A DNA stretch of 64,000 nucleotides from a virus. Its lineage: Duplodnaviria; Heunggongvirae; Uroviricota; Caudoviricetes. Numbering within the stretch: position 1 is the stretch's first letter; every line of letters begins with the position of its first letter. A program made the translations under genes and the position numbers. The stretch spans positions 234,321 through 298,320 of IMG/VR virus record IMGVR_UViG_3300020156_000001. One strand, written 5' to 3'. Below the pieces are notes generated by a model. It searched no databases. It saw nothing but the letters and a program-made list of their open reading frames with translations, and was not told where the DNA came from. This document shows positions 1-64,000 of this stretch, piece after piece.

Positions 1-839
1 CGGATCTTGTTTGCAGAAGTTCCACTTTCCGGAAACTTCTTGATCGTTAGCTTGCCCCAGTTGTTGGCCTTCTTTGCCATACCAACTTTAAGTGCGGCGG
101 ACTCAATGTCACGCATAACACTCTTTGTTTCAAGCTCGGTGATCATCGCGTCAAAGCGCAAGGAAACCAAGTTTTCCGAAAGTTCCAGCGTGATATAAAC
201 GATGTCCATACCTGCCTGAATCCAGTTCAGCGCGAGGTTTTGCAGGAACAAACTCTTACCCGTACCTGGACCACCCGCGAAGAACGTTAGCTCGCCTCGG
301 TTCATCCCACCGTAAAGCTTGGCATCAATATCGCGCCAGCCTGTGCTGATAATACCGTTGCGATCACGCATCGACTGTAGTCGATCCAGAGGATTGCTAA
401 AGTAGTCAGTACCCATATCGGTGTTCAAGGAGATCATCATTGATTCCTTGATACGCTCTTCAACTACACCATACTGTCCTTTGTCTAGAAGAACAGGAGC
501 ATCCATAATGGTGTTTTCAATGCTCTTGTGACGGCAAAAGTTTTCAATGGTTTCAAAGTACCAGGACTCTGCACCAATAACGATTTCCGGCTCTAGCTTT
601 TGTAGCTCAACACCCGTTGTCGCTTGCACAACTTCATTTGGTGCAACTTTGCTGTATTCGGAAAAGTACTCTTTGATAAAGCGGGCAGTCTTACGAAGTT
701 TCTCGTTAAAAAATTCTGGCTGTACGATATCTTGGGAACGTGCAAATGCAGTGTGATCGCTTAGCATATACTCCAGTAGGAGCTTTTGTACTTCGTGTGG
801 ATATTCAATCGGTTCATACGTATTCTTTTTTTCGGACAT
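1..839 (-). CDS. gp41: Replicative DnaB/gp41-like helicase (5' part; runs off window start)
   Basis: Not in the ORF track because it is open-ended. Hand translation from ATG 839: MSEKKNTYEPIEY...ISTGWRDIDAKLYGGMNRGELTFFAGGPGTGKSLFLQNLA...VYITLELSE (Walker A and SF4 helicase motifs). Directly follows primase. Confidence 0.9.
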   Translation of the reverse strand, partial: MSEKKNTYEPIEYPHEVQKLLLEYMLSDHTAFARSQDIVQPEFFNEKLRKTARFIKEYFSEYSKVAPNEVVQATTGVELQKLEPEIVIGAESWYFETIENFCRHKSIENTIMDAPVLLDKGQYGVVEERIKESMMISLNTDMGTDYFSNPLDRLQSMRDRNGIISTGWRDIDAKLYGGMNRGELTFFAGGPGTGKSLFLQNLALNWIQAGMDIVYITLELSENLVSLRFDAMITELETKSVMRDIESAALKVGMAKKANNWGKLTIKKFPESGTSANKI

Positions 840-843
840 AAAT

Positions 844-1890
844 TTATCGAACCCTTAATGTGAGTCTTCTTTTTGTGTTGATTGCCAACTTACTGTTTAC
901 CATAGCACCAGTAATGCTCAACATAGTATATATCTTTCCTAATTCCTGGACCGCCTGCGCTGCGTCTTTAATCCGCAGATCGCTACCCCATTCCGGAAAA
1001 CTTACATACCATCCCTGAGCCATAGCCGTGTCAACAAGCTTGCCGCCAAGCTTTTCACGATCCGGCACTACCACAATCTTTTTGCCCGTGTTGTTGAGCC
1101 ATTCCGCTTGTTCCGCGCTTACTTTGTCGCCCAACATGGCCACGCCATTAATAGCCAGCGCGTCAAATGAACCTTCGCAAACAAAGATGTATTCGTTTTC
1201 CGGTTCAATTGATTCGGTGTTGAAAATGTAGTTCTTTTGTACGGAACCAAAGTACCTGTGCTTGAGCGTACCCGTGGTGTCACGACCCATAAAACCAACA
1301 ATCTTGTCTTCCCAACGGAATGGGATAATCACGCGCTTGTTAATGTCATAGTAGTCGGTGGAAGTCTCAGGCGTCCAGTGATAGTCATAGGCTTGAAAGA
1401 TATCAATGCCGCGATTTGCCACATAATCGGCAACCGGTGCAAACTCTTCGCGGAAGTTTTCCGGCTTTAGCCAATATGAGAATGGCATCGCACCCTGAGG
1501 AAGTGTTTCCTCTTTAAACTTCAAATGTGAAACCGGGGCATAAGCAGCGGGATCAAACTGGCTGTTTGACTTTGCTGATTCCTCAAGCTGCCACACTTTG
1601 AACTTGAGCTTTTTGATCTCTTCCTGACCAATATGTGCGAGCTCAAGCAGTGTTTCCATCTTGTGGAACAACTTCTTACCAGGAGTCCAGCTTGCCTTGT
1701 AATGGCAGTTGAAACAGTGGTACACGCAAACGTTTTCAGGGGTGAGCATTAACCCACCCCTGCTTCTCGTGTCCGGCCGAGGCTCACCGTTGTAGGTACA
1801 GCAAATCGCATTAAACGAAAGCCAATTGCCTCCACCCTTGCGCTTTGCGCCGGCAATATGCCGGCTGAGCAGATCGTAAACGAGATTCAT
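844..1890 (-). CDS. gp61: DNA primase (T4 gp61/DnaG-like)
   Basis: N-terminal Zn finger (FNAICC...YHCFNC), RVIIPF...GFMGR and TOPRIM motifs FVCEGSFDA and VPDRE...IKDAAQA; adjacent to helicase. Confidence 0.9.
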   Translation of the reverse strand: MNLVYDLLSRHIAGAKRKGGGNWLSFNAICCTYNGEPRPDTRSRGGLMLTPENVCVYHCFNCHYKASWTPGKKLFHKMETLLELAHIGQEEIKKLKFKVWQLEESAKSNSQFDPAAYAPVSHLKFKEETLPQGAMPFSYWLKPENFREEFAPVADYVANRGIDIFQAYDYHWTPETSTDYYDINKRVIIPFRWEDKIVGFMGRDTTGTLKHRYFGSVQKNYIFNTESIEPENEYIFVCEGSFDALAINGVAMLGDKVSAEQAEWLNNTGKKIVVVPDREKLGGKLVDTAMAQGWYVSFPEWGSDLRIKDAAQAVQELGKIYTMLSITGAMVNSKLAINTKRRLTLRVR

Positions 1891-1899
1891 TTCTATTCC

Positions 1900-3636
1900 T
1901 TAAGCGAAGACGTCAAAAGTAGTTAGCTTTGGAGGAACGATCTTCGTTGCTTCCTTAAGCGTCTTAACTGCCTTTGTGTTATCGGCGATAGGAATCTGAT
2001 CCAGTGCATCGCCTACGAGAACACCAGCGTTGGTCTTATCGCCGGCCAAGCTGTTGAGTGTCTTCTCGTACTTCTTAATCAGAGTATACGGATCCTTTGT
2101 TGTAGGATCAAGAATTTCCTCAATCGCTTCCTTCAACATGATCATGTTAACTGGAACACGATCAACATCACCGCGGTCATAGAGGTCCTGTGATTCGAAA
2201 ACACCTTCCAAGTGTACCTGCGCATTGTGGTTCATCAGGTACGCATACGTGACTACATCCCAGGTGCTTGTGAGTGTTTTATCCACGTTTACGCAGATAT
2301 CACGCATCCGAAGATTCTTACCGATTTCAGTCTCGATAAAGTGGCTGTTCTGACGGAGACGGTCTAGGTCACCTTCAAACGCTTCGTTGTGGAACTCACC
2401 TGGATGATCAATCATGTTGTCCCAGATTTTGCGTAGCTCATCAAGGAACATTTCGTCACCTGCGTAGCCATCAAAATCTTTACCAAAGCGGCGCTTGTAG
2501 CGATCGTTTAGCGTACCGAGGAACTGACGACCATCCATCTTTTCCGACTGAATTGTCCAGCCATTCCGGTCCAACGTATAACCCATGAATAGGTTACCAA
2601 AAGCTGCCGTGGTGAATGGGCTGCTAACGTCATAAGAGATCGTGAACTCAGGATTGTCATGCTTGCGGATCATTCGCTGCATTGTCGTGTATGCGCAACC
2701 ATTCTGTAGCTTGCCTACACCGAGAATGTGCATCCAGTTCTTGTCTTCAAGTAGTCCATCGCGGCGGAAGCCCAACAAGCGCGTTAGCGTCATTGTGAAC
2801 TTTTCCTTGTGCGGACCAGCAAGCGACCAACCCTCAAACGCATTAGCTCCAAACTCGGAAGCCTTGCTGTAGTGCTTTACTTGCTCGTACCACTGATCAG
2901 ATTCTTCAATTGTACGACCCTGCACAACGTTTAGAAAGCCGGTGGCTCCAGTTTGACGCTTGTGGGCAAAGTACTCGTTGTTGACCAGGGTTTGGAACAT
3001 GCAAGTGGCAAAGCCGCGTGTTTGTGGATCGTTAATGCTGAGATCCATTTGTTCAGCAAATTCATCCACATTTACAGGCTGATAGCCAAGCGACTTCTTA
3101 ACAATCCGCTTACCATCCTGACGCTCATAGTTGCCTGCTTTGTCCTTCTTGAACTCAAAGCATTCCAACACGTAGATGTCACCGTCTCTCTTCAAGCGGT
3201 CATAGTGGGCGTCGATTGTGCCCATGTTGATACCACCTGTTGGAAAGTCGAGAATCATCGACCAGTCGCAGTTGACTTCCAGCCAACGCATCATGCGTTC
3301 GCGTGTTACGTCACCCTTAAACTTAATGGAACCTTGCTGGATTTGGAATCCGCCGGAGTCACCTAGTACGGTTGTGTTCTTCACATCCGCGCGTCCGGTG
3401 ATCATATCTTTGCGATGGGCAGCGCCCTCACTTTTTGCAGCTTGACCAGCCGAATAAAGCGCACAAGGAAGATACCAAAGGTTGGTGCTAGGATTGAAGA
3501 AGTCCAAGTCGGATTGAGCTATTGGACCAACACGCTTTGGCTTTGGACTCACAACGAAGCGAGTGTACATTTCTGATGTTGCTGGTAGGAACCGAGCGTA
3601 GTCAGAATAACGCTTCGAGAAATCAATACCGGGCAT
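1900..3636 (-). CDS. tRNA-guanine transglycosylase (TGT)/DpdA-fold protein
   Basis: TGT motifs in order: LGDSGGFQ, MILDFP, NVVQG, WSLAG, HILGVG, SYDVSSP, late NHN. Confidence 0.7.
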   Translation of the reverse strand: MPGIDFSKRYSDYARFLPATSEMYTRFVVSPKPKRVGPIAQSDLDFFNPSTNLWYLPCALYSAGQAAKSEGAAHRKDMITGRADVKNTTVLGDSGGFQIQQGSIKFKGDVTRERMMRWLEVNCDWSMILDFPTGGINMGTIDAHYDRLKRDGDIYVLECFEFKKDKAGNYERQDGKRIVKKSLGYQPVNVDEFAEQMDLSINDPQTRGFATCMFQTLVNNEYFAHKRQTGATGFLNVVQGRTIEESDQWYEQVKHYSKASEFGANAFEGWSLAGPHKEKFTMTLTRLLGFRRDGLLEDKNWMHILGVGKLQNGCAYTTMQRMIRKHDNPEFTISYDVSSPFTTAAFGNLFMGYTLDRNGWTIQSEKMDGRQFLGTLNDRYKRRFGKDFDGYAGDEMFLDELRKIWDNMIDHPGEFHNEAFEGDLDRLRQNSHFIETEIGKNLRMRDICVNVDKTLTSTWDVVTYAYLMNHNAQVHLEGVFESQDLYDRGDVDRVPVNMIMLKEAIEEILDPTTKDPYTLIKKYEKTLNSLAGDKTNAGVLVGDALDQIPIADNTKAVKTLKEATKIVPPKLTTFDVFA

Positions 3637-3642
3637 TTGCTA

Positions 3643-3686
3643 CCTCTTCTTATAGTTCTAAATATGTATTTAGAATATAAGATAGG
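3643..3686 (-). promoter_or_regulatory. Late promoter (CTAAATA) inside a 15-bp interrupted hairpin abutting the RBS of the TGT-like gene
   Basis: tcttata 3648-3654 / tataaga 3676-3682 and ttctaaat 3656-3663 / atttagaa 3668-3675; minus-strand CTAAATA at 3667-3673. Confidence 0.55.
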
Positions 3687-3706
3687 AGCGGCGCCTAAGT
3701 CAATTT

Positions 3707-3970
3707 CTAATTGGAAGAAGACCCAAAAAGGAAAGCCCCGAGAATCCAGCAAGCACAACCACTTAGGAACGCGAAGAAAAAGCAGCCATTTTTGTCGATT
3801 TCATCGGTGTCTCCAATGGTAACCTTATAATTATAAGTAAACCATCCGAATATCGGCATTAGGAAGATCGCTGGGATTGTAGTGATAAAGCAGCCAATCA
3901 TGAACATGAACCACTGATCGACTTGTTCTCCATCTGAGATTTGCCGCGAAGTCCACTTCTTCAATGCCAT
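3707..3970 (-). CDS. Small two-TM membrane protein
   Basis: Two hydrophobic segments; RBS aaggaga; preceded by a sigma70-like promoter. Confidence 0.6.
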   Translation of the reverse strand: MALKKWTSRQISDGEQVDQWFMFMIGCFITTIPAIFLMPIFGWFTYNYKVTIGDTDEIDKNGCFFFAFLSGCACWILGAFLFGSSSN

Positions 3971-3991
3971 TTCAATCTCCTTTGTTAGCGC

Positions 3992-4019
3992 GTTCTAACA
4001 CAGGAAACTAGCATGTCAA
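3992..4019 (-). promoter_or_regulatory. Early sigma70-like promoter
   Basis: TTGACA-16 nt-TAGAAC with TG extension (cctgtgtTAGAAC). Confidence 0.55.
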
Positions 4020-4021
4020 CC

Positions 4022-4831
4022 TTAGTTTCTAAACAGGATCTTGGTTAGATTACCCATGTTTAGCTGATCCGGCTTTACCTTGAAACGCACCCATTGCAGA
4101 TTCGCTTCTATGTTGTGGGCAATTACACCCGACGCACGTTCCAGTATGGTTTCATGGCGGTCATCAATGAGAATAGGAAACCAATCGGGTTGATCCGGAG
4201 TATGCTCGACAATGCTGCCCTCAACCCAAATAGAACCCGTAAAGTTTTCCACATACCAAGCCAGCGTATGTAGACCATCAACAGAACCATTACGGAGATT
4301 CCCTTGGAAATTAGGGCTTACCCAGAATGTTTCAAAACGGTTGGAGTTTTCCGGAGAGAATGAACTCCATGCGTATTCCTGCGATTTCAAACCCTCAAGC
4401 TCGCGGCCATAGCGGAGTTCAAAATAACCATGTGCGGTTTCGTATTGGTCTTGGCTTAATAGCTTGGCGTTGCCGTTGTCCATCATGTAGGACACAGAAT
4501 ATCTGTGAAAACCCAGTGGCATGTCCTTGACCATATAGGGCAGGAACGTTAAGCGGCAAATACCACGCACTGCATCAACGATTTCCAATGGTACGCTTGC
4601 CATAGTTTGCCCGCTGTAATAGTTGACCAATGTGGCAAACAATTTACGGCCGGTCAAATTGATGGGCTTACGATCGATATTACGAACAATAAACTCGATA
4701 TCTGTTTGGGAATCTTTGAATGCGAGAAAGTCCGGATTGTGCATGGCCATATTCCTATTCATGTGGACACTGGTGCCCTCAATGGTCAACGAAATGCGTC
4801 GTTTTGTCTCATAGAGAATCTTTGAACCCAT
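4022..4831 (-). CDS. Hypothetical beta-rich protein, possibly virion/baseplate (BppU-N-like first half)
   Basis: 269-aa ORF; IEFIVRNIDRKPINLTG...IVDAVRGICRLTF pattern; TAAATA upstream. Confidence 0.5.
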   Translation of the reverse strand: MGSKILYETKRRISLTIEGTSVHMNRNMAMHNPDFLAFKDSQTDIEFIVRNIDRKPINLTGRKLFATLVNYYSGQTMASVPLEIVDAVRGICRLTFLPYMVKDMPLGFHRYSVSYMMDNGNAKLLSQDQYETAHGYFELRYGRELEGLKSQEYAWSSFSPENSNRFETFWVSPNFQGNLRNGSVDGLHTLAWYVENFTGSIWVEGSIVEHTPDQPDWFPILIDDRHETILERASGVIAHNIEANLQWVRFKVKPDQLNMGNLTKILFRN

Positions 4832-4905
4832 ATCACACCCGTGCTGAATTTGTCCTTTTATAAATAGAAAGGTACCCGATATTTAGCTAAAACTCCTCGG
4901 TCTTC

Positions 4906-5268
4906 ATGCAAAAAACACTTGAAAAATTCCCATTCCTTACTCATGGCACATACGTGGACACTGAGTACCTGGGAATCGTAGGCAACTCAGATAATCAAAT
5001 TATCTCCATGTATGTGTATGGAGACTTGCCAACGGATGAGCTAAAGAAGTTGTTTTTGGAACTGGGAGAAGAATGGTGGTGGGAAACAAATCGACAGCTT
5101 CCCATTAATATCGCACTAAAGCAGAAGTGGGCTGTTTTCCGCCCTTATATGAAAACCTTCATTACAAAAGATTTCCAACTACATTGCGGTCCCTGCGTTA
5201 GCTTGGACGATTTGACTTCCAAGCGTATCAAGCGCCGTCAAATCCAGCTAGTTAAGAAGCTGAAGTAA
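4906..5268 (+). CDS. Hypothetical protein
   Basis: 120-aa ORF preceded by TATAAATA (4859-4866). Confidence 0.6.
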   Translation: MQKTLEKFPFLTHGTYVDTEYLGIVGNSDNQIISMYVYGDLPTDELKKLFLELGEEWWWETNRQLPINIALKQKWAVFRPYMKTFITKDFQLHCGPCVSLDDLTSKRIKRRQIQLVKKLK

Positions 5269-5836
5269 CTTTCTCTACCATAAGATTCAACTGCACAACA
5301 ATAACCAGCGCATATGAAATTGCGTGAGACTTTTTAAAACGATAAGCATCGTTTCCATCATCTACCCAAATCTCAGCCTCAATTTCAGACCAGCTTTTGC
5401 CAATCAAATACTGCTTGGCCGGACGAATCATTGCGAGTACCATTGCCAGTTGTTCAACCGACGTTGGCTTCATCTTACTTACGATATTGTAGTGGTTGTG
5501 TAGCTGGAACAAATCCTCAACCACAATCTGATCCTCGAGAAGAGCCCATATCGGTGGCTTACTCATCAAGGCTTGCAAATGTGCTTCATCGCGCACATCC
5601 TTGTAAATGGACAAGTTTAGAAAGTCCATCTTGAAGAAACCGTTAGCTTCGGCTTGTTCATAAGGAATGCTGCAAAGACCTGTAATTGGATCCGTGGGAA
5701 CCTCATGCAGATAAACGCCAACGTTGTGGCGTTTTAATTGCTTATCCTTTACCAGACTTGCTGCGGTGTGCGCGATATGCTTGAGAGCTTCATCGCGATC
5801 AGCAAAGTCGATATCAATGTCTGTGACTTTTTTCAT
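5252..5836 (-). CDS. Miniature DNA polymerase III alpha (DnaE)-like catalytic core
   Basis: TDIDIDF (cf. PDFDVDF), HNVGVY (cf. HAGGVV), KMDFLNL (cf. KFDFLGL) and YRFKKSHAISYA (cf. YGFNKSHSAAYA) in only 194 aa. Confidence 0.8.
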   Translation of the reverse strand: MKKVTDIDIDFADRDEALKHIAHTAASLVKDKQLKRHNVGVYLHEVPTDPITGLCSIPYEQAEANGFFKMDFLNLSIYKDVRDEAHLQALMSKPPIWALLEDQIVVEDLFQLHNHYNIVSKMKPTSVEQLAMVLAMIRPAKQYLIGKSWSEIEAEIWVDDGNDAYRFKKSHAISYALVIVVQLNLMVEKVTSAS

Positions 5837-6048
5837 AGGAAGATAAGTTTGAATTCCATCGCATCGGTTTTGTTATCGAAGATCAATTCGTATGTGCTGC
5901 CATATTCTTCACGCTCCTTGTTAACAAGTTGACGTGCAAAGTGCTTTGGCTTCCTACGAATAAGCCATTCAGTAAGTTCCTTGGCAAGCTCTGGTTCAAG
6001 CTCGCTTACATAAAACACCAATGGTTTATCTTCAGTGTGTCGGAACAT
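5833..6048 (-). CDS. Hypothetical protein with C-terminal F-x-x-K-x-DA-x-x-FKL motif
   Basis: 71 aa; LIFDNKTDAMEFKL; overlaps the next gene by 4 nt (coupled). Confidence 0.55.
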   Translation of the reverse strand: MFRHTEDKPLVFYVSELEPELAKELTEWLIRRKPKHFARQLVNKEREEYGSTYELIFDNKTDAMEFKLIFL

Positions 6049-6056
6049 AGCTGGCC

Positions 6057-6551
6057 TTACTTCGTATTGTCAACGATAACGTGAAATGGATTCTTTTTTA
6101 CTTCCACTTTTGGTTCAGGGCGCGGAGGAATATAAGCGTCCCAATCGAAGCGGAAGGTGCGACGGAAATCAACAACAATGCGTGATTCCTTTGGGCGCAT
6201 GATGGTCATTTCATCAAAGCCAGTAACGCCATCCACACGAGACATTTTCACGATAGCTGAGGCAAAGAACCGGAACGTGCTGAATGGTTCTTTGTAGCGG
6301 ATGGTGAGATCATCCAAAGGCGTATCCGGACCCAATAGATCAAAGCATTTGAACAAGAGGAGTTGATAATGGATCATTTCCAAATCACTCCAACGGGTAC
6401 GATTACGGAATGGTTCTTGGTCTTTTAGTTCATCCAATAGAACGTCCGACTTGTACCAAACCTCATTTAGGAAAATTTCATCGCGATCGGTAAGTTCAAC
6501 AACCCAATTGATCGCATTGAGGCTGTCTACGAAATCTACTCTAACTTGCAT
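6057..6551 (-). CDS. Hypothetical protein
   Basis: 164-aa ORF in a tightly packed operon. Confidence 0.6.
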   Translation of the reverse strand: MQVRVDFVDSLNAINWVVELTDRDEIFLNEVWYKSDVLLDELKDQEPFRNRTRWSDLEMIHYQLLLFKCFDLLGPDTPLDDLTIRYKEPFSTFRFFASAIVKMSRVDGVTGFDEMTIMRPKESRIVVDFRRTFRFDWDAYIPPRPEPKVEVKKNPFHVIVDNTK

Positions 6552-6910
6552 TAATTGCCTCTATAGGACTTCGACTTGATGGTGCTTGCCATCGCGATTT
6601 TAAGCTTTTCGATCTCTACATGGGCACGTTGAATTGAACGTGTAGCCCGGCGTAGGTCTTCGCCCTGCTGGCGAGTCAAAGTTCTAAATTCTTTGATTTG
6701 GTCTTCGAGAAGTTTGATATATGCGGCACTAGGAATAGTCACATAACGACCGTTGATTTCAACTTCGTGCATGTGGCCGTTGGTCAGTTTAAGACCGCTG
6801 AGACGTTGATGTGCCGGAGGAATAACCTTTGGCGCTTCAGGCTTTGCTACTGGCTGCGCTGGTGCTGCCTTGCGCGGGCCATACATGCTGGAATAAAAAT
6901 CATCGCTCAT
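6551..6910 (-). CDS. Hypothetical coiled-coil protein
   Basis: 119 aa; RBS aggag; TAAATA upstream. Confidence 0.6.
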   Translation of the reverse strand: MSDDFYSSMYGPRKAAPAQPVAKPEAPKVIPPAHQRLSGLKLTNGHMHEVEINGRYVTIPSAAYIKLLEDQIKEFRTLTRQQGEDLRRATRSIQRAHVEIEKLKIAMASTIKSKSYRGN

Positions 6911-6934
6911 TGGTGCTCTCCTATCACGTATTTA

Positions 6935-7642
6935 TCAAACACCAGCCGCACGCAAGTTGAATTTGATAGCTCGGACTTCCTCCGAGTAATACTCGAACTT
7001 CTTGAACCAAAAGTTTGCGTCCAACAGTTCCTTAATCATCATTAGCTGCTCATCTGACAAGCGTTCGATAAGCTCATCACCTACCGTGAAAAGCAGCCAA
7101 GGACTTAGACGTCCCGCCTTAATCCATCGTGTGGCTTGAACCGTACTTACGTTGCGGAAAAAGTCGGTCCACTCTTCACCAGTTTCTCTAGCCCATTGCT
7201 CCATTAGTAGGATATTGCGCTCAAGTGCTTTGTCTGGATGCTCTTTCTTCCCAAGCTCCCTGATCCAAATCTCGTATGGACGCGGCAATGTCCAATCATC
7301 AAGCTTGACGTTTGTACGGATTAGAAAGTCGGTAAACCCCATGGGATCCAGCGCGTTGATATCGACTAGGTATTTGCCGAACTTAATAAACGCGCTGTAA
7401 TATTGAGAGTCGATAAAGTCCTCTTGTGTTTTAGGCTTTTTTGACTTCATGCTGATTTCGTAAAACAGTTGGTACGCGCGGAACCCCATCATCGCGTACT
7501 TTTCATCTTTCCAAAGCCACCGGCGCTTTTTCTCACAAGTATGGGAAATCAGCGTCTTTTCCGTCGAATAAGGATGCTTGCAAAAGTCGCAAACAAACTT
7601 GATTGGCTCCGCTTTGACTACTGCCTTAGGCTTTCTTGCCAT
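6935..7642 (-). CDS. Hypothetical protein with N-terminal Zn-finger-like motif
   Basis: Start reassigned to MARKPK (ATG 7642); CDFCKHPYSTEKTLISHTCE. Confidence 0.6.
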   Translation of the reverse strand: MARKPKAVVKAEPIKFVCDFCKHPYSTEKTLISHTCEKKRRWLWKDEKYAMMGFRAYQLFYEISMKSKKPKTQEDFIDSQYYSAFIKFGKYLVDINALDPMGFTDFLIRTNVKLDDWTLPRPYEIWIRELGKKEHPDKALERNILLMEQWARETGEEWTDFFRNVSTVQATRWIKAGRLSPWLLFTVGDELIERLSDEQLMMIKELLDANFWFKKFEYYSEEVRAIKFNLRAAGV

Positions 7643-8186
7643 AGTTGTCTCTGTATTCCTTAACCACTGCTTTGATCTCAGGATCGGATGCACCAAACTG
7701 TTTGGCTAGTTCCTTAACTTCATCCTCATTTGCAAGCTTGCCCTTCAGGATGTCAATTTCCGTGTTAGAAACTAGCGGGTGCATTTGTAGGAAATAGTTA
7801 TCCAGCAGTGGAGTCTTGCTTACTTTGCCTTTGGGCATCATCCACTTATGGCGTGGTGTGCGCGAGCTAAGTGTGGAAGCAACCGTTGCCAACAGCTTCC
7901 ATTGCAACTCCGGATGCTTGGACATTTTCCAAAACCCATTGTTCACAAACGTATTTACGAGCTGTGGCGAATTGACCGGATCACTTTCACTCAGCGATAC
8001 CCATCGCATGAGGATTAGCGGGCTGATCTCCTTGCGTTGATCTTCCGTGCAATTTGCGTAGAAGTTCAAGTCACCCTTGTATAGGGCAGGCAAGGTTTGA
8101 CCAAACAAGTCAAGCTTGTATTCCTTCTTCTTAGGCTCCTTCTTGGGCTCAGCTGAAGTTTTCGCAGATGATTTTTTCGCTGTCAC
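7626..8186 (-). CDS. Putative clamp-loader small subunit (T4 gp62-like)
   Basis: ISPLILMRWVS...VNTFVN...KHPELQWKLL...HKWM pattern resembles gp62-like proteins; replication context. Confidence 0.45.
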   Translation of the reverse strand: MTAKKSSAKTSAEPKKEPKKKEYKLDLFGQTLPALYKGDLNFYANCTEDQRKEISPLILMRWVSLSESDPVNSPQLVNTFVNNGFWKMSKHPELQWKLLATVASTLSSRTPRHKWMMPKGKVSKTPLLDNYFLQMHPLVSNTEIDILKGKLANEDEVKELAKQFGASDPEIKAVVKEYRDNYGKKA

Positions 8187-8406
8187 TTTGGTATCCTAAT
8201 CTGAAATGTACGGCATCTTTATTAGAGGAAAACGCAATTTCAATACCCTTGAAACCCCGCGTACTATCATCATAACGCGATGATATGTTCCACTTTTCAT
8301 ACTTATCCTTGCAGGAATGGACCATAAAGCGATTGATGTATTGGATCACTTCCAGCTTTTTGGTCGTGTCGGAAAACATGATTTTAATACGGTATGGGTA
8401 TTGCAT
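8149..8406 (-). CDS. Hypothetical protein with C-terminal F-x-x-x-x-DA-x-x-FRL motif
   Basis: 85 aa; IAFSSNKDAVHFRL. Confidence 0.5.
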   Translation of the reverse strand: MQYPYRIKIMFSDTTKKLEVIQYINRFMVHSCKDKYEKWNISSRYDDSTRGFKGIEIAFSSNKDAVHFRLGYQSDSEKIICENFS

Positions 8407-8461
8407 AGGGTTGTCCTCTGATCTCTTAGCAGCCTACTAGGTTGGGATCCAGGACGTCAAT

Positions 8462-8941
8462 TTATTTAAACTGGCGAGTTCTCCCCGCACGAATGTTTCG
8501 GACTGTGGACTCACTTACATTGAACAGCGAGGCCAGCAGTTTGGTTTCCATTGTACTCGCACGTATCGTACACACATCATCCCACGTCAATGAGTGCAGT
8601 CGTAGCTCACCCGGCGGTCCTAGTTGCGCGGTAACACTTGCGTAGGTACGGCCGAATTTGATGTTGTTGGCTACACTCTTGGAAATTCCATATATTGCAT
8701 TGAGCTGAGCTAGAGTTCCAGTGAACTCGTAGATTTCCTTGACCATGTCATCGGTGAGGATTTTCCTATGGCTTCGGGGCTGAACCGGAAACATAAGGTA
8801 TTGTCCGGTAATGTCTCCACGGGTACGACCCTTTTTAACTGAGCGGATTGTGAATGTGGAAACTCCATAGTCGGCGGCCAACTTTGCAGTGGGATCGCTA
8901 CTCAAATAGATTTCTACGATTTGATCGTCTGTGAGCTTCAT
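8462..8941 (-). CDS. Triple helix-turn-helix repeat DNA-binding protein
   Basis: Three ~50-aa repeats: LTDDQIVEIY...LAADYGVSTFTIRSVKKGRT; LTDDMVKEIY...LNAIYGISKSVANNIKFGRT; LTWDDVCTIR...LASLFNVSESTVRNIRAGRT. Confidence 0.7.
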   Translation of the reverse strand: MKLTDDQIVEIYLSSDPTAKLAADYGVSTFTIRSVKKGRTRGDITGQYLMFPVQPRSHRKILTDDMVKEIYEFTGTLAQLNAIYGISKSVANNIKFGRTYASVTAQLGPPGELRLHSLTWDDVCTIRASTMETKLLASLFNVSESTVRNIRAGRTRQFK

Positions 8942-9015
8942 TACAAACCTCTTAATGCAGACTATTTAACGGTACTAATAAATAGGACTATTAGTTCCCA
9001 TCTAAGGAGTTTATT

Positions 9016-9483
9016 ATGGGTCGCCCACTAAAGAAGACATTTTTCGGTTCGCCAGCAACTGGCGGTAAGCAGCTAGTTCTTTCCTACGCTTGGCTCGAAG
9101 GTTCTACAGAAGCAGAAGAAGGCTTCTGGATCGTTCGCCAAGTTGGTACAGGTCGTTTCCAGGTTACTAACGGCACTAAGACTGGCGTTGTAAAGCTAGT
9201 TGACGCACTTCCAAATGCAGCTGGCGAAGGTGTTATCATAGTTAAGCCTTTCGGCGCAACTCAGGAAGAATACGCTCGCAAGATTCACAATCGTACAGTT
9301 GTTACTTTTGACGGTAACACATACAAGTGGTCTGCTGAAGCTGCTGAAGAAGTTGGTCAGGCTGACTTCACATTCGAAGCTTGGAACGATCCACTAGACG
9401 TAGTTGAAGATGAGCCAGTGGTAACGCCACCGGTTGTTGATCCAGACACCGACGGTGACACTGATCCAGACGCTGGTCTATAA
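9016..9483 (+). CDS. Probable virion structural protein
   Basis: MGRPLKKTFFG N-terminus; strong RBS taaggag; TAAATA upstream; terminator downstream. Confidence 0.55.
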   Translation: MGRPLKKTFFGSPATGGKQLVLSYAWLEGSTEAEEGFWIVRQVGTGRFQVTNGTKTGVVKLVDALPNAAGEGVIIVKPFGATQEEYARKIHNRTVVTFDGNTYKWSAEAAEEVGQADFTFEAWNDPLDVVEDEPVVTPPVVDPDTDGDTDPDAGL

Positions 9484-9486
9484 TAA

Positions 9487-9514
9487 AAAAGCCCGGAAGA
9501 GATTCCGGGCTTTT
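9487..9514. terminator. Bidirectional intrinsic terminator
   Basis: aaaagcccggaa-gaga-ttccgggctttt between convergent genes. Confidence 0.8.
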
Positions 9515-9521
9515 CCATGAC

Positions 9522-9734
9522 TTACAGAACGCGAACAGTTACGATCACGTTGGCTGTGCCATCAAGTTGATAGTGATATCGTACGTGAAGAACTTCACCC
9601 GAGTCACCACCTACGCGAACTTCGCATCCCTTGCGTGGGATAACATCGGTTTCAATAGTCCGATCGGGAGAAGCTTCTGAGGAATACTCACCACTACGGC
9701 CGCGAGTTCTAAAACGGAAAGTTACCTTTGCCAT
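9522..9734 (-). CDS. Small hypothetical protein (paralog A)
   Basis: 70 aa; similar to the adjacent ORF. Confidence 0.55.
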   Translation of the reverse strand: MAKVTFRFRTRGRSGEYSSEASPDRTIETDVIPRKGCEVRVGGDSGEVLHVRYHYQLDGTANVIVTVRVL

Positions 9735-9952
9735 TAGAGAGCCTGGAACGTAACAGTGATAACCTGCTTACGCGGCCAACGACCGATTCGTGCTACGGAA
9801 TCAAAGTCGTGATCCACTTGGACAACTTTGCCACGTGAGGAATCAAGCGTGATGATTTCGCCGATCCGTGGAACAACTTCCGCTTCCACTTCAATTGGAT
9901 CCTCAACTTGTTCACCACGAGTGTTGAGAAAACGGAATGTTATGCTGGGCAT
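9734..9952 (-). CDS. Small hypothetical protein (paralog B)
   Basis: 72 aa; RBS taaggaga; similar to the adjacent ORF. Confidence 0.55.
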   Translation of the reverse strand: MPSITFRFLNTRGEQVEDPIEVEAEVVPRIGEIITLDSSRGKVVQVDHDFDSVARIGRWPRKQVITVTFQAL

Positions 9953-9963
9953 GTTCGATCTCC

Positions 9964-10137
9964 TTATTCCGAATAAGTTGAGAATGCTTCATCAGTCGAA
10001 GCTTCAAGCTTTTCTCGTAGATGCACCCACTGTTCGCGCCAGCTGTCATCGGGTGTTGCCTGCTGTTCAGCCACGCTTTGCAACAGCTCAGCTACCTCAT
10101 CCAGCAGGTCTTCAAAATGCGATTGCTTGGTGGCCAT
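9964..10137 (-). CDS. Small acidic hypothetical protein (57 aa, below track cutoff)
   Basis: RBS aaggag; MATKQSHFEDLLDEVAELLQSVAEQQATPDDSWREQWVHLREKLEASTDEAFSTYSE; fills the operon gap. Confidence 0.5.
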   Translation of the reverse strand: MATKQSHFEDLLDEVAELLQSVAEQQATPDDSWREQWVHLREKLEASTDEAFSTYSE

Positions 10138-10148
10138 GTCGGATCTCC

Positions 10149-10334
10149 TTAAGCGGCGATTTCGTAGGATTCGACCACATATTCCATGTAATCGTTCTTC
10201 TGTTCCTCGGTTAGCGTCTTCGTCAAACGCTTGGCTTCAGCTTCGGCCTTTGCCTTGCTCAGGTAGGGAGTGAGGTTCGTGTTGACCCACTCGTCCATTG
10301 GCTTTGAAGTGCGAATGACCATATGAATCTGCAT
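10149..10334 (-). CDS. Small hypothetical protein
   Basis: 61 aa; RBS aaggaga. Confidence 0.55.
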   Translation of the reverse strand: MQIHMVIRTSKPMDEWVNTNLTPYLSKAKAEAEAKRLTKTLTEEQKNDYMEYVVESYEIAA

Positions 10335-10344
10335 CGGTGTCTCC

Positions 10345-10551
10345 TTACTCGGCTTCGGTTTCGATTACATCAGTATAGCAGTACCGATACTTATCGCGAA
10401 TTTGTTCCTGGATTTTCTTTTCGACTGCATTTGCGTGGTCGCGGTCACCGATAACAACACGCTCAACTTTGGCGTCTTCACCAAAGCGGGCTTCATCATC
10501 ATGTGTGCCGTACCAGTACGACATAATAACGTAAGCCTTTTGCATCATCAT
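10345..10551 (-). CDS. Small hypothetical protein
   Basis: 68 aa; RBS taggaga; downstream of an early promoter. Confidence 0.55.
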   Translation of the reverse strand: MMMQKAYVIMSYWYGTHDDEARFGEDAKVERVVIGDRDHANAVEKKIQEQIRDKYRYCYTDVIETEAE

Positions 10552-10574
10552 CTCCTATTCCTGTTTCTGTATTC

Positions 10575-10602
10575 ACAGTAACATAGGAATAGGAAGTGTC
10601 AA
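10575..10602 (-). promoter_or_regulatory. Early sigma70-like promoter
   Basis: TTGACA-cttcctattcctatgt (16 nt)-TACTGT. Confidence 0.6.
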
Positions 10603-10609
10603 CCAGTAA

Positions 10610-10996
10610 TTACCGCTTGATGAAGAAGATATTTTTGTTTGCGATTGTGGCTTCGTGAATGAATTCGTTGATCACTGCTTGAACCCCAGGAGCAGCTTGA
10701 TCAAACTCGTCGAGGATGATAATGCGAGTTTTTGCACCTGGATTTGTAAAGCTCAAAGTGGCCCAGGGGTGAGCGTAACGAACGATGCCATCACTACCGA
10801 TAAGAGACTGGGGCTCGACGTCTTCCACAAGAAGATAGATCGCCCGAATGTCTTGAAAATCATACTCTTCGTTGTCGAAGTGTTCGGCAAGTGCATGAGT
10901 TGTCCCCATGCCAGGGCGCTTGAGTTCCTTTGGAAGCACGATGTCTTTGTTATTGGCTTGAATCTGTTCGAGAACAAATGCAACAACCGGCTTCAT
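10610..10996 (-). CDS. Small protein with degenerate P-loop NTPase motifs
   Basis: RPGMGTT (Walker A-like, no Lys) and IIILDEFD (Walker B-like); RBS aaggaga. Confidence 0.45.
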   Translation of the reverse strand: MKPVVAFVLEQIQANNKDIVLPKELKRPGMGTTHALAEHFDNEEYDFQDIRAIYLLVEDVEPQSLIGSDGIVRYAHPWATLSFTNPGAKTRIIILDEFDQAAPGVQAVINEFIHEATIANKNIFFIKR

Positions 10997-11024
10997 ATCG
11001 ATCTCCTTTGCTTCCTATGTTCTG

Positions 11025-11052
11025 AACATAACACAGGATAGGAAGATGTCAA
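11025..11052 (-). promoter_or_regulatory. Early sigma70-like promoter
   Basis: TTGACA-tcttcctatcctgtgt (16 nt)-TATGTT; spacer nearly identical to the promoter at 10575. Confidence 0.6.
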
Positions 11053-11324
11053 CGCCTAATTTTGATTGCGAACACACAAACGGGGAGAGGACCAAAATGG
11101 GGATGGGTGATGAAGGCTGCGGAATAGCCGTGGTATGGGAATTCCATTCGGCGTTCCATATCATCGCGTTTGGGGTAACCTTTGGTGAATACGATCTTGT
11201 CGTATTGGCGACCTACTAGACGTTTCTTCCAGTAATCGTTAATCATACGATATTCCTCAGTCTTAGTTCCCGCTTTGATTGCATCAAAATATTCGGCTTT
11301 CAGACTGAGGTATAACGTAGACAT
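11049..11324 (-). CDS. ASCH domain protein
   Basis: LYLSLKAEYFDAIKAGTKTEEYR is the ASCH signature. Confidence 0.85.
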   Translation of the reverse strand: MSTLYLSLKAEYFDAIKAGTKTEEYRMINDYWKKRLVGRQYDKIVFTKGYPKRDDMERRMEFPYHGYSAAFITHPHFGPLPVCVFAIKIRR

Positions 11325-11327
11325 GTT

Positions 11328-11828
11328 TTAGACCATTTGTGTGATATCGAGGGACTCAGGTATTTTGTTTACATCCTTAACGAAGTAAACGCAAAGAGGC
11401 TTTTCAGTGTTTTCCAGAGGAACAGCCAAAATGTGCCCGTATTTGAGCTTTGGGAAGTACCACTTGACATCAGGAAACACGTTCATGATCTCAATGTCTA
11501 GAAACTCCGGCATATATCCGTTGATTGGGTTCAACGCAAACGCATCAAACTCTCTGTCATTCAGCTGCTTTAAGCTGATAACTTCGAGATCACCCGAGTG
11601 CTTGTCTCCGATAACGATAGACCAATCCGATGGCATTTGGATACGATAATCACCGATACGTAGGTCAACTGCACTTTTGTTAAAGGATTCCAAGAACAAC
11701 AATGGGATAAAGATGTAGTCCACATTATTGGAGTCCGTATAGTCGAGCACGCAATAGCGGATATCATCAACTTCATCGGGAATGTCATTCATTGAGAATG
11801 GCTTGTTGTCAACTGTTAGGATTTTCAT
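11328..11828 (-). CDS. Hypothetical protein
   Basis: 166 aa; translationally coupled to uvsW. Confidence 0.6.
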   Translation of the reverse strand: MKILTVDNKPFSMNDIPDEVDDIRYCVLDYTDSNNVDYIFIPLLFLESFNKSAVDLRIGDYRIQMPSDWSIVIGDKHSGDLEVISLKQLNDREFDAFALNPINGYMPEFLDIEIMNVFPDVKWYFPKLKYGHILAVPLENTEKPLCVYFVKDVNKIPESLDITQMV

Positions 11829-13333
11829 TTCGTCTTTCCACTATCGTAGAGCATTTCGCCACGTAGATAGTCGACCTTCTTGGTCTGGTATGGGTATTGT
11901 GCTTCCTTGTAAAACTTCTTGCGCTTTGTCAGGTGAGACGCGCTGAACTTACAAGTTGATGATACGTCGTAGATCTGAACAAAGTCCTTGTCCTTGGCCT
12001 TACGAATGCCACGACCAATACTTTGGATAACGCGAACAAAGCTCTTGCCTGGTTCGATTAGGATCAAGTTGAAGATACGAGGAATATTGATACCCACGGC
12101 CGCAACACCATATGTGGCAATAATCGCCATATTGTCTTTGCTGCTGGCGTCATCGTAGGTTTCGTTACGTTCCGCACTTTTTACGCCGCCGCTGATAAAC
12201 TGTGAATCAGGAACCATATCCTGTAGTTCCTTACCCGTGCTTACACGATTAACAAGAACCAGCGTGTTACCTTCCAAACGTTTATGTTGGATAAATCCAG
12301 CAAGCCATTCCAGCTTGTTCCGGTCTGTTACGAGAAACTCATACTCTTCATGGAAGCTTGCAAACTCTGCGGAATCCATCATTTGGAGAAGTTCCACATT
12401 GCACTGAGCAAGTACGCCCTTGTCCATAAGCTGCTTTGCTGCGAGCTTGTTAACTACTGGGCCAATACTGGAGAGGATTGTATCTGCGGCGTGTGGTTCC
12501 TTGGGAATGGTACCTGTGAGACCCCAACGAATTGGAATATTTGCAAACGCACCAGCCATCATGTTCTTCAACACATCAGCCTTGGCTTGGTGTGCTTCGT
12601 CAATCATAATGCAAACAACGTCTTCGATAAAATCAGCAAAGTCCACAGCATTGGTTTTAGTCTTTGCTGTTGTGCCCTTTGCAATACGATCCAACGATTG
12701 CCATGTGCAGATTGTATGGGTTTTACCGATGTCTTTGCGGTCGCCATAGTAGACGCCAACATCCAGTCCTAGGTTCTTGTAGTCCTTTTCAGTCTGTTCA
12801 ACGAGACTCTTGTTGGGAACAATAACCAGCGTGCGTCCATAAGCCTCACAAAGATGGCTTAGAGTTGCCGTTAGCAGGGTTTTACCCGCACCAGTTGCAA
12901 TTTCCTGAAGGCTTTGAGGATTCTCAATAAACGTCTTGATAATCTCAACCTGATAATCACGGAGCATGATTGGCTGGCCTTCCGCGGGATGACCCTTTGG
13001 CCATACCGAGTTTGGCATAAAGTCCGTGCAGTAGGACTCATCCACATCCGGAAACTCGAAAGTTCTCGGTACCCGATGGTCAATCAGTTCAATTTCATAT
13101 CCGCTTTCGAGAATAATCGGAAGAACCCGATCCAGCATGTTTACGTATGTGTTACCATTAACCGCAAACAAGCTGACAGTACCATCCCAACGTCCAAGCT
13201 TGAACGCAGGAGTGTGACGTGCATGAGGCAAAAAGTGTTTTAGAGCATCATGGCACTTACGACGCACCAAAGGCTCTAGATCTACGAACGAGGCATTAAC
13301 CTCGTCATGGATTTCTAATTTACAGATTTTCAC
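11825..13333 (-). CDS. uvsW: UvsW-like SF2 DNA helicase
   Basis: LRDYQ, ATGAGKT, IDEAHQ, GLTGT, GINIPRI and QSIGRGIR. Confidence 0.9.
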   Translation of the reverse strand: MKICKLEIHDEVNASFVDLEPLVRRKCHDALKHFLPHARHTPAFKLGRWDGTVSLFAVNGNTYVNMLDRVLPIILESGYEIELIDHRVPRTFEFPDVDESYCTDFMPNSVWPKGHPAEGQPIMLRDYQVEIIKTFIENPQSLQEIATGAGKTLLTATLSHLCEAYGRTLVIVPNKSLVEQTEKDYKNLGLDVGVYYGDRKDIGKTHTICTWQSLDRIAKGTTAKTKTNAVDFADFIEDVVCIMIDEAHQAKADVLKNMMAGAFANIPIRWGLTGTIPKEPHAADTILSSIGPVVNKLAAKQLMDKGVLAQCNVELLQMMDSAEFASFHEEYEFLVTDRNKLEWLAGFIQHKRLEGNTLVLVNRVSTGKELQDMVPDSQFISGGVKSAERNETYDDASSKDNMAIIATYGVAAVGINIPRIFNLILIEPGKSFVRVIQSIGRGIRKAKDKDFVQIYDVSSTCKFSASHLTKRKKFYKEAQYPYQTKKVDYLRGEMLYDSGKTK

Positions 13334-13384
13334 GATGGACCTTTTTATTATTACTTATCGTTTCAGGTCACGTCGTTTATATAC

Positions 13385-13420
13385 AAAACGACCTTATTCC
13401 CAATTTACAGGAATAAGGTC
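13385..13420 (-). terminator. Intrinsic terminator
   Basis: 11-bp stem gaccttattcc/ggaataaggtc followed by GUUUU on the minus strand. Confidence 0.6.
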
Positions 13421-13452
13421 ATTGGAGTCAATTTCTATTAAGGATCAGTGGC

Positions 13453-14967
13453 TTAGTAATAGCCAGTTAGTACGCGCTGGGATAGCTTTTCTTCAAATGT
13501 TCCGCGCATGAGACCAAAGTGAAGGGTAAAGTTGAATGCCTTGGAAAGCTCCACAAAGTCGCCAACTTCAGCACCCGAATATGGAAATTCACAAAGCACA
13601 ACATGATGCGTTTGTGAGATAACTTCGCCTGGCAAACCGATAAAGTCATCGGTTACCATCAGCGCGTTATAGTTGGGTTTGAACGCCATTGGTAGGTGTT
13701 CAAAGTCCTTATAAGCTTCCGCGGGATAAACAAAGTTCGCGTACTTCTTATGCTTTTCCTGATCAAGCTCCTTGGGACTCACATATGTGGCACCCAACGA
13801 CAACATCAGGTATTTCCGAATGTTCTCGTCCTTTGTAACGAGGATCGCCTTTTCCTTTGTTGCTTTAAAGTCCTTGACCAGCCCAGTAAGCATTTGCGAC
13901 TTTAAACGCGCCCAGTGTGCGGACTTGAGGCCATCTAAGGTTTGCTGCGCATGTGTGGAACCATCCAACGCATGATCGACAATCTCATCGATCGTTGCTC
14001 CATAATCGGCAACCGCGCGGGCTTGCTGCTTACGATAACCCGTGATGATCTCGCTTCGTCGATTGCTGTGATCGCCACTGTCTACAAGCATGGAATTGCT
14101 TTGAAGGATCTTGAAGTCCTTGTATGTGCGATCCATAACCAGATTAAAGCAGACCCCGCTAGCCTCGAAAAGCCGTACAGGTTGGAACTTTCGGCCACGG
14201 CTACGAAACGATATTGCGATATCAGTAAAGCTGGTAAACACGAGGGGAATTGAAGCCACAGTCAAATGTAGCTTGAGGTAACCAGTGACCAAGCTGCTGA
14301 TATATCCGATAGTGGCTTGGTTCTGATAATCCCCAAGATTCTGCCAGAATTCAGTTGTTTCCATTATGATAGTGGCACGAGGAATTTCCCCACAAAGGGC
14401 TTCTATCGAGTCGGAAACATCATACGAAAAGTCGCACTTACCGCGTCCCACAATGATGTGGTCAATCTTATACTCGGTCACCACTGAAGTGTCGCGTGCC
14501 ATTTGCCAGCGATCAACAATCCAAACCCGCGGGGCTGTTTCGACATCGTTGTCGGTTACGTTTTCTAGCGATTTCTTTGGATCATTTGGACGGATCAGAA
14601 TAGCATCGTCGGGGCAGAAGTTTGTTAGCAGTTTGTTCCAAATACCAACATCGTGGTAATCCTTAACGTAGACGCCAATCCGCTTTGAACCCATTAGCTG
14701 GGCGCCTAACACTGCGATATGCTTGGTATAGCTGACATTGGTTGTTTCCAGCAGTACACACCGAGCATTCCAGTCCAACACGTATTGGAGTGCGTCATAT
14801 TCTCTATTAGAGAACTGTAGAGCGTTGGGGAGCTCATCCCTGTTGTAGCTATAAGTGCCAGCAACTTCGCGTACACGGCTGTCTATGGGCGTTCCTGTGA
14901 TTTCAGCCATACGCATGACATGGCGTGCCCACTTACCATTCAACGGATATCGAACGCGATCATACAT
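13453..14967 (-). CDS. Hypothetical protein (possibly degenerate two-lobed helicase-like)
   Basis: Start reassigned to MYDRVRY (ATG 14967, coupled to the upstream stop); no intact Walker motifs. Confidence 0.5.
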   Translation of the reverse strand: MYDRVRYPLNGKWARHVMRMAEITGTPIDSRVREVAGTYSYNRDELPNALQFSNREYDALQYVLDWNARCVLLETTNVSYTKHIAVLGAQLMGSKRIGVYVKDYHDVGIWNKLLTNFCPDDAILIRPNDPKKSLENVTDNDVETAPRVWIVDRWQMARDTSVVTEYKIDHIIVGRGKCDFSYDVSDSIEALCGEIPRATIIMETTEFWQNLGDYQNQATIGYISSLVTGYLKLHLTVASIPLVFTSFTDIAISFRSRGRKFQPVRLFEASGVCFNLVMDRTYKDFKILQSNSMLVDSGDHSNRRSEIITGYRKQQARAVADYGATIDEIVDHALDGSTHAQQTLDGLKSAHWARLKSQMLTGLVKDFKATKEKAILVTKDENIRKYLMLSLGATYVSPKELDQEKHKKYANFVYPAEAYKDFEHLPMAFKPNYNALMVTDDFIGLPGEVISQTHHVVLCEFPYSGAEVGDFVELSKAFNFTLHFGLMRGTFEEKLSQRVLTGYY

Positions 14968-15634
14968 CTCTAAGCCACTCCATGTGTGCGATCCATTCCG
15001 TTGCCAATATGTCGTTGTTGATGCTGACAACAATCTCATCACCCTCAACACTAATTGAGGATGGTACCTTCAAGTTGTTCTCAATTTCCAAGAACAGCTT
15101 GAGCACATCATCGTCATAGGAAAAATCGTGAGCCTGGATTACTCGCATTACTTCTTTGTAATTGGTTGAGTCCAGCGTAACCCGCCACATTTTCATGTTC
15201 TTCACAGGCAAAGCCCGTGTAAGGTCCGCAAGCTCTGACCGTAAAGCTCGGAGTGAATCGGTAATGCCTTGATTGAAGGAGAAACGGAATAGAAGGTTGG
15301 GGCCACCAGCCCAGCGGACTTCGCGTTTGACTTGCACGCTTTGGTGCAATTCTTTCCGGTACTTTGGGAATTGGATTAGGTTCTCAACCAAAGGAATGTC
15401 AAAGTCACCGAATAGGTCCACATACTTGGCGATGACTTTGACAACTGTTGCGGCTTGTGCCGTACTGAGTGGAGAACCAGTTCGGGTGTGTTTGGCAACA
15501 CTTCCTATAAATTTCTGATCCCACTCACTAACCACAGCCTGCGCATGTTGGGCTTGCGGTGATGGAGAAAAGCTAAACGGAGTCAGATACGACTCAAGCT
15601 TCTCTAAACAATCCTCGATACTCTTCAACTTCAA
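14960..15634 (-). CDS. Hypothetical protein
   Basis: 224-aa ORF in the recombination operon. Confidence 0.55.
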   Translation of the reverse strand: MKLKSIEDCLEKLESYLTPFSFSPSPQAQHAQAVVSEWDQKFIGSVAKHTRTGSPLSTAQAATVVKVIAKYVDLFGDFDIPLVENLIQFPKYRKELHQSVQVKREVRWAGGPNLLFRFSFNQGITDSLRALRSELADLTRALPVKNMKMWRVTLDSTNYKEVMRVIQAHDFSYDDDVLKLFLEIENNLKVPSSISVEGDEIVVSINNDILATEWIAHMEWLRDV

Positions 15635-16067
15635 TAACCTTCAAATCACCAACCATTAACTTTGCTAACATAGCATCGTCTTTGGTGTCAAAATTGAAAA
15701 CTATCAAATACTTCGAGTTCATGTAAAAATAATCTGTTCCGCCCTGTGCGTTAGGTTCAAATTCGTCGTTTTCCAAAACGGTCCACTGGAAATTGAAACC
15801 CTGTTCACAAAGCGAATTTACCGCATGTATGATTTGTTTGCGATACTGCCTTACAGGTTCAATAAGCCAGCCAAACAAGCTTGACTTTTCGTTTACACAA
15901 AGCAATAGAACGTCTGCGGTTACTAGACCATTAACTGGGCCATCCTCAGCAAATAGCTCGGTATGATCGGTATCGGTCATGTCGATGATGAGACGTCCAG
16001 CATTGTGCTGCATAAACGCGGCATTAACGTGGCCGCGTTTTGCAAATTCATACCGAGTAAATTGCAT
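15594..16067 (-). CDS. Hypothetical protein with C-terminal F-x-x-K-x-DA-x-x-x-KL motif
   Basis: FNFDTKDDAMLAKL; coupled to uvsY. Confidence 0.55.
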   Translation of the reverse strand: MQFTRYEFAKRGHVNAAFMQHNAGRLIIDMTDTDHTELFAEDGPVNGLVTADVLLLCVNEKSSLFGWLIEPVRQYRKQIIHAVNSLCEQGFNFQWTVLENDEFEPNAQGGTDYFYMNSKYLIVFNFDTKDDAMLAKLMVGDLKVIEVEEYRGLFREA

Positions 16068-16537
16068 CAGTGGACCTCAAAGTCTTCCATACCAGCGACC
16101 TTCAACTTGACCAAGTTGTTGATCTGCCAATGCTTGTATTCCAACCCCTTCATAATACCCATGTAGGAGTTACGCACAAGTGCTACCTGATTGATCAGCA
16201 TGGCTAGCTCGATAACGTCGGAATCCGCATCTGCGTAAATTGCAGCGTCACGGCTACTAAGGGTGCGATTGTAAGCTTCTAGAAAGCCCTTGAACGCCTT
16301 TGCCTTTGCCTTTGTATGCTTGATTTCCAAGAACTTGAGAATAGCCTCAACTTCCTGATATTGATTGAAGCGATGCTCTACAATACCTGGAAGCTGAGAA
16401 CTAGCCTTTTCAACACTTCCGGTGAGCTTGACTTCACGCTTGGCCAGTTCGATTTCTTGTTCGAAATATAAAACAGCATCCACAATTGGACTCATATCGT
16501 CCGGGTTTGCTGAGATTCTACCGTACCATTTGCTCAT
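16067..16537 (-). CDS. uvsY: UvsY-like recombination mediator
   Basis: LPGIVEHRFNQYQEVEAIL...AIYADAD...IMKGLEYKHWQINNLVKLKVAG; near recA. Confidence 0.75.
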   Translation of the reverse strand: MSKWYGRISANPDDMSPIVDAVLYFEQEIELAKREVKLTGSVEKASSQLPGIVEHRFNQYQEVEAILKFLEIKHTKAKAKAFKGFLEAYNRTLSSRDAAIYADADSDVIELAMLINQVALVRNSYMGIMKGLEYKHWQINNLVKLKVAGMEDFEVH

Positions 16538-16587
16538 CTAAAACTCCATTAGGTTTACGCTGTTTTAACGTAAACAGATCGGAAACA

Positions 16588-16821
16588 TCAATATTCTTCT
16601 TCGTCGTCTTCGTCTTCGTCGTCGACTTCGATATAGTTTTCAAAAGCGCGGTCCAGGTAATTACATACTTCACCCTGGAGTTCCTTAGCTACTTCCTCGA
16701 CATCTACCCAATCTTCGAGGATCTTTAGCATTTTGTTGGCTGTGTCCTCGCGTTTGCCCGCTGGAATCACATCCTTAAAAGTTTCCCACAAGCTGGAAAC
16801 TAGTTCACTTTCACTGCCCAT
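16588..16821 (-). CDS. Small highly acidic protein
   Basis: 77 aa ending EVDDEDEDDEEEY. Confidence 0.6.
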   Translation of the reverse strand: MGSESELVSSLWETFKDVIPAGKREDTANKMLKILEDWVDVEEVAKELQGEVCNYLDRAFENYIEVDDEDEDDEEEY

Positions 16822-16841
16822 TTTCTTATTCCCATTAATAG

Positions 16842-16871
16842 AAAAGGGCCATCAGAACAATCGGATGGCCC
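16842..16871 (-). terminator. Intrinsic terminator after recA
   Basis: gggccatc/gatggccc stem plus U-tract on the minus strand. Confidence 0.65.
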
Positions 16872-16909
16872 CTGTAAGTTGTTCCTGCGCTATTTACGCA
16901 GGAACTAAA

Positions 16910-18019
16910 TTACTCCACGTCTGCAACTACGGCAGCCGCTTCTTCATCTGCAAGTCGCTCAGCAGCCAAACGTGCCGCTTCTGCTGCTTCCTTGCGTTGC
17001 TCTTGTTCAACAAACTCGCTCATAATGAGGTCTAGGACGTCATTGGAGTATTGCTTGCGGAACAGCTTGATTTCCTCACCGTTAAGCTTGGTGTACTTGA
17101 GCTTGTTACCATCCTTAACGATGTAACCCTTAGCTTCAAACATATCAAGCAGACCCGAATAAGGATCCATACCTGTATCCCATGGAATCTTTACTTCCAC
17201 CGACTCGAATGGCTTAGCGTAACGAGACTTCATTACCTTGATCTGACTGCGGATACCACGTACCTCAGTGACCTTGTTACCATTTTCGTCTTCCTTAAGC
17301 TTTAGCTTACGCATGGCCATAACAATGGAGCTTGCGTAGATAAAGCCCTGACCACCAGTGATCTTGTCATCGGGATCAAACATGTCCTGCGAGGCATAGG
17401 AGTGGTTCGTGCAGACGAGACCAATATCCCATTCACCAAACATGTTAACGCAGTTACGCACAAGTGCGTTCAGCGCCTTTGGCTTACGACCCATGTCGCC
17501 CTTCATTTCACCAGCTTCAAACTGGTTAACGTCGGTTGGAGTCAAAAGCATACCCAGCGAGTCCACAATAAAGAGGACCTTTGGGCGATCCGCACGAGGA
17601 GTATCCTTGTACGTGGACTTGAAGTCCTTCATGAAGTCCGCGACGATCTTTGCAACATCGTCAATCATCGCAGCGTTAATCTTCAATAGCTTGTCGTCGG
17701 ATGTGTCAACACCCAGCGCATGTAGCCAATCCGAATCCAATGCGTTTTCCGAATCAATCAGCACTACAAAGTAACCAGCTTCCTGTGCATTGCGTGCGAG
17801 GTTACCCGACGCGATGTAGGACTTGCCCGAACCCGACTGACCCGCCAGCATTGTAACCTTACCCAAAGGAATACCCTTGTTAAAGTCGGAGCTAACCGCG
17901 TAGTTGAGTGCGTAGTTACCAGTTGATACCCAGTATAGCGGATCGTTAAAGCCGATCGAAATACCATCTAGGCTCTTTGTAATGTCCTTGCGGAACTTTG
18001 AGAAATCCATAGGTTTCAT
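16910..18019 (-). CDS. recA: RecA/UvsX recombinase
   Basis: GQSGSGKS Walker A, LIDSENA, FIVDSLG, TNH and GGQGFIYASS; Ala/Glu-rich C-terminal tail. Confidence 0.92.
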   Translation of the reverse strand: MKPMDFSKFRKDITKSLDGISIGFNDPLYWVSTGNYALNYAVSSDFNKGIPLGKVTMLAGQSGSGKSYIASGNLARNAQEAGYFVVLIDSENALDSDWLHALGVDTSDDKLLKINAAMIDDVAKIVADFMKDFKSTYKDTPRADRPKVLFIVDSLGMLLTPTDVNQFEAGEMKGDMGRKPKALNALVRNCVNMFGEWDIGLVCTNHSYASQDMFDPDDKITGGQGFIYASSIVMAMRKLKLKEDENGNKVTEVRGIRSQIKVMKSRYAKPFESVEVKIPWDTGMDPYSGLLDMFEAKGYIVKDGNKLKYTKLNGEEIKLFRKQYSNDVLDLIMSEFVEQEQRKEAAEAARLAAERLADEEAAAVVADVE

Positions 18020-18066
18020 GTCATCTCCAAATATTGAGATTTAAATCACTTGATTTTTGGGAAACT

Positions 18067-18089
18067 TGTGGGGAGCTTTACTCCCCACA
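18067..18089 (-). terminator. Hairpin after SSB gene (probable terminator or processing site)
   Basis: tgtggggag-cttta-ctccccaca 9-bp stem; weak U-tract. Confidence 0.45.
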
Positions 18090-18096
18090 TGTGGGA

Positions 18097-19101
18097 TTAA
18101 CCACCGTTACGTTCGCGAATACGACGTAGGATTTCCTGTGCGTCCGGCTTACCGCCAGCAGCTGGAGCGGATGGTGCTACAACCGGCTCATCTTCTTCAA
18201 CAACCGGAGTCGAAGCTGGCTTCAAGCGGCTTAGGATGTCGTTTGCACTTGGAGCAGAGCTTGCTGCTGGAGTGTTACGAGCAAAGCCGTCTTCATCACG
18301 GTCACCGCCACCGGAAGTCTGCAAGCCGAATGGCTTGTAGAAGCTGCCCCAACGATCTGCATCGTATGCTTCCTGATTAACAGAAGCCTGGAACATTTCC
18401 TTAATAGCGTTGAGTTCAGCCGCGTCTGGCTTCTTCGGAAGGAATTCCTTCAAGTTGAACAGACCATGCTGCTCAATTGCACCAGCCTCTTCCGCGTTTA
18501 GCGGGCGAGTCTTGAACGACCAGTTAGATGTCGAGTAGTTTGCGTACTGACCCTTTGTGGTCTTGGTGAGCTTGAAGTCACGACCGTTTTGGAAGTCGAT
18601 TGGAAGGTCTTCCATTTCCGGGTTCATCAGCGAGCTCTTGATGATATCAAAGATCGAGCTGTTGATCATAAAGCGACGGATTGGATTTTCCGGCAGTTCC
18701 TTTTCTTCAAACGCGCTGTTTACAACAAAGCCCTGGAATAGGTAGGACTTCTTCTTGTAATACTTGCGTGCCATTGGCTGAAGGTCTGGATCCTTCCACC
18801 ATGGGCGAGTTTCGGAGATGATCGGGCAGGATTCACCATACATTTCCATGCAAGGAACCTGAACGATTACTTCCTTGTCATCACCACCCTTGATGCCCTG
18901 GAATGGGAGCTTGATTACCAAGCGTTCAACCCAGAAGAAGGTGTTGGACGAGTCAGCGTCCGGAAGAAAACGAATTGTTGAGGATTGTCCTTCAGGTGTG
19001 TTCCAGAACGGATACATTGCGCGGTCACCACCGCCACCTTTATTTTCGCCCTTAGCCTGCTGAGATTGAAGCTTTGCGCGGATTTCGTCTAGAGTAGCCA
19101 T
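18097..19101 (-). CDS. gp32: Single-stranded DNA binding protein (T4 gp32-like)
   Basis: TIRFLPD, VPCMEMYGESCPI, GRDFKLTK and YANYSTS; low-complexity Ala/Pro-rich, partly acidic C-terminal region. Confidence 0.88.
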   Translation of the reverse strand: MATLDEIRAKLQSQQAKGENKGGGGDRAMYPFWNTPEGQSSTIRFLPDADSSNTFFWVERLVIKLPFQGIKGGDDKEVIVQVPCMEMYGESCPIISETRPWWKDPDLQPMARKYYKKKSYLFQGFVVNSAFEEKELPENPIRRFMINSSIFDIIKSSLMNPEMEDLPIDFQNGRDFKLTKTTKGQYANYSTSNWSFKTRPLNAEEAGAIEQHGLFNLKEFLPKKPDAAELNAIKEMFQASVNQEAYDADRWGSFYKPFGLQTSGGGDRDEDGFARNTPAASSAPSANDILSRLKPASTPVVEEDEPVVAPSAPAAGGKPDAQEILRRIRERNGG

Positions 19102-19115
19102 AATAAATTATCCTT

Positions 19116-19209
19116 TGAGCCTTATTAATGAGCCTTATTTGAGCCAATTAAGTTTTTGTTTTCTATAAGAGAACCAGTTACTTACAACTGTGTTCACATT
19201 CTATTTATA
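19116..19209 (-). promoter_or_regulatory. SSB promoter (TATAAATA) and repeat-containing AU-rich leader
   Basis: TATAAATA at 19202-19209; tgagccttatt at 19116-19126 and 19129-19139, and a third tgagcc at 19140-19145. Confidence 0.55.
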
Positions 19210-19271
19210 CCTGGAAGAATGTTCAATATTCTTTTTCTTATTTTATTAAATTCTTACCTAAGTAGGAAAAC

Positions 19272-19303
19272 AAAAAGAGGACGGGAGTTTCTTCCCGTCC
19301 TCT
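19272..19303 (-). terminator. Intrinsic terminator
   Basis: 12-bp stem with GAAA loop (minus strand) and U-tract. Confidence 0.8.
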
Positions 19304-19342
19304 GTTTATAGCAAACTGGAATGACCAGTTTCAATATTCTTT

Positions 19343-22156
19343 TTATAGACCTGCAAGCTTGCGAAGGCGTGCTAGGTGCTCAGATTCGTCACCTGGCTCA
19401 ACAGTGTGAGTGATATCGTCGACAAAATCATCACCCATATCTGCACCGGCCATTTCAACAACTGCACCAAGCTTGTCCTGGATCTTTTGCAGAACCAACT
19501 CTTTGTTCTGGATCAAAACCGGGCCGCTTGTGCGAGAGTCCATATAATACTCTTCCATCTCAGCAAAAATTTCTTCTGCCGACGCACCAGGCATACGCTT
19601 GATGAACGATGGAACTGTGTCGATTACCGCACGCAAAGTCATGTTGTCGGCTTGACGGCGCTCTTCACCACGCTCATCCAGTTGTTCGCCTTCATTAAGG
19701 CCAAACTTCTGCTTGAGTGCATTGATGATAATGCCTTCAAAGTGATCGCCATGATCGGTTACAAAGTCCTGATGGAAGCTATTTTCCGAATACTCGATTG
19801 CAAAGCCCATAACGTCGGAAACCAAGTCCATCATGTATTCGCGATCGTCTTCCGAGCCGTCGAACATATCTGCGGATGCAGTCTTCAACATACCCTGTGT
19901 TGGGTTGGAGATGAAGTCATGAATGAATGTTTCGATATCGTCGATGTGATGGTTGCTTGCGTCTTCTTCAAGTGATTCACTCTTGGACCAAGCCTTACGC
20001 GCAATGTTCATGATCATATCAACGTCCATATCCATAATGCGGCTTTGTAGCTGAGAACCGATAACTGCGGAAAGTTGGCTACGGAGAGCATAAGCATCAT
20101 CATCAGCGTCATCGCCACTTACAATGCCGTAGAAGTCGCTGTTGTCCATGGAAGCAATAGTATCGGTGACCAGCTGCAAGAGAGTGTTGTCGTCGATGTC
20201 TTCGTTGAGTTCTTCACCTTCAGCAAACAAGCTTTCATCAAGACCTTCAGTAGCTTCAACCTCAAAACCATTTTCGGCTAGGTGAGGAATGATCACTTCG
20301 TCAACTAGAGCTTCGATTTGTGGCAGGTAACGCTCAAATTCAAAATCCTCTTGCGGCTCTTCAAACTCTGTTTCCAGATAATAACGAACACCAGTTACAA
20401 CCGCGTTATAGCTGAGTGGGCCATCTTCTGGATCCATCGCATCACCACCAAACACTTCAGCAAGTGCGTAGTCATAAGCTTCAAGATCGAAATTATCGAG
20501 AGCCTGTTCCACCTTACTATCCATTGGAAGAACATCATAAGGACCAGCTTCTGCAACGGCTGTTTCATCAAGACCATTCATCCACTCTTCAAGAGCAGAC
20601 ATCTCTGGAGCAATAGTTGCTTCCTTTACTGAAGCCTTGTCAACGAGATCAGCAAGCTTGGTTGCAAAGAAACGCTCGTTCTGGTCCATTGCATCGCCAT
20701 TGCCCAGCTTGTCGCTGAGTGTGCTTACGTAGTTCCAAAGCATATCATTGCCAAGACCAGAACCTGGAGCCAACAGCTTGTCCAGCTTGAACGAGATTGC
20801 AGCTTCCTGCGAGCTAAAGCGTGGAGTTTCGCCACCCTTAACACGAACACTGAGAGCACCTGCGATAACCTGCTTGAGACCAGTGGCGAGTTCAGCGGCT
20901 TGCTTTTGAAGACCAGCTTGTTCAACCTCACGATTGTCCATGCCTGCCTTGGCAAAGCGGTTCTTAACCCACTGTGTCGCATACATTAGGAACTTGTCTT
21001 GTGGGTTCTCATTAAGGGTAAACCCTTCAAACCCCTGCAAATACATTGTCGCGCCATCCATAGCTTCTTCGCTAAGAACAGTTAGAGCAGTTGGAGCATA
21101 ACGGTCAAAGTGAACGCCTTCTTCCAAACCAAACTCACCGACTAGGCTTTCAATAAGATCTTCGATAAGTTCTGCGTTTTCTGCTACGAACTCATTTACC
21201 AAAGATTCTTCTTCAAAATTAATAGGATCCATTTGTCTTGTTTCCAAAATAGTTTTGGCCACAGTTTCCAGGATGGAAACCAAGCCATTCGTTTCATCGA
21301 TTTGGAGAAGGTCTTTTAGCTGTTCTACTTGTTCAGCAATTTCCCCGGCGAGTGGGCCCACGTGATTGGGAGCATTGGTAATTTGCTCCACAATACCTGT
21401 ATAAAAGCGGTTACCCTTGGACTTAGCAATGCGCTGTTTGGATGCACCAACAATGCCATTGAGCGTTTCTGATAGCCCTATGACTGCTTCATTAGTGCTT
21501 TGCATCTTTCTGATATGCTTGCGCACGGCATTGATTTTGCCCTGCATTTCACACTCAGCAAAGATGTATTTAGAAAAACTATCTGTTGGAGTACCACCGG
21601 AACCCAAATGCCTTGCATAGGCACGAGCACCATGCAGAGAGTTCATTGGGCAACGAAAACGTTCTCCGTTTTCTGTTTCAACAAAAATGCTGTGAATGCG
21701 ACGGCTGCGAGCGCCACGAACATCCTCAGAAATCTTTGCTGAATGACGAATGATAAGTTTGGTCGAACCAATCGTTTGATAGCTGGTCTTTGCCGAACCC
21801 CACATGGATTCCATCATTGGAGTCGCTTTAAACGCGAAGTCCTTTGGGTTGAGATCCTTGCCATACTTACGCACGTTGAACAGATAATTGTAACGAGTCG
21901 CTGTGACTCGCATTGTGTCAATCATCTTGCGCATGGAGTCCACATCTGCGGACTCACTAATGTACATGTTCAAGGTGGAGTCAGCACCGTTTTGGTCGAT
22001 GCTGAGCATTAGTTTGTCGGGTTCTGCAAAAAAGCTAATTGCGGATTCAGGCTCGAATACTTTGTTACCGTGCTCATCAAATAGGCTGAGAACTCGTCCA
22101 GTCCCTTTAAGGATCTGGAAGATTTCCTTAGCCATTGAGCTGATCAACGATGCCAT
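19343..22156 (-). CDS. Large acidic protein, probable virion/core protein
   Basis: 937 aa; globular-looking N-terminal ~300 aa then acidic modules; ends HLARLRKLAGL; late promoter upstream. Confidence 0.55.
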   Translation of the reverse strand: MASLISSMAKEIFQILKGTGRVLSLFDEHGNKVFEPESAISFFAEPDKLMLSIDQNGADSTLNMYISESADVDSMRKMIDTMRVTATRYNYLFNVRKYGKDLNPKDFAFKATPMMESMWGSAKTSYQTIGSTKLIIRHSAKISEDVRGARSRRIHSIFVETENGERFRCPMNSLHGARAYARHLGSGGTPTDSFSKYIFAECEMQGKINAVRKHIRKMQSTNEAVIGLSETLNGIVGASKQRIAKSKGNRFYTGIVEQITNAPNHVGPLAGEIAEQVEQLKDLLQIDETNGLVSILETVAKTILETRQMDPINFEEESLVNEFVAENAELIEDLIESLVGEFGLEEGVHFDRYAPTALTVLSEEAMDGATMYLQGFEGFTLNENPQDKFLMYATQWVKNRFAKAGMDNREVEQAGLQKQAAELATGLKQVIAGALSVRVKGGETPRFSSQEAAISFKLDKLLAPGSGLGNDMLWNYVSTLSDKLGNGDAMDQNERFFATKLADLVDKASVKEATIAPEMSALEEWMNGLDETAVAEAGPYDVLPMDSKVEQALDNFDLEAYDYALAEVFGGDAMDPEDGPLSYNAVVTGVRYYLETEFEEPQEDFEFERYLPQIEALVDEVIIPHLAENGFEVEATEGLDESLFAEGEELNEDIDDNTLLQLVTDTIASMDNSDFYGIVSGDDADDDAYALRSQLSAVIGSQLQSRIMDMDVDMIMNIARKAWSKSESLEEDASNHHIDDIETFIHDFISNPTQGMLKTASADMFDGSEDDREYMMDLVSDVMGFAIEYSENSFHQDFVTDHGDHFEGIIINALKQKFGLNEGEQLDERGEERRQADNMTLRAVIDTVPSFIKRMPGASAEEIFAEMEEYYMDSRTSGPVLIQNKELVLQKIQDKLGAVVEMAGADMGDDFVDDITHTVEPGDESEHLARLRKLAGL

Positions 22157-22188
22157 ATTATTCTCCTAAGTTTGCAATATTTATGCGA

Positions 22189-23787
<1,599 letters not shown>

Positions 23788-23793
23788 TCATAG

Positions 23794-24996
23794 TTATTTG
23801 AAGACTCGAACAGAATACTTCTTCTTCGGGTCCATTCCCTCTTTTGCCATGTCACTTTTGATTTTCGCACGGCCCTCAGGTGTAGACCATTCCTTACCTG
23901 TAAAGCTTAGTACGATAGTGCCTGGACGTTCTTTACCTGTTTGGTCATGATACGTTAGAACGTTTTGACCGGGACGGTAATTGCTTACTCCCCCATATGT
24001 GCTTGCGAATGTAAGGCGTGGTTTATCGCCTGTATCAATCGAAAGAACAACGATCGAAGACTTGCCCGCTTTTAGGTTGTCTCCAAAATATTCGTTATCG
24101 CCGAGTTGGTCAACTGTGAACATGCCTGGGCATGGAAGCAATGCCAAAGTGTGTTCAAAGCTTTTATAGTAGCCTTTCTGGCGAGGATCCTTTGGACGAC
24201 CATAAGCTTCGTCAACTTCGGACTCACCAACGTATTCTTCAACTTCGGAGTCTACGATGCTAACTTTGTTGTTGTGGTCTACCTTCAACATGCTGATAAC
24301 AGATTGTTCAGCTTCCTTTGCAGTGCCGGCGGTTACAACCATTTCTTCAAACTGTGTGTCGTAGTTGGAATCCATCCACTCTACCTTCACCTTGAAACGC
24401 TTGTCTTCGTGTTGAATAACACGCTCTGCGCCAAGATCACTTAGGTAGTCTTTGAAACCCTTTGGCAATGGTGGGAGTTCTGTTGCGGCTACATCATTGT
24501 AGTCGTTAAAGTCTTCGCTTACTGCGCCACCAAAGTTGTTCTTGTGCTTGGCTACCATTTTTGCAATGTCTTCACCACGCATACCAACTTCATCAGCTAC
24601 ACGGGCAACCGCTTCATCGTGATCGGAAACCGCGAGGAAGTTGAAATACATATCGACGATATCTTCAGCTTGCATGCCTGGAATATACTCTGCTCTTTCC
24701 TCTAGCGAATTATCCGCAAAACGAGGATTATTTGGTTTGTGATCAGGGTTACGAACCTTGTTTTCAGCCGATGGCTTATAGGTTTCCTGCTCTTCTACTT
24801 CCAGTGCAGATGAATCTTCAATATTCTGTTCTACATCTACGGGCTCACCATACTGGTAAGCACCAGGAACACCAGCAAGATCCAACATGCGATGCAACTC
24901 TTCCAGCGAGTCAACCTGAATCACTGTGCTGCTGGAGTTTGGACGATCGCCTTCGTCGGCAACGTTTATCGTCAAAGTTACATCTGTTTTGCTCAT
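23794..24996 (-). CDS. Acidic hypothetical (probable virion) protein
   Basis: 400 aa; LHRMLDLAGV motif; TAAATA upstream. Confidence 0.55.
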   Translation of the reverse strand: MSKTDVTLTINVADEGDRPNSSSTVIQVDSLEELHRMLDLAGVPGAYQYGEPVDVEQNIEDSSALEVEEQETYKPSAENKVRNPDHKPNNPRFADNSLEERAEYIPGMQAEDIVDMYFNFLAVSDHDEAVARVADEVGMRGEDIAKMVAKHKNNFGGAVSEDFNDYNDVAATELPPLPKGFKDYLSDLGAERVIQHEDKRFKVKVEWMDSNYDTQFEEMVVTAGTAKEAEQSVISMLKVDHNNKVSIVDSEVEEYVGESEVDEAYGRPKDPRQKGYYKSFEHTLALLPCPGMFTVDQLGDNEYFGDNLKAGKSSIVVLSIDTGDKPRLTFASTYGGVSNYRPGQNVLTYHDQTGKERPGTIVLSFTGKEWSTPEGRAKIKSDMAKEGMDPKKKYSVRVFK

Positions 24997-25029
24997 AATG
25001 GTGTCCTTATTTTAAGGTCTTTTAAATAT

Positions 25030-27126
25030 TTATGCTGGTGTAATCGGATTTACGTTGCCCAGCTGCGCCCATGGAGCGGTTGGACTTTCTTCCGTTGCAA
25101 ACATGATCTGGAAAGTGTCGATATTGAGGACAACCTTACCCAATCCCTTGTTTTGCTGATTTACCGCATGGTTCTTGTTGGATAGTTGCGCGGTGGTGTA
25201 AACGGCAAAGTAGATACCACCGGCCTTATCGATAATAGGCTCACCAGTGTCCACGTTCATAATGTTGGCTTCAAGATCAACATTGCCCTTAGTTGCGCTG
25301 GTAATGCGACCTTGTGCGTTTACCGCATAAGTTGCAATGCCATAAGTTCCCGCAGTAACGCCAGTGTTTGCAAGGGTGATAGCAAGGGTACCACTGCTGG
25401 TGATTGGTCCACCCGTAACGTTGATACCACCGGCGCCAGTTGCGGCAACACTTGTTACGGCACCCGAGCCAGCACCACCATTTGCAATGGTGAGAATGCG
25501 ACCGTATTCATCAACTGTGATCTTTGGATTCGTATAGGATCCACCAACGATGCCTGTCTTTTGCAGAGCCAAAGGAGCCGCAGAAGTACCTTCACCCGTT
25601 AGACCATAACCTGTGCTTACGGAACCGCCTCCAGAGCTCCCACCACCGCCGTTGTTGTTCGAAGCACTCAAGATGCGTCCGTACTCATCGACCTTAATCG
25701 TAGCCATGTTATAGGTGCCAGCGGTTACACCAGTAGTCTTTAGACCAACTTCAATAGTTCCGCTGCTAGTGATTGGACCGCCCTTGGTTTCAAGACCCTT
25801 AACGCCCAACACGTTTACACTGGAAACAGTTCCCGCGGAACCCGTTGGAATCGAGAATGTTTTCCATGTTGGAACACCATTAACGATAGTAAGCATTTGG
25901 TCATTTTGACCCGCTGGAAGTCTTGTTGTTCCGCTGTTGGAGCGAACAAGCATATCACCGGCCGTTGTTAGCGGATCCACATAATTGGAAGTACCACCGC
26001 CGGAGCCACCAACAACCGCAACTAGACGACCATATGTGTCAACTGTGATTGTTGGGTTTTGGTAGACACCCGCAGTCACACCAGTTGGTTTCAAGTTATA
26101 GGAAACCGAACGAGTCAAAGCGTTGCCGCTGATTACAAGTTCGCTGCCCGCAGCAAAACCAAGATCAGTGTTTGGTGCCGTTGCAACAATGGTAGCGTTG
26201 CCAGCGTTGATTGTTCCAAAGTTGTTAGCTTGTGGTGCATCCGCTGGGCTAATAACTTCCCAACCCACACCATTCTTATAACGGAGAACCGAACCCGTTG
26301 TTGGGTTACCAGATACGTCCGTAAGCTGCATGAGCTGTGTTGGGATTATTGGCTTATTGTTGAGTAGATTGTAATCGGCAGAAGTAGCAATTGGATCCAA
26401 ACCCGTAACACGACTCGCCGGAAGCAAACCACCAATTTTGCTGAGGTTGATCTGATTCTCGTTAAACGTGATAATGATTTGGTTGCCTGAGACATCCGTG
26501 CTTAGCGATAGGATCTCACTATCGGAGGCCAGCTTACGGAAGTTTAGTGTGGATCCACTCTTAGAGTGGAACACATCATAACCCGTAGTTGGTCCCAAGT
26601 TTGCCGCACCACTAACATCGCCGGTTGGTGGAGTAAATCCAAGACCAATCTCGATGGTTTCGTTGGTTTGACTTAGTGTGAGGTTTGGACCAACTTTAAT
26701 TGTGCGAAACTGAAGAGAAGAACCACTAACGCCGCGATAAACACGCGCACCAGTGTTCTCCATATTCAAACCGGATTCGATAAATGTTGGCGATGTTTCC
26801 TGAGGAGCAATACCAAGAATCAAGCTTGTTGGAGTCTCAACGATTGTGAGATCACCAGTTGTTGTAATGCTCTTAAAGTTAAGGTCATAGAAGCCCTTGG
26901 ACTTATCAATACCCGCTACAATCTTGGCATCATAAGCGTTGCCAAGAGTGTTTGCGCGAATGTAGTTGAGGGTTTCAAATGTTGCTGGCGTTGCATTGCT
27001 CACACCAGGAGCTGCCGGCGCACTTGCCGGCACAGGAATGCTTGTAGAGCTGGCAAGTGGTGTAACCGCTCTATTAGAGACGACCGCTTGCTGTGAAATT
27101 GAGTTTGGTCGTTTCTTCCCAGCCAT
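25030..27126 (-). CDS. Tail fibre-like protein with TG(V/I)xxGxY...VxxxGR repeats
   Basis: Four TG(V/I)(T/V)(A/G)GxY repeats, two VxSV...GGPITSSGT repeats; Gly/Thr-rich. Confidence 0.7.
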   Translation of the reverse strand: MAGKKRPNSISQQAVVSNRAVTPLASSTSIPVPASAPAAPGVSNATPATFETLNYIRANTLGNAYDAKIVAGIDKSKGFYDLNFKSITTTGDLTIVETPTSLILGIAPQETSPTFIESGLNMENTGARVYRGVSGSSLQFRTIKVGPNLTLSQTNETIEIGLGFTPPTGDVSGAANLGPTTGYDVFHSKSGSTLNFRKLASDSEILSLSTDVSGNQIIITFNENQINLSKIGGLLPASRVTGLDPIATSADYNLLNNKPIIPTQLMQLTDVSGNPTTGSVLRYKNGVGWEVISPADAPQANNFGTINAGNATIVATAPNTDLGFAAGSELVISGNALTRSVSYNLKPTGVTAGVYQNPTITVDTYGRLVAVVGGSGGGTSNYVDPLTTAGDMLVRSNSGTTRLPAGQNDQMLTIVNGVPTWKTFSIPTGSAGTVSSVNVLGVKGLETKGGPITSSGTIEVGLKTTGVTAGTYNMATIKVDEYGRILSASNNNGGGGSSGGGSVSTGYGLTGEGTSAAPLALQKTGIVGGSYTNPKITVDEYGRILTIANGGAGSGAVTSVAATGAGGINVTGGPITSSGTLAITLANTGVTAGTYGIATYAVNAQGRITSATKGNVDLEANIMNVDTGEPIIDKAGGIYFAVYTTAQLSNKNHAVNQQNKGLGKVVLNIDTFQIMFATEESPTAPWAQLGNVNPITPA

Positions 27127-27887
27127 TACTTACCCTTGATCTTTGTTGCCTTGCCGTTCTTAACCACAGTGCGAGAAGCATGTTGAATGCGAGAATCAAA
27201 GTTACCAGTTGGTGCAGTGTCCAACGGAGCTTTTGCTTCCTTTGCGCTAAGTGTGGATCCACTTACTGGACGAACACCATCGTGTTTTGCATTGAATGCA
27301 GCGTCTTCGGTTGCTGTTAGATCGTGGAGTAGACCAAACATGCTCTTGTGTGGAGTTGCTTCATCCATTTCCTTTGCACGATTTGCTTGAATCTGCGCCA
27401 AGTAGTTGAGCAGCGTTTGATTGTACTTGTCACCAAAGCTTTCGCCTTGTTCCTCAGCAACTTCATCATGGCCAAGAAGTGTGGCAACTTCATCGTCGCC
27501 AGCGGCTTCCACAACACCAAGCATTTCCTCAACAAAGCGATCTTCAACCGCTACAGGCTCATTTTCACCACGAACACGAACAAAACGTTCGGAGATATTC
27601 AGCTCATGCTTTAGGTCGTTAGTGAGGCTTTGCGCAACCAGTGGACGCTCAGTTGTGATACGAATCGTATAGGACTCAACCGGGCCAATGCCTGGGAAGT
27701 CGATTTCATCACGCTGTAGGATAGACTTTTTGGCTTTGGAAATCTCAATCGCATCATAACGCTTGAGAACCTTTTCCACCTTGTCCATTACAGTATCATC
27801 GACCTTTACGGCTAGTTTCAACTTGTAGTTGTACTCACGCTTTACGCCGGACAAATATTCATAGAAATTCTTCATAGGTACCTCCAT
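27126..27887 (-). CDS. Hypothetical protein (probable virion)
   Basis: 253 aa; RBS ggagg; CTAAATA upstream. Confidence 0.55.
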   Translation of the reverse strand: MEVPMKNFYEYLSGVKREYNYKLKLAVKVDDTVMDKVEKVLKRYDAIEISKAKKSILQRDEIDFPGIGPVESYTIRITTERPLVAQSLTNDLKHELNISERFVRVRGENEPVAVEDRFVEEMLGVVEAAGDDEVATLLGHDEVAEEQGESFGDKYNQTLLNYLAQIQANRAKEMDEATPHKSMFGLLHDLTATEDAAFNAKHDGVRPVSGSTLSAKEAKAPLDTAPTGNFDSRIQHASRTVVKNGKATKIKGK

Positions 27888-27913
27888 GGGTTTCCAGTAT
27901 TTAGCGGAAATAG

Positions 27914-27938
27914 AAAAAGGGAGCCTTTCGACTCCCTT
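27914..27938 (-). terminator. Intrinsic terminator after nrd operon
   Basis: aagggag/ctccctt stem plus U-tract. Confidence 0.65.
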
Positions 27939-27959
27939 CTCCTCCCCTAAACTGGTTAC

Positions 27960-28181
27960 TTACTTTGTGTAGGCAACCAATTCCGTATAACCACCAACGT
28001 GGGTGGAATTGTCCCAAATCTGCGGAACAGTGCGTGCTTCGTAGCCGAGGTGCTCGTTAAGAAGCTCCTTGTTATTACCCTGCGTTACATCAATATCGAT
28101 GTATTCTTCGCCTAGGATATCGAGAAGCTGCTTTGCACGGACGCAATATGGGCAGTCGGATTTAGAATAGATTGTGTACAT
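27960..28181 (-). CDS. grx: Glutaredoxin
   Basis: CPYC active site, TVPQI and GGYTEL; beside nrdA. Confidence 0.93.
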   Translation of the reverse strand: MYTIYSKSDCPYCVRAKQLLDILGEEYIDIDVTQGNNKELLNEHLGYEARTVPQIWDNSTHVGGYTELVAYTK

Positions 28182-28198
28182 GCGCTATACTCCTCTTC

Positions 28199-29863
28199 TT
28201 ATGCTTCGCAGGACTTGCAGGAAAGTAGCTCACGAGCCAATTCCTGGGATGGGTTTGTAGAACGCTGATAGTAAAGAGTCTTTACCTTCAAGCGCCATGC
28301 TTCGATAAGCAGCTTATTTACGTCTGCTAGCGGAGCATTTGGGTGAATCATCAGGTTTAGCGACTGGCCTTGGTCAAATTCCACTTGACGATCAGCAGCC
28401 TGCTGGATGATTTCAATTTGAGGAATCTCACCGAAAGTTTCGAATACAGCCTTTTCCTCGAGGCTTAGTTCCGGCAAATGCTGAACCGAACCACCGTTGA
28501 TGAGAATGCTTTCCCATGTTTCCTTGGTGTCGATGCCCTTTTCAGCAAGCAATTCCTTGAGGAATGGGTTCTTGTAACCGAACTTACCCTTCTGAAGATC
28601 CTTCGTGAAGTAGTTGGAGTTAAGTGGCTCAATGCTTGGCGAAACCTGACCAAGGATAAAGCTGCTCGAAGTTGTTGGAGCGATTGCCATCAACGTGGTG
28701 TTGCGACGGCCATAACCCTTTAGAACGTCTGGCTCACCAAGAAGTACAGCTAGTTCCTGCGAAGCGGCCATGCACTTAGCAAAAACATTGCGATGGATTT
28801 CAACATTGAGAGTCTTAGCTTCGGCGCTCTTGAAAGCAATCATCTTGCTCTGCAAGTATGAGTGCCAGCCAAGTACACCAACACCAATAGCGCGGTGACG
28901 CATAGCAAAGCGACGTGCATCCTGCATGAACGGAACGCCTTCCGTCTTACGGATGTATTCTTCCATAACAGCGTCGAGGAACATGGTAAGTGCGCGAGCA
29001 ACGCCCGTGTCTTTCCAGTCATCGTAGTGTAGGAGGTTGAGAGAAGCCAAGCAGCAAACAAACGATTCATCTGGGGACGATGGCAAAGCAATTTCCACGC
29101 ACATGTTGGATGCGTAGATCTTCATGCCCTTGTCCTTGTAAACATCAGGAGCGCCGTTGTTTACGTTGTCGGTGAAGAAGATATATGGGTAACCAGATTC
29201 AAAACGCTTCTGGATGATACGTGCCCAAAGCTTACGCTTTTCCTTATCACCAGCGATCATAGCTTCCATCCACATATCACTAATGCAGACGCCCAAGCTG
29301 AGGTTCTGAATCGAGCTGCCTTCTTCACGCAGGTTGAGGAATTCCTTAACATCAGGATGCTCAACTGGAAGATAAACCGCGCAGTGACCACGACGAACGT
29401 TGGACTGGCTTACAACGTTTGTTGTAGCGGAAACGAGGTCCATGTAGTGGACTGGGCCGTCTGCGGTACCGCCGGATGAGATAGCAGAACCACGGGCACG
29501 AAGTGCACCAAAGTATGCGGATGTACCAGCACCAAGCTGAGTCATCTTACCGATTTCAGCAGTCTTGCCGAGAATCGAATCCATGTTGTCGTCGATATAC
29601 GAACCATTGCAAGCGATTGGAAGACCACGACCTGCACCAAAGTTCGCCCATACTGGCGAGCTTAGCGAGATCCAACCACGCATCATGTAGTCTTCAAACT
29701 CTTCAGCAAAGCCAGCTACGCCCAAGTAGCTTTCCGCTGTCTGTGCAATTTCCTTAATGCGATCTTCCGCTGTCTGGCCTTCTCGGAGATAGCCGCGATC
29801 CAAGTATGTTCTCGAATCCTTATTGAGCCAGTAGCCCTTTTCATATTTCATGCGTGTACCCAT
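28199..29863 (-). CDS. nrdA: Ribonucleotide reductase class I alpha subunit (no ATP cone)
   Basis: SSPVW, IACNG, SNMCVEI, CCLASLNL, APTTSSS, QGQSLNL, KTLYYQR and C-terminal CKSCEA. Confidence 0.95.
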   Translation of the reverse strand: MGTRMKYEKGYWLNKDSRTYLDRGYLREGQTAEDRIKEIAQTAESYLGVAGFAEEFEDYMMRGWISLSSPVWANFGAGRGLPIACNGSYIDDNMDSILGKTAEIGKMTQLGAGTSAYFGALRARGSAISSGGTADGPVHYMDLVSATTNVVSQSNVRRGHCAVYLPVEHPDVKEFLNLREEGSSIQNLSLGVCISDMWMEAMIAGDKEKRKLWARIIQKRFESGYPYIFFTDNVNNGAPDVYKDKGMKIYASNMCVEIALPSSPDESFVCCLASLNLLHYDDWKDTGVARALTMFLDAVMEEYIRKTEGVPFMQDARRFAMRHRAIGVGVLGWHSYLQSKMIAFKSAEAKTLNVEIHRNVFAKCMAASQELAVLLGEPDVLKGYGRRNTTLMAIAPTTSSSFILGQVSPSIEPLNSNYFTKDLQKGKFGYKNPFLKELLAEKGIDTKETWESILINGGSVQHLPELSLEEKAVFETFGEIPQIEIIQQAADRQVEFDQGQSLNLMIHPNAPLADVNKLLIEAWRLKVKTLYYQRSTNPSQELARELLSCKSCEA

Positions 29864-29899
29864 CCTTAACGTCGTACAAAAGTGTTTTGGTTTTAAAAA

Positions 29900-30877
29900 T
29901 TAGAACAGATCTTCTGCGTCGAAAGCGCGGGCCTTCTTGGAATATTCCACTGGGCGCTTTACAAAGAAGTCGGTCATGTTGTTGCCAAGCAGTTCTTCGT
30001 TGAACCAGGTTGTCTGGTCGAGAAGCAGCGGGTCAACATCGAATGGCTTGTTGTAGCCGATTTGAACTAGCGACTGATTGATACGATCCTTGATGAACTC
30101 TTTCAGAATCTCAGCTGAAATACCTTCATCCTTAAAATCGCCCAGCATCCAGTCGATAAGCTGGGATTCCGCAGTAAATGCAACCTTGCACTCTTCAATG
30201 ATCTTGGCTTCAAGATCTGCGTCGAACAGTTCAGGATATTCTTCACGAAGCGTGTTGATAAGCTTGATACCAACCAGCGCGTGAATCATTTCTTCGTTGC
30301 GCGTGTACTGAACCTGCTGAGCAGTATCCTTTAGGATATTGCCACGGAAACGGTTAAGCCACAGAATGTTGTAGAACTGGCTAAACAAGCTAACGTTCTC
30401 AACAAAAAGCGTGAAGAGGATGATCGCGTAGATGTACTGCTTCTTGCTGTTATCTGCGTAAACCTTGTTCAAGTATTTGCGGAGATATTCAACGCGACCC
30501 TTTACAACAGGCTCTTCGAGATTTTCGGCAAATGCCTTTTCCAGCTTGAGTACGTCAAGCAGTTTCTCATAAGCTTGGTTATGGATAACTTCGGTGTTCG
30601 CCATAGCGTAACCCAAGTCATAGATAGATGGGTGTGGGAAGTTGTCACCCAGATTTGCCCAAAAACGCTTGACAGCAATTTCTACCTGACCAATAGCAGA
30701 CAGAGTCTTGACGACAATACGCTTTTCATCTTCAGGCATTTCGGATTTAAATTGATGAAAGTCTGATTTGAAGTCGAACTCATTTGGAGTCCAAAAGCCA
30801 GCCCAGATCTTATCGATGAACGTCTGCGTCCATGGGTAGAGGTTCGGCTTTCGCGCGATTTGTTCTTCGAAAAGCAT
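29900..30877 (-). CDS. nrdB: Ribonucleotide reductase class I beta subunit
   Basis: FWTPNEF, EVIHNQAY, VENVSLFSQF, EEMIH and DFFVKRPVEY. Confidence 0.95.
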   Translation of the reverse strand: MLFEEQIARKPNLYPWTQTFIDKIWAGFWTPNEFDFKSDFHQFKSEMPEDEKRIVVKTLSAIGQVEIAVKRFWANLGDNFPHPSIYDLGYAMANTEVIHNQAYEKLLDVLKLEKAFAENLEEPVVKGRVEYLRKYLNKVYADNSKKQYIYAIILFTLFVENVSLFSQFYNILWLNRFRGNILKDTAQQVQYTRNEEMIHALVGIKLINTLREEYPELFDADLEAKIIEECKVAFTAESQLIDWMLGDFKDEGISAEILKEFIKDRINQSLVQIGYNKPFDVDPLLLDQTTWFNEELLGNNMTDFFVKRPVEYSKKARAFDAEDLF

Positions 30878-31051
30878 GTCTTCTCTCTTGTTTTTCTTAT
30901 TGTTCTAAAGGTAGAATATTTAGTCCGGGCTTTTCCCGTTATTCGTGTACTTTATGGATTCTGGACGAAATATTCAATTAAATTTTATCCTAAATTTTAG
31001 GAATCAAATCAAGGTTTTATTGACAGCCAGGCAGGTAAGCCTGTCTTTGTG

Positions 31052-31561
31052 TTAGGAATCGTCCTTTCCTGATTTCATGCTTTTGAGAAGAGCGTTACGG
31101 TCTACAAGCTGCCCCTTTTCGGAGACTTGAGTTTCTCCTTCAACTACGCCTTCTTCTTGATTCTTACGAAGATCGTGATCAAGCTTTTCACGCTTCATCT
31201 TCAATTCGATACCCTTCATACGGGCATCCAACTTTGCTTGCATTGCCTTCATGCCCAACTCTAGGAAGCGGGCTGCGGGCTCCATAATGGAACCAGCATT
31301 CTTTGGCTCCATGTTAAAGGCCATGTCAATGGCATCCTTATGCGCGGTCATGGCACAATCGATGATTTGATCCATTTCCTCAGCATGTTCGCGGGTACCA
31401 TCGGGGTCCATCAAGTGCTTGTCAATGTTTTCAAGCTCATTGTTTTCCAGCGCAACGGTAATAGCATCAAGACGGGCTTGATCCTCTGGGCTTATAGCAT
31501 CATCGCCCAACATGCTTTCCAGGCTTGGAAGGTCGAGCACTTCTTCAATTCGTTTTGTCAT
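31052..31561 (-). CDS. Helical hypothetical protein, possible terminase small subunit
   Basis: 169 aa helical, ends VDRNALLKSM; in the structural region. Assignment is weak. Confidence 0.35.
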   Translation of the reverse strand: MTKRIEEVLDLPSLESMLGDDAISPEDQARLDAITVALENNELENIDKHLMDPDGTREHAEEMDQIIDCAMTAHKDAIDMAFNMEPKNAGSIMEPAARFLELGMKAMQAKLDARMKGIELKMKREKLDHDLRKNQEEGVVEGETQVSEKGQLVDRNALLKSMKSGKDDS

Positions 31562-31977
31562 TTGCGTTCAAGCTCCACTTCGAAGACTGGATTTTTAGGC
31601 TTTAGCTCGCGGAACATGGCAAGCTCAGCCAGCGATTGCTCACCATTGCCAAAGCAGATAAGCGCGTCGATATAGGAGATGAATTTTTCGGATTCATCGC
31701 CCCACTCTGAACCTTCGATGATTCGTATATTAACAGGAAACACTTCATATTCGCTCGCTCGTGCGCAAGCAATACCAACCGTAGTCATGCCCTTGTCTAC
31801 TGCTACTTCGTATGCAAGAGCCGGTACGCCCACATTGGTAAGACCACTAACAATGGCAATATCCTTGCCATTGGCGTAGAAACGCTCAATCACGCTATAA
31901 AGTTCGTTGAGTTCATTTCGGACGAATTGAGTGTTAAACTCACCGCTACTGTAACCTGCTACGCCAATTTTGTACAT
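31558..31977 (-). CDS. Stand-alone SLOG (LOG/DprA/YspA-like) domain protein
   Basis: KIGVAG...AIVSGLTNVGVPALAYEVA...TVGI...DALICFGNGEQSLAE. Confidence 0.65.
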   Translation of the reverse strand: MYKIGVAGYSSGEFNTQFVRNELNELYSVIERFYANGKDIAIVSGLTNVGVPALAYEVAVDKGMTTVGIACARASEYEVFPVNIRIIEGSEWGDESEKFISYIDALICFGNGEQSLAELAMFRELKPKNPVFEVELERK

Positions 31978-32018
31978 CTGTGGTCCCTTTGTTTCTCATA
32001 TTTAGCGGGACCAAAAAC

Positions 32019-32450
32019 TCAGGCTTTTCCCTTGCGGTACAGATCGTATTCGGTCATTACACGGAACTTGAGACCCTTTTGCGCACAGAATGTTCTTGCT
32101 GCGGCCCACTTAGCTGAGTTGATCAAATAGGCTTCCTTATCGCGCTTGGATTTTGCACGCTCTAGGATAGCTTGGCTTGCTGGCTTGATCTCAATGAGTT
32201 CGCCATGGCGCTTGCCATTGGTGTCTTGATACAAGATGAGGAAATCAGGAATGTAACGATGCCAAGTACCCTTAGTTGGGTGTTGGTATGGGATTTGAAT
32301 GCTTTCACTGGCCCACTGGATGATCGCAGGATGTTGATCACATACGTTCATAAACGTAAGTTCCCATGCGCTGCGGTATACGATTGGAAATGTTCCAACG
32401 TACTTGGTTGGATTCTTTGGATTAAAAACGTCTTGATGCCACTTACTCAA
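32019..32450 (-). CDS. gp4: Head completion nuclease (T4 gp4/TnsA-like)
   Basis: YRSAWELTFM, WASESIQIPY, YIPDF, EIKP, KWAAA and FRVMTE. Confidence 0.85.
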   Translation of the reverse strand: MSKWHQDVFNPKNPTKYVGTFPIVYRSAWELTFMNVCDQHPAIIQWASESIQIPYQHPTKGTWHRYIPDFLILYQDTNGKRHGELIEIKPASQAILERAKSKRDKEAYLINSAKWAAARTFCAQKGLKFRVMTEYDLYRKGKA

Positions 32451-33438
32451 CTTTTTGTCCTCTTACGAATCTTTTGGCCAAGTTGTCTCCAATGCTTGGA
32501 GTTCCCGCAACTAGTGCGGATGGCACTTCTGTAGGATAGGTGATTGCACCGGTGAAAATGCTGTTAAAGCTTGCGTTCTGATCCACAACACTGGAGCTAC
32601 GGCTTACTTGATTGCTTTGATCACGAGCACTGGCCGAGTTAGTTGCCGATAGTTCGGCGCCGTTATACGTGGGAAGCGCACCCTGCTTGGAGTAATTGCC
32701 ACCGGAGCCAATGATTGCACTACCACTGCTGGTGCGTGGCTCATAAAAGCTACTTGCGGTTAAGCCCATCTCCTGGAGCAAACCATCTTGACCTTCCAAG
32801 CTCATGTTGTTGCCCATGTAAACGATGCCTTCGTATTCAAAGGTCATGCTGATTTCGGCGCCCTTGGAATCATCGTATTCCATACCAGAGGGATCAAACT
32901 TTGTGATCTTTGGATTGGCAATATCAAAACGGCTGTACTCGCCCCCATAGATGTAATAGAACTCAATATGGGAGAAAAAGTAGGAAGAGTTGGGATCGCT
33001 TACAGGAGGAATAAAACCCCAACCGGCTTGACCCTGTTGCATGGTACGAGACATTTGATCCCATGACCAAGCCAACGCGCTAACGTTTTGTGGATCACCA
33101 TAGTAGAACTTGAAATAGTCCTGAAACATATGGAAAACGCGATTGTCAACAGTGTCGTGAAAAGTGAAGCTTACTGGCTCATACTCCACACGCTTTTGGA
33201 CAATGCGCTTCTTATTGTATTGGTTTAGAACTTCCGTATCAAAGGAGATCTTTGGGCGGTCGATTTCCTTTGCAAGAACACCGATGCCTTTGGCCCAATC
33301 GTTTCCTGAACTACCGGCGTTTGCTCGAACAAAACGCACATAATAGAGGAAACTAGGCTTAGGGACTCCGGTCCACTGCTCGCTATTAAGACGAAAGTTG
33401 CTGGACGCGGTATGCGAGTCCCTAAGCATGTTTGTCAT
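32443..33438 (-). CDS. Tail tube-like / baseplate-tube initiator protein
   Basis: IDRPKISFDTEVLNQYNKKRIVQKRVEYEPVSFTFHD...ISMTFEYE (gp19/gp54 fold); next to the tube gene. Confidence 0.7.
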   Translation of the reverse strand: MTNMLRDSHTASSNFRLNSEQWTGVPKPSFLYYVRFVRANAGSSGNDWAKGIGVLAKEIDRPKISFDTEVLNQYNKKRIVQKRVEYEPVSFTFHDTVDNRVFHMFQDYFKFYYGDPQNVSALAWSWDQMSRTMQQGQAGWGFIPPVSDPNSSYFFSHIEFYYIYGGEYSRFDIANPKITKFDPSGMEYDDSKGAEISMTFEYEGIVYMGNNMSLEGQDGLLQEMGLTASSFYEPRTSSGSAIIGSGGNYSKQGALPTYNGAELSATNSASARDQSNQVSRSSSVVDQNASFNSIFTGAITYPTEVPSALVAGTPSIGDNLAKRFVRGQKVE

Positions 33439-33448
33439 TTACGGATCC

Positions 33449-34033
33449 TTAGACGCGTGTACCAGCGATTTGTTCTGGCAATGCTGTCATCAAGCCGTCT
33501 GCTAGTGTTGCGTTGTCATAACGAACGCTCATTGTGATTGTCTGGAAGGACGAATCATCATATGCGAGGTCAGAGAACTCAACGTTGTCTAGGAAGCAGC
33601 CTTCGAGTGTCCATGTGGAGATAACACCGTCGTTGCCACCGTCCATTGTTTCGATCAAAAGCACGAACTTGTAGTTGACACCGCTTGTGAAACCAGTCTG
33701 TTCGTAATGGTTCATCTGCTTCTGCATCTGGTGACCAACGAGACGTTCCGCCGAGTTAGTGATATCATCACGAATAACCAGCGAGATTGGTTCCCACTCA
33801 TGCTTGCCAGCATAGTATGCGGTGCTGTTGTAGGAGTGAACTGGAACTGGTTCATGGCTCATAGACGGCTGAGTCACGCTTACAACTTGTTGAGTAAGCT
33901 CGATACCACCGGCGATTGGACCAAAGTTTACCACGCGAACGCGGAAACGGTACTTGTACTTAGGCTGAAGGATACCGCCACGGCCACCACCACCGCCGAG
34001 CGGAACACCAAATTTAGAGAGGGTTTCTGCCAT
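33449..34033 (-). CDS. gp19: Tail tube protein (T4 gp19-like)
   Basis: KYRFRV, YAGKHEWEPISLVIRDD, WTLEGCF and ITMSVRYD. Confidence 0.85.
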   Translation of the reverse strand: MAETLSKFGVPLGGGGGRGGILQPKYKYRFRVRVVNFGPIAGGIELTQQVVSVTQPSMSHEPVPVHSYNSTAYYAGKHEWEPISLVIRDDITNSAERLVGHQMQKQMNHYEQTGFTSGVNYKFVLLIETMDGGNDGVISTWTLEGCFLDNVEFSDLAYDDSSFQTITMSVRYDNATLADGLMTALPEQIAGTRV

Positions 34034-34037
34034 GGAT

Positions 34038-34087
34038 AAATCTCCTGTTTAGCAAATATTTTAGATATTTACCAGAACAGGAGATTT
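34038..34087 (-). promoter_or_regulatory. Late promoter inside RBS-sequestering hairpin (tube gene)
   Basis: Perfect 12-bp aaatctcctgtt/aacaggagattt; minus-strand TAAATA at 34066-34071 between the arms. Confidence 0.7.
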
Positions 34088-34103
34088 TTATTAAATTAGT
34101 GGT

Positions 34104-34595
34104 TTATTCTACAGCGATTGTTGGTGTTGGATTGCCCATACGAAAAGCATCACGTGGAATACCATCGCAGGTTGGAAAAACTGCAAGCTGAACCTGATAC
34201 ACACCTTTTGGCAAATGATCTGGCAGCTGGAGAAGAACACGAGCAGTAACTCGACTAGATGTTCCACGCTGACCTAGGAACTGACTCTTACGTGTGGGGA
34301 ATTGATAATCCACAGGCCCCACAAGCACGTTTTGATAATCAGCGTGGCAGCCAACTTCCTTCTTGATCAAATTGTATTCAAGAACCATTGCATCGCCTGG
34401 AACAAAATTATGTGCAGGTTCAAGTGTGTCCGAGCTTAAAACTTTTGGTGCACTACTAAATGCGAGAAAGTCTCTGCGGTCACCATCATAGAAATAAGTG
34501 GTAGCTTGCGCTGCAATAGTAACAACTAGCGCAAACATTATAATGTTGCCAAGGTTTCGAACCATTGGGCTTGAATTCTTAAACAAATTAAACAT
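34104..34595 (-). CDS. Membrane-anchored protein with N-terminal TM (candidate lysis accessory)
   Basis: NIIMFALVVTIAAQA TM segment then a beta-rich domain with two Cys; late-gated RBS. Confidence 0.5.
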   Translation of the reverse strand: MFNLFKNSSPMVRNLGNIIMFALVVTIAAQATTYFYDGDRRDFLAFSSAPKVLSSDTLEPAHNFVPGDAMVLEYNLIKKEVGCHADYQNVLVGPVDYQFPTRKSQFLGQRGTSSRVTARVLLQLPDHLPKGVYQVQLAVFPTCDGIPRDAFRMGNPTPTIAVE

Positions 34596-34597
34596 GG

Positions 34598-34632
34598 GTC
34601 CTCCTTAGGGGCTAATTATTTAGCAGGAGGAC
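34598..34632 (-). promoter_or_regulatory. Late promoter inside RBS-sequestering hairpin
   Basis: Minus strand: gtcctcct-gctaa-ataa-ttagc-cccta-aggaggac-cc-ATG. Confidence 0.7.
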
Positions 34633-34642
34633 ACCACTCATG

Positions 34643-34670
34643 GAAATAGGCCGGTTTCCCGGCCTATCCC
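34643..34670 (-). terminator. Intrinsic terminator after Ro60 gene
   Basis: ataggccgg-GAAA-ccggcctat followed by ttcc (short U-tract). Confidence 0.65.
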
Positions 34671-36320
34671 TTACTTGCTGAAAAACTCGGATGCCAGCTG
34701 CGGTGCAGCGGAATCAAAGCCCGCAAAGTCCATCATACCAGCGTCGGACGGATCCGCGATGGAGAAGCTCGTTGCGGTCATACCAAACACTGCGAGCTTT
34801 GCAGGAACATTGTGGTTCTTACGGAAGTCCTTCAGTGCCTGATACGGATGAATCGAACCATAGTAAGTTTCATTGTCCGTGTAAACAGAGAAGTTCTCCG
34901 CTGCATAGCCCATGTTGTCGGCCCAAAGCATTGGCAAAGCGCAATCCGTGCCTGCAAACGGCATGTTAGCCGTGTCACGAAGCGCCTTAGTCAAGCCGCC
35001 CTTTGGATCGATTTCGATTTCCTTGACGCTCGAACGGGACCAAGTGTTACCGCGATCGTTGCTGAAACCACCTGGGGTGAATGCCAGCAAGCGATGGTTG
35101 GGCTCCACAGCCGCCGTGATCAATGCCATAGCCATCGAAGCTTCGCGCGCCGTTAGGGTTACAAAGCCAGAGATTGGCTGCGTCATCGAACCCGAAACGT
35201 CGATACCGAGAACAGTTGGCTTGTTCGTTGGCGTAACGTTGCCGAACGCCTTGTAAAATGCCTTGTCCAACGCCTGAGTAATGTCCCTGTTGGGAACCCA
35301 GATGTTGTTACCACGGACACCGCGGCCGGCTTCATACGTACGAAGCGCACTCAAAATGTTCATCGGGTGGATACGAGACTTGCGCAGGATCTCCTGATTG
35401 GTTACCTGTGCAATTACCTTATCCACATTCGCCTTGGTAGCGAATACGTCGTTTCGCGTCATCGTAGCAAGATTGCGGATCAACGCCGTCATTGGCATCT
35501 TTTCCAGCAATGCTTCCCACACAACCTTCGAGTTCAAGTGAGCCGTTGGTACGGCTTCACGCGGCAAGTTGTGGTCCAGGATAAGCTGAACGATACGGTT
35601 TTCACCCGCCGTCTTTGCTTCCTCAAACGCCTGGATGATTTCCGGGAGCTTGCCCGAGACATCCTTACGCTTGATGCTTACCTTGGAACCATCTGCCGCA
35701 GTACGCGAATAGGTGGAAGCCTTGGTTGCATCAATACCACCGGTAACCCAACGGAAAACGGCGTCGTACTGGGCGTTCTTTGCCTTTGGGTGAGACAGAC
35801 GCAATAGGTCGGAGTTTGCCCAACCATCACGGCTCTGATACTTTACCACCTGATAAGCAAGCTGGTCTGGCGCCTTGATGAGGTACCAGTTACGAACTGC
35901 CTTGGACAGCGTACGGCCCCAACCACGGAACTGCTTTACGTAGCCGACAAACGCAAACAGGTGCGTTGGTGTACGAGCTACCTCAGGGAGAGCCGCAAGG
36001 GCACGACGACGAGTTTCGACCTTGGAGTCAGCCGCTGCAAGAGCAAGCACGAACAGCGCGTATTCGTTCTTGGGCGCACGACCTTCCTTGCTTATCTCAA
36101 CTGTCCGCTTGATAACAGCTTCTGGTTGAGTGCGAAGCAACGCAATAACGTTTTTCGCATTATCCTTGGTCACATCGGCCGCGCCCTTATAAGCGTTGGC
36201 TTCCGATCCCAGGATAAGGAAACGGTCGAGCTGGTCCATTGGGCTTACCTTGAAGGTAAAACCACCAGCGTTGTTCATTACCATGTCTAGGCCTTCCACG
36301 GCCTTTGTCTGTCGAGTCAT
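34671..36320 (-). CDS. rsr: Ro60 / TROVE-domain RNA-binding protein with C-terminal vWA
   Basis: Start reassigned to MTRQTK (RBS gaaaggag; 549 aa); NNAGGFTF, LDRFLILGSE, GWGR, YQVVKYQSRDGW, MPMTALIRNLATM, vWA MIDAS GIDVSGSM, GTDCALPM, YTDNET and GFDSAAP. Confidence 0.93.
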   Translation of the reverse strand: MTRQTKAVEGLDMVMNNAGGFTFKVSPMDQLDRFLILGSEANAYKGAADVTKDNAKNVIALLRTQPEAVIKRTVEISKEGRAPKNEYALFVLALAAADSKVETRRRALAALPEVARTPTHLFAFVGYVKQFRGWGRTLSKAVRNWYLIKAPDQLAYQVVKYQSRDGWANSDLLRLSHPKAKNAQYDAVFRWVTGGIDATKASTYSRTAADGSKVSIKRKDVSGKLPEIIQAFEEAKTAGENRIVQLILDHNLPREAVPTAHLNSKVVWEALLEKMPMTALIRNLATMTRNDVFATKANVDKVIAQVTNQEILRKSRIHPMNILSALRTYEAGRGVRGNNIWVPNRDITQALDKAFYKAFGNVTPTNKPTVLGIDVSGSMTQPISGFVTLTAREASMAMALITAAVEPNHRLLAFTPGGFSNDRGNTWSRSSVKEIEIDPKGGLTKALRDTANMPFAGTDCALPMLWADNMGYAAENFSVYTDNETYYGSIHPYQALKDFRKNHNVPAKLAVFGMTATSFSIADPSDAGMMDFAGFDSAAPQLASEFFSK

Positions 36321-36377
36321 CGGACTCTCCTTTCGATTCGGCCCTACTCTGCTAGGGCAAACGCACGCATATACACT

Positions 36378-36412
36378 GGAAAAAGAAAGTTCAAGCCTAA
36401 ACTTGAACTTTC
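36378..36412 (-). terminator. Terminator-like hairpin ~60 nt upstream of Ro60 start
   Basis: gaaagttcaag/cttgaactttc perfect 11-bp stem followed by UUUUU on the minus strand. Confidence 0.65.
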
Positions 36413-36508
36413 CAAAAATATATTCAACAAAATGGGCAACAATGGAAATCCACTGCGGATAGAGGAACAGCCATGAGCAGCCCAAGCCCTACCCTAACGC
36501 CTTATTAT

Positions 36509-36823
36509 CTAATTTGTGCCGGCACTCATGATCTCTTTGAGAAAGGCAATCGCTTCATCAGTTGATCTGACTTGCTTGTTCACTTTCTGCGGGTGATGAA
36601 GCACAATGTGGATGCAGGATGGTCCATACATTTGCACAAGGCCTCTACCTTCAAACCGCCCGTTGCCAGGGGCTCGATTATTCCACCTATTTGGCCACTT
36701 ATAATCGTGATAAGGAGCTTTGTAAGCGGATTCTACACCGAGGACTTTCGCACATTCCTCGTAAAACGTCTCTTTTTCATTTGTCATCGGCCCCAGTATA
36801 GCTAGGGCCGACAACTTTGTCAA
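36509..36823 (-). CDS. Hypothetical protein
   Basis: 104 aa between the SIMPL-like gene and Ro60. Confidence 0.55.
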   Translation of the reverse strand: MTKLSALAILGPMTNEKETFYEECAKVLGVESAYKAPYHDYKWPNRWNNRAPGNGRFEGRGLVQMYGPSCIHIVLHHPQKVNKQVRSTDEAIAFLKEIMSAGTN

Positions 36824-36825
36824 TG

Positions 36826-37533
36826 TTAGAGTCGGCTGTAAATCTTGCGCGTAAACGTAACACGGGCAGTCAGCACAAGCTTCTGCGTTACGCCGCCAGC
36901 GTCTTCTTCATCACCGGCTGCTTCATTGTACATGGCAACGTTTGCCGTGCGGAGCATGTTGGACTTGGCGTATTGATTGTTACCGCTGTGAGTAACAAAG
37001 TCAATGGAGCCAACAATCCAGGCATCGTCGCCGTCCTTGACCACTTCGTTGAGAACTGTGAGTTCTTCGTTGGCCTTTTCGTAAACCTTGCGGCGGAGAG
37101 ATTTATTACCTTGGGCAATTTGATCGCGTGTTGGTGAATAGTCCGTGTTGAGCAGCGCGAACTTGAGACCTGGGCGATTGACTGCCTTGATCTTGCCCTT
37201 GATTGGACCAACACCACTGTCCTTGATCCGGACGTTCAGCGAATAAGAAACAGTTTCAATACCCGAACTGTCTTCGTTGCGGTTCAAACCAGTAATATAC
37301 CAGTCGCCGTCGGAGATTTGCTTTGCCGCTTCAAGCACTTCTGCCTTAGCGTCGAGCGTTGGATCGGTCATTGCAAATGTTGCGGAAAAACTAAGTTTTG
37401 CAGTTTCCGAAATGATGAACTCTTCAGCGGTAATGTCAACCGACACTTCGCTCATTGGAATATGAGTCACGCGAATCTCCTTGGGATTGATTACAGTTGC
37501 CGTTGTATTAGATAAAATCCTAGGAATCAACAA
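36826..37533 (-). CDS. SIMPL/DUF541-like protein lacking a signal peptide
   Basis: Alternating beta/alpha pattern; KVYEKANEELTVLNEVV...WIVGSID...QKLVLTARVTF C-terminus. True start probably GTG/ATG ~20-26 codons in (RBS aaggag). Confidence 0.45.
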   Translation of the reverse strand: MLIPRILSNTTATVINPKEIRVTHIPMSEVSVDITAEEFIISETAKLSFSATFAMTDPTLDAKAEVLEAAKQISDGDWYITGLNRNEDSSGIETVSYSLNVRIKDSGVGPIKGKIKAVNRPGLKFALLNTDYSPTRDQIAQGNKSLRRKVYEKANEELTVLNEVVKDGDDAWIVGSIDFVTHSGNNQYAKSNMLRTANVAMYNEAAGDEEDAGGVTQKLVLTARVTFTRKIYSRL

Positions 37534-37575
37534 AAGAAAAACCTAACTCCGAATCGACTTCAGGAGTTAGGTTTT
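37532..37575 (-). terminator. Intrinsic terminator of ncRNA
   Basis: aaaacctaactcc/ggagttaggtttt 13-bp stem followed by UCUUUU. Confidence 0.8.
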
Positions 37576-38293
37576 GTTCCAAAGCACCCGTAGGTCTTTG
37601 ACCGGTTATGTGCGTTTCGTAATCGTGGTCCGCATCTTAAGCACCGGAGTGCCACTAGCTGGGGCTAGATTCATACAATCGCTTGTATGTTTACAGAGCA
37701 AAAGGTTAACAGGTTACGGCCGTCGAAATCATTTTGCTTCAACACCCGAAGGCTCCACAAAGGTTGACCCGATAAAATGCCTAGGCATTACATCCTTTCG
37801 GACGACTTGGACCACAATAGGAAGTTCCGCACTTGCCTATTTTTGCTTGATAAGATAACCCTATTAAAGCGGCTCTGTTAGTTTATTTAACAGGAATCCG
37901 AAGATTCCTGCTAAAATTGCGTTATTTCGATCAAGAGAAGAAGGTGGGTTTCTCTGTCCTATCCCACTATATCACTATAGCAGAATTCCCCATTCATTTC
38001 GGTACCAATCTGAGAAGAAAACAGTACCTACTTAACACCTGCGCTACTAGTTACCAGGCTGTCGACGAGTTTCCTTGTCGAACTTCTTTCTCTATCTGAA
38101 AAGCCGAAGCTTTTCTGAAACTCGCCCATCCGTCTCACGGGACGAGCCATTCGCTGTTATCGGTTAATTCCGACATATCCCACGCACCCAGGATTTCTAG
38201 TCCTGGAGTACCCTTACGCTTTAGAATTAGCAGCCTAGTCGCCAAGCGTGAGATTTTATAGGTTCAGGAGAAAAACTCCTTCGCGAACGTTAT
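37532..38293 (-). ncRNA. Large (~760 nt) highly structured non-coding RNA candidate
   Basis: Own promoter and terminator; no minus-strand ORF >=60 aa; three C(UUCG)G, one c(UACG)g and two GAAA tetraloops on the minus strand; long-range helices. Confidence 0.75.
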
Positions 38294-38299
38294 ATCAGC

Positions 38300-38328
38300 A
38301 ATATAGAGCAGATTTAGGGCAAAGTCAA
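38300..38328 (-). promoter_or_regulatory. Sigma70-like promoter of ncRNA
   Basis: TTGACT (38323-38328)-17 nt-TATATT (38300-38305). Confidence 0.7.
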
Positions 38329-38783
38329 TAATATCCCGCAGCTTTATATAAAATTCTATCCATTGCACTCATGCACTCATCATAGCCAATGGGATCATCG
38401 TTGCGGAACTCTTCAGCAGTTTTGTATTTGGGCAGACTGGTTGAGAAGAACTCGTTGTTGAGCTGAAGATACGCTTCCCAAACTTGTTCCTCAGTAAAGC
38501 TGATGGGACCGGACTTACGTAGGATCCACCAGTAGTTGACGTTTGGATCTTCATCGAGTTCTTCAAAAAACACCGCAGCAAGTTCTGCGTTGATAACTTG
38601 TGGTTCAGCCGTTGCAGTCAAATGATTGGAAAGATCTATAAGCTTGTTTTTGTTGATCACACTGGGTAAAACTTTTCGGTCAAATAGCATGGCGCCGATT
38701 ATAAACGTATCCAACCCCACGGTGCCCGGATACCAACGAGAGGCCACATAAAGCTTTTTGTAATTGGCTCGTTCGTAAATCAT
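38325..38783 (-). CDS. Hypothetical protein
   Basis: 152 aa; RBS aaggaga; own early promoter. Confidence 0.6.
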   Translation of the reverse strand: MIYERANYKKLYVASRWYPGTVGLDTFIIGAMLFDRKVLPSVINKNKLIDLSNHLTATAEPQVINAELAAVFFEELDEDPNVNYWWILRKSGPISFTEEQVWEAYLQLNNEFFSTSLPKYKTAEEFRNDDPIGYDECMSAMDRILYKAAGYY

Positions 38784-38801
38784 ACGGATCTCCTTTGTAC
38801 C

Positions 38802-38829
38802 AGCTTAGCAGGTCTTGGAGATCAGTCAA
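38802..38829 (-). promoter_or_regulatory. Early sigma70-like promoter
   Basis: TTGACT-gatctccaagacctgc (16 nt)-TAAGCT. Confidence 0.6.
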
Positions 38830-38831
38830 GG

Positions 38832-38854
38832 AAAAGCCCGGACTAAGCCGGGCT
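38832..38854 (-). terminator. Intrinsic terminator after sheath gene
   Basis: agcccgg/ccgggct stem plus UUUU. Confidence 0.7.
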
Positions 38855-38859
38855 CCTCA

Positions 38860-41800
38860 TTATAGTGTTGTCGAAACCGAGTAAAGCTCGGAGAGATCAT
38901 CACCCGTATTAACGATACGGATTGGAATGTAGATGAACTCGATTGCCTTTACCGGCTGGATAGCAACGTCAACCCACAACTCGTTACGATCAATACGATC
39001 TGGTGTGTTGTTGGTTTCATCGCAAACTACGATAAAGTCGTACATTGCATCCAAGTTAACAAGCGAAGCCAAGTAACGCTCGAAAGCAATACGGATGGAG
39101 TCGCGTGTGTGGAATGTGTGTGGCTGGAACAAGAACGGACGGCTCAAGTTGTCCAGGTTGTAACGCATGTGGTTGATCAAACGTGCTACGTTGATACGAT
39201 CCATTGCGCTTGCTGTGGAGCTACGTGTCTTCTGACCGTAAATCATCAATCCGCGATTTGGAATAAACGCAATTGGGTTGATGTTGTTGGAGTAAAGAAC
39301 ATCGCGCTGACCTTCGTTGAGAAGCAAGCTACGGAACTCTTCTTCCGGTGTTAGGTAACCAACATTCGAAGCGTTAGTGATAAGACCACGAACTGTACCA
39401 GCTGGAGCGTACCATGGGTAGCTTACCGAGTCGCTATATGCGATGCTGCGCATTGCCATAGCCGATGGAGGAACCATGATCTCAAAGCCATCAACGTTGG
39501 AACCCAAGCCCCAAGGATAGTAAACACCAACGTATGGGTTGAATGTTGTGATGCCCTGTTCGCCATTGCTGATCGCGCCGGAGAGTTCTGCCTTTGCCCA
39601 CTTCTGGATTTCTGTAGCCGAACCGTTCAAGCGGATTGGAGTATCACCAACGATAAACGCAACTTCCTTCTTGTCCGTGTTGAGTGTTACCATCTCATCG
39701 ATCAGCTCAGGATAACCTGGAGCAGCGATCAAGTTGAAGTAGATGGACTCTGCACGGATGTCTTGGTTGCTGTTGATTGTGTTGGTAAGCGAACGAACAA
39801 TAACCGCACGCTGAGCCTTGCGACCCATCATTGGAGCGCCATCAGCATTGTTGCCGCTGATTGTTACCCAACGACCTGCATCAGCAACTGGATCAAATGT
39901 AGAGAAGCCAACTTCGTAATCGTTGATTGTGAAGTCAGTGGACTCGTATTCACCAGCAAAGTAATTTGGACGCCACTGCTTTACGTTCATTGTCGAGAAG
40001 CGAGTGTTGAACAGAAGTGTACCTTCTGGGTAAACACGTGGATCTGGAGCATCCGGATCAACATAGTTGCTGCGCAATAGGCTAGACGCATCTGTTGCAC
40101 CCTTACGGGAGCTTGTAGCGGTTTCGCGTGCATCAGCAAACACAATACCAAATGGTGTTGTGGAGTCTGTGTTGTCTACTAGGAACCAGTTACGGGAAGC
40201 TGCCTGGTAACGATATAGCTTTGGATAGTTTTCCAAATCACCTGTGTTGATCCACAAGTCGTTCTGTGCAAGTGGCTGACCATTCTGCTGGTACATTGGA
40301 GGTGTAGCCTGCAGGATAACGCCGCTTTCGCTTGTAGCGGAATTGCCCATGTAGTTCTTGTAACCAACCCACTGGTCGCCATCATTGATCATGATGTCAA
40401 CTTGGAAGTCGTCGTTGAACCAGAGGTAACCCTCTTCAGCGTCTGTTACTGGGGCAGTTGGACCAAAGTTGTAAACTAGTGGTTCCCAAGCCAAACCATT
40501 CCAACGACGCAGCTCATGTGTGCCCATTGGAAGTTCGATAGAACCAGTTACGTTGAACTGAACGTAGAGAACACCAATGCTCTTATTTGCGCCAAACAAA
40601 GCATTTGCAGCGGCATCGTTAGCAAGCAATGGAGCTACGATTGTGTCCCAAAGACCTGTGTTACCGTTGAAATACTTAACAGACCAGTTAGCACCGTTGT
40701 TGTACTGAGTTGTGTTAACCCAAACATCACCAGCAACAACATTCTTACGACCTAGGTCGTCGATGCGCGATGGAATTGTGTAGTGTGGGCTGAAACGCAA
40801 AGCTACGCCAAACTTGGTTACTAGACCAAGAACAGTTGCAGCATTGCCGTTGCTGTTGACGATGATATCGCCACCAAGCTTGTTAACCAATACAAGTGAA
40901 CCACTCTGTTCGTAAGCTACGATCTGGTTTGCAGTTGGACCCTTTGCAGCGTCGGCAACTAGGCCAGCCAAAACAGTGTTGATTTCCGTAGCAATATCGG
41001 CAACAGTTAGAGTTGCACCAGTAAATGTAACGTCTACCGCGCTTAGCGTGTCGTTGCTTACGTTGATGCGAAGTGTTGTGTTAGCGATTGCTGGGATAGC
41101 AGCGGAACCCAAGTTGTTACCTGCGGTACGTGTTGGGGATGCAGCCTTCCAAAGAGCCGAACCAACCTTGAACCAGAAGCTCGAAGCAAGTGGATCGTTG
41201 GACGATGTGATACCTGCTGGGCGAACCTTCTGGAAGATTTCGTTGTCATTGTTTTCTGCAACAACAACAGCAAAAGAACCATCAAGACCGATACCAGCGC
41301 GTGGGCCAAAGCTGCCATCAAACTCACCAGCCTGTAGACCCAATGCAACAGCAACAGCCGACGATGTACCGCCGAGTGTGATTGCAGTGTTGCTTACCGT
41401 GCAACGGATAAGTAGGCTTGCCTTTTCAGCAAGTTGGAATACGCTTGCTGTAACGCCAGCGATCGAAGCCGCGTTGATCTTTGTTACGATTGCCTGAAGT
41501 GTATCACCACCAGCCAAAGCAACAGCCTGGCCGTTGATGCTGATGTTACCAGCAGTTGCAAGAACCTGATCACCTGCGGAATCAAACTCAACACCGCCGA
41601 TAAGACGATATTCAACTTCAGTTGCTTCGTCAAGTACGACTGGAGTCTGTGGAACCCAAGCAGAACCTGGGAATGTGGAATCAACACCCTCGTGAATACC
41701 CCATACTGTGGACTTTGTGTCAAGCCAGTATGTGCCAGCGAATGGTTCGCCAACTGGTTCTTCCGAACGTGGGAAAAGCTGAGAATAGTCAACAGAACCA

Positions 41801-42141
41801 CGAATAACGTATGCCTTGTTTGCCATACCCAAGTAGGAATATGCAGCCCACAAGCCGTATTCGTTTAGTTCAAAACCATGACGGCTTGTACCATTCTTCT
41901 GATAGAAGATTGGGTTGCCGAAGGTTTGGACAAGTTCACGCTGGCTTGTTACCAGGTAAAGCTGATTTGCTTTTTCAGGCAGTGTACCAACGGAAATGTC
42001 TGTGCCATTAGGATGAGTCTTGTACTCATGCGTACCAATGATAAACAGAGGCACCGTGCCTTCGCCAGATGTTGCGTAAAACGACTCGTCGGTTACGGTA
42101 ACATCTACGCCTGGAGAAGTTAGTGGATAGGCCATATTCAT
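38860..42141 (-). CDS. gp18: Contractile tail sheath protein (gp18-like) with large insertions
   Basis: SPGVDVTVTDES N-terminus; FNLIAAPGYPEL, VYYPWG, PWYAPAGTVRG, INPI, RINVARL and IQPVKAIEFIYIP. Confidence 0.92.
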   Translation of the reverse strand: MNMAYPLTSPGVDVTVTDESFYATSGEGTVPLFIIGTHEYKTHPNGTDISVGTLPEKANQLYLVTSQRELVQTFGNPIFYQKNGTSRHGFELNEYGLWAAYSYLGMANKAYVIRGSVDYSQLFPRSEEPVGEPFAGTYWLDTKSTVWGIHEGVDSTFPGSAWVPQTPVVLDEATEVEYRLIGGVEFDSAGDQVLATAGNISINGQAVALAGGDTLQAIVTKINAASIAGVTASVFQLAEKASLLIRCTVSNTAITLGGTSSAVAVALGLQAGEFDGSFGPRAGIGLDGSFAVVVAENNDNEIFQKVRPAGITSSNDPLASSFWFKVGSALWKAASPTRTAGNNLGSAAIPAIANTTLRINVSNDTLSAVDVTFTGATLTVADIATEINTVLAGLVADAAKGPTANQIVAYEQSGSLVLVNKLGGDIIVNSNGNAATVLGLVTKFGVALRFSPHYTIPSRIDDLGRKNVVAGDVWVNTTQYNNGANWSVKYFNGNTGLWDTIVAPLLANDAAANALFGANKSIGVLYVQFNVTGSIELPMGTHELRRWNGLAWEPLVYNFGPTAPVTDAEEGYLWFNDDFQVDIMINDGDQWVGYKNYMGNSATSESGVILQATPPMYQQNGQPLAQNDLWINTGDLENYPKLYRYQAASRNWFLVDNTDSTTPFGIVFADARETATSSRKGATDASSLLRSNYVDPDAPDPRVYPEGTLLFNTRFSTMNVKQWRPNYFAGEYESTDFTINDYEVGFSTFDPVADAGRWVTISGNNADGAPMMGRKAQRAVIVRSLTNTINSNQDIRAESIYFNLIAAPGYPELIDEMVTLNTDKKEVAFIVGDTPIRLNGSATEIQKWAKAELSGAISNGEQGITTFNPYVGVYYPWGLGSNVDGFEIMVPPSAMAMRSIAYSDSVSYPWYAPAGTVRGLITNASNVGYLTPEEEFRSLLLNEGQRDVLYSNNINPIAFIPNRGLMIYGQKTRSSTASAMDRINVARLINHMRYNLDNLSRPFLFQPHTFHTRDSIRIAFERYLASLVNLDAMYDFIVVCDETNNTPDRIDRNELWVDVAIQPVKAIEFIYIPIRIVNTGDDLSELYSVSTTL

Positions 42142-42147
42142 ACCCCT

Positions 42148-42215
42148 TATAAGAACGAACGGTTTTAGGACTATGGTTGTCCTAAGTCCTCTTATTTATC
42201 CGTAGCGTTCTTATA
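42148..42215 (-). promoter_or_regulatory. Late promoter in structured leader of sheath gene
   Basis: tataagaacg/cgttcttata 10-bp outer stem abutting the RBS, inner ttaggac/gtcctaa, TAAATA at 42193-42198. Confidence 0.5.
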
Positions 42216-42243
42216 TGGTGCTATTTGGAGCCTATGTCCTGGA

Positions 42244-43158
42244 CTATACCAGTTTGTTATTTTCCGGCGAATAGTCAGGTTTTGAAGTCGCACGGGTTAG
42301 CCCGTACTTGTTTCGGAGATCCATTTGCTGTGGTTGCAGCTCAGTCCAGTCAATTTCCTCGTTGTCGGAAAACTCTCCCACGCAAATCCAAAGACGATCA
42401 CCGCGGATTACCCGACGAACTGTGGCCCAACCACCGGCTTTGTTTAGAAGTCCCTTACCCGGAACCTTGCGATCCGGCACATAAACGATGTCATCGACTT
42501 TTGGTTCGTCTACAATTGGATGCACGCTATTAAGCTGACGATCATCAAGCTCAAATGTGCCCATAAGCTTGCGGATCTCAACACGAACTTGAGCAGAGAT
42601 TTCACGAGAACCAATACCAGTCCAAATACCCTGAGGCTTGGGTGGTCGGCTGATCATTGTAATCCAACGTTCGCCATTCCACTCATACCACTTTAGAGTA
42701 TTTTTGTCCAAGAGGTATGCCCGGCACTTGCTTGGATCTTCACCATCATATTCAAAGCGATCCAAATACATTTGAATTGCCCAAGCCGTACCACCGTCCA
42801 CAGAACCGTCATACTTGATTTGAGACACCGCATATAAGCTTTGTGTGTCTCGGACTTGATACCAGTTACGACGGAGCAAGTTATTGGTAACTTCGCTCCG
42901 TGATGGGAAACTACGCTGGACTTTGCGATTGGCACGCTTCAGAGCGCCGTCCGCTAGGTTTAGCTGTTTCTGGTGTAAGCGGACTAGTTCTTGTTCTGGA
43001 GCTTGTGAGCGATGCTCTGAGAAGCTCCAGTGAATTACACCATGTCCGGCTTTGCCCGCTTGCAACCCCCACTGAAGATCCGAACCATCAGCGCCACCAC
43101 TCATGCAGAGGTTGGTTCCTGCATCCAAGCTCAGGATTAGAGATTCTTCAGCGTCCAT
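42244..43158 (-). CDS. Protein with SLOG-like N-terminal domain
   Basis: LCMSGGADGSDLQW...GGTAWA...WTGIGSR; extra C-terminal SH3-like segment. Confidence 0.45.
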   Translation of the reverse strand: MDAEESLILSLDAGTNLCMSGGADGSDLQWGLQAGKAGHGVIHWSFSEHRSQAPEQELVRLHQKQLNLADGALKRANRKVQRSFPSRSEVTNNLLRRNWYQVRDTQSLYAVSQIKYDGSVDGGTAWAIQMYLDRFEYDGEDPSKCRAYLLDKNTLKWYEWNGERWITMISRPPKPQGIWTGIGSREISAQVRVEIRKLMGTFELDDRQLNSVHPIVDEPKVDDIVYVPDRKVPGKGLLNKAGGWATVRRVIRGDRLWICVGEFSDNEEIDWTELQPQQMDLRNKYGLTRATSKPDYSPENNKLV

Positions 43159-43796
43159 CGGGTAATATCCTCGAGTTGTTCAAGCGTGCCATTGTTTTCG
43201 ATAACTGCATCAAACTCTTGACCGATCCACGCCCATTCTGAGATGTGAACACCAAGGGCATCCAACGCCTTTGCACATTCAGGAGCATGAGTAAAATCAC
43301 TGTTTGCTGCGATTGCCGTGTCCCACCACTCAGGTTCAGGACCACGCTTAACTCTTATTACCTTGCCGCCCATTTTACGAATTGTTTGTATCTCATTTGG
43401 AAAACGGCAATCCGTAACAACGATGCGATCGGCATCCTTTAGCCGATATTCGAGACTGGCAATCCAAAGAGCATCAAAGAACCCCACACGGAGTACATCC
43501 GTGCCCCAAAGCTGCAAAGCCAAACGAGGGGTAAAACGCTTGCCCAAATAGTTAAGCTTGTGGTTTGGCCAGTCCAAACGATTTTCCCACCACTCATCAG
43601 GTAGGTCTCGCCACTCTCGGCTGGCTTTGGTTTCACCCTCAAGTAGTTCACGATCCCATCCAAAGACTACCGACACGGCATCCTTTAGTGGACCAGCAAA
43701 CGAATCCCTATTATAGCCAAGTTGCTTGATAAGCATTTCCCCAACAGTGTTCTTACCGCTGCCGAGGAATCCAACGACTCCAACAATATCTTTCAT
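43137..43796 (-). CDS. Deoxynucleoside monophosphate kinase (T4 gp1-like)
   Basis: VGFLGSGKNT, SFAGPLKD, TPRLALQLWGTD, VTDCRFPNE and HISE. Confidence 0.88.
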   Translation of the reverse strand: MKDIVGVVGFLGSGKNTVGEMLIKQLGYNRDSFAGPLKDAVSVVFGWDRELLEGETKASREWRDLPDEWWENRLDWPNHKLNYLGKRFTPRLALQLWGTDVLRVGFFDALWIASLEYRLKDADRIVVTDCRFPNEIQTIRKMGGKVIRVKRGPEPEWWDTAIAANSDFTHAPECAKALDALGVHISEWAWIGQEFDAVIENNGTLEQLEDITRWTLKNL

Positions 43797-43855
43797 GAAA
43801 GCCTCAAATAAATTAAGATTTTATCTTAATTTACTGAAACCTTCCTGAATTGTCA

Positions 43856-44299
43856 TTATTTGCGGGAGTGCATTTCCCACATACGCAGGATCAATTCATT
43901 CATATGCGCGACTTGCGTGCGGATATGAGCTTCATCTGTGTCATCAGCAATCAGATCAATAGCCCGCTTGCAAAGCTTCCACTCATGTGTAGGGAAGTTC
44001 CATTTGGATGGATCAGTCTCCAGTAGATCATCGGCGGTTTGGCATTGCGAGTATTGCGATGTCCATGTTTTCCTACTGATCATGTTCATGCGAGTATCGA
44101 GGAACACGAGAAAGTCATAGTAGATGTCTACAAAGTCGCTATGTCGATAAGAGTTGATTTTGCCCGACTTGTACAGGGCTTCCGCAAAGTCCTTGATCGT
44201 GATAATTTCGGAGTCTCGGAGCTTGGCTACCAACGCCACTTGTTTGAACTCTTTCCAGAGATCAACAATCCAATCTGCGTTAATTTGTCGTACGCTCAT
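43856..44299 (-). CDS. Hypothetical protein
   Basis: 147 aa in a coupled operon. Confidence 0.55.
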   Translation of the reverse strand: MSVRQINADWIVDLWKEFKQVALVAKLRDSEIITIKDFAEALYKSGKINSYRHSDFVDIYYDFLVFLDTRMNMISRKTWTSQYSQCQTADDLLETDPSKWNFPTHEWKLCKRAIDLIADDTDEAHIRTQVAHMNELILRMWEMHSRK

Positions 44300-44865
44300 A
44301 GCTTTGATAGATCCACGTGAATAATACTAACTGGATTAACATATGCAAGCTTGATCGAAGCCACGGTAGCTTCGTGCTTTACGAACAAACTGCGATTGTG
44401 TGTTTTGAACTGTCCTCGCTTTAAACCAACTTGTTTGGCAAGTGATTTCAATTCATCTCCGTTGCTTATTGGAACGTCAGGAAAATACATCACGTGTACC
44501 ATACCATTGAGCCGGAAGTCAGGAAACGCATGATCCATGTCCCAAAGCAAGCGTGTTCCTAAACGAAAATTTCCTTTTGAAATTCTCTCTTGAATTTTTT
44601 GACGGAGAGCCCATCTAGTAAGAACATCATCAAAATCGTTATCAGCTTGCTTCTCAACGACATGGTGTTCTTCTTTGATTATCTTGAGCCGATTTACCCA
44701 TTTTTCATGACTGCAATGGATGGAACGAAAAGCTTGAAACAAAGCAAATTCGGCCTCAGCAAAACTCTCATACATTCGTCCCGCACTATCAAACCGACGG
44801 TCTTTATTACCGGTAAAAAAGTTGCCATGCTCATTCTTAATCCGATAGTAGGTACGCACTTCCAT
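44296..44865 (-). CDS. Hypothetical protein
   Basis: 189 aa; YYRIKNEHGNFFTG N-terminus. Confidence 0.55.
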   Translation of the reverse strand: MEVRTYYRIKNEHGNFFTGNKDRRFDSAGRMYESFAEAEFALFQAFRSIHCSHEKWVNRLKIIKEEHHVVEKQADNDFDDVLTRWALRQKIQERISKGNFRLGTRLLWDMDHAFPDFRLNGMVHVMYFPDVPISNGDELKSLAKQVGLKRGQFKTHNRSLFVKHEATVASIKLAYVNPVSIIHVDLSKL

Positions 44866-45602
44866 TACGATGCTTTCAACGTCAATTTGCCGGTGGCTTC
44901 AAAGTCTTTGTAGATTTCAGGGAAATCAAAAAAAGCACCTGGAATGCCATAAGTTAGCTTGAATAGTGTAGCATCGGCTTTGTTGCGAAACAACACCAAG
45001 TGATTAATGGTACGTGTTTGTGGGTACTTGAGGCCAATATCCTTGGTTAGGATCTTGATTCCTTCTTCTCCATAATAAGCAAATGAGCTCGTAGTTATAT
45101 ACGAGGGCACTACATTTTTAATCGAGTCCCAGTTTACCTTGGCCCACTCATTTAGCTTTTTCTCATTGAGAGCCATTGCATAATGGTAATTTGCTTTGTT
45201 TGGGCGGCGATGAAAGCTTTCATAATAACTGGCAACGCCAAAGGGCAGCTTTAACCGGTAGATGCCCTCCATGAGTTCATCCAGTTTAAGCTTCTCAATT
45301 AGAGACTTGCTTGGGGTCTTCTGGTCATTCACATAGGAAGTGACCCGCAACTGCATGACATATGCGTTTTGCAGTAGCTCAATAAAAGCGGCACGCTTGA
45401 TAGTTTGTTGCGTGTACTGGAAAAGCTCCTGTTCACTTGAAAAGGTTTGGCCGTCGGCTTGATCATGCCAACCCTTTCCAAGGACATAGAACTGTTTAGT
45501 GGTGCGGTGACGGAAAACGTAGGCAAATCCGTTACGTACGGTTTCCTGTCTGTTGACTTTATCGGGTAGGCTTTGGACCGACATTAACTGGATCATTCTC
45601 AA
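44865..45602 (-). CDS. Hypothetical protein with C-terminal F-x-NK-x-DA-x-x-FKL motif
   Basis: LFRNKADATLFKL. Confidence 0.55.
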   Translation of the reverse strand: MRMIQLMSVQSLPDKVNRQETVRNGFAYVFRHRTTKQFYVLGKGWHDQADGQTFSSEQELFQYTQQTIKRAAFIELLQNAYVMQLRVTSYVNDQKTPSKSLIEKLKLDELMEGIYRLKLPFGVASYYESFHRRPNKANYHYAMALNEKKLNEWAKVNWDSIKNVVPSYITTSSFAYYGEEGIKILTKDIGLKYPQTRTINHLVLFRNKADATLFKLTYGIPGAFFDFPEIYKDFEATGKLTLKAS

Positions 45603-46020
45603 GAAGGCCCAGGGCCCTCAGAACGATTTCCAGCTTTGCCTTATCGCCGAATACGTATGCGGTTGTTACCACATGCGGCAGCAGATGAAGAGTCCGGCCA
45701 TCGAGCAAGGGGTACTCGGGATCAGCGACCAAACTGGCCTTGAATTCGAGTGCCTGAGCGATTGTAACAGCGTCTTCGATCTGCTTTAGAGTTGCACCCA
45801 GCGCGATGGTTGTGCCGAAGCCACGAACACGACCAGTCGCATCCTTTGCTTCATTGCACCATTCTATCACAGCAGGATCAACTGTACCCTGCTCGATTGC
45901 TGGCATTGTGATGTAATCCCAGGTGAAAGCGTTTGCAGCGTGGGCACCCTGTGCAACGGACTTGCCGCGACCAAGGCTTTCCATATCTGTGCGAACGAGA
46001 ATGTACAGATAATTTGGCAT
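45559..46020 (-). CDS. Peptidyl-tRNA hydrolase 2 (Pth2)-like protein
   Basis: LYILVRTDMESLGRGKSVAQGAHA is the Pth2 family signature. Confidence 0.75.
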   Translation of the reverse strand: MPNYLYILVRTDMESLGRGKSVAQGAHAANAFTWDYITMPAIEQGTVDPAVIEWCNEAKDATGRVRGFGTTIALGATLKQIEDAVTIAQALEFKASLVADPEYPLLDGRTLHLLPHVVTTAYVFGDKAKLEIVLRALGLLENDPVNVGPKPTR

Positions 46021-46076
46021 AGCTTTCTCCTATTGATCTATACGTCCTATATAGGACAGAAACCTAGGTGTCAAGC

Positions 46077-46568
46077 CTAGATAGTCAAGTTTTTCCGCAA
46101 AAAGGAAAGCCCATCATTCTTATTGGAAAACCAATACACGGGACCATTGGCATCAAACTTGATATCATAGTCCGCATGACTCATATAGGAATCTTTGGCC
46201 TTGGGCATTTCCATCTTTAGCCCAAACATCTTGCTTTCCAAATGACCGCTATTGCGCTCAACCTCCAGCACTTCATCAAATGTGCGGAGAGCACCGTCTT
46301 TGTGGCCTTCACCATAGAGGGCAAAGTTACGGTGCATGGAGAGGCCAACGCTGACATTGTCCTGTTTGCGGCTGACTTGTGCGCGATAGATGGCTTGCCC
46401 ATACAAGCTGATGAATTGTTCGGGGAAGATAATGGCGCCGCGATACTGGCCTACTTGCTTGATTCGTGCGCGATAAGTTTCCACGAGCGAGCTTGGTGAC
46501 TGAAGCAGCCGATAGATGCGGTACTTCTCGTTGCTCATCTTTTTAAAGTTGAGTTCTTCGACGCTCAT
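46077..46568 (-). CDS. Hypothetical protein
   Basis: 163 aa; YWFSNKNDGLSF; RBS aaggaga. Confidence 0.55.
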   Translation of the reverse strand: MSVEELNFKKMSNEKYRIYRLLQSPSSLVETYRARIKQVGQYRGAIIFPEQFISLYGQAIYRAQVSRKQDNVSVGLSMHRNFALYGEGHKDGALRTFDEVLEVERNSGHLESKMFGLKMEMPKAKDSYMSHADYDIKFDANGPVYWFSNKNDGLSFLRKNLTI

Positions 46569-46587
46569 GTTGAATCTCCTTTGCTCC

Positions 46588-46615
46588 GCAATAACAGGTA
46601 TTGGAAATCAGTCAA
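46588..46615 (-). promoter_or_regulatory. Early sigma70-like promoter
   Basis: TTGACT-gatttccaatacctgt (16 nt)-TATTGC; spacer nearly identical to the promoter at 38802. Confidence 0.6.
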
Positions 46616-46616
46616 C

Positions 46617-46645
46617 AAAAAACCGTGGGAATTGAAATCCCACGG
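46617..46645 (-). terminator. Intrinsic terminator
   Basis: ccgtggga/tcccacgg stem plus U6. Confidence 0.8.
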
Positions 46646-46685
46646 CAAGTTTGACATTAGGTAAGCAAAGGCTGTGAACGCAGTA

Positions 46686-46898
46686 TCAAGCGGCCAAGAG
46701 ACGCTCAGCAAGTGCCTTGGTGTCTGCTAGGCGAACGTAGGCTTCTTCCAAGGTGGGCAAATTGCTCCGGCAGATGCGCTTGGCGTCGGCAAGTGGAACC
46801 TGCGAAGAAGTCATCTTCTCGAGAACTTGTTCAACGTAAGCGTTATAAGCGTGGTGCATTTCTAGCTTCCTCATATTGCATTCACAGCGCAAGAACAC
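46686..46898 (-). CDS. Small hypothetical protein
   Basis: Probable start MHHAYN after gagga RBS; followed by a terminator. Confidence 0.4.
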   Translation of the reverse strand: MFLRCECNMRKLEMHHAYNAYVEQVLEKMTSSQVPLADAKRICRSNLPTLEEAYVRLADTKALAERLLAA

Positions 46899-46993
46899 AT
46901 GACCTACGAAAAAGTTGCAAAATAATTTGCGTTTTCACAAATTATATGAATTTTAGTGGTTTGCAATATGCTGAAGCGCACGTGAACACGTTT

Positions 46994-47749
46994 TTATCCA
47001 ATGATAAAGCCATATCCCATATTTTGTTCAACTTGTGTGGAAACTTCAAGCTCCAAGCGTTGCATCTCAGCATCAGCGTCCGCTTTTAGCTCCGCCGCAT
47101 TTAGTGTTGTACCACCTTGTGGACCAACCATGCTTGCAAACTTACCGCGTGCTTCCGCCAAAAATAGCTTGCACTGGGCTTTTGCATAATCACGTAACCA
47201 GGGACGAGCATATGTGTCGTTGAGAAGTTCTTCTTCGCTGCGCTTTACATAGATTTCAGCGAGAATGGTTTCCTTTGCCTTCATGTGACGGCCAATGGTC
47301 AAAGTGTGGGTGGACTCATTCCAAGTGTAGTTGATAAAGAGACCAAACATGCGACCAACGGTTTCTTGGAAACCCGCATAAAGTTCGTAAGTAAGAAGGG
47401 AGCCGCTACCCGAGCCAAGGCCAATGCTGCTTTGGTTAACAAATGCTGCACCAAACGGATCAAATGCAACACCAGTACCACTTGCGGTACCAGAGGTTCC
47501 ACGACGATAAAGCTGCTTTACTTCAACAACTTCGTCGGGCAAAACATATGAGGATTGTTCAGGCTGAAGGTCGATAAACGTATAGCGATCACTTACAGCG
47601 TTGGAGCTACGTTGACGGTAACGATCCAATGCGAGATCCACAGCAAGATCATAATGTTCAGGGGTTAGTTCAACGCGAACCATACCACCACCCAAAGTCA
47701 AAGCAATCTCTCGAATAAGCTTTTGACGAACACTCGTGTTTACAGCCAT
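46994..47749 (-). CDS. gp13: Neck protein (T4 gp13-like)
   Basis: Start reassigned to MAVNTS (RBS aaggag); VELTPEHYDLAVDLAL, WLRDYAKA and GGTTLNA; divergent from gp14-like. Confidence 0.75.
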   Translation of the reverse strand: MAVNTSVRQKLIREIALTLGGGMVRVELTPEHYDLAVDLALDRYRQRSSNAVSDRYTFIDLQPEQSSYVLPDEVVEVKQLYRRGTSGTASGTGVAFDPFGAAFVNQSSIGLGSGSGSLLTYELYAGFQETVGRMFGLFINYTWNESTHTLTIGRHMKAKETILAEIYVKRSEEELLNDTYARPWLRDYAKAQCKLFLAEARGKFASMVGPQGGTTLNAAELKADADAEMQRLELEVSTQVEQNMGYGFIIG

Positions 47750-47806
47750 GGCGATCTCCTTTTTCCTCCTACTATTTAAGTAAATATTGGAAACTGGGAG
47801 AATACT

Positions 47807-48874
47807 ATGGCGCGCATGAGTCTTTGGGATCCACGTAAGAATCTCGACTACGAATTTATTGATGCAAACATTCAAGAACAATTCGACATTGCCGCGACCA
47901 GCATCTTCGTTCACAAGTATTTGGGCATCAGTGAAACAAGCGGTCCCACAGCAATTGAAGATCCAGTCTTCCAAGAGAATCGCACGCGCAAATATGATCC
48001 GGACATTTATGAGCTCCTAGGCACGTATAACGTACAGGACCTAGAATACGATCTCACACAGTTTGGTCAGATTGTTGCCGCTGACATTATGTTTATCACT
48101 TTCCACTTGAATGACCACGTTCGTCGTCTCGGCCGCAAAATGATGCCCGGCGATGTGTTGGAAATTCCTGCCCTACGCGATGATATGCTACTGAATGAGG
48201 ATACTCCACCGGTAAACAAATACTATGTGGTTGAGGAAGTTGCGCGTGAAGCCAATGGATATTCACCAACATGGTTCCCCCACTTGATCCGTACAAAATG
48301 CCGTATCATCACAAGCTCACAGGAATTCGAAGACATCTTCAATCAGCCACCACTCGATGGCAATGGCGATCCAATCGATGGTGTTGGCAGCGGTGATAAT
48401 GGCAACCTCACACTCGAAGACATTATTGCGGATTATCAAGGCAAACTCAACAACAACGCCAAAGCTGTTGAAGAAGCCGAAGCCGCTGTTGATCGTCGTA
48501 ACTTTGAAACTGCCCAATTCTATGTTGTGCCGGGTGATGAGCTAGGTAAACAATATCCGTGGATTTTTGCAGGCGATGGTCAACCACCAAATGGCGCACA
48601 ACTTGTTGGCAGCGGTAATCGTTTCCCAACAACTGAAGAAGGCGCACAAGAAGGTGATTGGTACCTACGTACGGACATGGAGCCCCACGTATTGTACCGC
48701 AAGGATGGTCCTCGTTGGAGACGTCAGGAAGTTGATTACCGCAAGAAGTGGCAAGCTGCGCACCGTATTCTTGAATCGTTTATCAACAACAAGAATATCA
48801 CAACAATACAAGGCGATAGCTTTGATGAAAAGCAAAATATCGCCAAGATCCTTGGTCCCAAAGCGGACTTTTAA
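47807..48874 (+). CDS. gp14: Neck/head-closure protein (T4 gp14-like)
   Basis: DLTQFG...MFITFH...MPGDVLEIP...YVVEEV pattern. Confidence 0.7.
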   Translation: MARMSLWDPRKNLDYEFIDANIQEQFDIAATSIFVHKYLGISETSGPTAIEDPVFQENRTRKYDPDIYELLGTYNVQDLEYDLTQFGQIVAADIMFITFHLNDHVRRLGRKMMPGDVLEIPALRDDMLLNEDTPPVNKYYVVEEVAREANGYSPTWFPHLIRTKCRIITSSQEFEDIFNQPPLDGNGDPIDGVGSGDNGNLTLEDIIADYQGKLNNNAKAVEEAEAAVDRRNFETAQFYVVPGDELGKQYPWIFAGDGQPPNGAQLVGSGNRFPTTEEGAQEGDWYLRTDMEPHVLYRKDGPRWRRQEVDYRKKWQAAHRILESFINNKNITTIQGDSFDEKQNIAKILGPKADF

Positions 48875-49044
48875 TATGTGATTGTGGAGGCCAATGCTTT
48901 TTCCAGCTTGGCTTTTGCATCATACGCCGGTGTAAGATAGCAAGAATTCTTTACCTTGCCAGACCAGAAGTCGACCTTTACGAGATGCCTCGCATAGTCT
49001 TCGACCAGTTCCATAAGACGTTCGACTTCTGGATTATTAGCCAT
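48871..49044 (-). CDS. Small hypothetical protein (57 aa)
   Basis: MANNPEVERLMELVEDYARHL...; overlaps the upstream stop; below track cutoff. Confidence 0.4.
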   Translation of the reverse strand: MANNPEVERLMELVEDYARHLVKVDFWSGKVKNSCYLTPAYDAKAKLEKALASTITY

Positions 49045-49294
49045 TCATAGCCTCCCAATACTGTTCAGTAGCGCGACGAACACGAATCGCCCGTGCTTCA
49101 TCTTCGGCCGAAACAGTTTGCTCGTGAATATCATGATCTTGCGTGCCATCGAGAACATCGTGGTATGCGTTGATCAGATCCTGAACAGTAACGCCGGGTG
49201 CAATTTCCTGTACGAGAAGTTCCTTAATTTCCATCTTTTCGATCTCCTGTTTGTACCAGTAATCTAGCACAAACAGGAATCCTGTCAACCGCAT
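49037..49294 (-). CDS. Small hypothetical protein
   Basis: Probable start MEIKEL after aggag. Confidence 0.5.
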   Translation of the reverse strand: MRLTGFLFVLDYWYKQEIEKMEIKELLVQEIAPGVTVQDLINAYHDVLDGTQDHDIHEQTVSAEDEARAIRVRRATEQYWEAMNG

Positions 49295-49785
49295 TATTCC
49301 TGAATTTTGTACTGGGTGCGACGATAACGCTTCCAGTTGCGATCCTTCTTGTCATAGCGGTAGATTTCATCCCAAAGAGTTGGGAGATCACCACGGCGAG
49401 GACGGCGCTTGAACTTAATGTGCTCAAGGTCTTCGTCATAGCTGAGGAACTCTTCCTCACGACGTTCCTGCTGAGTGGTGGGGTTGTGGTATCCCCAGTT
49501 CTTACGGCGCTTGCGCTTTGCACCCTGAGTTACAGGGCCGTTGCGGAACTTGTCCTTACCAAAGCGTTCCTTGCGCCACTTCTCGTCGTACTTGCGACGA
49601 CGATAGCTGAACAGTTCGTAAACGCGCTCGATGTCTACGATCTGGTGATCGTAGAGGTCACGAACACGAAAGTTGCGAGCAGTACCACTGTAAAAGCTGT
49701 ACCAGTGGTGGGTGACGATTTCGTCAAAGGTTTCGAATACGTGCCGGTTGAAGGGCCAGCCGTAGTTGATTACCTCGTATGCCAT
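49294..49785 (-). CDS. Basic (Arg/Lys-rich) hypothetical protein
   Basis: C-terminal RRPRRGDLPTLWDEIYR...NWKRYRRTQYK. Confidence 0.6.
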   Translation of the reverse strand: MAYEVINYGWPFNRHVFETFDEIVTHHWYSFYSGTARNFRVRDLYDHQIVDIERVYELFSYRRRKYDEKWRKERFGKDKFRNGPVTQGAKRKRRKNWGYHNPTTQQERREEEFLSYDEDLEHIKFKRRPRRGDLPTLWDEIYRYDKKDRNWKRYRRTQYKIQE

Positions 49786-49794
49786 TTTGTTTCT

Positions 49795-49895
49795 CCATTA
49801 GGTTAGCCTACCTAATGGAACTGATCTGCGGCCTTCTGCACTTTCGTGGTCTCCAGTTACGTGTGGCACATTAACACGTATTCCTATGTTGTCAA
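49795..49895 (-). promoter_or_regulatory. Early promoter plus structured 5' leader
   Basis: TTGACA (49890-49895)-16 nt-TAATGT; aactg/cagtt stem enclosing cac-GAAA-gtg; 9-bp ccattaggt/acctaatgg stem overlapping the RBS. Confidence 0.55.
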
Positions 49896-49940
49896 GCCCT
49901 GATAAATATCAGGAGCACTTCCATATTTAAGGAGATCGAA

Positions 49941-50384
49941 ATGATTACAAGCAAAAAAGGTGTGAGCCTAATTAAGTTCTACGAGGGTTTCCGCGCACAG
50001 GCTTATATTTGCCCAGCTGGTGTTCCAACTATTGGCTACGGCACAACTAGTGGCGTAAAGATGGGTATGCGTATTACAGAAGCTGATGGCGAACGTCTTC
50101 TACAGGCTGACCTCCGTCGTTTTGAAGCGGCTGTTGAGCGTTATGTAAAGGTAAAGCTAAGCCAGACTCAGTTCGATGCGTTGGTAAGCTTCGTATACAA
50201 TTTGGGCGAAGGCAACTTTGCAAGCTCCACACTTCTCAAGCTGTTGAACCAGGGTCGTTACGACTTGGTTGGTGATCAGCTAATGCGTTGGAACCGTGGT
50301 GGCGGTCGTGTTCTTGATGGTCTTACAAAGCGTCGTCAGGCTGAAACAGACCTCTTCAACACTGGCAAGCTTAACTTGAAGTAA
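49941..50384 (+). CDS. Endolysin, GH24 lysozyme
   Basis: FYEGFRAQAYICPAGVPTIGYGTT (E-x8-D/C-x5-T), QFDALVSFVYNLG and LTKRRQAE. Confidence 0.92.
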   Translation: MITSKKGVSLIKFYEGFRAQAYICPAGVPTIGYGTTSGVKMGMRITEADGERLLQADLRRFEAAVERYVKVKLSQTQFDALVSFVYNLGEGNFASSTLLKLLNQGRYDLVGDQLMRWNRGGGRVLDGLTKRRQAETDLFNTGKLNLK

Positions 50385-50392
50385 AGGTTACT

Positions 50393-51787
50393 ATGGCACT
50401 GGATTATTTCTATCACGGACAATTTCGCGCTTATATCGTACAAGTTCAGCGTGCGCTATCAGGGTTTCAGACTCAGTTTGGAACCAATGCCGATGGCACG
50501 CCCAAGCTACGAGTTGTGCCTATTACATGGGCACCACAAGATCGCCTAGTTGCTTCAATTTTGAAGAATAATTCAGAAAACACGATTCTGTCTACGCCTT
50601 CGATGAGCTTTTACATTACTAATGTGGAAATTCCAGCGGATCGTAGACAGATTCCAAATCACGTTGACACACGCAATGTTGTTGAACGTGAGATCGACCC
50701 TATTTCAAACAAATATACGGCGCTCCGCGGTAAATCATATACCGTGGAACGCTTTATGCCTGTTGCGTATGACTTGTATTTTCAAGTTGATGTTTGGACT
50801 TCCAACATGCAACAGAAATGCGAGATACTTGAACAGCTTTTGGTTCTCTTCAATCCAGGTCTTGATATTCAAACCAATACCAACGCATTGGATTGGACCG
50901 CACTTACCACAATGAGTTTGGAATCCGTTACGTGGACAACCCGTAGCATTCCCATTGGCACTGCCTTTGATATGGATATTTCCACACTTACACTAAAAGT
51001 ACCCGCGTGGATTAATCCACCGGCAAAGCTACAGCGCGAGCGCATTGTGGAGCAAATCATCACAAACATCAGTGCGCTCAACGAGAGTGAAATCGCTGAG
51101 AACTTGGACTTTGATCGCGCTGCTATTGATTGGGCGCGTGGTGATGTTTTTGCTCGTGACATTGTAACCCCTGGCAATCATCACGTTCTTTGGGATGGTG
51201 CTACTATTCAGCTGCTTGGTGAAAACTCCCGCAGTGTTGATGAGCATGGTAACGCTTGGGATTGGAACTTGCTATTCGAGAAGTATGGCAAATACCGCGC
51301 CGGCGAAAGCGTGCTGCGGTTTAAAACCAACGATAACATGGATGATCATGATTCCGACATTGTTGGTACAATTCAAGTGGACAATGAGGATCCAAACATC
51401 CTTCATTTCAACATTGATATTGCCAGCCTGCCAATGAATACCATTCCACCGATCAACGGCATTATTGATCCGGATCGTGTTTGGCCTGGCAACCCTGACA
51501 ATCCTCTCCCAGATCCACAAATTGGCGATCGTTACATGATCCTCAATCCAATCCGCAAGAATCGTGAAGGTCATCCTTGGGGTGAGTTCTTTACTGCGCA
51601 TGCCAATGATATCATTGAGTTTAATGCTGATGGTGAATGGGAAATTGCTTTTGATTCCTACGTTACCGTGGACAAGCACACCGTACTAAATTTGCGTAGT
51701 GGAAAGCAGTTGAGCTGGACTAATCAGGAATGGACCAATACGCTGGCTGGTGAATTTGGTCCAGGCTTCTGGCGTATTGCTCTTTAA
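50393..51787 (+). CDS. gp15: Tail terminator/completion protein (gp15-like) with C-terminal extension
   Basis: YFYHGQFRAY, VVPITWAP, PSMSFYIT, PVAYDLYFQVDVW and QILVLFNP-like EQLLVLFNP. Confidence 0.7.
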   Translation: MALDYFYHGQFRAYIVQVQRALSGFQTQFGTNADGTPKLRVVPITWAPQDRLVASILKNNSENTILSTPSMSFYITNVEIPADRRQIPNHVDTRNVVEREIDPISNKYTALRGKSYTVERFMPVAYDLYFQVDVWTSNMQQKCEILEQLLVLFNPGLDIQTNTNALDWTALTTMSLESVTWTTRSIPIGTAFDMDISTLTLKVPAWINPPAKLQRERIVEQIITNISALNESEIAENLDFDRAAIDWARGDVFARDIVTPGNHHVLWDGATIQLLGENSRSVDEHGNAWDWNLLFEKYGKYRAGESVLRFKTNDNMDDHDSDIVGTIQVDNEDPNILHFNIDIASLPMNTIPPINGIIDPDRVWPGNPDNPLPDPQIGDRYMILNPIRKNREGHPWGEFFTAHANDIIEFNADGEWEIAFDSYVTVDKHTVLNLRSGKQLSWTNQEWTNTLAGEFGPGFWRIAL

Positions 51788-51836
51788 TTGACACCCTAAG
51801 TGTTTCCTGTTAGGCATCGGCAAAAGGAGATCTGCC

Positions 51837-52385
51837 ATGCCTACGGTTTTCATGATCCGACATATTCCTACGGGTAAGTATTCCCTTGGTGGAATGACGC
51901 CAGGTTTTTCTGATCGTGGTGGCAGGATTTGGACTTCCGCAGGCTCCTTTAGTGGACATCTTGGTATGTTCAAGATTGAGCAACTTGCACAACATTATAA
52001 GGACTGTGAGTTTCTCAGCTTTGACTTGAGTCAGCCCACTACGCAACAGGATGTGAATGCGTTTGTGCGCCGTGCAAAGCTTAAGGATAAACTTACGGCA
52101 AAGCATAGGGATCCAACATTCGCTCCATTTATCGACAAGCTTGATCGTGATAATCTTGCTGAAAAGTTTCAGTGGGTAGTGCTGATCGATGGATACCAAG
52201 ATCGAGACCGCAAGCAGGAAATGGCCAAGGAAGCAATCAAGCGTTTGAAGATCAAACGCGATTCTTATCGCACCTCTGGACTTACGTTTGCTTTTGCAAA
52301 CAAGATGGACGCGGCCAAGTTCCGCCTCAGCATTTCCGGTGATACTTTTTCCTACGACAGCACAACACTATTGGCTGTAGACTAA
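51837..52385 (+). CDS. Hypothetical protein with F-x-NK-x-DA-x-x-FRL motif
   Basis: FAFANKMDAAKFRL; sigma70-like TTGACA at 51788. Confidence 0.6.
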   Translation: MPTVFMIRHIPTGKYSLGGMTPGFSDRGGRIWTSAGSFSGHLGMFKIEQLAQHYKDCEFLSFDLSQPTTQQDVNAFVRRAKLKDKLTAKHRDPTFAPFIDKLDRDNLAEKFQWVVLIDGYQDRDRKQEMAKEAIKRLKIKRDSYRTSGLTFAFANKMDAAKFRLSISGDTFSYDSTTLLAVD

Positions 52386-52394
52386 CGAGACACG

Positions 52395-52937
52395 ATGATG
52401 AATTTTGACATCAATAGCCTCCAACACATTGGTGGTGTTTGGACTGGCTCCAACTCAATTGAATACCATACGCTTGGAATTGTTAACACGACTAACATAC
52501 CCCACGATGGTCGTTATGATCCTCGCGTGTACTTTGACAACTTTGCGTTTCTTGGTCCTCAATACAATAGTAGTGACATTGCCAAGTTTATTACTCAACC
52601 TCACCACGTAAGTGGGTATAATGAAGAAGCCCACTGGACTGAATCATTTATCATTGATCACAAAGATTATGAGCTAGTTGTTAATGGCTTGGAACGTGCA
52701 AGGGTGTCAAAGAAGAATACTGAAGTTGGCGTGTTTAAGGTATCACTTAACTATACGTTCACACAAGTTAATACCACTGTGGACGAATATGCGGAAATCC
52801 GTAAATGGAATGCGCTGAAAAAGCTAAGCATGGATGAAATCAAACTTCTCAACTTGGAGAAGGAGATGGTTCATTTAAAACTCAAGTATGGAACCTCAAA
52901 TGAGTCCAAGCTTGATATTGACAGTTTGTTTGGCTAA
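52395..52937 (+). CDS. Hypothetical protein
   Basis: 180 aa. Confidence 0.55.
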   Translation: MMNFDINSLQHIGGVWTGSNSIEYHTLGIVNTTNIPHDGRYDPRVYFDNFAFLGPQYNSSDIAKFITQPHHVSGYNEEAHWTESFIIDHKDYELVVNGLERARVSKKNTEVGVFKVSLNYTFTQVNTTVDEYAEIRKWNALKKLSMDEIKLLNLEKEMVHLKLKYGTSNESKLDIDSLFG

Positions 52938-52957
52938 AAGGCTTCCATTTTATTAAG

Positions 52958-53065
52958 TTGACATTGACGTCCTCACCGTTTATAAATAAAGGTACGTTGA
53001 AGCGAATGTGTTGATCCCGGTCACATGTTACGCCAGGCGGCATAAGTGGCCCATCTACGGTGAGG
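52958..53065 (+). promoter_or_regulatory. Composite sigma70/late promoter and structured leader of NAD operon
   Basis: TTGACA (52958-52963)-17 nt-TATAAA overlapping TATAAATA (52981-52988); cctcaccgt 52971-52979 is complementary to acggtgagg 53057-53065. Confidence 0.6.
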
Positions 53066-54880
53066 ATCATGTTAAAAAATATAGCTGTGCTTCAGCTCAA
53101 TCCTATTGTCGGCGATATCGCCGGAAACTTCAAGAAAATCGTCGAAGGTTATGAGAACGCTCGCGCCCAAGGTGCCGAGCTTGTCGTTACCGGCGAATGT
53201 GCTCTTACAGGATATCCTATTGAGGATCTTGTATTGCGTCCATCCTTTATGGAAGCTGTCGAAGAGCAAGCAGAACAACTTATCAAATTAATTGCTCTTA
53301 CCGACGGTCCATCGCTGATCTTTGGAACACCCATGCGGATTCGCAATGGGCTGCTTGGAGCAAACAAGCTCTACAACACTGCAATTTTAGCTTATTCGCT
53401 TTCCGACTACCAAGCCACTTTTGGTAACACCGTTACAAAGCCAATGAACTACTCGGTTCACGCCAAACACGAGCTGCCCAACTATGGGGTGTTTGATGAA
53501 AAGCGCGTGTTCAACAGTTCGCCCGTGCATGACATTCGGGCAGTTAAATGGCATGACTTTTGGCTTGGAATCATGGTTTGCGAAGACACTTGGTTTCCAA
53601 CAGTTAGCCGAGAGCTTGCACTTAGCGGCGCCGACTTTCTCATCTCGATCAACGGTTCTCCCTATGAAGATGGCAAGCGCGTAACTCGCCGGCAAATTGT
53701 TGCTAACCGCATGAAGGAAACTGGCCTTCCAATGCTTTATGTGAATCTTGTCGGTGGGCAGGATGAACTGGTGTTTGATGGCGGATCGTTTGGCTTTGAT
53801 GGCGAAACGATGTTTGAAATGCCCGAGTTTGCAGAAATTCGCAATCACTGGAACGCTCAGTTTATCAGCCAATCACTTCGCGATCTTCCTTTGGAAGGCG
53901 AACGTTTGGAGCCAACCAATCATCCTTTGGATTGGTCCAAGTGGGTTATGGTAACCCCAGGTGATGTTGGACATACTTACCGTGCAAGTGTTCTCGCAAC
54001 ACAAGACTATCTGCAAAAACAAGGCTTTACCGATGTTGTTATCGGTTATTCCGGCGGTGTTGACTCCGGCCTAGTTGCTGCGATTGCAGTTGATGCGTTG
54101 GGTCCCGAACACGTTACGTTGGTGTCGTTGCCATCGAAGTTTTCTTCGCAACACTCCAAGGATGATGCGCAAGAAGGTGCAAAGCGTTTGGGCGCTGAGT
54201 ATCGCGTGATCCAAATTGAGCCGGTTGTTGCGGCTCTCCGAATGGCTTATCAAAGCCAAGTTATCCCAGGCAATTTTGAGGATCCGCAGGACTTCTCACG
54301 CAAGCTTACTGGCACGGCTGATGAAAACATTCAAGCTCGCGCACGTGGTACAATCCTCATGGCAATCTCAAACCAGGAAGGCAAAGTTGTTCTAACTACG
54401 GGCAACAAGAGTGAAGTATCGGTTGGGTATGCTACGCTTTACGGTGACATGGCCGGCGGCTTTAACCCAATTAAGGACTTCTATAAGACTCGCGTTTGGG
54501 CAGCTTGCCGTTGGAGAAACGCGCTCGATGCGGGTCAGTGTATTGAATTTGGCTTGTATGGTCCTCACGATACGGATGTTGTTCCTGAGGAAATCATTGT
54601 AAAGCCACCGAGCGCAGAGCTTCGGCCGGATCAAATGGATTCTGATAGTTTGCCCCCGTATGAGGTTCTTGATGATATTCTCCACAAGATGATTGAGGAA
54701 GAATTATCAGTCAAGGATATCATCAACAGTGGTCACAAAGAAGAACAGGTACTCAGAGTTCGAAGACTGGTTGACATTGCCGAATATAAGCGTAGACAGA
54801 GTGCACCAGGTGTAAAAACAACAAACAAGTTGCATGGTCGGGAACGTCGTTACCCAATCGTCAACAAGTGGAGAAACTAA
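53060..54880 (+). CDS. nadE: Glutamine-dependent NAD+ synthetase
   Basis: Nitrilase E-K-C triad (GECAL, KHELPNYGVFDEKR, VCEDTW) plus GYSGGVDS, TTGNKSE, YATLYGD and PPSAEL. Confidence 0.95.
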   Translation: MRIMLKNIAVLQLNPIVGDIAGNFKKIVEGYENARAQGAELVVTGECALTGYPIEDLVLRPSFMEAVEEQAEQLIKLIALTDGPSLIFGTPMRIRNGLLGANKLYNTAILAYSLSDYQATFGNTVTKPMNYSVHAKHELPNYGVFDEKRVFNSSPVHDIRAVKWHDFWLGIMVCEDTWFPTVSRELALSGADFLISINGSPYEDGKRVTRRQIVANRMKETGLPMLYVNLVGGQDELVFDGGSFGFDGETMFEMPEFAEIRNHWNAQFISQSLRDLPLEGERLEPTNHPLDWSKWVMVTPGDVGHTYRASVLATQDYLQKQGFTDVVIGYSGGVDSGLVAAIAVDALGPEHVTLVSLPSKFSSQHSKDDAQEGAKRLGAEYRVIQIEPVVAALRMAYQSQVIPGNFEDPQDFSRKLTGTADENIQARARGTILMAISNQEGKVVLTTGNKSEVSVGYATLYGDMAGGFNPIKDFYKTRVWAACRWRNALDAGQCIEFGLYGPHDTDVVPEEIIVKPPSAELRPDQMDSDSLPPYEVLDDILHKMIEEELSVKDIINSGHKEEQVLRVRRLVDIAEYKRRQSAPGVKTTNKLHGRERRYPIVNKWRN

Positions 54881-54882
54881 CA

Positions 54883-56208
54883 ATGAGCATGGTCAATATC
54901 GCCCAGCGCGTTCACAATCACAACTATAAGCTGGACCCGATTGTCCGCTCACTGTTGGACACCGACTTTTACAAGCTGCTTATGATGCAGTTTATCTTCA
55001 AGCACTATGCGGATATTCCCGTTACGTTTGCGTTGAAGAATCGCACAAAAAGCGTTCGGCTTACTGGCGATGTTTCCTATGCGGATCTTCGCGCACAACT
55101 CGACTATGTAAAGAACTTGCGCTTTACAAACACGGAGTTGATCTGGCTGCAGGGTAACACCTTCTACGGCAAGGTCGGCATGTTTGAGCCCGAGTTCATC
55201 AACTACTTGCGGACATTCCAACTCCCCGACTACGAACTTAACGGCTCCTACGACACTTCCGACAATGAAGCTATCCACTTGGAATTCAAGGGCACGTGGC
55301 TGGAAGTTACGCTTTGGGAAATCTACGCGCTATCGATCGTCAACGAGCTGCGCAATCGCAAAGCAATGGAACGCATGAGCGAGTTCGATCTCGACATCAT
55401 GTATGCGCGTGCCAAGACCAAGCTTTGGGCCAAGTTTGAAAAGCTCAAGAACCTCGATGGTCTAAATCTCACTGATTTTGGTACACGCCGTCGCCACAGC
55501 TTTCTCTGGCAGGAATGGGCCGTTACGGCTGCTCGTGCTGCGCTTGGCGACAAGTTCACAGGCACTTCCAATGCTTACTTGGCAATGAAGCACAACTTGG
55601 AAGCAAAGGGTACCAACGCACACGAACTTCCAATGGTTCTTGCTACTCTCGCCGGCAACGACGAGGAACTCAAGCAAAGCCAGTACAAGGTGCTGGTCAA
55701 GTGGCAAGACACTTACGATGGTGCGTTGTTGATCGCACTACCCGATACGTTTGGAACAACTCAGTTCCTACGCGATGCACCGGAATGGCTGAACAAGTGG
55801 ACTGGCTTCCGCTATGATTCGAAGGATCCCAAGACCGCCGGCTACGAAACCATCGAATGGTGGAAGAGCCGTGGTGTTGACCCCAAGACCAAGCTTGGTC
55901 TGTTTAGCGATGGTCTTGATGCCGACGACATTGTTGAGCTGCAAAATGAATTCCGCGGCAAGATGCGCGTTGGTTTCGGCTGGGGCACATTGCTTACCAA
56001 CGACTTCCGTGGTTGCCACCCCAATGAGGAACTGGCTGCATCGCTTGCACCGATCTCGCTTGTATGCAAGGTCAAGGAAGCAAATGGTCGTCCCGCTGTA
56101 AAGCTTTCGGACAACTATACGAAGGCCACTGGCACGCCGGAAGAAATCCAGCGTTATCGCAACGTATTTGGCACTGATGGCGTTGCAAACGCTCCAGTAA
56201 CAGTGTGA
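54883..56208 (+). CDS. pncB: Nicotinate phosphoribosyltransferase
   Basis: SLLDTDFYKL, DFGTRRRHS, GTSN, GTNAHE, LPDTFGT, RYDSKDP, FSDGLD, FGWGTLLTND and VKLSDN. Confidence 0.95.
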   Translation: MSMVNIAQRVHNHNYKLDPIVRSLLDTDFYKLLMMQFIFKHYADIPVTFALKNRTKSVRLTGDVSYADLRAQLDYVKNLRFTNTELIWLQGNTFYGKVGMFEPEFINYLRTFQLPDYELNGSYDTSDNEAIHLEFKGTWLEVTLWEIYALSIVNELRNRKAMERMSEFDLDIMYARAKTKLWAKFEKLKNLDGLNLTDFGTRRRHSFLWQEWAVTAARAALGDKFTGTSNAYLAMKHNLEAKGTNAHELPMVLATLAGNDEELKQSQYKVLVKWQDTYDGALLIALPDTFGTTQFLRDAPEWLNKWTGFRYDSKDPKTAGYETIEWWKSRGVDPKTKLGLFSDGLDADDIVELQNEFRGKMRVGFGWGTLLTNDFRGCHPNEELAASLAPISLVCKVKEANGRPAVKLSDNYTKATGTPEEIQRYRNVFGTDGVANAPVTV

Positions 56209-56215
56209 GGCACTA

Positions 56216-56476
56216 ATGGACGAGTATACTTGCTTTTTAGTTGTTGAACACTCGCATAGTGAACCGGAAGCTCGGTTCACGCTAGTGGACGAGGCAACTT
56301 ACCGTGCGGCTGTTGATACCATTGACAGTGAGGGTTGGATTCCTCAAGGCGTTGATCCAATTATTCGGCTTAGTGAGAAGGGCACGTTTACTTCTCCAAT
56401 AAAGCTGATCGAATGGGTTAAGCGGATGAATCTCACTGTTAGCGACGAAGTTCACTCTTGGGCGGATCACGACTAA
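56216..56476 (+). CDS. Small hypothetical protein
   Basis: 86 aa in the NAD operon; RBS gagg. Confidence 0.55.
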   Translation: MDEYTCFLVVEHSHSEPEARFTLVDEATYRAAVDTIDSEGWIPQGVDPIIRLSEKGTFTSPIKLIEWVKRMNLTVSDEVHSWADHD

Positions 56477-56778
56477 TGGCACATGATGTTTACCTTATCG
56501 GCCTTTGGGACGATTACATGACCTACTATATGGTCGATCAAGCCGAGTGGGACAAACTTTCCAAGTCTCGCAAAAGTCTCGGTGATATGGATTGGACTCC
56601 GCTTGTAATTAAGGAGCTCCTCGATCTCACTGACGAGGAACGCGCTGAGTTTGATCGGCTCGATGAAGAAGAGGGTGAAGGCGAATATGACGCCTCCTTC
56701 GATCTTGACGCAATCCTAAGGTTTGTTAAAGAGGGAAAGATCAACGTTTTAGGAACAGCGGAAGGACTTCAGCTATGA
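56476..56778 (+). CDS. Small acidic hypothetical protein
   Basis: Start reassigned to MAHDVY (coupled to the upstream stop); D/E-rich. Confidence 0.55.
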   Translation: MAHDVYLIGLWDDYMTYYMVDQAEWDKLSKSRKSLGDMDWTPLVIKELLDLTDEERAEFDRLDEEEGEGEYDASFDLDAILRFVKEGKINVLGTAEGLQL

Positions 56779-57374
56779 CATCACAAGTTCGCTACATCTA
56801 CAATTTCCCCCGTCCGTCGGTTACTGCAACAATCGCGCTGTTCATCCAATCCTCTTGGAACGCCAGCGTTAGCCATGTTATCCTGGGCCGGCGCGGTCGC
56901 AAAGATGGAACATATGCAGGCTTTCTTTGCTTGCCCGGCGGCTTTCTAGATGCGAAGGTTGATCCCCAAGATGTTTTCGTAATCCCGCAGGGCGGTGGTC
57001 TCCACTTCCGCGATAACGATGTTGCGGATCTTCCAGAGTCTCATGCAAAGCCAGGTGAAACTGTTGAAGAAACTGCAATCCGCGAAGTGTTCGAGGAGAC
57101 TGGCTTGAAGCTTGAGTTGGAACAGTTGGAACTCGCACACGTTCATTCCAATCCAACTACCGATCCTCGCGCCCATGTAGTCAACATCTGCTACTATGTG
57201 GTGATCGATCAGGCCACGGCAAACGCCGCAATCGCCGGCGATGATCTCGAAGAGCTCGTGATGGTTCCCGTTGGTGAAGTTGGTCAGCACAAACTGGCCT
57301 TCAATCACAACGACCTATTCGCGAAGATGCTAAAGGTCGCTCAAGCTGCATATCGCGAAGGCGAGGACCAATAA
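56775..57374 (+). CDS. Nudix hydrolase (ADP-ribose pyrophosphatase-like)
   Basis: RPSVTA, LPGGF...GETVEETAIREVFEETGL, DPR, AGDD and LAFNH. Confidence 0.88.
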   Translation: MTSQVRYIYNFPRPSVTATIALFIQSSWNASVSHVILGRRGRKDGTYAGFLCLPGGFLDAKVDPQDVFVIPQGGGLHFRDNDVADLPESHAKPGETVEETAIREVFEETGLKLELEQLELAHVHSNPTTDPRAHVVNICYYVVIDQATANAAIAGDDLEELVMVPVGEVGQHKLAFNHNDLFAKMLKVAQAAYREGEDQ

Positions 57375-57979
57375 TGAAGCGTCATGCCCATGCCGTAATG
57401 CGGATTCATCCGCTCCATTTGGGGCACACGGCAGTTCTCAATCGTATGAATGAGAACTACGAGACTTGGAGTATTGGTCTTGGTTCTACCGGCCGGCATA
57501 GCGAACCAGGCCATCCGTGGACTCAAGCTCAGCGCACGGAAATGCTTCGCAACGTTTATGGAAATCGGGTGAAGATTGTTCCACTCGAAGATATTGGCGC
57601 GGAGCAGGGCAAGAATACTTGGTGCGAATACGTACTAAGCAAGGCCGAGAAGATTTGGCCTGGTGCACCAATTACTGACTATTTCACCGGCAGTCATGCC
57701 GATGCAATGTGGTACAAGGGTTTGTTTTGGCATGGTGCGGAAGATGATCCGCTCCTTCAAACGCCCGAGTACCAAAAACGCTACTTCACCAAAGAAGGTG
57801 TGCTTCGTCGCTTGCACATCCTCGAACGCTCCGAAACGATCTTTCCCAGCGCCACTGAAGTTCGCACATTCCTAGCAACCCGAAGCGATGAATGGAAGCG
57901 TTGGGTACCGGGGGTCAATCACCAATTGGTTGAATCCACTTACCCTGAACACTTCAAGATCAAAATCGAAGGAGAATAA
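57374..57979 (+). CDS. NadM-like (N)MN adenylyltransferase
   Basis: RIHPLHLGH (HxGH), IGLGS, HPWT...QRTEM and SATEVR. Confidence 0.82.
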   Translation: MKRHAHAVMRIHPLHLGHTAVLNRMNENYETWSIGLGSTGRHSEPGHPWTQAQRTEMLRNVYGNRVKIVPLEDIGAEQGKNTWCEYVLSKAEKIWPGAPITDYFTGSHADAMWYKGLFWHGAEDDPLLQTPEYQKRYFTKEGVLRRLHILERSETIFPSATEVRTFLATRSDEWKRWVPGVNHQLVESTYPEHFKIKIEGE

Positions 57980-57981
57980 CA

Positions 57982-58542
57982 ATGACAAAGAAACTGCTAG
58001 TAATCATCGACACGCAAGCTGATTTCATGCTGTCGACGGGCGCACTTTACGTTACCGGCGCTGAGCAGCTTATCGCTCCAATCAACAACTATCTGCTCAA
58101 CCTTCCCGCAGATATTGATTCGGTCATTATGACCTACGACACACACTTTGCGGATACATATCCGGATTCTGAAGAAGCCAAGCAATTCCCAATTCACTGC
58201 GTCTACAACACGCCGGGCTGGCAGAACGTATTCAACGATGCGTCGATTCTCGGCCGCGATGAAGTCAACTTTTTGCGGCTTGAAAAGCCTGTGTTCGACA
58301 TGTGGGCTACATCCGATACGATGCGCGATAACTTCATCGACGGAGTTAGCAAAAGCGGCGTCAAGGATGTTGTGGTCATTGGGGTGGCCGCCGACTTCTG
58401 TGTTCACTGGGCTGTCAACGGCTTTGTTGAACGCGGCTTCAACGTTGAGATTCCTCGTTCGCTAACCGCGGGTATTGTCAGAGACATTGACACGGTTGTT
58501 GCTGAAGAATACGCCGGCAAGAATGTTAAGGTCATTGACTGA
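57982..58542 (+). CDS. pncA: Nicotinamidase
   Basis: IDTQADFM, GAL, DTH, FPIHC and GVAADFCV. Confidence 0.92.
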   Translation: MTKKLLVIIDTQADFMLSTGALYVTGAEQLIAPINNYLLNLPADIDSVIMTYDTHFADTYPDSEEAKQFPIHCVYNTPGWQNVFNDASILGRDEVNFLRLEKPVFDMWATSDTMRDNFIDGVSKSGVKDVVVIGVAADFCVHWAVNGFVERGFNVEIPRSLTAGIVRDIDTVVAEEYAGKNVKVID

Positions 58543-58991
58543 TGGATTTGGAAATATCCAAACGTATCGATGGTCTCCGTTTTTATACGGAGACCACTTC
58601 TATTACCACGGAAATGCTTAAAGCCAAGCAATGGTCTCCAAAGTATGTTCCTTGGGCGTTTGAATTCCGACCGAAAAATACCCAAGATTTGCTGTCAACA
58701 ATCCGTTTCCATGATAAGATCGGATTGACCGAAAAGATCATAAACGAGCTGAACTTTTATACCAAGCTGAATGAAGTAAGCAAGCTCGAAATCAATAGCT
58801 TGGAAGTTTTCCTAAGTCACAGCTATGCCAGCAGAAAAGAACGAAGCCGAATTGTTTTATACGGCAAAGGCACTCACAGTTTTATCGACTTTGAAGCTTC
58901 CGATTTCAAGTTGGACATTTTCGCCAACGATGCACTTGAAGAGTATACCGAATCACTAATCGCGTTGGCCATAGGGGACGAACCAAAATGA
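58542..58991 (+). CDS. Hypothetical protein
   Basis: 149 aa; coupled in the operon. Confidence 0.55.
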   Translation: MDLEISKRIDGLRFYTETTSITTEMLKAKQWSPKYVPWAFEFRPKNTQDLLSTIRFHDKIGLTEKIINELNFYTKLNEVSKLEINSLEVFLSHSYASRKERSRIVLYGKGTHSFIDFEASDFKLDIFANDALEEYTESLIALAIGDEPK

Positions 58992-59452
58992 TAATCACAA
59001 GTCCAAACTCTTTTGAAGATGCGCTGGGTAAAAGCATCTTCTTGGCCGGCGGTATTACAAATTGTCCGGATTGGCAGGGCCCGGTTGCCAATCGCATTAA
59101 CGAGTTAACCAACCTCGTTATCTTCAATCCGCGGCGTAATGGATGGGATATGAATGCTGATCTTGAAGAATCGCGCAAGCAGATTCTTTGGGAAGACATG
59201 CACTTGAAGCTGTCCGATATTATTCTGTTTTGGTTTCCTGAGGAAACTCTTTGCCCCATCACGCTGTTGGAGCTTGGCAAGTATTTGATGTCCGATGCGC
59301 GGCTGATCGTTGGAACACATCCAAACTATCAGCGTCGGTTTGACGTTGAAGTGCAAACGAGTCTAGTCCGGGATATTCCCGTATGGGATGATTTGGACGC
59401 AATGGTTGATGACATGATCGGCGCGTATCGTATTGGTGCGTTGTCATGGTAA
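58988..59452 (+). CDS. Nucleoside 2-deoxyribosyltransferase-like protein
   Basis: IFLAGGITNCPDWQ, IFNPRR, QILWE, ILFWF and PITLLELG. Confidence 0.8.
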   Translation: MIITSPNSFEDALGKSIFLAGGITNCPDWQGPVANRINELTNLVIFNPRRNGWDMNADLEESRKQILWEDMHLKLSDIILFWFPEETLCPITLLELGKYLMSDARLIVGTHPNYQRRFDVEVQTSLVRDIPVWDDLDAMVDDMIGAYRIGALSW

Positions 59453-59480
59453 GAGGGAGCCAAAGCTCCCTCTATTTTTA
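59452..59480. terminator. Intrinsic terminator between convergent genes
   Basis: agagggagc-caaa-gctccctct then attttt. Confidence 0.8.
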
Positions 59481-62468
59481 TTAAACCGGCTCTAGATCAC
59501 CACTGAGATACCAAGTGTTGGTATCAATTTTGGTAATCGAGAAAATACCGTTCTGCTTTACAATAGTTGAATAACCCGCCTTATAAAGCATAGTAACGCC
59601 GGAAGCTGCACTCAATGTTAGATTGCCTGCACCGGTGTTGATACCTGCGATTGTTGTTGTTGCGCCGTTTGCTACGTATGGGAAAGCAACGCTTGCGTTT
59701 GTTGGAACTGTAAGGGTTTTTGCGTTTGCGTTGCTAAGCAACAAAAGCTTTTCCGCATCAGTTAGAACCAACGTGTAAGTTGTACCAGTGACCGTTGCCA
59801 GCTGAGTTGTTGCTACTGGACCAAGATCACCCTTGTCACCCTTCAAGCCTTGTGGGCCCTGTTCACCACGAACGTTGCCTAGGTTTGTGGTCGAGTTATC
59901 AGTTTTAACTAGAATCAACTCATAGTTGATTAGGTTTGCTGCAATAAAGCCTGGACCACGAACATTACCAGCATCAAACGTGCTGTTGTCGGTGCGTGTG
60001 ATAATCAAGTTGTTGTTGTCAACGGTTGCACTGGAAAAGCCAGGACCGGTTAGACCAATATCACCTTGGTCGCCCTTGTCGCCTTTTTCACCCTTGATTG
60101 TTGCAAGCCAAGCTGTTTCATCACCAACAAATCCATCAGCTACGGCAACTTCATAAGCGGAAATGCCCGGAAGACCTTGTGCGCCACGAACCGATCCAAG
60201 ATCAACAGTGTTGTCATCAGTTTGAGTTAGGACAAGGTTGTCACCAACAATTGCCGCACTCTTATAGCCGGGACCGGTTAGACCAATATCACCTTGATCT
60301 CCCTTGTCTCCCTTGTCGCCCTTGAGTGTTAGGAGCCACTCAGCTTCGGTGCCTACGAAACCTTCTTCCACTGCAACTTCATAAGCAGAAATACCATTAG
60401 TACCAGCACTGCCCATTGGGCCTCGTACAACGCCAACGTTTAGTTCGGTAGTGTCGGTACGTGTGAGTACAAGATCGTCGCCTACGATAGCGGCATTAGT
60501 GAATCCAGGCCCCTCTGGACCAGCTTCACCAGTATCACCCTTATCACCTTGAATACCCTGTTGACCAACAAGCGAAGCCAACCAAGCAGCCTCATCGCCA
60601 CCAAAGCCATTGGCTACAGCAACTTCGTATGCGGATGGACCATCCGCACCGTTTGTACCATTTGTGCCAACAATTGGGCCAACATCAACAGTTGTGTTAT
60701 CAGTGCGAGTTAGAACAAGGTTATTACCATCTAGGGCTGCGCTTGTAAAACCAGGACCTTCCGGACCAGCATCACCTTGATCACCCTTTGCGCCTTCGAT
60801 TGTTGGAATCGTATAAGCGTACTGGTAGAAGCCACCACTTTTGATATAAACGTTACCAGTTGTATAATTGGTGTATAGGTCACCTTCCTGGGAAGCATCA
60901 TTATCGTTTGGCATTGTTGCGCCATAACGCATTGTGGAACCATTAGCACCATCTTGGCCAGCTGGACCCTGAGGACCAACCAAGCTGTTAAGCCAAGAAA
61001 ACACATCGAACTCGTAGCCATTGTCTACGGCAATTTCATATGCGTTCTTACCATTTAGACCAGGTTCGCCCTTTAGCGAAGCAAGCCAAGCGATTTCGTT
61101 GCCACCAACGTAACCATACTCCACAGCGAGTTCATATGCGGACTTACCAGCAACACCCTGAGCACCATCTGTGCCATTTGTTCCGTCAACACCATCAGTG
61201 CCCTGCAAGCTTGCAAGCCATTCCGATGGAGTTCCAGAGAAACCATCAGCTACTGCAAGTTCATATGCGGATTGGCCAGGTAGTCCTTGCTCTCCAGCAT
61301 CACCCTTTTCACCAGGTTCGCCAGGAAGACCTTGATCGCCTTGAATACCTTGTTCACCGGTGTCGCCTTTGTCTCCCTTGAGAGACGCAAGCCAAGTAAC
61401 TTCATCACCGCCAACGTAACCGTTTTCTACAGCAAGTTCATATGCAGATTTGCCATTTGCTCCAGCTGCGCCGTCATCGCCTTGATCGCCCTTATCCCCT
61501 TTAAGTGAAGCAAGCCATTCAGTTAGCGAGCCACCATAACCCTGTGCCACAGCAAGCTCATATGCGGATTCACCGTCTACGCCTGGTAGACCTTGAACAC
61601 CTTGAATACCAAGTTCACCACGCTCACCAGTGTCGCCCTTAGCGCCAACTAGACTTGCAAGCCATTCCGACTCAGTACCCTCAAATCCATTTGCTAAAGC
61701 AATCTCATATGCGGAGTCGCCATCTTCACCAGGAAGACCAGGATCACCTTGGTCGCCTTTAGCTCCGTCTTGACCTGGAACACCCTGAGGTCCTTGATCA
61801 CCAGTATCGCCTTTAACACCACCAAGAGATTCAATCCACTCGGCTTCAGTACCTGTGAAACCGTTGTCCAGTGCTACTTGATAGGCGCTTTTTCCATCAG
61901 CGCCATCCGCGCCGTTAGCTCCATCGGCACCATCTGCACCAACTAGAGAGTCAAGCCAGTCCTGCTGGGTTCCTTCAAAGCCTTCTTCAACTGCAATCTC
62001 ATATGCAGATTTACCAGCAGCGCCTTGTTCACCCGGAACGTTTGCTTGGCTATGAGCAGTAACAAATGCCTTGATATCTGCTGGGGAATAACGACGAACC
62101 TCTTCGCTGTCTGCGAGTGTGATTTCTTCGTCAGAAACTTCACTTACACGGGCGTTATAGGAAAGCTCAACTGCTTCATCAGAACTGATAACTTCGGCCC
62201 ATGTGCCGTCAGCACGTAGGAACTTTTGTTGATCACCAGTTATTGGAGCAGGAACAATACCAGGAGTACCATCGGATAGTTCGGTAGCACCTTCAAACGC
62301 GGCAACGTTGCTTAGGTCTTCTCGGGCCAGAGGAAAGCCACCCAATGTTGTGCCATCGTGGACGACAAGTGTGTCTTTGTCTGTGTCAACTGTCATCTCG
62401 CGAACTTTGCCAGCAAAGGCGCTATGTTCGGCAGTTGTGCCACCACGAAACTGTTTTTCTGTAGCCAT
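59481..62468 (-). CDS. Collagen-like fibre/adhesin protein
   Basis: Mtd-N-like start (FRGGTTAEH...VDTDKDTLVVHDG..GGFPL), Gly-X-Y tracts, 11 (S/N)AY(E/Q)xA...WL repeats and 5 GPG(F/Y)...L...TD repeats. Confidence 0.85.
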   Translation of the reverse strand: MATEKQFRGGTTAEHSAFAGKVREMTVDTDKDTLVVHDGTTLGGFPLAREDLSNVAAFEGATELSDGTPGIVPAPITGDQQKFLRADGTWAEVISSDEAVELSYNARVSEVSDEEITLADSEEVRRYSPADIKAFVTAHSQANVPGEQGAAGKSAYEIAVEEGFEGTQQDWLDSLVGADGADGANGADGADGKSAYQVALDNGFTGTEAEWIESLGGVKGDTGDQGPQGVPGQDGAKGDQGDPGLPGEDGDSAYEIALANGFEGTESEWLASLVGAKGDTGERGELGIQGVQGLPGVDGESAYELAVAQGYGGSLTEWLASLKGDKGDQGDDGAAGANGKSAYELAVENGYVGGDEVTWLASLKGDKGDTGEQGIQGDQGLPGEPGEKGDAGEQGLPGQSAYELAVADGFSGTPSEWLASLQGTDGVDGTNGTDGAQGVAGKSAYELAVEYGYVGGNEIAWLASLKGEPGLNGKNAYEIAVDNGYEFDVFSWLNSLVGPQGPAGQDGANGSTMRYGATMPNDNDASQEGDLYTNYTTGNVYIKSGGFYQYAYTIPTIEGAKGDQGDAGPEGPGFTSAALDGNNLVLTRTDNTTVDVGPIVGTNGTNGADGPSAYEVAVANGFGGDEAAWLASLVGQQGIQGDKGDTGEAGPEGPGFTNAAIVGDDLVLTRTDTTELNVGVVRGPMGSAGTNGISAYEVAVEEGFVGTEAEWLLTLKGDKGDKGDQGDIGLTGPGYKSAAIVGDNLVLTQTDDNTVDLGSVRGAQGLPGISAYEVAVADGFVGDETAWLATIKGEKGDKGDQGDIGLTGPGFSSATVDNNNLIITRTDNSTFDAGNVRGPGFIAANLINYELILVKTDNSTTNLGNVRGEQGPQGLKGDKGDLGPVATTQLATVTGTTYTLVLTDAEKLLLLSNANAKTLTVPTNASVAFPYVANGATTTIAGINTGAGNLTLSAASGVTMLYKAGYSTIVKQNGIFSITKIDTNTWYLSGDLEPV
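60043..60296. repeat. 26-bp exact direct repeat inside fibre gene
   Basis: ggaccggttagaccaatatcaccttg at 60043-60068 and 60271-60296. Confidence 0.8.
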
Positions 62469-62474
62469 GAAAAT

Positions 62475-62523
62475 CTCCTAAAACACCGTACTCGTATTTA
62501 TTACGGGTCAGATGTTTTAGGAG
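62475..62523 (-). promoter_or_regulatory. Late promoter inside RBS-sequestering hairpin (collagen fibre gene)
   Basis: Perfect 11-bp ctcctaaaaca/tgttttaggag; TAAATA at 62495-62500. Confidence 0.7.
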
Positions 62524-62529
62524 CAGCTT

Positions 62530-63135
62530 TTACTCTGGTTGTAGATCACCGGAGAGGTCCCACTCATCGGATGCGACCTTGGTGAGAACAAATGAAACCT
62601 TTGGCTTATCGCGAAGGCTCATTGTTTCAGGGGAATTAACTTTGACTTGGCTGGCTTTGAGAATTGTTAGCTGTCCTGTGCCAACACTCATGCCGCTGAT
62701 TGTTGTACCAATTGGAAAGTTTACATCGGACTCGTTTGGAACTGTGAGTGTCTTAACGTCTTCGCTGGTCAAACGGATATAATTATCGGTATCAGCAAGA
62801 CTTAGAGTGGTTGCAGTTCCCGCATATGTGCGGATACGAAGTACTGGCATTTCCGGTAGATTGCCCCAAGCGCCATTACCATAAAGGACTTTGCCTTGAT
62901 CCCCAGCGGCTGGGGCTGGGATTTTACCAGTAACGCCTGGAACTGTGGAAGTTGCGCCAATCATTGAAGGAACGTTTGACAAATCTTCTTTGGCCAAGGG
63001 ATAGCCACCGGTCTTTGCACCATCATGAACTACAAGCGTTTTCTTTGTTGTATCAACGGTGATTTCGTTGGTTCCACCGACATAAGATGCATGTTCGGCA
63101 GTTGTGCCATAACGATATTCAACTTGGACAGCCAT
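62530..63135 (-). CDS. Short paralog of the collagen fibre (Mtd-N-like head plus C-terminal domain, no collagen)
   Basis: Start reassigned to MAVQVEYRYGTT (RBS aaggag); shares the N- and C-terminal domains with 59481..62468. Confidence 0.75.
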   Translation of the reverse strand: MAVQVEYRYGTTAEHASYVGGTNEITVDTTKKTLVVHDGAKTGGYPLAKEDLSNVPSMIGATSTVPGVTGKIPAPAAGDQGKVLYGNGAWGNLPEMPVLRIRTYAGTATTLSLADTDNYIRLTSEDVKTLTVPNESDVNFPIGTTISGMSVGTGQLTILKASQVKVNSPETMSLRDKPKVSFVLTKVASDEWDLSGDLQPE

Positions 63136-63179
63136 TATTAACTCCTTGCCACTTGTACTCCTATTTAGTGCCAATGTGG

Positions 63180-63207
63180 TTGACAAAACACGCAAGCATA
63201 ATAAACT
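63180..63207 (+). promoter_or_regulatory. Sigma70-like promoter
   Basis: TTGACA-16 nt-TAAACT. Confidence 0.5.
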
Positions 63208-63236
63208 GACACCAGTATTACCACAGGATGGATCGA

Positions 63237-64000
63237 ATGAACGCGAAAAGTGTAACCTTGGGATCAGCTATCGTTAGTGATGTGCGAAACGCTTTGAACC
63301 TAAGGCCACCGCCGGAGCCCATACTCCGTTCTCATTCAAATTTTCGCCCATGCCATGAATGCTATACCGAGCTAAAGGAACACTTTGGCACCAATGATCA
63401 TCCAATCTATATCGAGGCGATGTTTACGGCGGTACTGCGGTCGGATCACCCAATGCTCCGCGATGAGCTTAAAAAGCTTTACGTAAAGGCAAAACTATCG
63501 ATTCCATCAGATGATCAATATGTGGAAGAAGCTTCCAATCATATTAGTCGGATCATTCAGCAAAACCGTATGGTTGATGAAGAAAATGAAATTGTTACTA
63601 ACCGGTTCCACAAGGAACTCAAAACGTATAAACAAACCCAGATCGAAACTCGCAAGAAGTTTGACGAATGGTGGGACTTATATGTGGCACAAGTTGAAAA
63701 GCTCCTTTCGGATCTGCCCCCAATGGGCGATCGTTCGGCTTGGCAGCAAATCACACTGACTGCGTTTGACACTGTTTCACAACACCACTTCTACAAGCCA
63801 TTGAAGGCCGGCTGGTACAAAGGTCGTCGCTTTAGCATGGGTGACTTTTTGTCAAGCGAATGGCGCGGTGCGGGCATGTATGGTGCGCTCCCAGACTTTG
63901 CCAACAGAATCCTACAAGCCCTAAACACGGGTCATAAAAACTGGATTGAAGACCGGTTCAAGGAGTTGTTCAATCTCAACACAAAAACTGATACGTTTAG
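63237..64000 (+). CDS. Hypothetical protein (runs off window end)
   Basis: Open frame from ATG 63237 (MNAKSVTLG...) to the window end; not in the track. Confidence 0.55.
   Translation, partial: MNAKSVTLGSAIVSDVRNALNLRPPPEPILRSHSNFRPCHECYTELKEHFGTNDHPIYIEAMFTAVLRSDHPMLRDELKKLYVKAKLSIPSDDQYVEEASNHISRIIQQNRMVDEENEIVTNRFHKELKTYKQTQIETRKKFDEWWDLYVAQVEKLLSDLPPMGDRSAWQQITLTAFDTVSQHHFYKPLKAGWYKGRRFSMGDFLSSEWRGAGMYGALPDFANRILQALNTGHKNWIEDRFKELFNLNTKTDTF

What the first reader, a model, noticed from the sequence alone, without database searches (positions are those of the whole stretch)
34671..38783. Ro60 + SIMPL-like + giant structured RNA island wedged between tail sheath and tail tube genes
Seen: sheath (38860) and tube (34033) are separated by a co-oriented block with early-type promoters: 152-aa ORF, ~760-nt structured RNA, SIMPL-like gene, 104-aa ORF, structured leader and full-length Ro60 with an intact vWA MIDAS. 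Established: bacterial Ro60 (Rsr) is normally encoded beside its Y RNAs, often with RtcB, and tethers PNPase for structured-RNA decay. Inference: this is a phage ribonucleoprotein system in which Ro60 binds, chaperones or is tethered by a very large RNA, possibly protecting RNA from anti-phage RNases or redirecting host PNPase. I know of no description of a Ro60 paired with a ~750-nt ornate RNA.
Basis: partly seen in the sequence, partly recalled or inferred. Interest (0 to 1): 0.85.

Follow-up and report, generated by a model that had tools for sequence, protein, structure and literature searches.

The report
Composite phage RNA beside Ro60 gene
Between the tail sheath and tail tube genes of a 480-kb soil phage sits a real, roughly 755-nt structured RNA made of two joined parts: a member of a widespread, uncatalogued phage RNA family, and a Y-RNA-like part that probably binds the Ro60 protein encoded just downstream.

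Summary
Sheath, 152-aa ORF, a promoter-to-terminator RNA of about 755 nt, a SIMPL-fold gene, a small ORF (truly 92 aa), a structured leader, full-length Ro60 with an intact MIDAS, and tube are all on the minus strand.

The "giant RNA" is composite.
- **5' part (about 370 nt).** It has a 140-nt pseudoknotted core with no Rfam match. A covariance model finds 59 further distinct copies in IMG/VR phage contigs. On these, 93% of cells pair, against 33-45% in slid controls, and all 17 modelled pairs show compensatory changes. About 20 copies lie between sheath and tube genes, mostly without Ro60.
- **3' part (about 350 nt).** It occurs only in three related Ro60-bearing phages. It carries the GC[C]G/UUGC bulged stem, second stem and UUAUC found in Y-like RNAs beside other phage Ro60 genes. 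My Y-RNA model does not score it.
- **Leader hairpin.** A permuted copy of the bulged helix sits just before the Ro60 ribosome-binding site.

The 5' RNA, SIMPL-fold gene and small protein also occur without Ro60. Atu_ph07 has Ro60 without the RNA. So Ro60 is an optional insert, probably tied to the 3' module.

No binding or useful expression data exist. Earlier scan notes cover this window only.

The parts
38860..42141 (-). Tail sheath gene (1093 aa); upstream border of the island
   Evidence: PHROG 10581 E 8e-292; Pfam Phage_sheath_1C
38325..38783 (-). 152-aa ORF of unknown function
   Evidence: No Pfam or PHROG hit. Homologues: L026 149 aa (32% identity, E 2e-19) and the C-terminal part of Phosso gp394
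38300..38328 (-). Sigma-70-type promoter of the RNA (TTGACT-17-TATATT)
   Evidence: The same -35/17/-10 arrangement stands at the same distance from the RNA core in Phosso, L040, L045, L046 and L026
38148..38289 (-). Core of the new phage RNA family (model R1). It has closing stem P0, hairpin P1, invariant UGAACCUAUAA, stem P2, invariant GACUAGG (pseudoknot with CCUA), hairpin P3, GUAAGGGUA, hairpin P4 and hairpin P5
   Evidence: Model R1 scores 129 bits, E 6e-33. Covariation. Pseudoknot pair counts: U-A 50, C-G 29, U-G 2, C-A 0 of 81. No Rfam hit
37926..38147 (-). Peripheral helices of the 5' RNA, ending in GAUCGAA. This part is shared with the roughly 400-nt 'short forms'
   Evidence: Alignment A7 and RNAalifold: 79 predicted pairs, 58 with compensatory change
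37884..37912 (-). Linker hairpin (UUCG loop) followed by TAAATA, a late-promoter-like motif 4 nt before the Y-like stem
   Evidence: TAAATA lies 20-55 nt upstream of about 19 of 23 minus-strand sites' start codons, including sheath, tube and the 163-aa gene. It is conserved in Phosso and L040
37692..37879 (-). Y-RNA-like module. Stem 1 AACAGAGC[C]G / UUUUGCUCUGU with a bulged C and a G.U pair; stem 2 UUAAUAGG / CCUGUUAA; then UUAUC opening a roughly 140-nt insert
   Evidence: Signature GCCG-N5-10-GGGTTAYC at 37854-37873, with 0.06 expected per window. Among 136 loci it occurs only in Ro60-bearing ones, always on the Ro60 strand. Stems and spans. Both stems change compensatorily in Phosso and L040. 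Model R2 does not hit it
37791..37813 (-). 23-nt block inside the insert, GGUCCAAGUCGUCCGAAAGGAUG. The last 22 nt are invariant in all three long forms; the first base varies (U in L040). It contains GUCCGA
   Evidence: Alignments; coordinates
37531..37691 (-). 3' tail with hairpins, a possible long-range pairing (GUGGUCC with GGACCAC at 37625-37633) and the intrinsic terminator (37531-37573)
   Evidence: The pairing changes compensatorily in L040 (GUGUCC/GGACAC)
36826..37455 (-). SIMPL/BP26-fold protein (209 aa from the ATG at 37455)
   Evidence: AlphaFold2 mean pLDDT 78. Foldseek top hits: 7c50 SIMPL-like (E 3e-6) and 4hvz BP26 (E 4e-5, TM 0.58). No Pfam hit. Homologues also occur in Ro60-less loci
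36795..36823 (-). Strong sigma-70-type promoter (TTGACA-17-TATACT) ending 7 nt before the ATG of the 92-aa gene, which suggests a leaderless-type mRNA
   Evidence: 11 of 12 matches. The same layout occurs in L002 and L004
36509..36787 (-). 92-aa protein with an invariant RWNNR..GNGR motif (RWNNRAPGNGRFEG in most members) and an alpha-beta3-alpha fold
   Evidence: Small family of 9 hits. Alignment A6. AlphaFold2 mean pLDDT 80. Only weak fold matches, Z 5-7, to HPF/RaiA and HisRS anticodon-binding domains, and about Z 4 to dsRBD. Covered by two soil metatranscriptome contigs
36436..36500 (-). Conserved element after the 92-aa gene: GCGUUAGG, a variable stem, then the GCAGUG-loop-CACUGUUGC hairpin
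   Evidence: Present in Ro60-bearing and Ro60-less relatives alike, so it is not Ro60-specific
36385..36412 (-). Terminator-like hairpin with a U run, separating the 92-aa gene from Ro60
   Evidence: Sequence; coordinates
36337..36360 (-). Hairpin UUGCCCUA-GCAGAG-UAGGGC[C]GAA just 5' of the Ro60 ribosome-binding site. It is a circularly permuted copy of the Ro60-binding bulged helix
   Evidence: Conserved with compensatory stem changes in Phosso, L002, L004, L040, L042 and L044; absent from Ro60-less loci and from Atu_ph07. It has the longest stem of 11 such hairpins in the window
34671..36320 (-). Ro60 (549 aa): TROVE ring plus vWA domain with MIDAS
   Evidence: Pfam E 2e-49 and 7e-50. PDB 9nen and 1yvp E 1e-106. 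66% identity to Phosso's Ro-like protein over the tblastn match; 68% over the full protein by BLASTP
34104..34595 (-). 163-aa ORF of unknown function with TAAATA upstream
   Evidence: Homologue in L026 (39% identity, E 6e-44). TAAATA at 34617-34622
33449..34033 (-). Tail tube gene (194 aa); downstream border of the island
   Evidence: PHROG 4542 E 9e-62. 84% identity to the Phosso tube protein

Best explanation
The sheath-tube junction of this clade of jumbo myoviruses is an insertion hot-spot. Its oldest tenant is an independently transcribed RNA gene of a new, widespread phage family with a 140-nt pseudoknotted core. The biochemical role of that RNA is unknown.

In one sub-clade, optional cassettes were added downstream:
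- a SIMPL-fold protein and a 92-aa protein;
- in some members, a Ro60 cassette.

In this phage, Phosso and L040, the RNA transcript runs on without a terminator into a roughly 350-nt 3' domain. That domain is built like the Y-like RNAs found beside other phage Ro60 genes, but with a roughly 140-nt insert in its loop. A conserved TAAATA late-promoter-like motif 4 nt before its stem suggests it is also made on its own late in infection.

Inferred mechanism:
1. Ro60 binds the bulged stem of this module. This forms a Ro60 ribonucleoprotein whose large conserved insert (and, in the read-through transcript, the whole 5' RNA) acts as the tethering or effector part. The Y RNA loop does this for PNPase in Deinococcus and in Thermus phage phiLo.
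2. Ro60 also binds a permuted copy of the same helix next to its own ribosome-binding site, which limits its own translation.

Shown: the genes, the RNA structure, the family distribution and the motif architecture. Inferred: every binding step and the function.
For: **The RNA is real**
- Promoter and terminator; fold z-score -5.2.
- Covariation: 93% of cells pair against about 33-45% in slid controls, on 8 and on 59 distinct sequences.
- Pseudoknot pair counts: 50 U-A, 29 C-G, 2 U-G, 0 C-A.

**The family is wide and mostly Ro60-free**
- 73 of 78 pattern hits pass model R1.
- About 20 of the distinct hits lie in loci that hold a sheath and/or tube homologue. Only four of these, all close relatives of the L004 phage, also hold Ro60.

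**Composite nature**
- L002, L004, L026, L045 and L046 end in a terminator where the long forms continue.

**Y-like module**
- Its signature has 0.06 expected matches per window.
- Among 136 loci it occurs only in Ro60-bearing ones, always on the Ro60 strand.
- It shares the stem / bulged C / G.U / second stem / UUAUC layout of 62-160-nt Y-like RNAs in ten other loci.
- Both stems keep pairing through compensatory changes in Phosso and L040.

**Independent juxtaposition with Ro60 or Y RNA**
- R1-family RNAs also lie next to Ro60 or Y-like RNAs in unrelated contexts: L100, L081, L064 and L063.

**Leader hairpin**
- It is conserved with covariation in seven Ro60-bearing phages (this one, Phosso, L002, L004, L040, L042 and L044) and absent where Ro60 is absent.

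**Literature**
- Y RNAs lie within 4 kb of Ro60 on the same strand, and the Ro60-contact motif is GNCGAAN0-1G / GGUCCGA (PMC4201824).
- A phage Ro60 binds upstream Y-like RNAs and host PNPase (PMC12135203).
Against: - My covariance model of short phage Y-like RNAs (R2) gives no hit on the window or on any jumbo-clade locus.
- The motif here is GCCGCUU, not GNCGAA.
- No tRNA-like arms were found.
- The module is 188 nt inside a 350-755-nt transcript, well outside the 80-130 nt of known Y RNAs.
- The three long forms are close relatives, so their strict co-occurrence with Ro60 is close to one observation.
- L002 and L004 have Ro60 with only the short RNA, and Atu_ph07 has Ro60 with neither the RNA nor the leader hairpin.
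- Loosely defined hairpins of the leader type occur about 11 times per window, against 6 in shuffles.
- No binding data exist, and no expression data exist for the RNA.
Confidence: 0.5

Rival explanations
1. The RNA and Ro60 are mere neighbours. The sheath-tube junction is a hot-spot where unrelated accessory elements pile up, and they work independently. On this reading the Y-like features of the 3' domain are convergent or a decayed remnant.
For: - Most R1-family RNAs between sheath and tube have no Ro60.
- L026, L046 and L049 keep the SIMPL-fold and 92-aa genes (L026 and L046 also the RNA; in L049 the RNA position lies off the contig) without Ro60.
- Atu_ph07 has Ro60 without the RNA.
- PA5oct has a homing endonuclease at the same junction, while GAP32 and XbC2 have only 107 nt there.
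- Model R2 misses the window.
Against: - The Y signature is specific to Ro60 loci: no match in any fetched locus that lacks Ro60.
- The 3' domain occurs only with Ro60.
- R1-family RNAs adjoin Ro60 or Y RNAs again in unrelated genomes (L100, L081, L064, L063).
- The leader hairpin copies the same helix.
Confidence: 0.3
2. The RNA acts in cis, as a long leader that controls read-through of its own terminator into the SIMPL-fold, 92-aa and later genes. It would be a riboswitch-like attenuator or a put-like processive antiterminator.
For: - The RNA starts a few bases after a promoter and always ends in a strong terminator, followed within 60-80 nt by a gene on the same strand.
- The invariant junction bases and the pseudoknot resemble a ligand- or polymerase-binding core.
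Against: - In L034 the RNA is followed by a convergent gene.
- In L029 a TAAATA motif stands between the terminator and the tube gene.
- The distance and sequence between core and terminator vary from about 100 to 600 nt, with no conserved alternative pairing.
- Downstream genes differ widely across the family.
Confidence: 0.12
3. It is a GOLLD/ROOL-type ornate phage RNA that assembles into RNA-only multimers and is unrelated to Ro60.
For: Its size, its many tetraloop-capped helices and its phage origin resemble those RNAs (bioRxiv 10.1101/2024.12.08.627333).
Against: - No match to any Rfam family, even at E up to 10 on the 841-nt stretch alone.
- No tRNA genes in the window.
- Family members range from about 250 to 780 nt with only 140 nt in common, which argues against one fixed large architecture.
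Confidence: 0.05

Closest known systems
Bacterial and phage Ro60-Y RNA systems (Rsr with Yrn1, YrlA/YrlB; RYPER with PNPase; Thermus phage phiLo Ro60 with Yrl1/Yrl2)
   Same: - Full-length Ro60 with TROVE ring and vWA/MIDAS.
- An RNA on the same strand within 4 kb, with a terminal stem carrying a bulged C followed by G.U.
- The same stem / second stem / UUAUC layout as Y-like RNAs beside other phage Ro60 genes.
   Different: - The module is 188 nt with a 140-nt insert.
- It is fused behind an unrelated 370-nt structured RNA.
- It lacks tRNA-like arms and the exact GNCGAA motif.
- My Y-RNA model does not score it.
- No RtcB lies nearby.
- A permuted copy of the helix sits in the Ro60 leader.
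Large ornate RNAs of unknown function found in phages (GOLLD, ROOL; also OLE, raiA)
   Same: It is a large, independently transcribed, phage-encoded RNA with many conserved helices and invariant junction bases.
   Different: - No sequence or structure match to any of them in Rfam 15.
- Not next to tRNA genes.
- The conserved part is only about 140 nt, with variable expansions.
- The preferred site is the sheath-tube junction.
Autoregulation by mRNA mimicry of an RNA-binding protein's primary target (ribosomal proteins L1, S8 and L20; threonyl-tRNA synthetase operator)
   Same: A copy of the protein's presumed RNA target stands next to the ribosome-binding site of its own mRNA.
   Different: Not known for Ro60. 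Here it is inferred from sequence conservation only.
SIMPL-domain proteins (Brucella BP26/Omp28; Campylobacter SIMPL-like, PDB 7c50)
   Same: The predicted fold matches (Foldseek probability 1.00, TM 0.5-0.6).
   Different: - No Pfam SIMPL hit.
- 10-17% identity only.
- No obvious signal peptide.
- Phage-encoded, beside an RNA gene.

Membership tests
Ro60 / TROVE protein | TROVE HEAT-repeat ring domain | tested here: met
   PF05731 E 2e-49, residues 70-380 of the long ORF
Ro60 / TROVE protein | C-terminal vWA domain with MIDAS (DxSxS, T, D) | tested here: met
   PF25045 E 7e-50. DVSGSM, GTDC and TDNET align with the same residues of human Ro60, PDB 9nen
Ro60 / TROVE protein | End-to-end similarity to a solved Ro60 | tested here: met
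   E 1e-106 to 9nen and 1yvp; E 1e-89 to Deinococcus Rsr 2nvo; query residues 13-546 covered
Y RNA (bacterial/phage YrlA/YrlB type) | Encoded within 4 kb of Ro60 on the same strand | tested here: met
   Module at 37692-37879, Ro60 at 34671-36320, both on the minus strand. Criterion from PMC4201824
Y RNA (bacterial/phage YrlA/YrlB type) | Long stem formed by the two ends of the module, with a bulged helix as the Ro60 site | tested here: met
   AACAGAGC[C]G pairs with UUUUGCUCUGU. The stem changes compensatorily in Phosso (GAAGC/GCUUC) and L040. The same layout occurs in 10 other Ro60 loci
Y RNA (bacterial/phage YrlA/YrlB type) | GNCGAAN0-1G motif near the 5' end | tested here: not met
   The window has GCCGCUU, so GNCG is kept and AA is not. 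L017 and L019, beside other phage Ro60 genes, share this variant
Y RNA (bacterial/phage YrlA/YrlB type) | tRNA-like T and D arms (YrlA only) | tested here: not met
   ARAGORN finds nothing in the window, and I saw no T-loop motif in the module. At best it is YrlB-like
Y RNA (bacterial/phage YrlA/YrlB type) | Length of 80-130 nt | tested here: not met
   The module is 188 nt inside a transcript of about 350 or 755 nt
Y RNA (bacterial/phage YrlA/YrlB type) | Scores with a covariance model of phage Y-like RNAs | tested here: inconclusive
   Model R2, built from 7 short Y-like RNAs, finds many copies beside other Ro60 genes. It finds none in the window with filters off. The 140-nt insert in the hairpin loop may be the cause
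Y RNA (bacterial/phage YrlA/YrlB type) | Bound by Ro60 | not testable with these tools
   Needs RIP/CLIP or EMSA
New phage RNA family defined here (model R1) | CUGAACCYAUAA, GACURGG and GUAA.G.UA in order, with helices P2-P5 and the Y:R pseudoknot pair | tested here: met
   129 bits, E 6e-33; structure counts
GOLLD, ROOL and all other Rfam 15 families | Match to the family covariance model | tested here: not met
   No match at gathering score on the window. No match at E up to 10 on 34000-39000 or on 37500-38340, apart from chance hits on terminators
SIMPL domain (PF04402, BP26) | Sequence profile match | tested here: not met
   No Pfam family at E up to 0.01
SIMPL domain (PF04402, BP26) | Fold | tested here: met
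   Foldseek top two hits are 7c50 (E 3e-6) and 4hvz (E 4e-5, TM 0.58); the next hits have E above 4e-3

The most novel reading that the evidence does not exclude
The 140-nt pseudoknotted core defines a new class of functional phage RNA: a ligand- or protein-binding RNA or a ribozyme, with a conserved home between the sheath and tube genes of many large myoviruses. Ro60/Y-RNA cassettes have joined it repeatedly because Ro60 acts on it or with it. This window then shows the extreme case, a single transcript that fuses the new RNA to an expanded Y RNA, together with the first Ro60 gene regulated by a mimic of its own RNA target.
Probability: 0.35. Interest if true: 0.88.

Novelty: new variant of a known kind. 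Interest (0 to 1): 0.72.

Why it matters
- **A new RNA class to study.** The family has invariant junction bases, a proven pseudoknot pair and variable expansions, and it occurs in at least 59 distinct phage contigs. Nothing in Rfam matches it. It is a ready target for structure and function work.
- **A natural test of Y RNA as a tether.** Here the usual small effector loop is replaced by hundreds of conserved nucleotides, which bears on the open question of what Ro60 does in phage infection.
- **A new mode of Ro60 control.** The leader hairpin suggests a simple, testable feedback loop for Ro60, which has not been described.
- **A cultured model exists.** Sinorhizobium phage Phosso carries the same arrangement, so all of this can be tested in a laboratory host.

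Tried and rejected
- **Rfam scans.** At gathering score on the window and at E up to 10 on two sub-stretches, the only results were chance hits on terminators (RybB-like at the sheath terminator, mir-1258 on the RNA terminator).
- **ARAGORN.** No tRNA or tmRNA in the window.
- **Y-RNA model R2.** No hit in the window 3' domain or in any jumbo-clade locus.
- **Exact 23-nt block GGTCCAAGTCGTCCGAAAGGATG in IMG/VR.** No match.
- **Atu_ph07.**
  - The 650-nt gap after Ro60 is AT-rich, with fold z-score -3.8 and no R1 or R2 hit.
  - The stretch between sheath and gp129 holds plausible small genes, not an RNA.
- **Cultured relatives.** PA5oct, GAP32 and XbC2 gave no R1 hit genome-wide.
- **Metatranscriptomes.** Two soil RNA runs hold contigs identical to the 92-aa gene only. 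No contig lies on the RNA. With contigs at depth 2-4, this says nothing about whether the RNA is expressed.
- **Fold of the 92-aa protein.** Foldseek against PDB found nothing below E 1. VIA-align gave Z 5-7 to HPF/RaiA and HisRS anticodon-binding domains and about Z 4 to dsRBD, which is within the range of common arrangements. The ESM Atlas gave only sub-0.9 leads to glycoside hydrolase 19 fragments.
- **Searches that could not be run.**
  - Relatives of a virus record cannot be drawn.
  - The 98-kb contig behind L032 is not held.
- **Coding reading of the RNA stretch.** Rejected. There is no minus-strand ORF of 50 aa or more. Phosso's annotated 81-aa gp395 inside the RNA is not conserved in the window. 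The helices covary.

Full report
**What the window is.** It lies in a 480,347-bp virus record with direct terminal repeats. Its nearest cultured relatives are Sinorhizobium phage Phosso (469 kb) and Agrobacterium phage Atu_ph07 (490 kb). More distant relatives are the Rak2/PA5oct/GAP32 jumbo myoviruses.

**Gene content of the finding.** All features are on the minus strand.
- Sheath: 38860-42141.
- 152-aa ORF: 38325-38783.
- An ORF-free stretch of about 790 nt.
- A 209-aa gene: 36826-37455.
- A 92-aa gene: 36509-36787.
- A 188-nt leader.
- Ro60: 34671-36320.
- A 163-aa ORF, then tube: 33449-34033.

- Ro60 starts at the ATG at 36320, behind an AAGGAG site.
- The '104-aa' ORF is 92 aa.

Ro60 is full length. 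It has TROVE and vWA_Ro60 domains. It matches human and Xenopus Ro60 at E 1e-106, with the MIDAS residues in place. The 209-aa protein has no Pfam hit, but its model (pLDDT 78) matches a Campylobacter SIMPL-like protein and Brucella BP26 as its top two Foldseek hits. 'SIMPL-like' is therefore right at the level of fold.

**The RNA is real.**
- A TTGACT-17-TATATT promoter (38328-38300) and a 13-bp terminator (37531-37573) bracket about 755 nt.
- The fold z-score is -5.2.
- Rfam 15 gives nothing, even at E 10 on the stretch alone.
- Phosso has a collinear homologue.
- Metagenome and IMG/VR searches added L002, L004, L026, L029, L032-L034, L040, L045 and L046.

**Anatomy of the 5' part.** A 133-142-nt core is shared by all members. 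In order, it contains:
- closing stem P0 and hairpin P1;
- invariant UGAACCYAUAA;
- stem P2 and invariant GACURGG;
- hairpin P3 and GUAA.G.UA;
- hairpins P4 and P5.

On eight sequences, 93% of cells pair against 32-44% when partners are slid, and 14 of 17 pairs change on both sides.

A looser pattern scan of IMG/VR returned 86 stretches. Of 78 new loci, 73 (59 distinct sequences) pass the covariance model R1. On these, 93.4% of cells pair against 33-45% in slid controls, and all 17 pairs show compensatory change. That alignment was fitted to the model, which favours the structure.

The Y and R positions form a pseudoknot pair: 50 U-A, 29 C-G, 2 U-G and 0 C-A among 81 distinct copies. The search pattern allowed all four combinations.

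RNAalifold on eight sequences of about 370 nt adds further covarying helices up to a conserved GAUCGAA.

**Where the family lives.**
- About 20 of the distinct R1 hits lie in loci that hold a sheath and/or tube homologue of the window's genes. Most of these have neither Ro60, the 92-aa gene nor the SIMPL-fold gene. All hits of 57 bits or more belong to this group.
- Weaker members lie in other contexts, such as DNA polymerase and HNH endonuclease genes.
- Cultured PA5oct, GAP32 and XbC2 lack the RNA genome-wide. PA5oct has a homing endonuclease at the junction, and the other two have a 107-nt gap.

The junction is therefore an insertion hot-spot, and the RNA is its oldest and most frequent tenant in this part of the clade.

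| Combination | Loci |
|---|---|
| RNA, SIMPL-fold gene, small protein and Ro60 | window, Phosso, L040/L041, L002 |
| RNA, small protein and Ro60, without SIMPL | L004 and its relatives |
| RNA, SIMPL-fold gene and small protein, without Ro60 | L026, L046 (L049 likewise, though its RNA position is off the contig) |
| RNA directly before tube | L029 and many IMG/VR loci |
| Ro60 and small protein, without RNA | Atu_ph07 |

Sources. The 5' RNA and Ro60 are therefore separable.

**The 3' domain.** The short forms end in a terminator just after GAUCGAA. In the window, Phosso and L040, the transcript instead continues for about 350 nt. This domain holds the signature GCCG-N5-10-GGGUUAYC, with 0.06 expected per window.
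- Among the 136 loci fetched, the signature occurs only in Ro60-bearing ones, always on the Ro60 strand. It is absent from every fetched R1-RNA locus that lacks Ro60.
- In those other loci it opens 62-160-nt RNAs with a fixed layout: a terminal stem, a bulged C, a G.U pair, a second stem ending in GGG/CCC, and a loop starting UUAYC.
- That layout parallels the vertebrate GGUC[C]GA/UUGACC Ro60 site and the bacterial GNCGAAN0-1G motif (PMC4201824).
- The window module (37879-37692) has the same layout: AACAGAGC[C]G with UUUUGCUCUGU, then UUAAUAGG with CCUGUUAA, then UUAUC. Both stems keep pairing through compensatory changes in Phosso and L040.
- The loop is expanded to about 140 nt and contains a 22-nt invariant block within 37791-37813.

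Against membership:
- model R2, built from seven short Y-like RNAs, finds tandem copies beside Ro60 in L008, L100, L015, L019, L009 and L064, but nothing in the window or the jumbo clade;
- the AA of the motif is missing;
- there are no tRNA-like arms.

I therefore call the module Y-RNA-like, not a proven Y RNA.

**A second promoter.** TAAATA lies 20-55 nt before the start codon at about 19 of the 23 minus-strand sites, including those before sheath, tube and the 163-aa gene. One copy, conserved in all three long forms, stands 4 nt before the Y-like stem. The inference is that the host polymerase makes the 755-nt read-through RNA, and a late promoter makes the 3' domain alone.

**The Ro60 leader.** Two elements must be kept apart.
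- The GCGUUAGG...GCAGUG hairpin (36436-36500) also occurs in Ro60-less relatives, so it belongs to the 92-aa gene.
- After a terminator-like hairpin comes UUGCCCUA-GCAGAG-UAGGGC[C]GAA (36360-36337), immediately 5' of the ribosome-binding site.

The second element is the same bulged helix, closed by a loop on the side that faces the termini in Y RNAs. It recurs at the same place in Phosso, L002, L004, L040, L042 and L044, with different but complementary stems (GCCC, GCUCGUG, GCUCUAC, GCCUC). It is missing in the Ro60-less loci and in Atu_ph07. Loosely defined hairpins of this type are not rare, with 11 in the window and 6 in shuffles. The window's has the longest stem. I read it as a likely site of feedback by Ro60. 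This is inference.

**A wider link.** R1-family RNAs also adjoin Ro60 or Y-like RNAs in unrelated contexts:
- 10 nt after the Ro60 stop in L100 and L081 (L100 also has four Y-like RNAs upstream);
- 3.4 kb upstream of Ro60 in L064;
- 60 nt after a Y-like RNA in L063.

About 0.7% of GenBank phage records encode Ro60 at all (358 of 50,697), so this looks like enrichment. The lineages are few and partly related.

**The small protein.** It belongs to a family of nine database hits with an invariant RWNNR..GNGR motif. Its model is alpha-beta3-alpha. Fold matches are weak and point to RNA-binding alpha/beta domains only at the level of a common arrangement. Two soil metatranscriptomes contain contigs identical to this gene.

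**Verdict.** The SIMPL-fold and 92-aa genes are not Ro60 partners by co-occurrence. Function remains inferred.

Noticed in passing
window 36795-36823 and 36785-36787: The strongest sigma-70-type promoter of the region (TTGACA-17-TATACT) ends 7 nt before the ATG of the 92-aa gene, so its mRNA may be leaderless. L002 and L004 have the same layout.
   Followed up: partly
window 36479-36673 and 36706-36857: Two soil metatranscriptome runs from different studies hold contigs identical to the 92-aa gene. In both runs one contig ends at 36479/36481 and at 36673. This could mark a stable fragment or be an assembly effect.
   Followed up: no
window, 23 minus-strand sites (e.g. 34066-34071, 34617-34622, 42193-42198): TAAATA lies 20-55 nt upstream of the start codon at about 19 of 23 minus-strand sites. 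It is probably the late-promoter box of this phage, akin to T4's TATAAATA.
   Followed up: partly
window 36436-36500: A conserved small element lies after the 92-aa gene: GCGUUAGG, a variable stem, then a GCAGUG-loop-CACUGUUGC hairpin. It is present in all relatives, including Ro60-less ones. Its function is unknown.
   Followed up: partly
window 35742-35762: A second exact match to the Y-RNA signature lies inside the Ro60 coding sequence on the coding strand. No complementary 3' strand was found, so it is probably chance.
   Followed up: partly
L001 8494-8739 (Phosso gp395): This annotated 81-aa hypothetical protein lies wholly inside the 3' domain of the RNA and has no counterpart ORF in the window. 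It is probably a spurious gene call.
   Followed up: partly
L008 4340-5840; L100 7559-8244: These loci carry arrays of Y-like RNAs in tandem directly upstream of phage Ro60 genes: eight in L008 and four in L100.
   Followed up: no
L134 2290-3906 (PA5oct): A Hef-like homing endonuclease occupies the sheath-tube junction in PA5oct. This supports the view that the junction is an insertion hot-spot in the clade.
   Followed up: no
window 37926-37932 and leaders of Phosso, L002, L004, L042, L044: The heptamer GAUCGAA recurs right after a long hairpin. It stands at the end of the 5' RNA in most members and again in the Ro60 leaders. It contains the CGAA emphasised for phage Y-like RNAs in PMC12135203.
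   Followed up: no

What the first reader, a model, noticed from the sequence alone, without database searches (positions are those of the whole stretch)
37532..38293. ~760-nt independently transcribed, ornately structured ncRNA (GOLLD/ROOL-scale, family unassigned)
Seen: promoter TTGACT-17-TATATT at one end and a 13-bp terminator at the other, with no same-strand ORF >=60 aa. Stable tetraloops all read correctly on the minus strand: C(UUCG)G at 38098-38115 (7 bp), 37887-37914 (12 bp) and 37744-37753; c(UACG)g at 37580-37600; GAAA at 38063-38080 and 37791-37804. Long-range helices close domains: 38283-38289 with 38148-38154; 38083-38093 with 37934-37943; 37809-37818 with 37622-37631 (10 bp); 37732-37738 with 37697-37703. 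Several more local hairpins are present. Established: phages carry large ornate RNAs such as GOLLD (~800 nt) and ROOL (~600 nt) of unknown function. Inference: either a GOLLD-like member in an alphaproteobacterial jumbo phage or a new class; I cannot assign the family by eye.
Basis: partly seen in the sequence, partly recalled or inferred. Interest (0 to 1): 0.9.

Follow-up and report, generated by a model that had tools for sequence, protein, structure and literature searches.

The report
New multi-domain jumbo-phage non-coding RNA
The gene-free 0.8-kb gap after the tail-sheath gene of this 480-kb phage encodes a real, intricately folded RNA, the largest known version of an uncatalogued phage RNA family of unknown function that a cultured Sinorhizobium phage also carries.

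Summary
Window 37531-38328 (minus strand) has no conserved ORF.

It is not GOLLD, ROOL or any other Rfam 15 family. It belongs to an uncatalogued family: 31 distinct copies in jumbo-phage contigs and metagenomes, and none in 185,579 prokaryotic species genomes.

The family shares a ~140-nt core (window 38148-38289): a closing helix, five further helices and a pseudoknot. Covariation support is strong: 90% of cells paired against 61% in shuffles and 34-46% in slid controls. The pseudoknot pair switches C-G / U-A / A-U without exception.

Short members are ~200 nt, with their own promoter and terminator between the tail sheath and tail tube genes. The window copy adds domain 2 (shared by ~10 relatives, well supported) and domain 3 (three phages only, weakly supported). 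It is therefore modular rather than one ancient 760-nt fold.

A phage Ro60 gene lies 1 kb downstream, but four large contigs that carry the core have no Ro60, so the core is not Ro60's private partner.

Function is unknown. My best guess is a trans-acting protein-binding scaffold RNA.

This scan already found the same family on two other genomes (e1-5388038, e1-5413683).

The parts
38300..38328 (-). Sigma-70-type promoter: TTGACT (38328-38323), 17-nt spacer, TATATT (38305-38300). The inferred start is near 38293.
   Evidence: 10 of 12 matches. The same layout sits at the same place in Phosso, L026 and L032. Other lineages have a T4-type TAAATA box 45-50 nt before the core motif instead. The start site is inferred, not measured.
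38148..38289 (-). Domain 1, the conserved family core. P0 38289-38283 with 38154-38148; P1 38279-38267; P2 38254-38246 with 38185-38177; P3 38232-38217; junction UAAGGGUA 38216-38209; P4 38208-38185; P5 38174-38159.
   Evidence: Model R1 scores 98.9 bits, E 2.4e-16. The P0 cognate versus non-cognate duplex test gave no permutation as good in 10,000.
38234..38262 (-). Pseudoknot: CCUA (38262-38259) pairs with UAGG (38237-38234), which lies inside the P2-P3-P4 junction.
   Evidence: The middle pair is C-G in 16, U-A in 12 and A-U in 1 of 29 distinct sequences, with no exception. Both positions were left free (N) in the search pattern.
37924..38147 (-). Domain 2. It holds hairpin 38148-38119, the UUCG hairpin 38115-38098, the closing helix 38092-38083 with 37943-37935, the conserved GGUGUUAAGUAG (38039-38028), and ends in GAUCGAAAU (37932-37924).
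   Evidence: 29 of 48 predicted pairs keep pairing through double changes in 5 sequences. The UUAAGUAG-like and GAUCGR motifs sit at constant positions in about 10 relatives. In L026, L027 and L044 the RNA ends with a terminator right after this domain.
37576..37923 (-). Domain 3, found only in the window, Phosso (L001) and L042. It has a 12-bp UUCG hairpin (37911-37890) and invariant blocks at 37813-37791, 37745-37736 and 37642-37627. The GGUCC/GGACC helix lies within 37809-37818 with 37622-37631.
   Evidence: Only 7 of 63 predicted pairs show compensatory change in 3 sequences, so the fold of this domain is weakly supported. Variable hairpins between invariant blocks fit an RNA.
37883..37889 (-). 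TAAATAA motif, conserved in all three domain-3 carriers. It may be an internal T4-type late promoter for domain 3.
   Evidence: One search shows it is conserved while the preceding hairpin is not. TAAATA precedes 9 of 18 downstream genes checked in the window, including sheath and tube. Inference only.
37531..37575 (-). Intrinsic terminator: a long bulged hairpin followed by a U tract.
   Evidence: Equivalent terminators occur in L001 and L042.
34671..36485 (-). Context only: the phage Ro60 gene (TROVE plus vWA), about 1 kb downstream on the same strand.
   Evidence: Pfam E 2e-49 and 7e-50. The link to the RNA is not shown. 8 of 31 family loci have Ro60 next to the RNA. Four large RNA-bearing contigs have none.
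38860..42141 (-). Context only: the tail sheath gene upstream. The tail tube gene is at 33449-34033.
   Evidence: Sheath was detected upstream in 21 of the 31 distinct loci and tube downstream in 19.

Best explanation
Window 37531-38293 (minus strand) is a stand-alone gene for a structured non-coding RNA with three domains.

**Domain 1 (about 140 nt).** This is the conserved core of an uncatalogued RNA family of T4-like jumbo phages. It is a four-way junction closed by helix P0. One arm is itself a three-way junction (P2, P3, P4), and a 4-bp pseudoknot locks it to the strand between P1 and P2.

**Domains 2 and 3.** These are lineage-specific 3' additions. Domain 2 occurs in the clade that carries cargo genes (SIMPL-like protein, 104-aa protein, often Ro60) between sheath and tube. 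Domain 3 occurs in only three phages.

**Shown:** homology, the core and domain-2 secondary structure, the pseudoknot, the single copy per genome, the restriction to phages, and the absence from Rfam.

**Inferred:**
- The transcript ends, from promoter and terminator motifs.
- The RNA acts in trans as a folded scaffold or decoy that binds one or more proteins.
- The added domains bring further partners.
For: **Family and homology**
- The full-length homologue in cultured Sinorhizobium phage Phosso is unannotated apart from one doubtful ORF.
- A motif pattern retrieved 22 metagenome and 21 IMG/VR stretches, giving 31 distinct copies.
- There is one copy each in this genome and in Phosso.
- The pattern has no match in 185,579 prokaryotic species genomes.

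**Core structure**
- On a plain MAFFT alignment, 84.8% of cells pair against 61.5% in shuffles and 32-47% in slid controls. 27 of 33 pairs change on both sides.
- On the model-fitted alignment the figure is 90% paired, with a covariation score of 0.774 against 0.21.
- P0: cognate duplexes average -9.5 kcal/mol against -6.4 for non-cognate pairs.
- Domain 2: 29 of 48 pairs are compensatory.

**Stand-alone gene**
- A promoter motif lies directly upstream in 16 of 29 loci by strict patterns: 7 have TAAATA at a constant -45 to -50, and 9 are sigma-70-like.
- Terminators follow at about +140-215, +310-370, +560-590 or +700-750 from the core motif.
- In L045 a perfect TATAAATA separates the RNA from the tube gene, and TAAATA-containing boxes do so in L029, L040 and L050. 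The tube gene therefore has its own promoter.
- A weak promoter-like site sits between the window's terminator and the next gene, and at the same position in L001 and L042 (by eye).

**Not coding**
- ORFs differ in position and frame between phages.
Against: - No transcript was observed, so the ends and even expression are inferred.
- No partner protein is identified. Neighbouring genes vary, and the only constant neighbours are sheath and tube.
- The scaffold or decoy function is a guess by elimination.
- Many invariant core nucleotides were required by the search pattern, so their invariance is partly due to how the copies were found.
- Domain 3 rests on three sequences.
- The related phage Atu_ph07 lacks the RNA, so it is dispensable for at least one phage of this type.
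Confidence: 0.55

Rival explanations
1. Giant Y-RNA-like partner of the phage Ro60. Domain 3, perhaps with domain 2, binds the Ro60 encoded 1 kb downstream and tethers it to whatever the core binds, as bacterial Y RNAs tether Rsr to PNPase.
For: - Ro60 (TROVE plus vWA) lies about 1 kb downstream on the same strand. Bacterial and phage Y RNAs are encoded next to Ro60 (PMC4201824).
- No recognisable Y RNA was found anywhere in 34000-38500.
- Domain 3 occurs only in Ro60-carrying phages (3 of 3).
- Its 23-nt invariant block (37813-37791) contains GGUCC and GUCCGA. These resemble the GGUCCGA strand that Ro60 contacts in Xenopus Y RNA (quoted).
Against: - The core occurs without any Ro60 in contigs of 415, 561 (97% complete), 297 and 199 kb.
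- L026 keeps domains 1-2 and the neighbouring genes but has no Ro60.
- Ro60-carrying L027, L006, L044 and L034 lack domain 3.
- 18 further phage Ro60 loci and Atu_ph07 lack the RNA.
- Characterised Y RNAs are 80-130 nt with the Ro site in the terminal stem plus a tRNA-like module. ARAGORN finds nothing tRNA-like.
- A 6-mer match is expected by chance in about 1 of 5 RNAs of this size.
Confidence: 0.15
2. Cis-acting leader. The folded RNA controls read-through of its own terminator into the downstream genes, either as a riboswitch or as a processive antiterminator of the HK022 put or Bacillus EAR type.
For: - The RNA is always co-oriented with the downstream genes, and a terminator follows it.
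- Conserved junction nucleotides plus a pseudoknot are typical of ligand- or polymerase-binding RNAs.
- In the window only a weak promoter-like site lies between the terminator and the next gene (one search lists none there).
Against: - In short members 30-40 nt and an unrelated hairpin separate P0 from the terminator, and I saw no alternative pairing.
- The downstream gene has its own late-promoter box in L029, L040, L045 and L050.
- The downstream gene differs between lineages: tube, SIMPL-like protein, 104-aa protein or others. This is unlike a riboswitch.
- The distance to the next gene varies from about 230 to 1190 nt.
Confidence: 0.12
3. Two adjacent RNA genes rather than one. Domains 1-2 come from the upstream promoter and domain 3 from its own late promoter (TAAATAA at 37889-37883), sharing one terminator.
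For: - TAAATAA is conserved in all three domain-3 carriers, although the hairpin before it is not.
- TAAATA boxes precede sheath, tube and other late genes in this window.
- Relatives end the RNA right after domain 2.
Against: - There is no terminator after domain 2 in the window, so the upstream promoter must still give the full 760-nt product.
- A 7-nt motif could equally be a conserved RNA element.
- This refines the main explanation rather than contradicting it.
Confidence: 0.25
4. Not an RNA gene: decayed coding sequence, or a DNA-level regulatory or recombination region.
For: - Phosso annotates an 81-aa hypothetical ORF inside domain 3.
- The region next to the RNA is a hotspot for varied cargo genes.
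Against: - Helix-specific compensatory changes, G-U pairs on one strand only and a perfectly covarying pseudoknot are not expected of DNA elements or dead genes.
- ORFs are not conserved.
Confidence: 0.02

Closest known systems
GOLLD and ROOL (large ornate RNAs, often phage- or prophage-borne; RNA-only nanocages by cryo-EM, PMC12286853)
   Same: - Size class (about 600-800 nt).
- Phage-borne.
- Own promoter and terminator.
- Many helices and a pseudoknot.
- Function unknown.
   Different: - No match to either Rfam model or any other family.
- The conserved part here is only about 140 nt, and the rest is a lineage-specific addition.
- Found in jumbo T4-like phages of soil and freshwater, next to the tail sheath gene and not near tRNA genes.
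- Oligomerisation was not tested.
Bacterial and phage Y RNAs (Yrn1, YrlA/YrlB) with Ro60/Rsr (PMC4201824)
   Same: - Encoded within about 1 kb of a Ro60 gene, on the same strand.
- Domain 3 has an invariant block with GGUCC and GUCCGA, similar to the Ro-contacted strand.
   Different: - Six times larger than Y RNAs.
- No tRNA-like module.
- The motif is not in a terminal stem.
- The core family exists in phages without Ro60, and most phage Ro60 loci lack it.
phi29 pRNA (my own knowledge, not checked here)
   Same: A phage-encoded, compact, pseudoknot-forming RNA of about 120-170 nt that works as a structural part of a protein machine.
   Different: - No sequence or structural likeness was tested or seen.
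- pRNA acts on the packaging motor.
- Nothing links this RNA physically to the tail.
HK022 put and Bacillus EAR processive antitermination RNAs (my own knowledge)
   Same: A folded RNA inside a co-oriented gene row, followed by terminators.
   Different: - Downstream genes have their own promoters in several lineages.
- No evidence of read-through.

Membership tests
GOLLD (Rfam) | Match to the Rfam covariance model at or near its gathering score | tested here: not met
   No family reached its gathering score in the 64-kb window. Nothing related appeared at E<=10 in 37300-38500.
ROOL (Rfam) | Match to the Rfam covariance model at or near its gathering score | tested here: not met
   Twelve homologous loci also gave no hit at E<=1.
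OLE, RNase P, tmRNA, group I/II introns, riboswitch classes in Rfam 15 | Match to any of the 4227 Rfam models, or tRNA/tmRNA detection by ARAGORN | tested here: not met
   for Rfam. for ARAGORN (0 genes in the window).
Y RNA / YrlA | Encoded next to a Ro60 gene | tested here: met
   The Ro60 gene is at 34671-36485, about 1 kb downstream on the same strand.
Y RNA / YrlA | 80-130 nt, with a terminal stem formed by the 5' and 3' ends that carries the Ro-binding motif (GGUCCGA or GNCGAAN0-1G) | tested here: not met
   The RNA is about 760 nt. Its terminal helix P0 has no such motif. GUCCGA occurs only in an internal block of domain 3.
Y RNA / YrlA | tRNA-like module (T- and D-arm mimics) | tested here: not met
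   ARAGORN finds nothing. No Rfam tRNA or Y-type hit. The P5 loop is 6 nt, not a 7-nt T loop.
Y RNA / YrlA | Physical binding to Ro60 | not testable with these tools
   Needs RIP or in vitro binding.
Uncatalogued jumbo-phage core RNA family (defined here; same as scan notes e1-5388038 and e1-5413683) | P0-P5 architecture with the CCYA:URGG pseudoknot and the junction motifs CUGAACCYAUAA, GACURGG and UAARGRUA | tested here: met
   Model R1 scores 98.9 bits, E 2.4e-16 over all 137 positions at 38145-38282. All helices are present.
Uncatalogued jumbo-phage core RNA family | Single copy, downstream of the tail sheath gene and upstream of the tail tube gene, same strand | tested here: met
   One copy in the 480-kb genome. 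Sheath is at 38860-42141 and tube at 33449-34033. Exception in the family: L046 lies beside a NYN-domain gene.

The most novel reading that the evidence does not exclude
The 760-nt form is a composite ribonucleoprotein scaffold. An ancient jumbo-phage core RNA has been fused to a Y-RNA-like module (domain 3, with its invariant GGUCC...GUCCGAAAGG block). That module recruits the phage's own Ro60 and so directs an RNA-surveillance ring to whatever the core binds. It would be the first 'giant Y RNA' and the first phage RNA joining two RNP systems.
Probability: 0.12. Interest if true: 0.85.

Novelty: new variant of a known kind. Interest (0 to 1): 0.68.

Why it matters
Large, intricately folded RNAs of unknown function are rare, and several have turned out to be unusual molecular machines or assemblies.

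- **Breadth.** This family is widespread in soil and freshwater jumbo phages whose sheath proteins are only about 40-80% identical. It keeps a pseudoknotted core with many fixed junction bases, and it grows by adding whole domains.
- **Testability.** The window's 760-nt form has a near-twin in a cultured phage, Sinorhizobium phage Phosso on S. meliloti NRRL L-50. Deletion, pull-down, Ro60 binding and structure work can therefore be done directly.
- **Annotation.** A Phosso 'hypothetical protein' CDS lies inside the RNA and is probably spurious.

Tried and rejected
- **Rfam 15.** Searched at gathering score on the window, and at E<=10, E<=5 and E<=1 on the region, the Ro60 side and 12 homologous loci. 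Only chance hairpin hits appeared.
- **ARAGORN.** Nothing.
- **Expression.** No RNA holder was listed for this stretch. The only run is a DNA soil metagenome that may be the source.
- **Domain-3 search.** The exact 23-mer gave 0 hits in IMG/VR.
- **Locus search with the 214-aa neighbour.** None confirmed.
- **Model R1 in other phages.** No hit in 18 other phage Ro60 loci or in Atu_ph07 with filters off. Atu_ph07's 650-nt gap after Ro60 is AT-rich with no match.
- **Tertiary-contact ideas checked by eye and dropped.** I tried P5 loop with UGAAC, and P5 loop with GUAAA of J3/4. The loop variants do not stay complementary.
- **Known-motif resemblances recalled from memory (ZTP, ykkC, SRP Alu, tRNA cloverleaf).** None is backed by an Rfam hit, so none is claimed.
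- **GATCGAA.** 18 occurrences against 8.7 expected in the window. This is suggestive only.
- **Neighbouring proteins.** Pfam and PHROGs on the 214-, 152-, 104- and 163-aa proteins gave nothing.
- **Literature.** Full-text searches found no description of an RNA between sheath and tube genes of jumbo phages.

Full report
**Source.** The window is positions 234321-298320 of a 480,347-bp virus record with direct terminal repeats. Its closest cultured relative in the phage collection is Sinorhizobium phage Phosso (469 kb, host S. meliloti NRRL L-50).

**Observation.**
- On the minus strand a 152-aa ORF ends at 38325 and the next gene starts at GTG 37470. No minus-strand ORF longer than 40 aa lies between them.
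- The promoter TTGACT-17-TATATT (38328-38300) matches 10 of 12 consensus positions.
- The hairpin at 37575-37538 with its U tract is a strong terminator.
- The MFE z-score is -5.9, but the opposite strand gives -5.2. Energy alone does not choose the strand.

**Known families.**
- No Rfam 15 family reaches its gathering score in the window.
- Nothing but two chance hits appears at E<=10 in the region, nothing at E<=5 on the Ro60 side, and nothing at E<=1 in 12 homologous loci.
- ARAGORN finds no tRNA or tmRNA.
- The RNA is therefore not GOLLD, ROOL, OLE, RNase P, tmRNA, an intron or a catalogued Y RNA.

**Homologues.**
- Phosso has a full-length counterpart (nhmmer E 2e-75; about 79% mean column identity) with the same promoter layout and terminator. 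It is unannotated except for an 81-aa 'hypothetical' CDS inside it.
- A Ro60-anchored search gave L004, which has only the first ~350 nt followed by its own terminator. L026 and L006 followed.
- I built a pattern from motifs shared by these five copies. It retrieved 22 metagenome and 21 IMG/VR stretches, including contigs of 415-561 kb, and none in 185,579 prokaryotic species genomes.
- After removing duplicates there are 31 distinct copies.
- The RNA is single-copy in this genome and in Phosso, and absent from the related Agrobacterium phage Atu_ph07.

**The core (domain 1, window 38289-38148).**
- The order is P0, P1, CUGAACCYAUAA, P2, GACURGG, P3, UAARGRUA, P4, P2', P5, P0'.
- On an unfitted MAFFT alignment of 25 sequences, 84.8% of cells pair. 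Shuffles give 61.5% and slid controls 32-47%. 27 of 33 pairs change on both sides.
- On the alignment fitted to model R1 (29 distinct rows), 90.0% pair and the covariation score is 0.774 against 0.21.
- CCYA in the P1-P2 linker pairs with URGG inside the P2-P3-P4 junction. This is a pseudoknot, and its variable pair is C-G (16), U-A (12) or A-U (1) without exception. Both positions were wildcards in the search pattern.
- The closing helix P0 differs in sequence between lineages but stays complementary. Cognate duplexes average -9.5 kcal/mol against -6.4 for mismatched partners, and none of 10,000 permutations did as well.
- Caveat: several invariant motifs were required by the pattern, so their invariance is partly due to how the copies were found.

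**Modularity.**
- Terminators follow the core motif at about +140-215 in short forms (L029, L048, L050, L052, L056, L067, L068).
- They follow at +310-370 in L026, L027, L032 and L044, at about +560-590 in L046, and at +700-750 in the window, L001 and L042.
- Domain 2 (38147-37924) is shared by about 10 relatives. It has a UUAAGUAG-like motif and a terminal GAUCGR at constant positions. 29 of 48 predicted pairs are compensatory in five sequences.
- Domain 3 (37923-37576) exists only in the window, Phosso and L042. It alternates invariant blocks with variable hairpins, but only 7 of 63 pairs covary, so its fold is provisional.
- A TAAATAA just before domain 3 is conserved in all three. TAAATA boxes precede 9 of the 18 downstream genes I checked in this window, including sheath and tube. 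Domain 3 may therefore also have its own late promoter.

**Context.**
- Sheath was detected upstream in 21 of the 31 distinct loci and tube downstream in 19. The sheath matches were 38-81% identical to the window's protein and the tube matches 52-78%.
- In many loci the tube gene starts only 233-311 nt after the core motif.
- Between the RNA and the tube gene, different lineages carry different cargo:
  - a SIMPL-like 214-aa protein;
  - a 104-aa protein;
  - Ro60;
  - in L053, a dual-specificity phosphatase and a GH15-like protein.
- L046 is an exception. There the RNA lies beside a NYN-domain gene.
- Promoter types differ. Seven loci have TAAATA at -45 to -50, nine are sigma-70-like by strict patterns, and others have an extended -10 box seen by eye.
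- In L045 a perfect TATAAATA separates the RNA's end from the tube gene, and TAAATA-containing boxes do so in L029, L040 and L050. The RNA is therefore a separate transcription unit and not the tube leader.

**Ro60.**
- The 604-aa ORF at 34671-36485 is a full TROVE plus vWA protein.
- Ro60 sits next to the RNA in 8 of 31 loci.
- Four large RNA-bearing contigs, one of them 97% complete, have no Ro60.
- L026 keeps domains 1-2 and the neighbouring genes without Ro60.
- 18 other phage Ro60 loci and Atu_ph07 lack the RNA.
- The core is therefore not Ro60's dedicated partner.
- Domain 3 occurs only with Ro60. Its invariant block contains GGUCC and GUCCGA, which resemble the Ro-contacted strand quoted in PMC4201824. 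This is a lead with odds of about 0.12-0.15, not a finding.

**Mechanism.**
- Shown: a compact, knotted, phage-specific RNA gene.
- Inferred: it works in trans as a folded scaffold or decoy for proteins, with accessory domains adding partners.
- Rivals are a cis-acting antiterminator or riboswitch, a Y-like Ro60 partner, and two separate RNAs sharing one terminator.
- No expression data were available.

**Earlier notes.** Two follow-up notes on other genomes (e1-5388038, e1-5413683) describe the same family and the same conclusion about Ro60. My results were obtained independently before I read them, and they agree. Their statement that the RNA is 'abundant' could not be checked here.

Noticed in passing
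window, upstream of genes starting at 42141, 34595, 34033, 31977, 30877, 27887, 24996, 22156 (minus strand): A T4-type late-promoter box (nTAAATAn) sits 16-57 nt before the start codons of sheath, tube and other genes downstream of the RNA. Atu_ph07 has TATAAATA before its tube gene. This phage group seems to use T4-like late transcription.
   Followed up: partly
L001:2994-3239 (Phosso CDS 395, XYS97552.1): The annotated 'hypothetical protein' lies wholly inside domain 3 of the RNA. It has no conserved counterpart ORF in the window or L042, so it is probably a spurious gene call.
   Followed up: partly
window 36321-36508, and the Ro60 leaders of L006, L044, L034, L027, L001, L042: The 100-250-nt leaders before Ro60 hold conserved hairpins. 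L006, L044 and L034 share a GGUCC...GACC hairpin with compensatory changes. The window, L001, L042 and L027 share GCAGUG...CACUGUU. These may be Ro60 autoregulatory or Y-like sites. No Rfam hit.
   Followed up: partly
L026 (IMGVR_UViG_3300020156_000137), 2386-5634: This close relative has the order sheath, 149-aa ORF, RNA (domains 1-2), SIMPL-like gene, 109-aa ORF, 166-aa ORF, tube. The Ro60 gene is cleanly absent, so Ro60 is a gain or loss cargo within the island.
   Followed up: partly
between RNA and tube in L053:10570-14358 and L046:622-3834: The slot next to the RNA holds different cargo in different phages: a DSP-type phosphatase and a GH15/trehalase-like protein in L053, and a NYN-domain nuclease, a Mom-like protein and a metallophosphatase around the RNA in L046. 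It looks like a hotspot for accessory genes.
   Followed up: no
window 36826-37470 (-): The 214-aa protein just downstream of the RNA looks SIMPL-like by ESM Atlas features (0.93-0.95) and structure (TM 0.81), although Pfam and PHROGs HMMs miss it.
   Followed up: partly
window 37924-37932, and the Ro60 leaders of L042, L027, L006, L044, L034: GAUCGA(A) recurs at the 3' end of domain 2 in about 9 relatives and again just before Ro60 in several phages. GATCGAA occurs 18 times in the window against 8.7 expected. Its meaning is unknown: a processing site, a protein site or a methylation motif.
   Followed up: partly
L028 (Atu_ph07) 7636-8285: Atu_ph07 has Ro60 between sheath and tube but no core RNA. 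Instead a 650-nt AT-rich unannotated gap follows Ro60.
   Followed up: partly

Follow-up and report, generated by a model that had tools for sequence, protein, structure and literature searches.

A predicted Preiss-Handler-type NAD+ salvage operon in a 480-kb jumbo phage related to Phosso and Atu_ph07

Phage routes for rebuilding NAD+

Rebuilding of NAD+ is a proven phage escape from many NAD+-depleting defences together, and the phage routes tested so far are limited to Adps/Namat (NARP1), Nampt/Nmnat (NARP2) and PnuC/NadR (NARP3; Sci Adv 2026, PMC13464706). NARP2 of Vibrio phage KVP40 consists of Nampt/NadV and a NadM-type Nmnat, a pair under which Thoeris and DSR2 defence was lost and NAD+ rose (bioRxiv 10.1101/2024.02.11.579819); the NadM is present as a NadM-Nudix fusion (PMC9503650). 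Phage gene sets of the Preiss-Handler kind have also already been reported from sequences. Complete clusters of this kind, with the composition pncB-nadD-nadE (e.g. Kuafu_71), were published for the ‘NAD-jumbo phages’ in Microbiome in 2024 and are known from sequence only (PMC11662467), and a 2026 phage paper proposes that pncB, nadM, nadD and nadE may counter NAD+ depletion (PMC13384950). The preliminary description of the locus studied here presented it as a third phage pathway with a counter-defence role, a claim to novelty that is lost on both counts, given that the name NARP3 already denotes PnuC plus NadR and that the Preiss-Handler clusters and the counter-defence idea are both in print. 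The deamidating route, if true, would nevertheless represent a fourth input chemistry among the tested routes.

Genome context and operon layout

The window, a stretch of 64,000 nt, belongs to the complete 480-kb genome of a jumbo phage whose relatives include Sinorhizobium phage Phosso and Agrobacterium phage Atu_ph07. The virus record (480,347 bp, direct terminal repeats, completeness estimate 100%) exceeds the 200 kb mark of the NAD-jumbo phages, and the phage is a soil phage with rhizobia (Rhizobiaceae) as its host group. The operon comprises nine co-oriented genes on the + strand, separated by overlaps or gaps of at most 19 nt and ending at 59452. Five encode the predicted enzymes at 53069-58542 (+), in the order NadE (glutamine-dependent), PncB, Nudix hydrolase, NMN adenylyltransferase (NadM/archaeal type) and PncA; the other four comprise a pair of small ORFs, an orphan of 149 aa and a nucleoside-deoxyribosyltransferase-like (NDT-like) gene. 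Upstream, the unit is preceded by a promoter and leader that are conserved (52958-53070), and downstream it ends in a terminator-like hairpin (59452-59473, +; nine pairs, six of them G-C, then a T-run; a pattern match only), which closes the + strand unit ahead of a convergent tail-fibre gene. The preliminary description placed the unit at 53060-58542; its five-enzyme core stands, but the true start is the ATG at 53069 and the unit contains nine genes reaching 59452. Its account of five enzymes with intact catalytic motifs agrees with the sequence, in which all five are present, co-oriented and tightly packed and the predicted catalytic residues are intact.

The operon is flanked by virion genes, with an endolysin and a gp15-like protein upstream and the tail fibre downstream, a position that was counted against the reading as an NAD+ salvage operon.

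Enzymes of the predicted deamidating route

The first gene encodes a predicted glutamine-dependent NAD+ synthetase NadE of 603 aa (53069-54880, +), assigned through Pfam, NCBIfam and solved relatives and containing the domains PF00795 and PF02540. Its start is the ATG at 53069, compared with the GTG at 53060 in the ORF list, and the database copy of the protein likewise has 603 aa. NadE passes the NCBIfam NAD+ synthase equivalog model NF010588 (632.7 bits; cut-off 479), and among solved structures it matches the glutamine-dependent NAD synthetase 4f4h best (428 bits over the full length), the SGGVDS motif and the glutaminase Glu, Lys and Cys residues being aligned in the two. The nicotinate phosphoribosyltransferase PncB (54868-56208, +; the start may be the ATG at 54883) was assigned through the NCBIfam models NF003704 (471 bits; cut-off 379) and TIGR01514 (294.7 bits; cut-off 269.55) and the solved Agrobacterium tumefaciens PncB 1ybe (559 bits), and contains the histidine of GTNAHE; the PncB of Phosso is 82% identical. 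Because the host lineage has a PncB of its own (1ybe being the A. tumefaciens enzyme), the phage genes duplicate those of the host rather than complement them, a point that counts against the salvage reading.

The predicted nicotinamidase PncA (57982-58542, +) was assigned through solved relatives and invariant residues. Among solved structures, the nicotinamidases 1ilw and 3pl1 are its nearest matches, aligned over the full length. The Asp-Lys-Cys catalytic triad D10, K102 and C140 shows no variation across six phage homologues, nor do the metal ligands D53, H55 and H72; the assignment of the lysine relies on this invariance because it is displaced by 2-4 residues in pairwise alignments. We take the Asp/His/His metal site to be what separates nicotinamidases from other isochorismatase-fold hydrolases.

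The Nudix hydrolase (56775-57374, +; PF00293, E 2e-14) has an intact REx2EE motif, GETVEETAIREVFEETGL, from which the first glycine of the Nudix box is split by an insertion of ~35 residues after LPGGFLD. The nearest NCBIfam models, all scoring below their cut-offs, are those of the ADPR-responsive NtrR and the Nudix half of NadM-Nudix, and the PDB neighbours are 2yyh, 2fml, NrtR 3gz5 and NadM-Nudix 2qjo. A proline sits 16 residues past the Nudix box, a position that presumably marks ADPRases, and the sequence points to an ADP-ribose pyrophosphatase as the most likely identity of the enzyme. Taken as a set, the enzymes support the proposed deamidating route from nicotinamide through nicotinate, NaMN and NaAD to NAD+.

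The adenylyltransferase and the order of the last two steps

The remaining enzyme, a protein of 201 aa (57374-57979, +), gives only weak HMM matches in Pfam and NCBIfam, and was assigned by motifs and predicted fold as a NadM/archaeal-type nicotinamide/nicotinate mononucleotide adenylyltransferase. The motifs RxxPxHxGH (RIHPLHLGH) and SATExR (SATEVR) are both conserved in 24 homologues, and agree with the (H/T)xGH and SxTxxR motifs of NadM and archaeal NMNATs. With the AlphaFold model (pLDDT 92.3) as query, ranks 1-16 in Foldseek are all NadM or archaeal NMNAT structures (2qjo, 4yp5/4yp6/4yp7, 1f9a, 1hyb, 1m8f/g/j/k and 1ej2; E 2e-9 to 6e-8), followed by PPAT, with NadD appearing first at rank 31. 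By motifs and modelled fold, the enzyme is thus of the NadM/archaeal type, not NadD. It belongs to a divergent, phage-specific clade, all members found being from metagenomic or phage contigs. A profile search of the genome found no clear NadD, although such absences are soft, the PF01467 search having missed the operon's own NMNAT. A second CTP_transf_like ORF (C1:343951-344346) was considered as a NadD and received no NCBIfam or PDB assignment.

The characterised NadM enzymes of Synechocystis and Francisella reportedly prefer NMN, and the NaMN step may be slow or absent with a NadM-type enzyme, which raises the question of its use of NaMN. An alternative order of reactions would accommodate such a preference: NadE would amidate NaMN to NMN, which the NadM-type enzyme would convert to NAD+, NaAD never being formed. 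In Francisella, where NadD is missing, NadM reportedly works with a NadE that amidates NaMN (Sorci et al. 2009), and the combination of a NadM/archaeal-type adenylyltransferase with no clear NadD found in the genome is consistent with this order. However, the operon NadE scores well above the NAD+ synthase equivalog cut-off and is nearest to ordinary glutamine-dependent NAD synthetases, the enzyme occupying the NadE slot in Phosso gives 303 bits to the canonical 3dpi compared with 120 bits to the Francisella enzyme 3fiu, and the presence of two unrelated NadE types in this slot fits the generic NaAD reaction better. We therefore consider the Francisella-like order unlikely, and the order through NaAD is followed below.

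Comparison with described NAD+ systems

The distinction from NARP1 and NARP2 drawn in the preliminary description is borne out: PncB is the sole NAPRTase-family gene, and the N-terminal domain of Prs/Adps was not found. The only PF04095 match genome-wide is PncB, with no Nampt found by a first-look filter that can miss divergent members; there is no PF13793 match (Adps/Prs) and no second NAPRTase-family gene (Namat) in the genome, and no PF04973 match (PnuC). With no Nampt, Adps-type Prs domain or PnuC found in the genome, the operon is not NARP1, NARP2 or NARP3. A lone 171-aa AAA_28 ORF (C1:409220-409684), considered as a NadR or NR kinase, received no assignment.

NARP1 and NARP3 share with the operon the proposed purpose of NAD+ rebuilding, but differ in substrates and enzymes. 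NARP2 of KVP40 is more similar, as a classical salvage route in a phage that uses nicotinamide, PRPP and ATP and ties a NadM-type enzyme to a Nudix domain. It employs Nampt for a single step, whereas PncA and PncB would be used here, with NadE added downstream, and the NadM and Nudix proteins are here separate genes in the reverse order of the NARP2 fusion. The operon would also break a published rule, that phage NadM always accompanies NadV.

The NAD-jumbo phages resemble this phage in their jumbo genomes, clustered PncB and NadE, complete deamidated NAD+ route and sequence-based description. PncB and NadE are common to both, but the NAD-jumbo phages use NadD, in place of which the present operon has the NadM/archaeal-type enzyme. 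Because PncA and the Nudix hydrolase lie inside the operon, its input would be nicotinamide, compared with nicotinate in the NAD-jumbo phages. Their hosts are gut Bacteroidota, whereas the host lineage here is soil Rhizobiaceae, and the present operon also differs in having a conserved promoter and a structured leader. A literature search did not find NadM in place of NadD, an ADP-ribose-type Nudix enzyme in a deamidating set, or the leader RNA.

Among cellular pathways, bacterial salvage pathway I (PncA-PncB-NadD-NadE, e.g. in Rhizobiaceae) comprises four reactions identical to those predicted here, and the phage PncB is near 1ybe. It uses NadD, whereas the phage has a divergent NMNAT and a virus-encoded single operon that includes Nudix, NDT-like and orphan genes. 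The Francisella route likewise combines NadM with a NadE-family enzyme and lacks NadD, but the NadE proteins of the operon and of Phosso resemble canonical NAD synthetases, and PncA and PncB would feed the pathway here.

Distribution and conservation in other phages

Megablast with the 6.4-kb region as query found nothing among 50,697 phage records, and relatives emerged at the protein level only. The operon is present, with synteny kept, in at least six relatives, Phosso and five metagenomic ones; it is kept in Phosso, L012, L014, L016 and L018, and L010 contains the operon start. This shared synteny makes chance an unlikely source of the arrangement. In the relatives, the NadE slot contains an ammonia-type enzyme in some and a glutamine-type one in others, and the alternation of two types argues for selection on the function, not on a particular gene.

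Other huge-phage lineages contain a fused NadM-Nudix, PncB and PncA, together with NadE (L017, L020, L021) or with NadE not nearby (L011), and their PncA and NadM are only distant relatives of those in the window. In L021 the salvage genes and genes of the NadR/PnuC kind are joined in one island. In Atu_ph07 the homologous genes are dispersed, which was counted against the salvage-operon reading; this phage was reported to contain NadR and PnuC in addition (PMC6102473).

The very close match of PncB to the host-lineage enzyme would suit passenger genes acquired from hosts and having no adaptive role. This explanation is, however, extremely unlikely, since the operon is conserved and the catalytic residues are still invariant across operon-bearing phages although the enzymes have diverged to 50-55% identity, the NMNAT forms a phage-specific clade, the promoter and leader are dedicated and conserved, and other huge phages have assembled the same pathway independently.

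Proposed function

The operon is best read as a self-contained, phage-encoded Preiss-Handler-type NAD+ salvage pathway, the main benefit of which would be resistance to NAD+ depletion, including that by defence NADases, a reading that we favour with some reserve. In the proposed scheme, PncA would deamidate nicotinamide to nicotinate, PncB would combine this with host-made PRPP to give NaMN, the NadM/archaeal-type enzyme, in NadD's place, would convert NaMN to NaAD, and glutamine-dependent NadE would amidate NaAD to NAD+. The adenylyltransferase could also re-adenylate NMN freed by the NAD-dependent DNA ligase found in the phage genome. The Nudix hydrolase would most likely split ADP-ribose into AMP and ribose-5-phosphate, clearing ADP-ribose and returning its carbon to the host PRPP synthetase; this loop would need the host Prs, because a search of the phage genome found none. 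The net effect would be to keep up NAD+ through a long jumbo-phage infection, and the likely selective benefit to withstand NAD+ depletion, including by TIR, SIR2 and SEFIR-type defence NADases. By analogy with NARP2, a counter-defence role is plausible. The further idea in the preliminary description, that removal of nicotinamide would relieve product inhibition of sirtuins, is speculative. No Macro or SIR2 domains were found in the genome.

The route takes four steps and consumes PRPP, glutamine and, at as many as three steps, ATP, and its speed or cost may prevent it from keeping pace with an NADase. Under a more general explanation, the genes would serve auxiliary metabolism, supplying NAD+, over a long infection with host expression shut off, to the phage ligase and the host's energy metabolism, with any help against NADases incidental. 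The NAD-dependent ligase encoded in the genome fits this explanation, as do the observations that NARP2 raised NAD+ also in cells with no defence system (bioRxiv 10.1101/2024.02.11.579819) and that NAD-jumbo phages are described as supplying NAD+ to their own NAD-consuming enzymes (PMC11662467). PADLOC found no significant defence-model match for the operon genes, the sole match being that of the Nudix hydrolase to PDC-S07 (E 0.005). On the other hand, the conserved linkage to an ADP-ribose-type Nudix domain, split or fused, suggests handling of NADase products. We regard the auxiliary-metabolism reading as possible but on the doubtful side; it is compatible with the counter-defence one, and sequence does not separate the two. 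The operon is open to direct testing, because the cultured phages Phosso (Sinorhizobium meliloti) and Atu_ph07 (Agrobacterium tumefaciens C58) have the same genes.

Putative promoter and leader RNA

Upstream of NadE lies a putative sigma-70-type promoter (52958-52986, +), with TTGACA at 52958-52963, a 17-nt spacer and TATAAA at 52981-52986. Neither hexamer varies among six related phages, regardless of the NadE type downstream, and the genome of 480 kb contains 11 occurrences of the strict promoter motif, compared with 0.6 in shuffles. It is followed by a structured 5' leader (53002-53070, +), for which an RNAalifold consensus predicts two hairpins. Of the 13 pairs in hairpin 1 (53002-53033), 7 show compensatory changes, and 98.7% of cells are paired; its score was reached by 0 of 500 shuffles, and slid controls were only 24-41% paired. 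Hairpin 2 (53046-53070) pairs the Shine-Dalgarno sequence GGTGAGGA and the AUG of NadE in the consensus, hiding the ribosome-binding site, and covariation is uninformative for it because it is invariant in sequence. Given a consensus host-type promoter of its own and a leader that masks the ribosome-binding site, transcription of the operon by host RNA polymerase and control at the level of translation initiation are probable, and transcription may be early.

Comparison of the leader with Rfam gave nothing at E <= 10, and the covariance model R1 detects it in six clade members only. The pattern CCCATN{2,4}GGTGAGGATCATG was used to look for further copies and gave at least 120 matches in metagenomes; none of the 80 loci searched among the metagenome matches listed fitted R1, and the pattern matches are therefore ascribed to chance. 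Of two viral-contig loci, the new one (L023) gave no R1 match and the other (L022) is the contig of a known relative. A long-range pairing between GATCCTC and the Shine-Dalgarno GAGGATC was dropped, as it is absent in L012 and GATC is a palindrome.

A more speculative and distinctly improbable extension would make the leader a metabolite sensor (e.g. of ADP-ribose, nicotinamide or NAD+) that unmasks the ribosome-binding site only during NAD+ destruction, with the NadM-type enzyme evolved toward NaMN, the NDT-like enzyme and 149-aa orphan performing accessory steps, and the operon forming a defence-responsive fourth class. If ligand-responsive, the leader would be a rare example of a riboregulated phage metabolic operon.

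Accessory genes

Two small ORFs of no assigned family lie between PncB and the Nudix hydrolase. The first (86 aa; 56216-56476, +) has a weak Phosso counterpart (29% identity). The second, which is acidic (56458-56778, +), has 106 aa if read from a TTG and more likely 100 aa from the ATG at 56476; it is 85% identical to its Phosso counterpart and 40-44% identical to those of L012 and L014. The 106-aa form gave no usable Atlas match (scores <=0.82), and the Atlas copy begins at residue 7. Neither small ORF, nor the 149-aa orphan, has a match in Pfam, NCBIfam, PHROGs or PADLOC.

The 149-aa orphan (58542-58991, +) is kept directly after PncA in the relatives, falls into just 13 representative clusters in a set of 1.84 billion proteins, and has invariant W38, F56, D58, G108, G110, H112, S113 and F122. 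Its model (pLDDT 82.6) gave no Foldseek match in the PDB, nothing below E 0.02 in AFDB clusters, and a best VIA-align Z of 5.3, under the stated noise level of the tool. An Atlas suggestion of an mRNA-capping-enzyme OB domain (0.94, 148 shared features) was rejected, as shuffled proteins reach similar values and the fold searches are unsupportive.

The last gene encodes a nucleoside 2-deoxyribosyltransferase-like protein (58988-59452, +; PF15891, E 4e-21), the best solved relative of which is the uncharacterised 4mcj. It shows 60-64% identity across Phosso, L012 and L016, the Glu of its LLELGK motif is invariant (LLEFGK in one relative), and its sequence suggests that it is probably an N-glycosidase or transferase.

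Gene content and enzyme assignments

The NAD+ genes of the window form a tightly packed operon of nine ORFs on the + strand (53060-59452), neighbouring ORFs overlapping or lying apart by no more than 19 nt. A preliminary description had proposed five enzymes ending at 58542; all five could be assigned with their key residues intact, and the operon was found to extend further, to 59452. The first gene encodes a two-domain NAD+ synthetase, NadE (53060-54880; CN_hydrolase plus NAD_synthase; NF010588, 632.7 bits, cut-off 479), which aligns over its full length with the glutamine-dependent NAD synthetase 4f4h (428 bits) and in that alignment keeps the PP-loop SGGVDS together with the glutaminase residues Glu, Lys and Cys. 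It is followed by the nicotinate phosphoribosyltransferase PncB (54868-56208; NF003704, 471 bits, cut-off 379; TIGR01514, 294.7 bits, cut-off 269.55), whose match to the Agrobacterium tumefaciens enzyme 1ybe reaches 559 bits and in which the GTNAHE histidine is retained. PncA (57982-58542), of the isochorismatase fold, has nicotinamidase/pyrazinamidase as its top NCBIfam match and the nicotinamidases 1ilw and 3pl1 as its nearest solved structures. Six aligned phage homologues show no variation at D10, K102 and C140 or at the metal ligands D53, H55 and H72.

The Nudix protein (56775-57374), assigned with Pfam and NCBIfam, retains the REx2EE motif, while an insertion of about 35 residues parts the first glycine from the remainder of the box. 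Its closest models and structures belong to the ADPR-responsive NtrR/NrtR group and to the Nudix half of NadM-Nudix proteins, and a proline lies 16 residues past the box, which we take to be a marker of ADP-ribose pyrophosphatases; ADP-ribose is its most likely substrate. The last gene encodes a nucleoside 2-deoxyribosyltransferase-like (NDT-like) protein (58988-59452; PF15891) with a mean column identity of 75%, in which the conserved glutamate of LLELGK presumably matches that fold's catalytic glutamate in position. The three remaining ORFs (56216-56476, 56458-56778 and 58542-58991, all on the + strand) gave no family match in any library searched.

The adenylyltransferase (57374-57979), with a weak Pfam/NCBIfam match to cytidylyltransferase-like proteins and archaeal NMNATs, was tested further because it was the weakest assignment among the operon enzymes. 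A collection of 5.8 billion proteins yielded 28 relatives, every one of them from metagenomes and several encoded by contigs 99-435 kb long, which have the motifs RxQPxHxGH and S/A-ATExR in common. When an AlphaFold model built from the alignment of these relatives (pLDDT 92.3) was searched with Foldseek, ranks 1-16 were all Synechocystis NadM or archaeal NMNATs, followed by PPAT, and the first NadD appeared only at rank 31. On its modelled fold the enzyme is therefore a divergent member of the NadM/archaeal type rather than a NadD.

Proposed route to NAD+

The gene content implies a deamidated route to NAD+, in which PncA would convert nicotinamide to nicotinate and PncB would convert nicotinate to NaMN, making an amidation step unavoidable and so explaining the presence of NadE. 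Characterised NadM enzymes prefer NMN, which leaves two possible orders for the last steps: either this NadM-like clade takes NaMN, or NadE amidates NaMN to NMN beforehand, as in Francisella. The latter is made less likely by the canonical character of both types of NadE found in this operon (that of the window, and that of Sinorhizobium phage Phosso described below), the Phosso enzyme scoring 303 bits against 3dpi versus 120 against the Francisella enzyme 3fiu, which marks it as a predicted canonical NAD synthetase. The preferred reading is that the NadM-type clade of the operon may accept NaMN. The same enzyme could also re-adenylate NMN freed by the NAD-dependent ligase of the phage. The Nudix enzyme would split ADP-ribose, and conversion of the resulting ribose-5-phosphate to PRPP would need the host Prs.

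Relation to known phage NAD+ pathways

The operon belongs to the phage NAD+ salvage and reconstitution gene sets, already a known kind. Iyer et al. (2021, 2022) proposed a role for NAD+ synthesis by phages in countering NADase effectors, with Nudix domains processing ADP-ribose. The pathways NARP1 (Adps plus Namat) and NARP2 (Nampt plus Nmnat) were defined in a preprint (bioRxiv 10.1101/2024.02.11.579819) whose text does not contain the terms PncA, PncB, NadE or Preiss, and NARP3 consists of PnuC plus NadR (PMC13464706). The preliminary description had presented the operon as a deamidating, third pathway of this kind: the gene content supports the deamidating chemistry, but the place of a third pathway is already taken by NARP3. 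The counter-defence role against NADase systems that it proposed is plausible. Complete salvage or Preiss-Handler pathways, including pncB-nadD-nadE clusters, were reported in 174 of 668 gut jumbo phages by Li et al. (2024; PMC11662467), and the authors who described Xanthomonas phage X1 (2026; PMC13384950) list pncB, nadM, nadD, nadE and NAMPT, with the suggestion that these may counter NAD+ depletion. The paper on Agrobacterium phage Atu_ph07 (PMC6102473) mentions NUDIX, NadR and PnuC; PncB figures there solely as the marker gene for PCR. Among the literature searched, no description was found of a NadM-based deamidating operon, of its Nudix linkage or of its leader. The interest of the window operon lies in its NadM-type enzyme, which stands in the place held by NadD in the clusters of Li et al., in its being an exception to the NadM-with-NadV rule, and in a conserved candidate riboregulatory leader.

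Putative promoter, leader and terminator-like hairpin

In the intergenic region 5' of NadE, the sequence TTGACA, 17 nt, TATAAA (window 52958-52986) is invariant in six related phages; the genome has 11 copies of this motif in its strict form compared with 0.6 in shuffles, and the putative promoter may be read early by the host polymerase, with a predicted transcription start near 52993. The conserved GAGGATCATG, together with a 603-aa database copy of NadE, places the true start at the ATG at 53069. About 76 nt long, the leader folds as two hairpins. Hairpin 1 (53002-53033) has 13 pairs, seven of them with compensatory changes among six sequences, and 98.7% of cells paired, a score reached by none of 500 shuffles, while slid controls pair at only 24-41%. 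In hairpin 2 (53046-53070) both the Shine-Dalgarno sequence and the AUG are paired, suggesting that the leader could control translation; its sequence is invariant, so that covariation is uninformative either way. An Rfam scan of the leader gave no matches, and those of a covariance model were confined to the six related phages. The leader may act as a riboregulator of the NAD genes. A terminator-like hairpin (59452-59473) lies 3' of the last gene.

Source genome and host

The source virus record is 480,347 bp in length, has direct terminal repeats and is estimated to be complete. Upstream of the operon lie genes for a phage lysozyme and a T4 gp15-like protein, and convergent with it on the - strand (59481-62468) is a gene whose 995-aa product, probably a tail fibre, includes an Mtd_N domain as well as collagen triple-helix repeats and whose counterparts vary in length and domain content among the relatives. 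Among cultured phages, Phosso (469 kb; PncB identity 82%) and Atu_ph07 (490 kb; PncB 64%, NadE 45%; MF403008) are the closest relatives. This kinship, together with the host-like PncB, points to a host among the Rhizobiaceae, and the two cultured phages allow direct tests.

The genome also encodes an NAD-dependent DNA ligase, and three Nudix genes were found in it. Genome profile searches did not find a second NAPRTase/Nampt-family gene, a Prs/Adps N-domain, PnuC, or Macro or SIR2 domains, absences that are soft because the same search with PF01467 missed the operon's own NMNAT. Outside the window are a second cytidylyltransferase-like ORF (G000:C1:343951-344346 in the source genome; 180 aa) and a lone AAA_28 P-loop ORF adjoining a 5'-3' exonuclease (G000:C1:409220-409684; 171 aa), neither of which could be assigned as NadD or nicotinamide-riboside kinase.

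Conservation in close relatives

Phosso, the JGI contig L012 (435 kb), contig L014 (266 kb) and the Logan contigs L016 and L018 all keep the operon order. The common order is lysozyme, gp15-like protein, two uncharacterised genes, NadE, PncB, small ORFs, Nudix, NMNAT, PncA, an orphan of about 150 aa, NDT-like protein and tail fibre; L014 lacks the NDT-like gene, and L018 has no recorded NDT-like family. Two types of NadE alternate in the same slot: one that depends on ammonia and has a single domain, in Phosso, L012, L014 and L010, a contig with the operon start (272-276 aa in Phosso, L001:6629-7459; L012:2743-3564; and L014:679-1497), and a glutamine-dependent enzyme in the window (603 aa, 53069-54880), L016 and L018. 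Either type is preceded by the same promoter and leader, and the slot is a case of in-place non-orthologous replacement within an otherwise syntenic operon.

The PncB-Nudix interval is filled by an island of small ORFs, some of them DUF4170, that varies between genomes, with two in the window (56216-56778), four in Phosso (L001:9331-10327) and 11 in L014 (L014:3046-6062). One acidic ORF of 100-106 aa has 85% identity with the corresponding Phosso ORF and is thus better conserved than the neighbouring enzymes (53-55%).

Atu_ph07 retains the Nudix-NMNAT-PncA block (L002:3410-4649), with PncB 3.4 kb and NadE 90 kb away. In its annotation AUZ95020 is an ADP-ribose pyrophosphatase. Directly after it come two proteins annotated as hypothetical: AUZ95019, homologous to the NadM-type adenylyltransferase at 40% identity, and AUZ95018, homologous to PncA at 47%.

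Other huge-phage lineages

Three contigs of unrelated huge phages (L017, 570 kb; L020, 522 kb; L021, 259 kb) contain a fused NadM-Nudix gene, then PncB, PncA and a glutamine-type NadE, and a fourth (L011, 517 kb) contains NadM-Nudix, PncB and PncA. Their glutamine-type NadE is 56-57% identical to that of the window, with PncA and NadM only distantly related, which indicates that the pathway has been assembled more than once. A single island of L021 (L021:250-8755; JGI 3300068059) contains NadM-Nudix, PncB, PncA, a porin-like gene, PnuC, a NadR-like AAA_28 protein and NadE, placing genes for deamidating and nicotinamide-riboside salvage side by side. A 646-kb contig of phage or bacterial origin (L019:7001-12338; GCA_030012885.1) contains a related glutamine-type NadE; next comes a cytidylyltransferase-like gene of 205 aa, and 2.5 kb beyond the latter lies a Prs-like gene.
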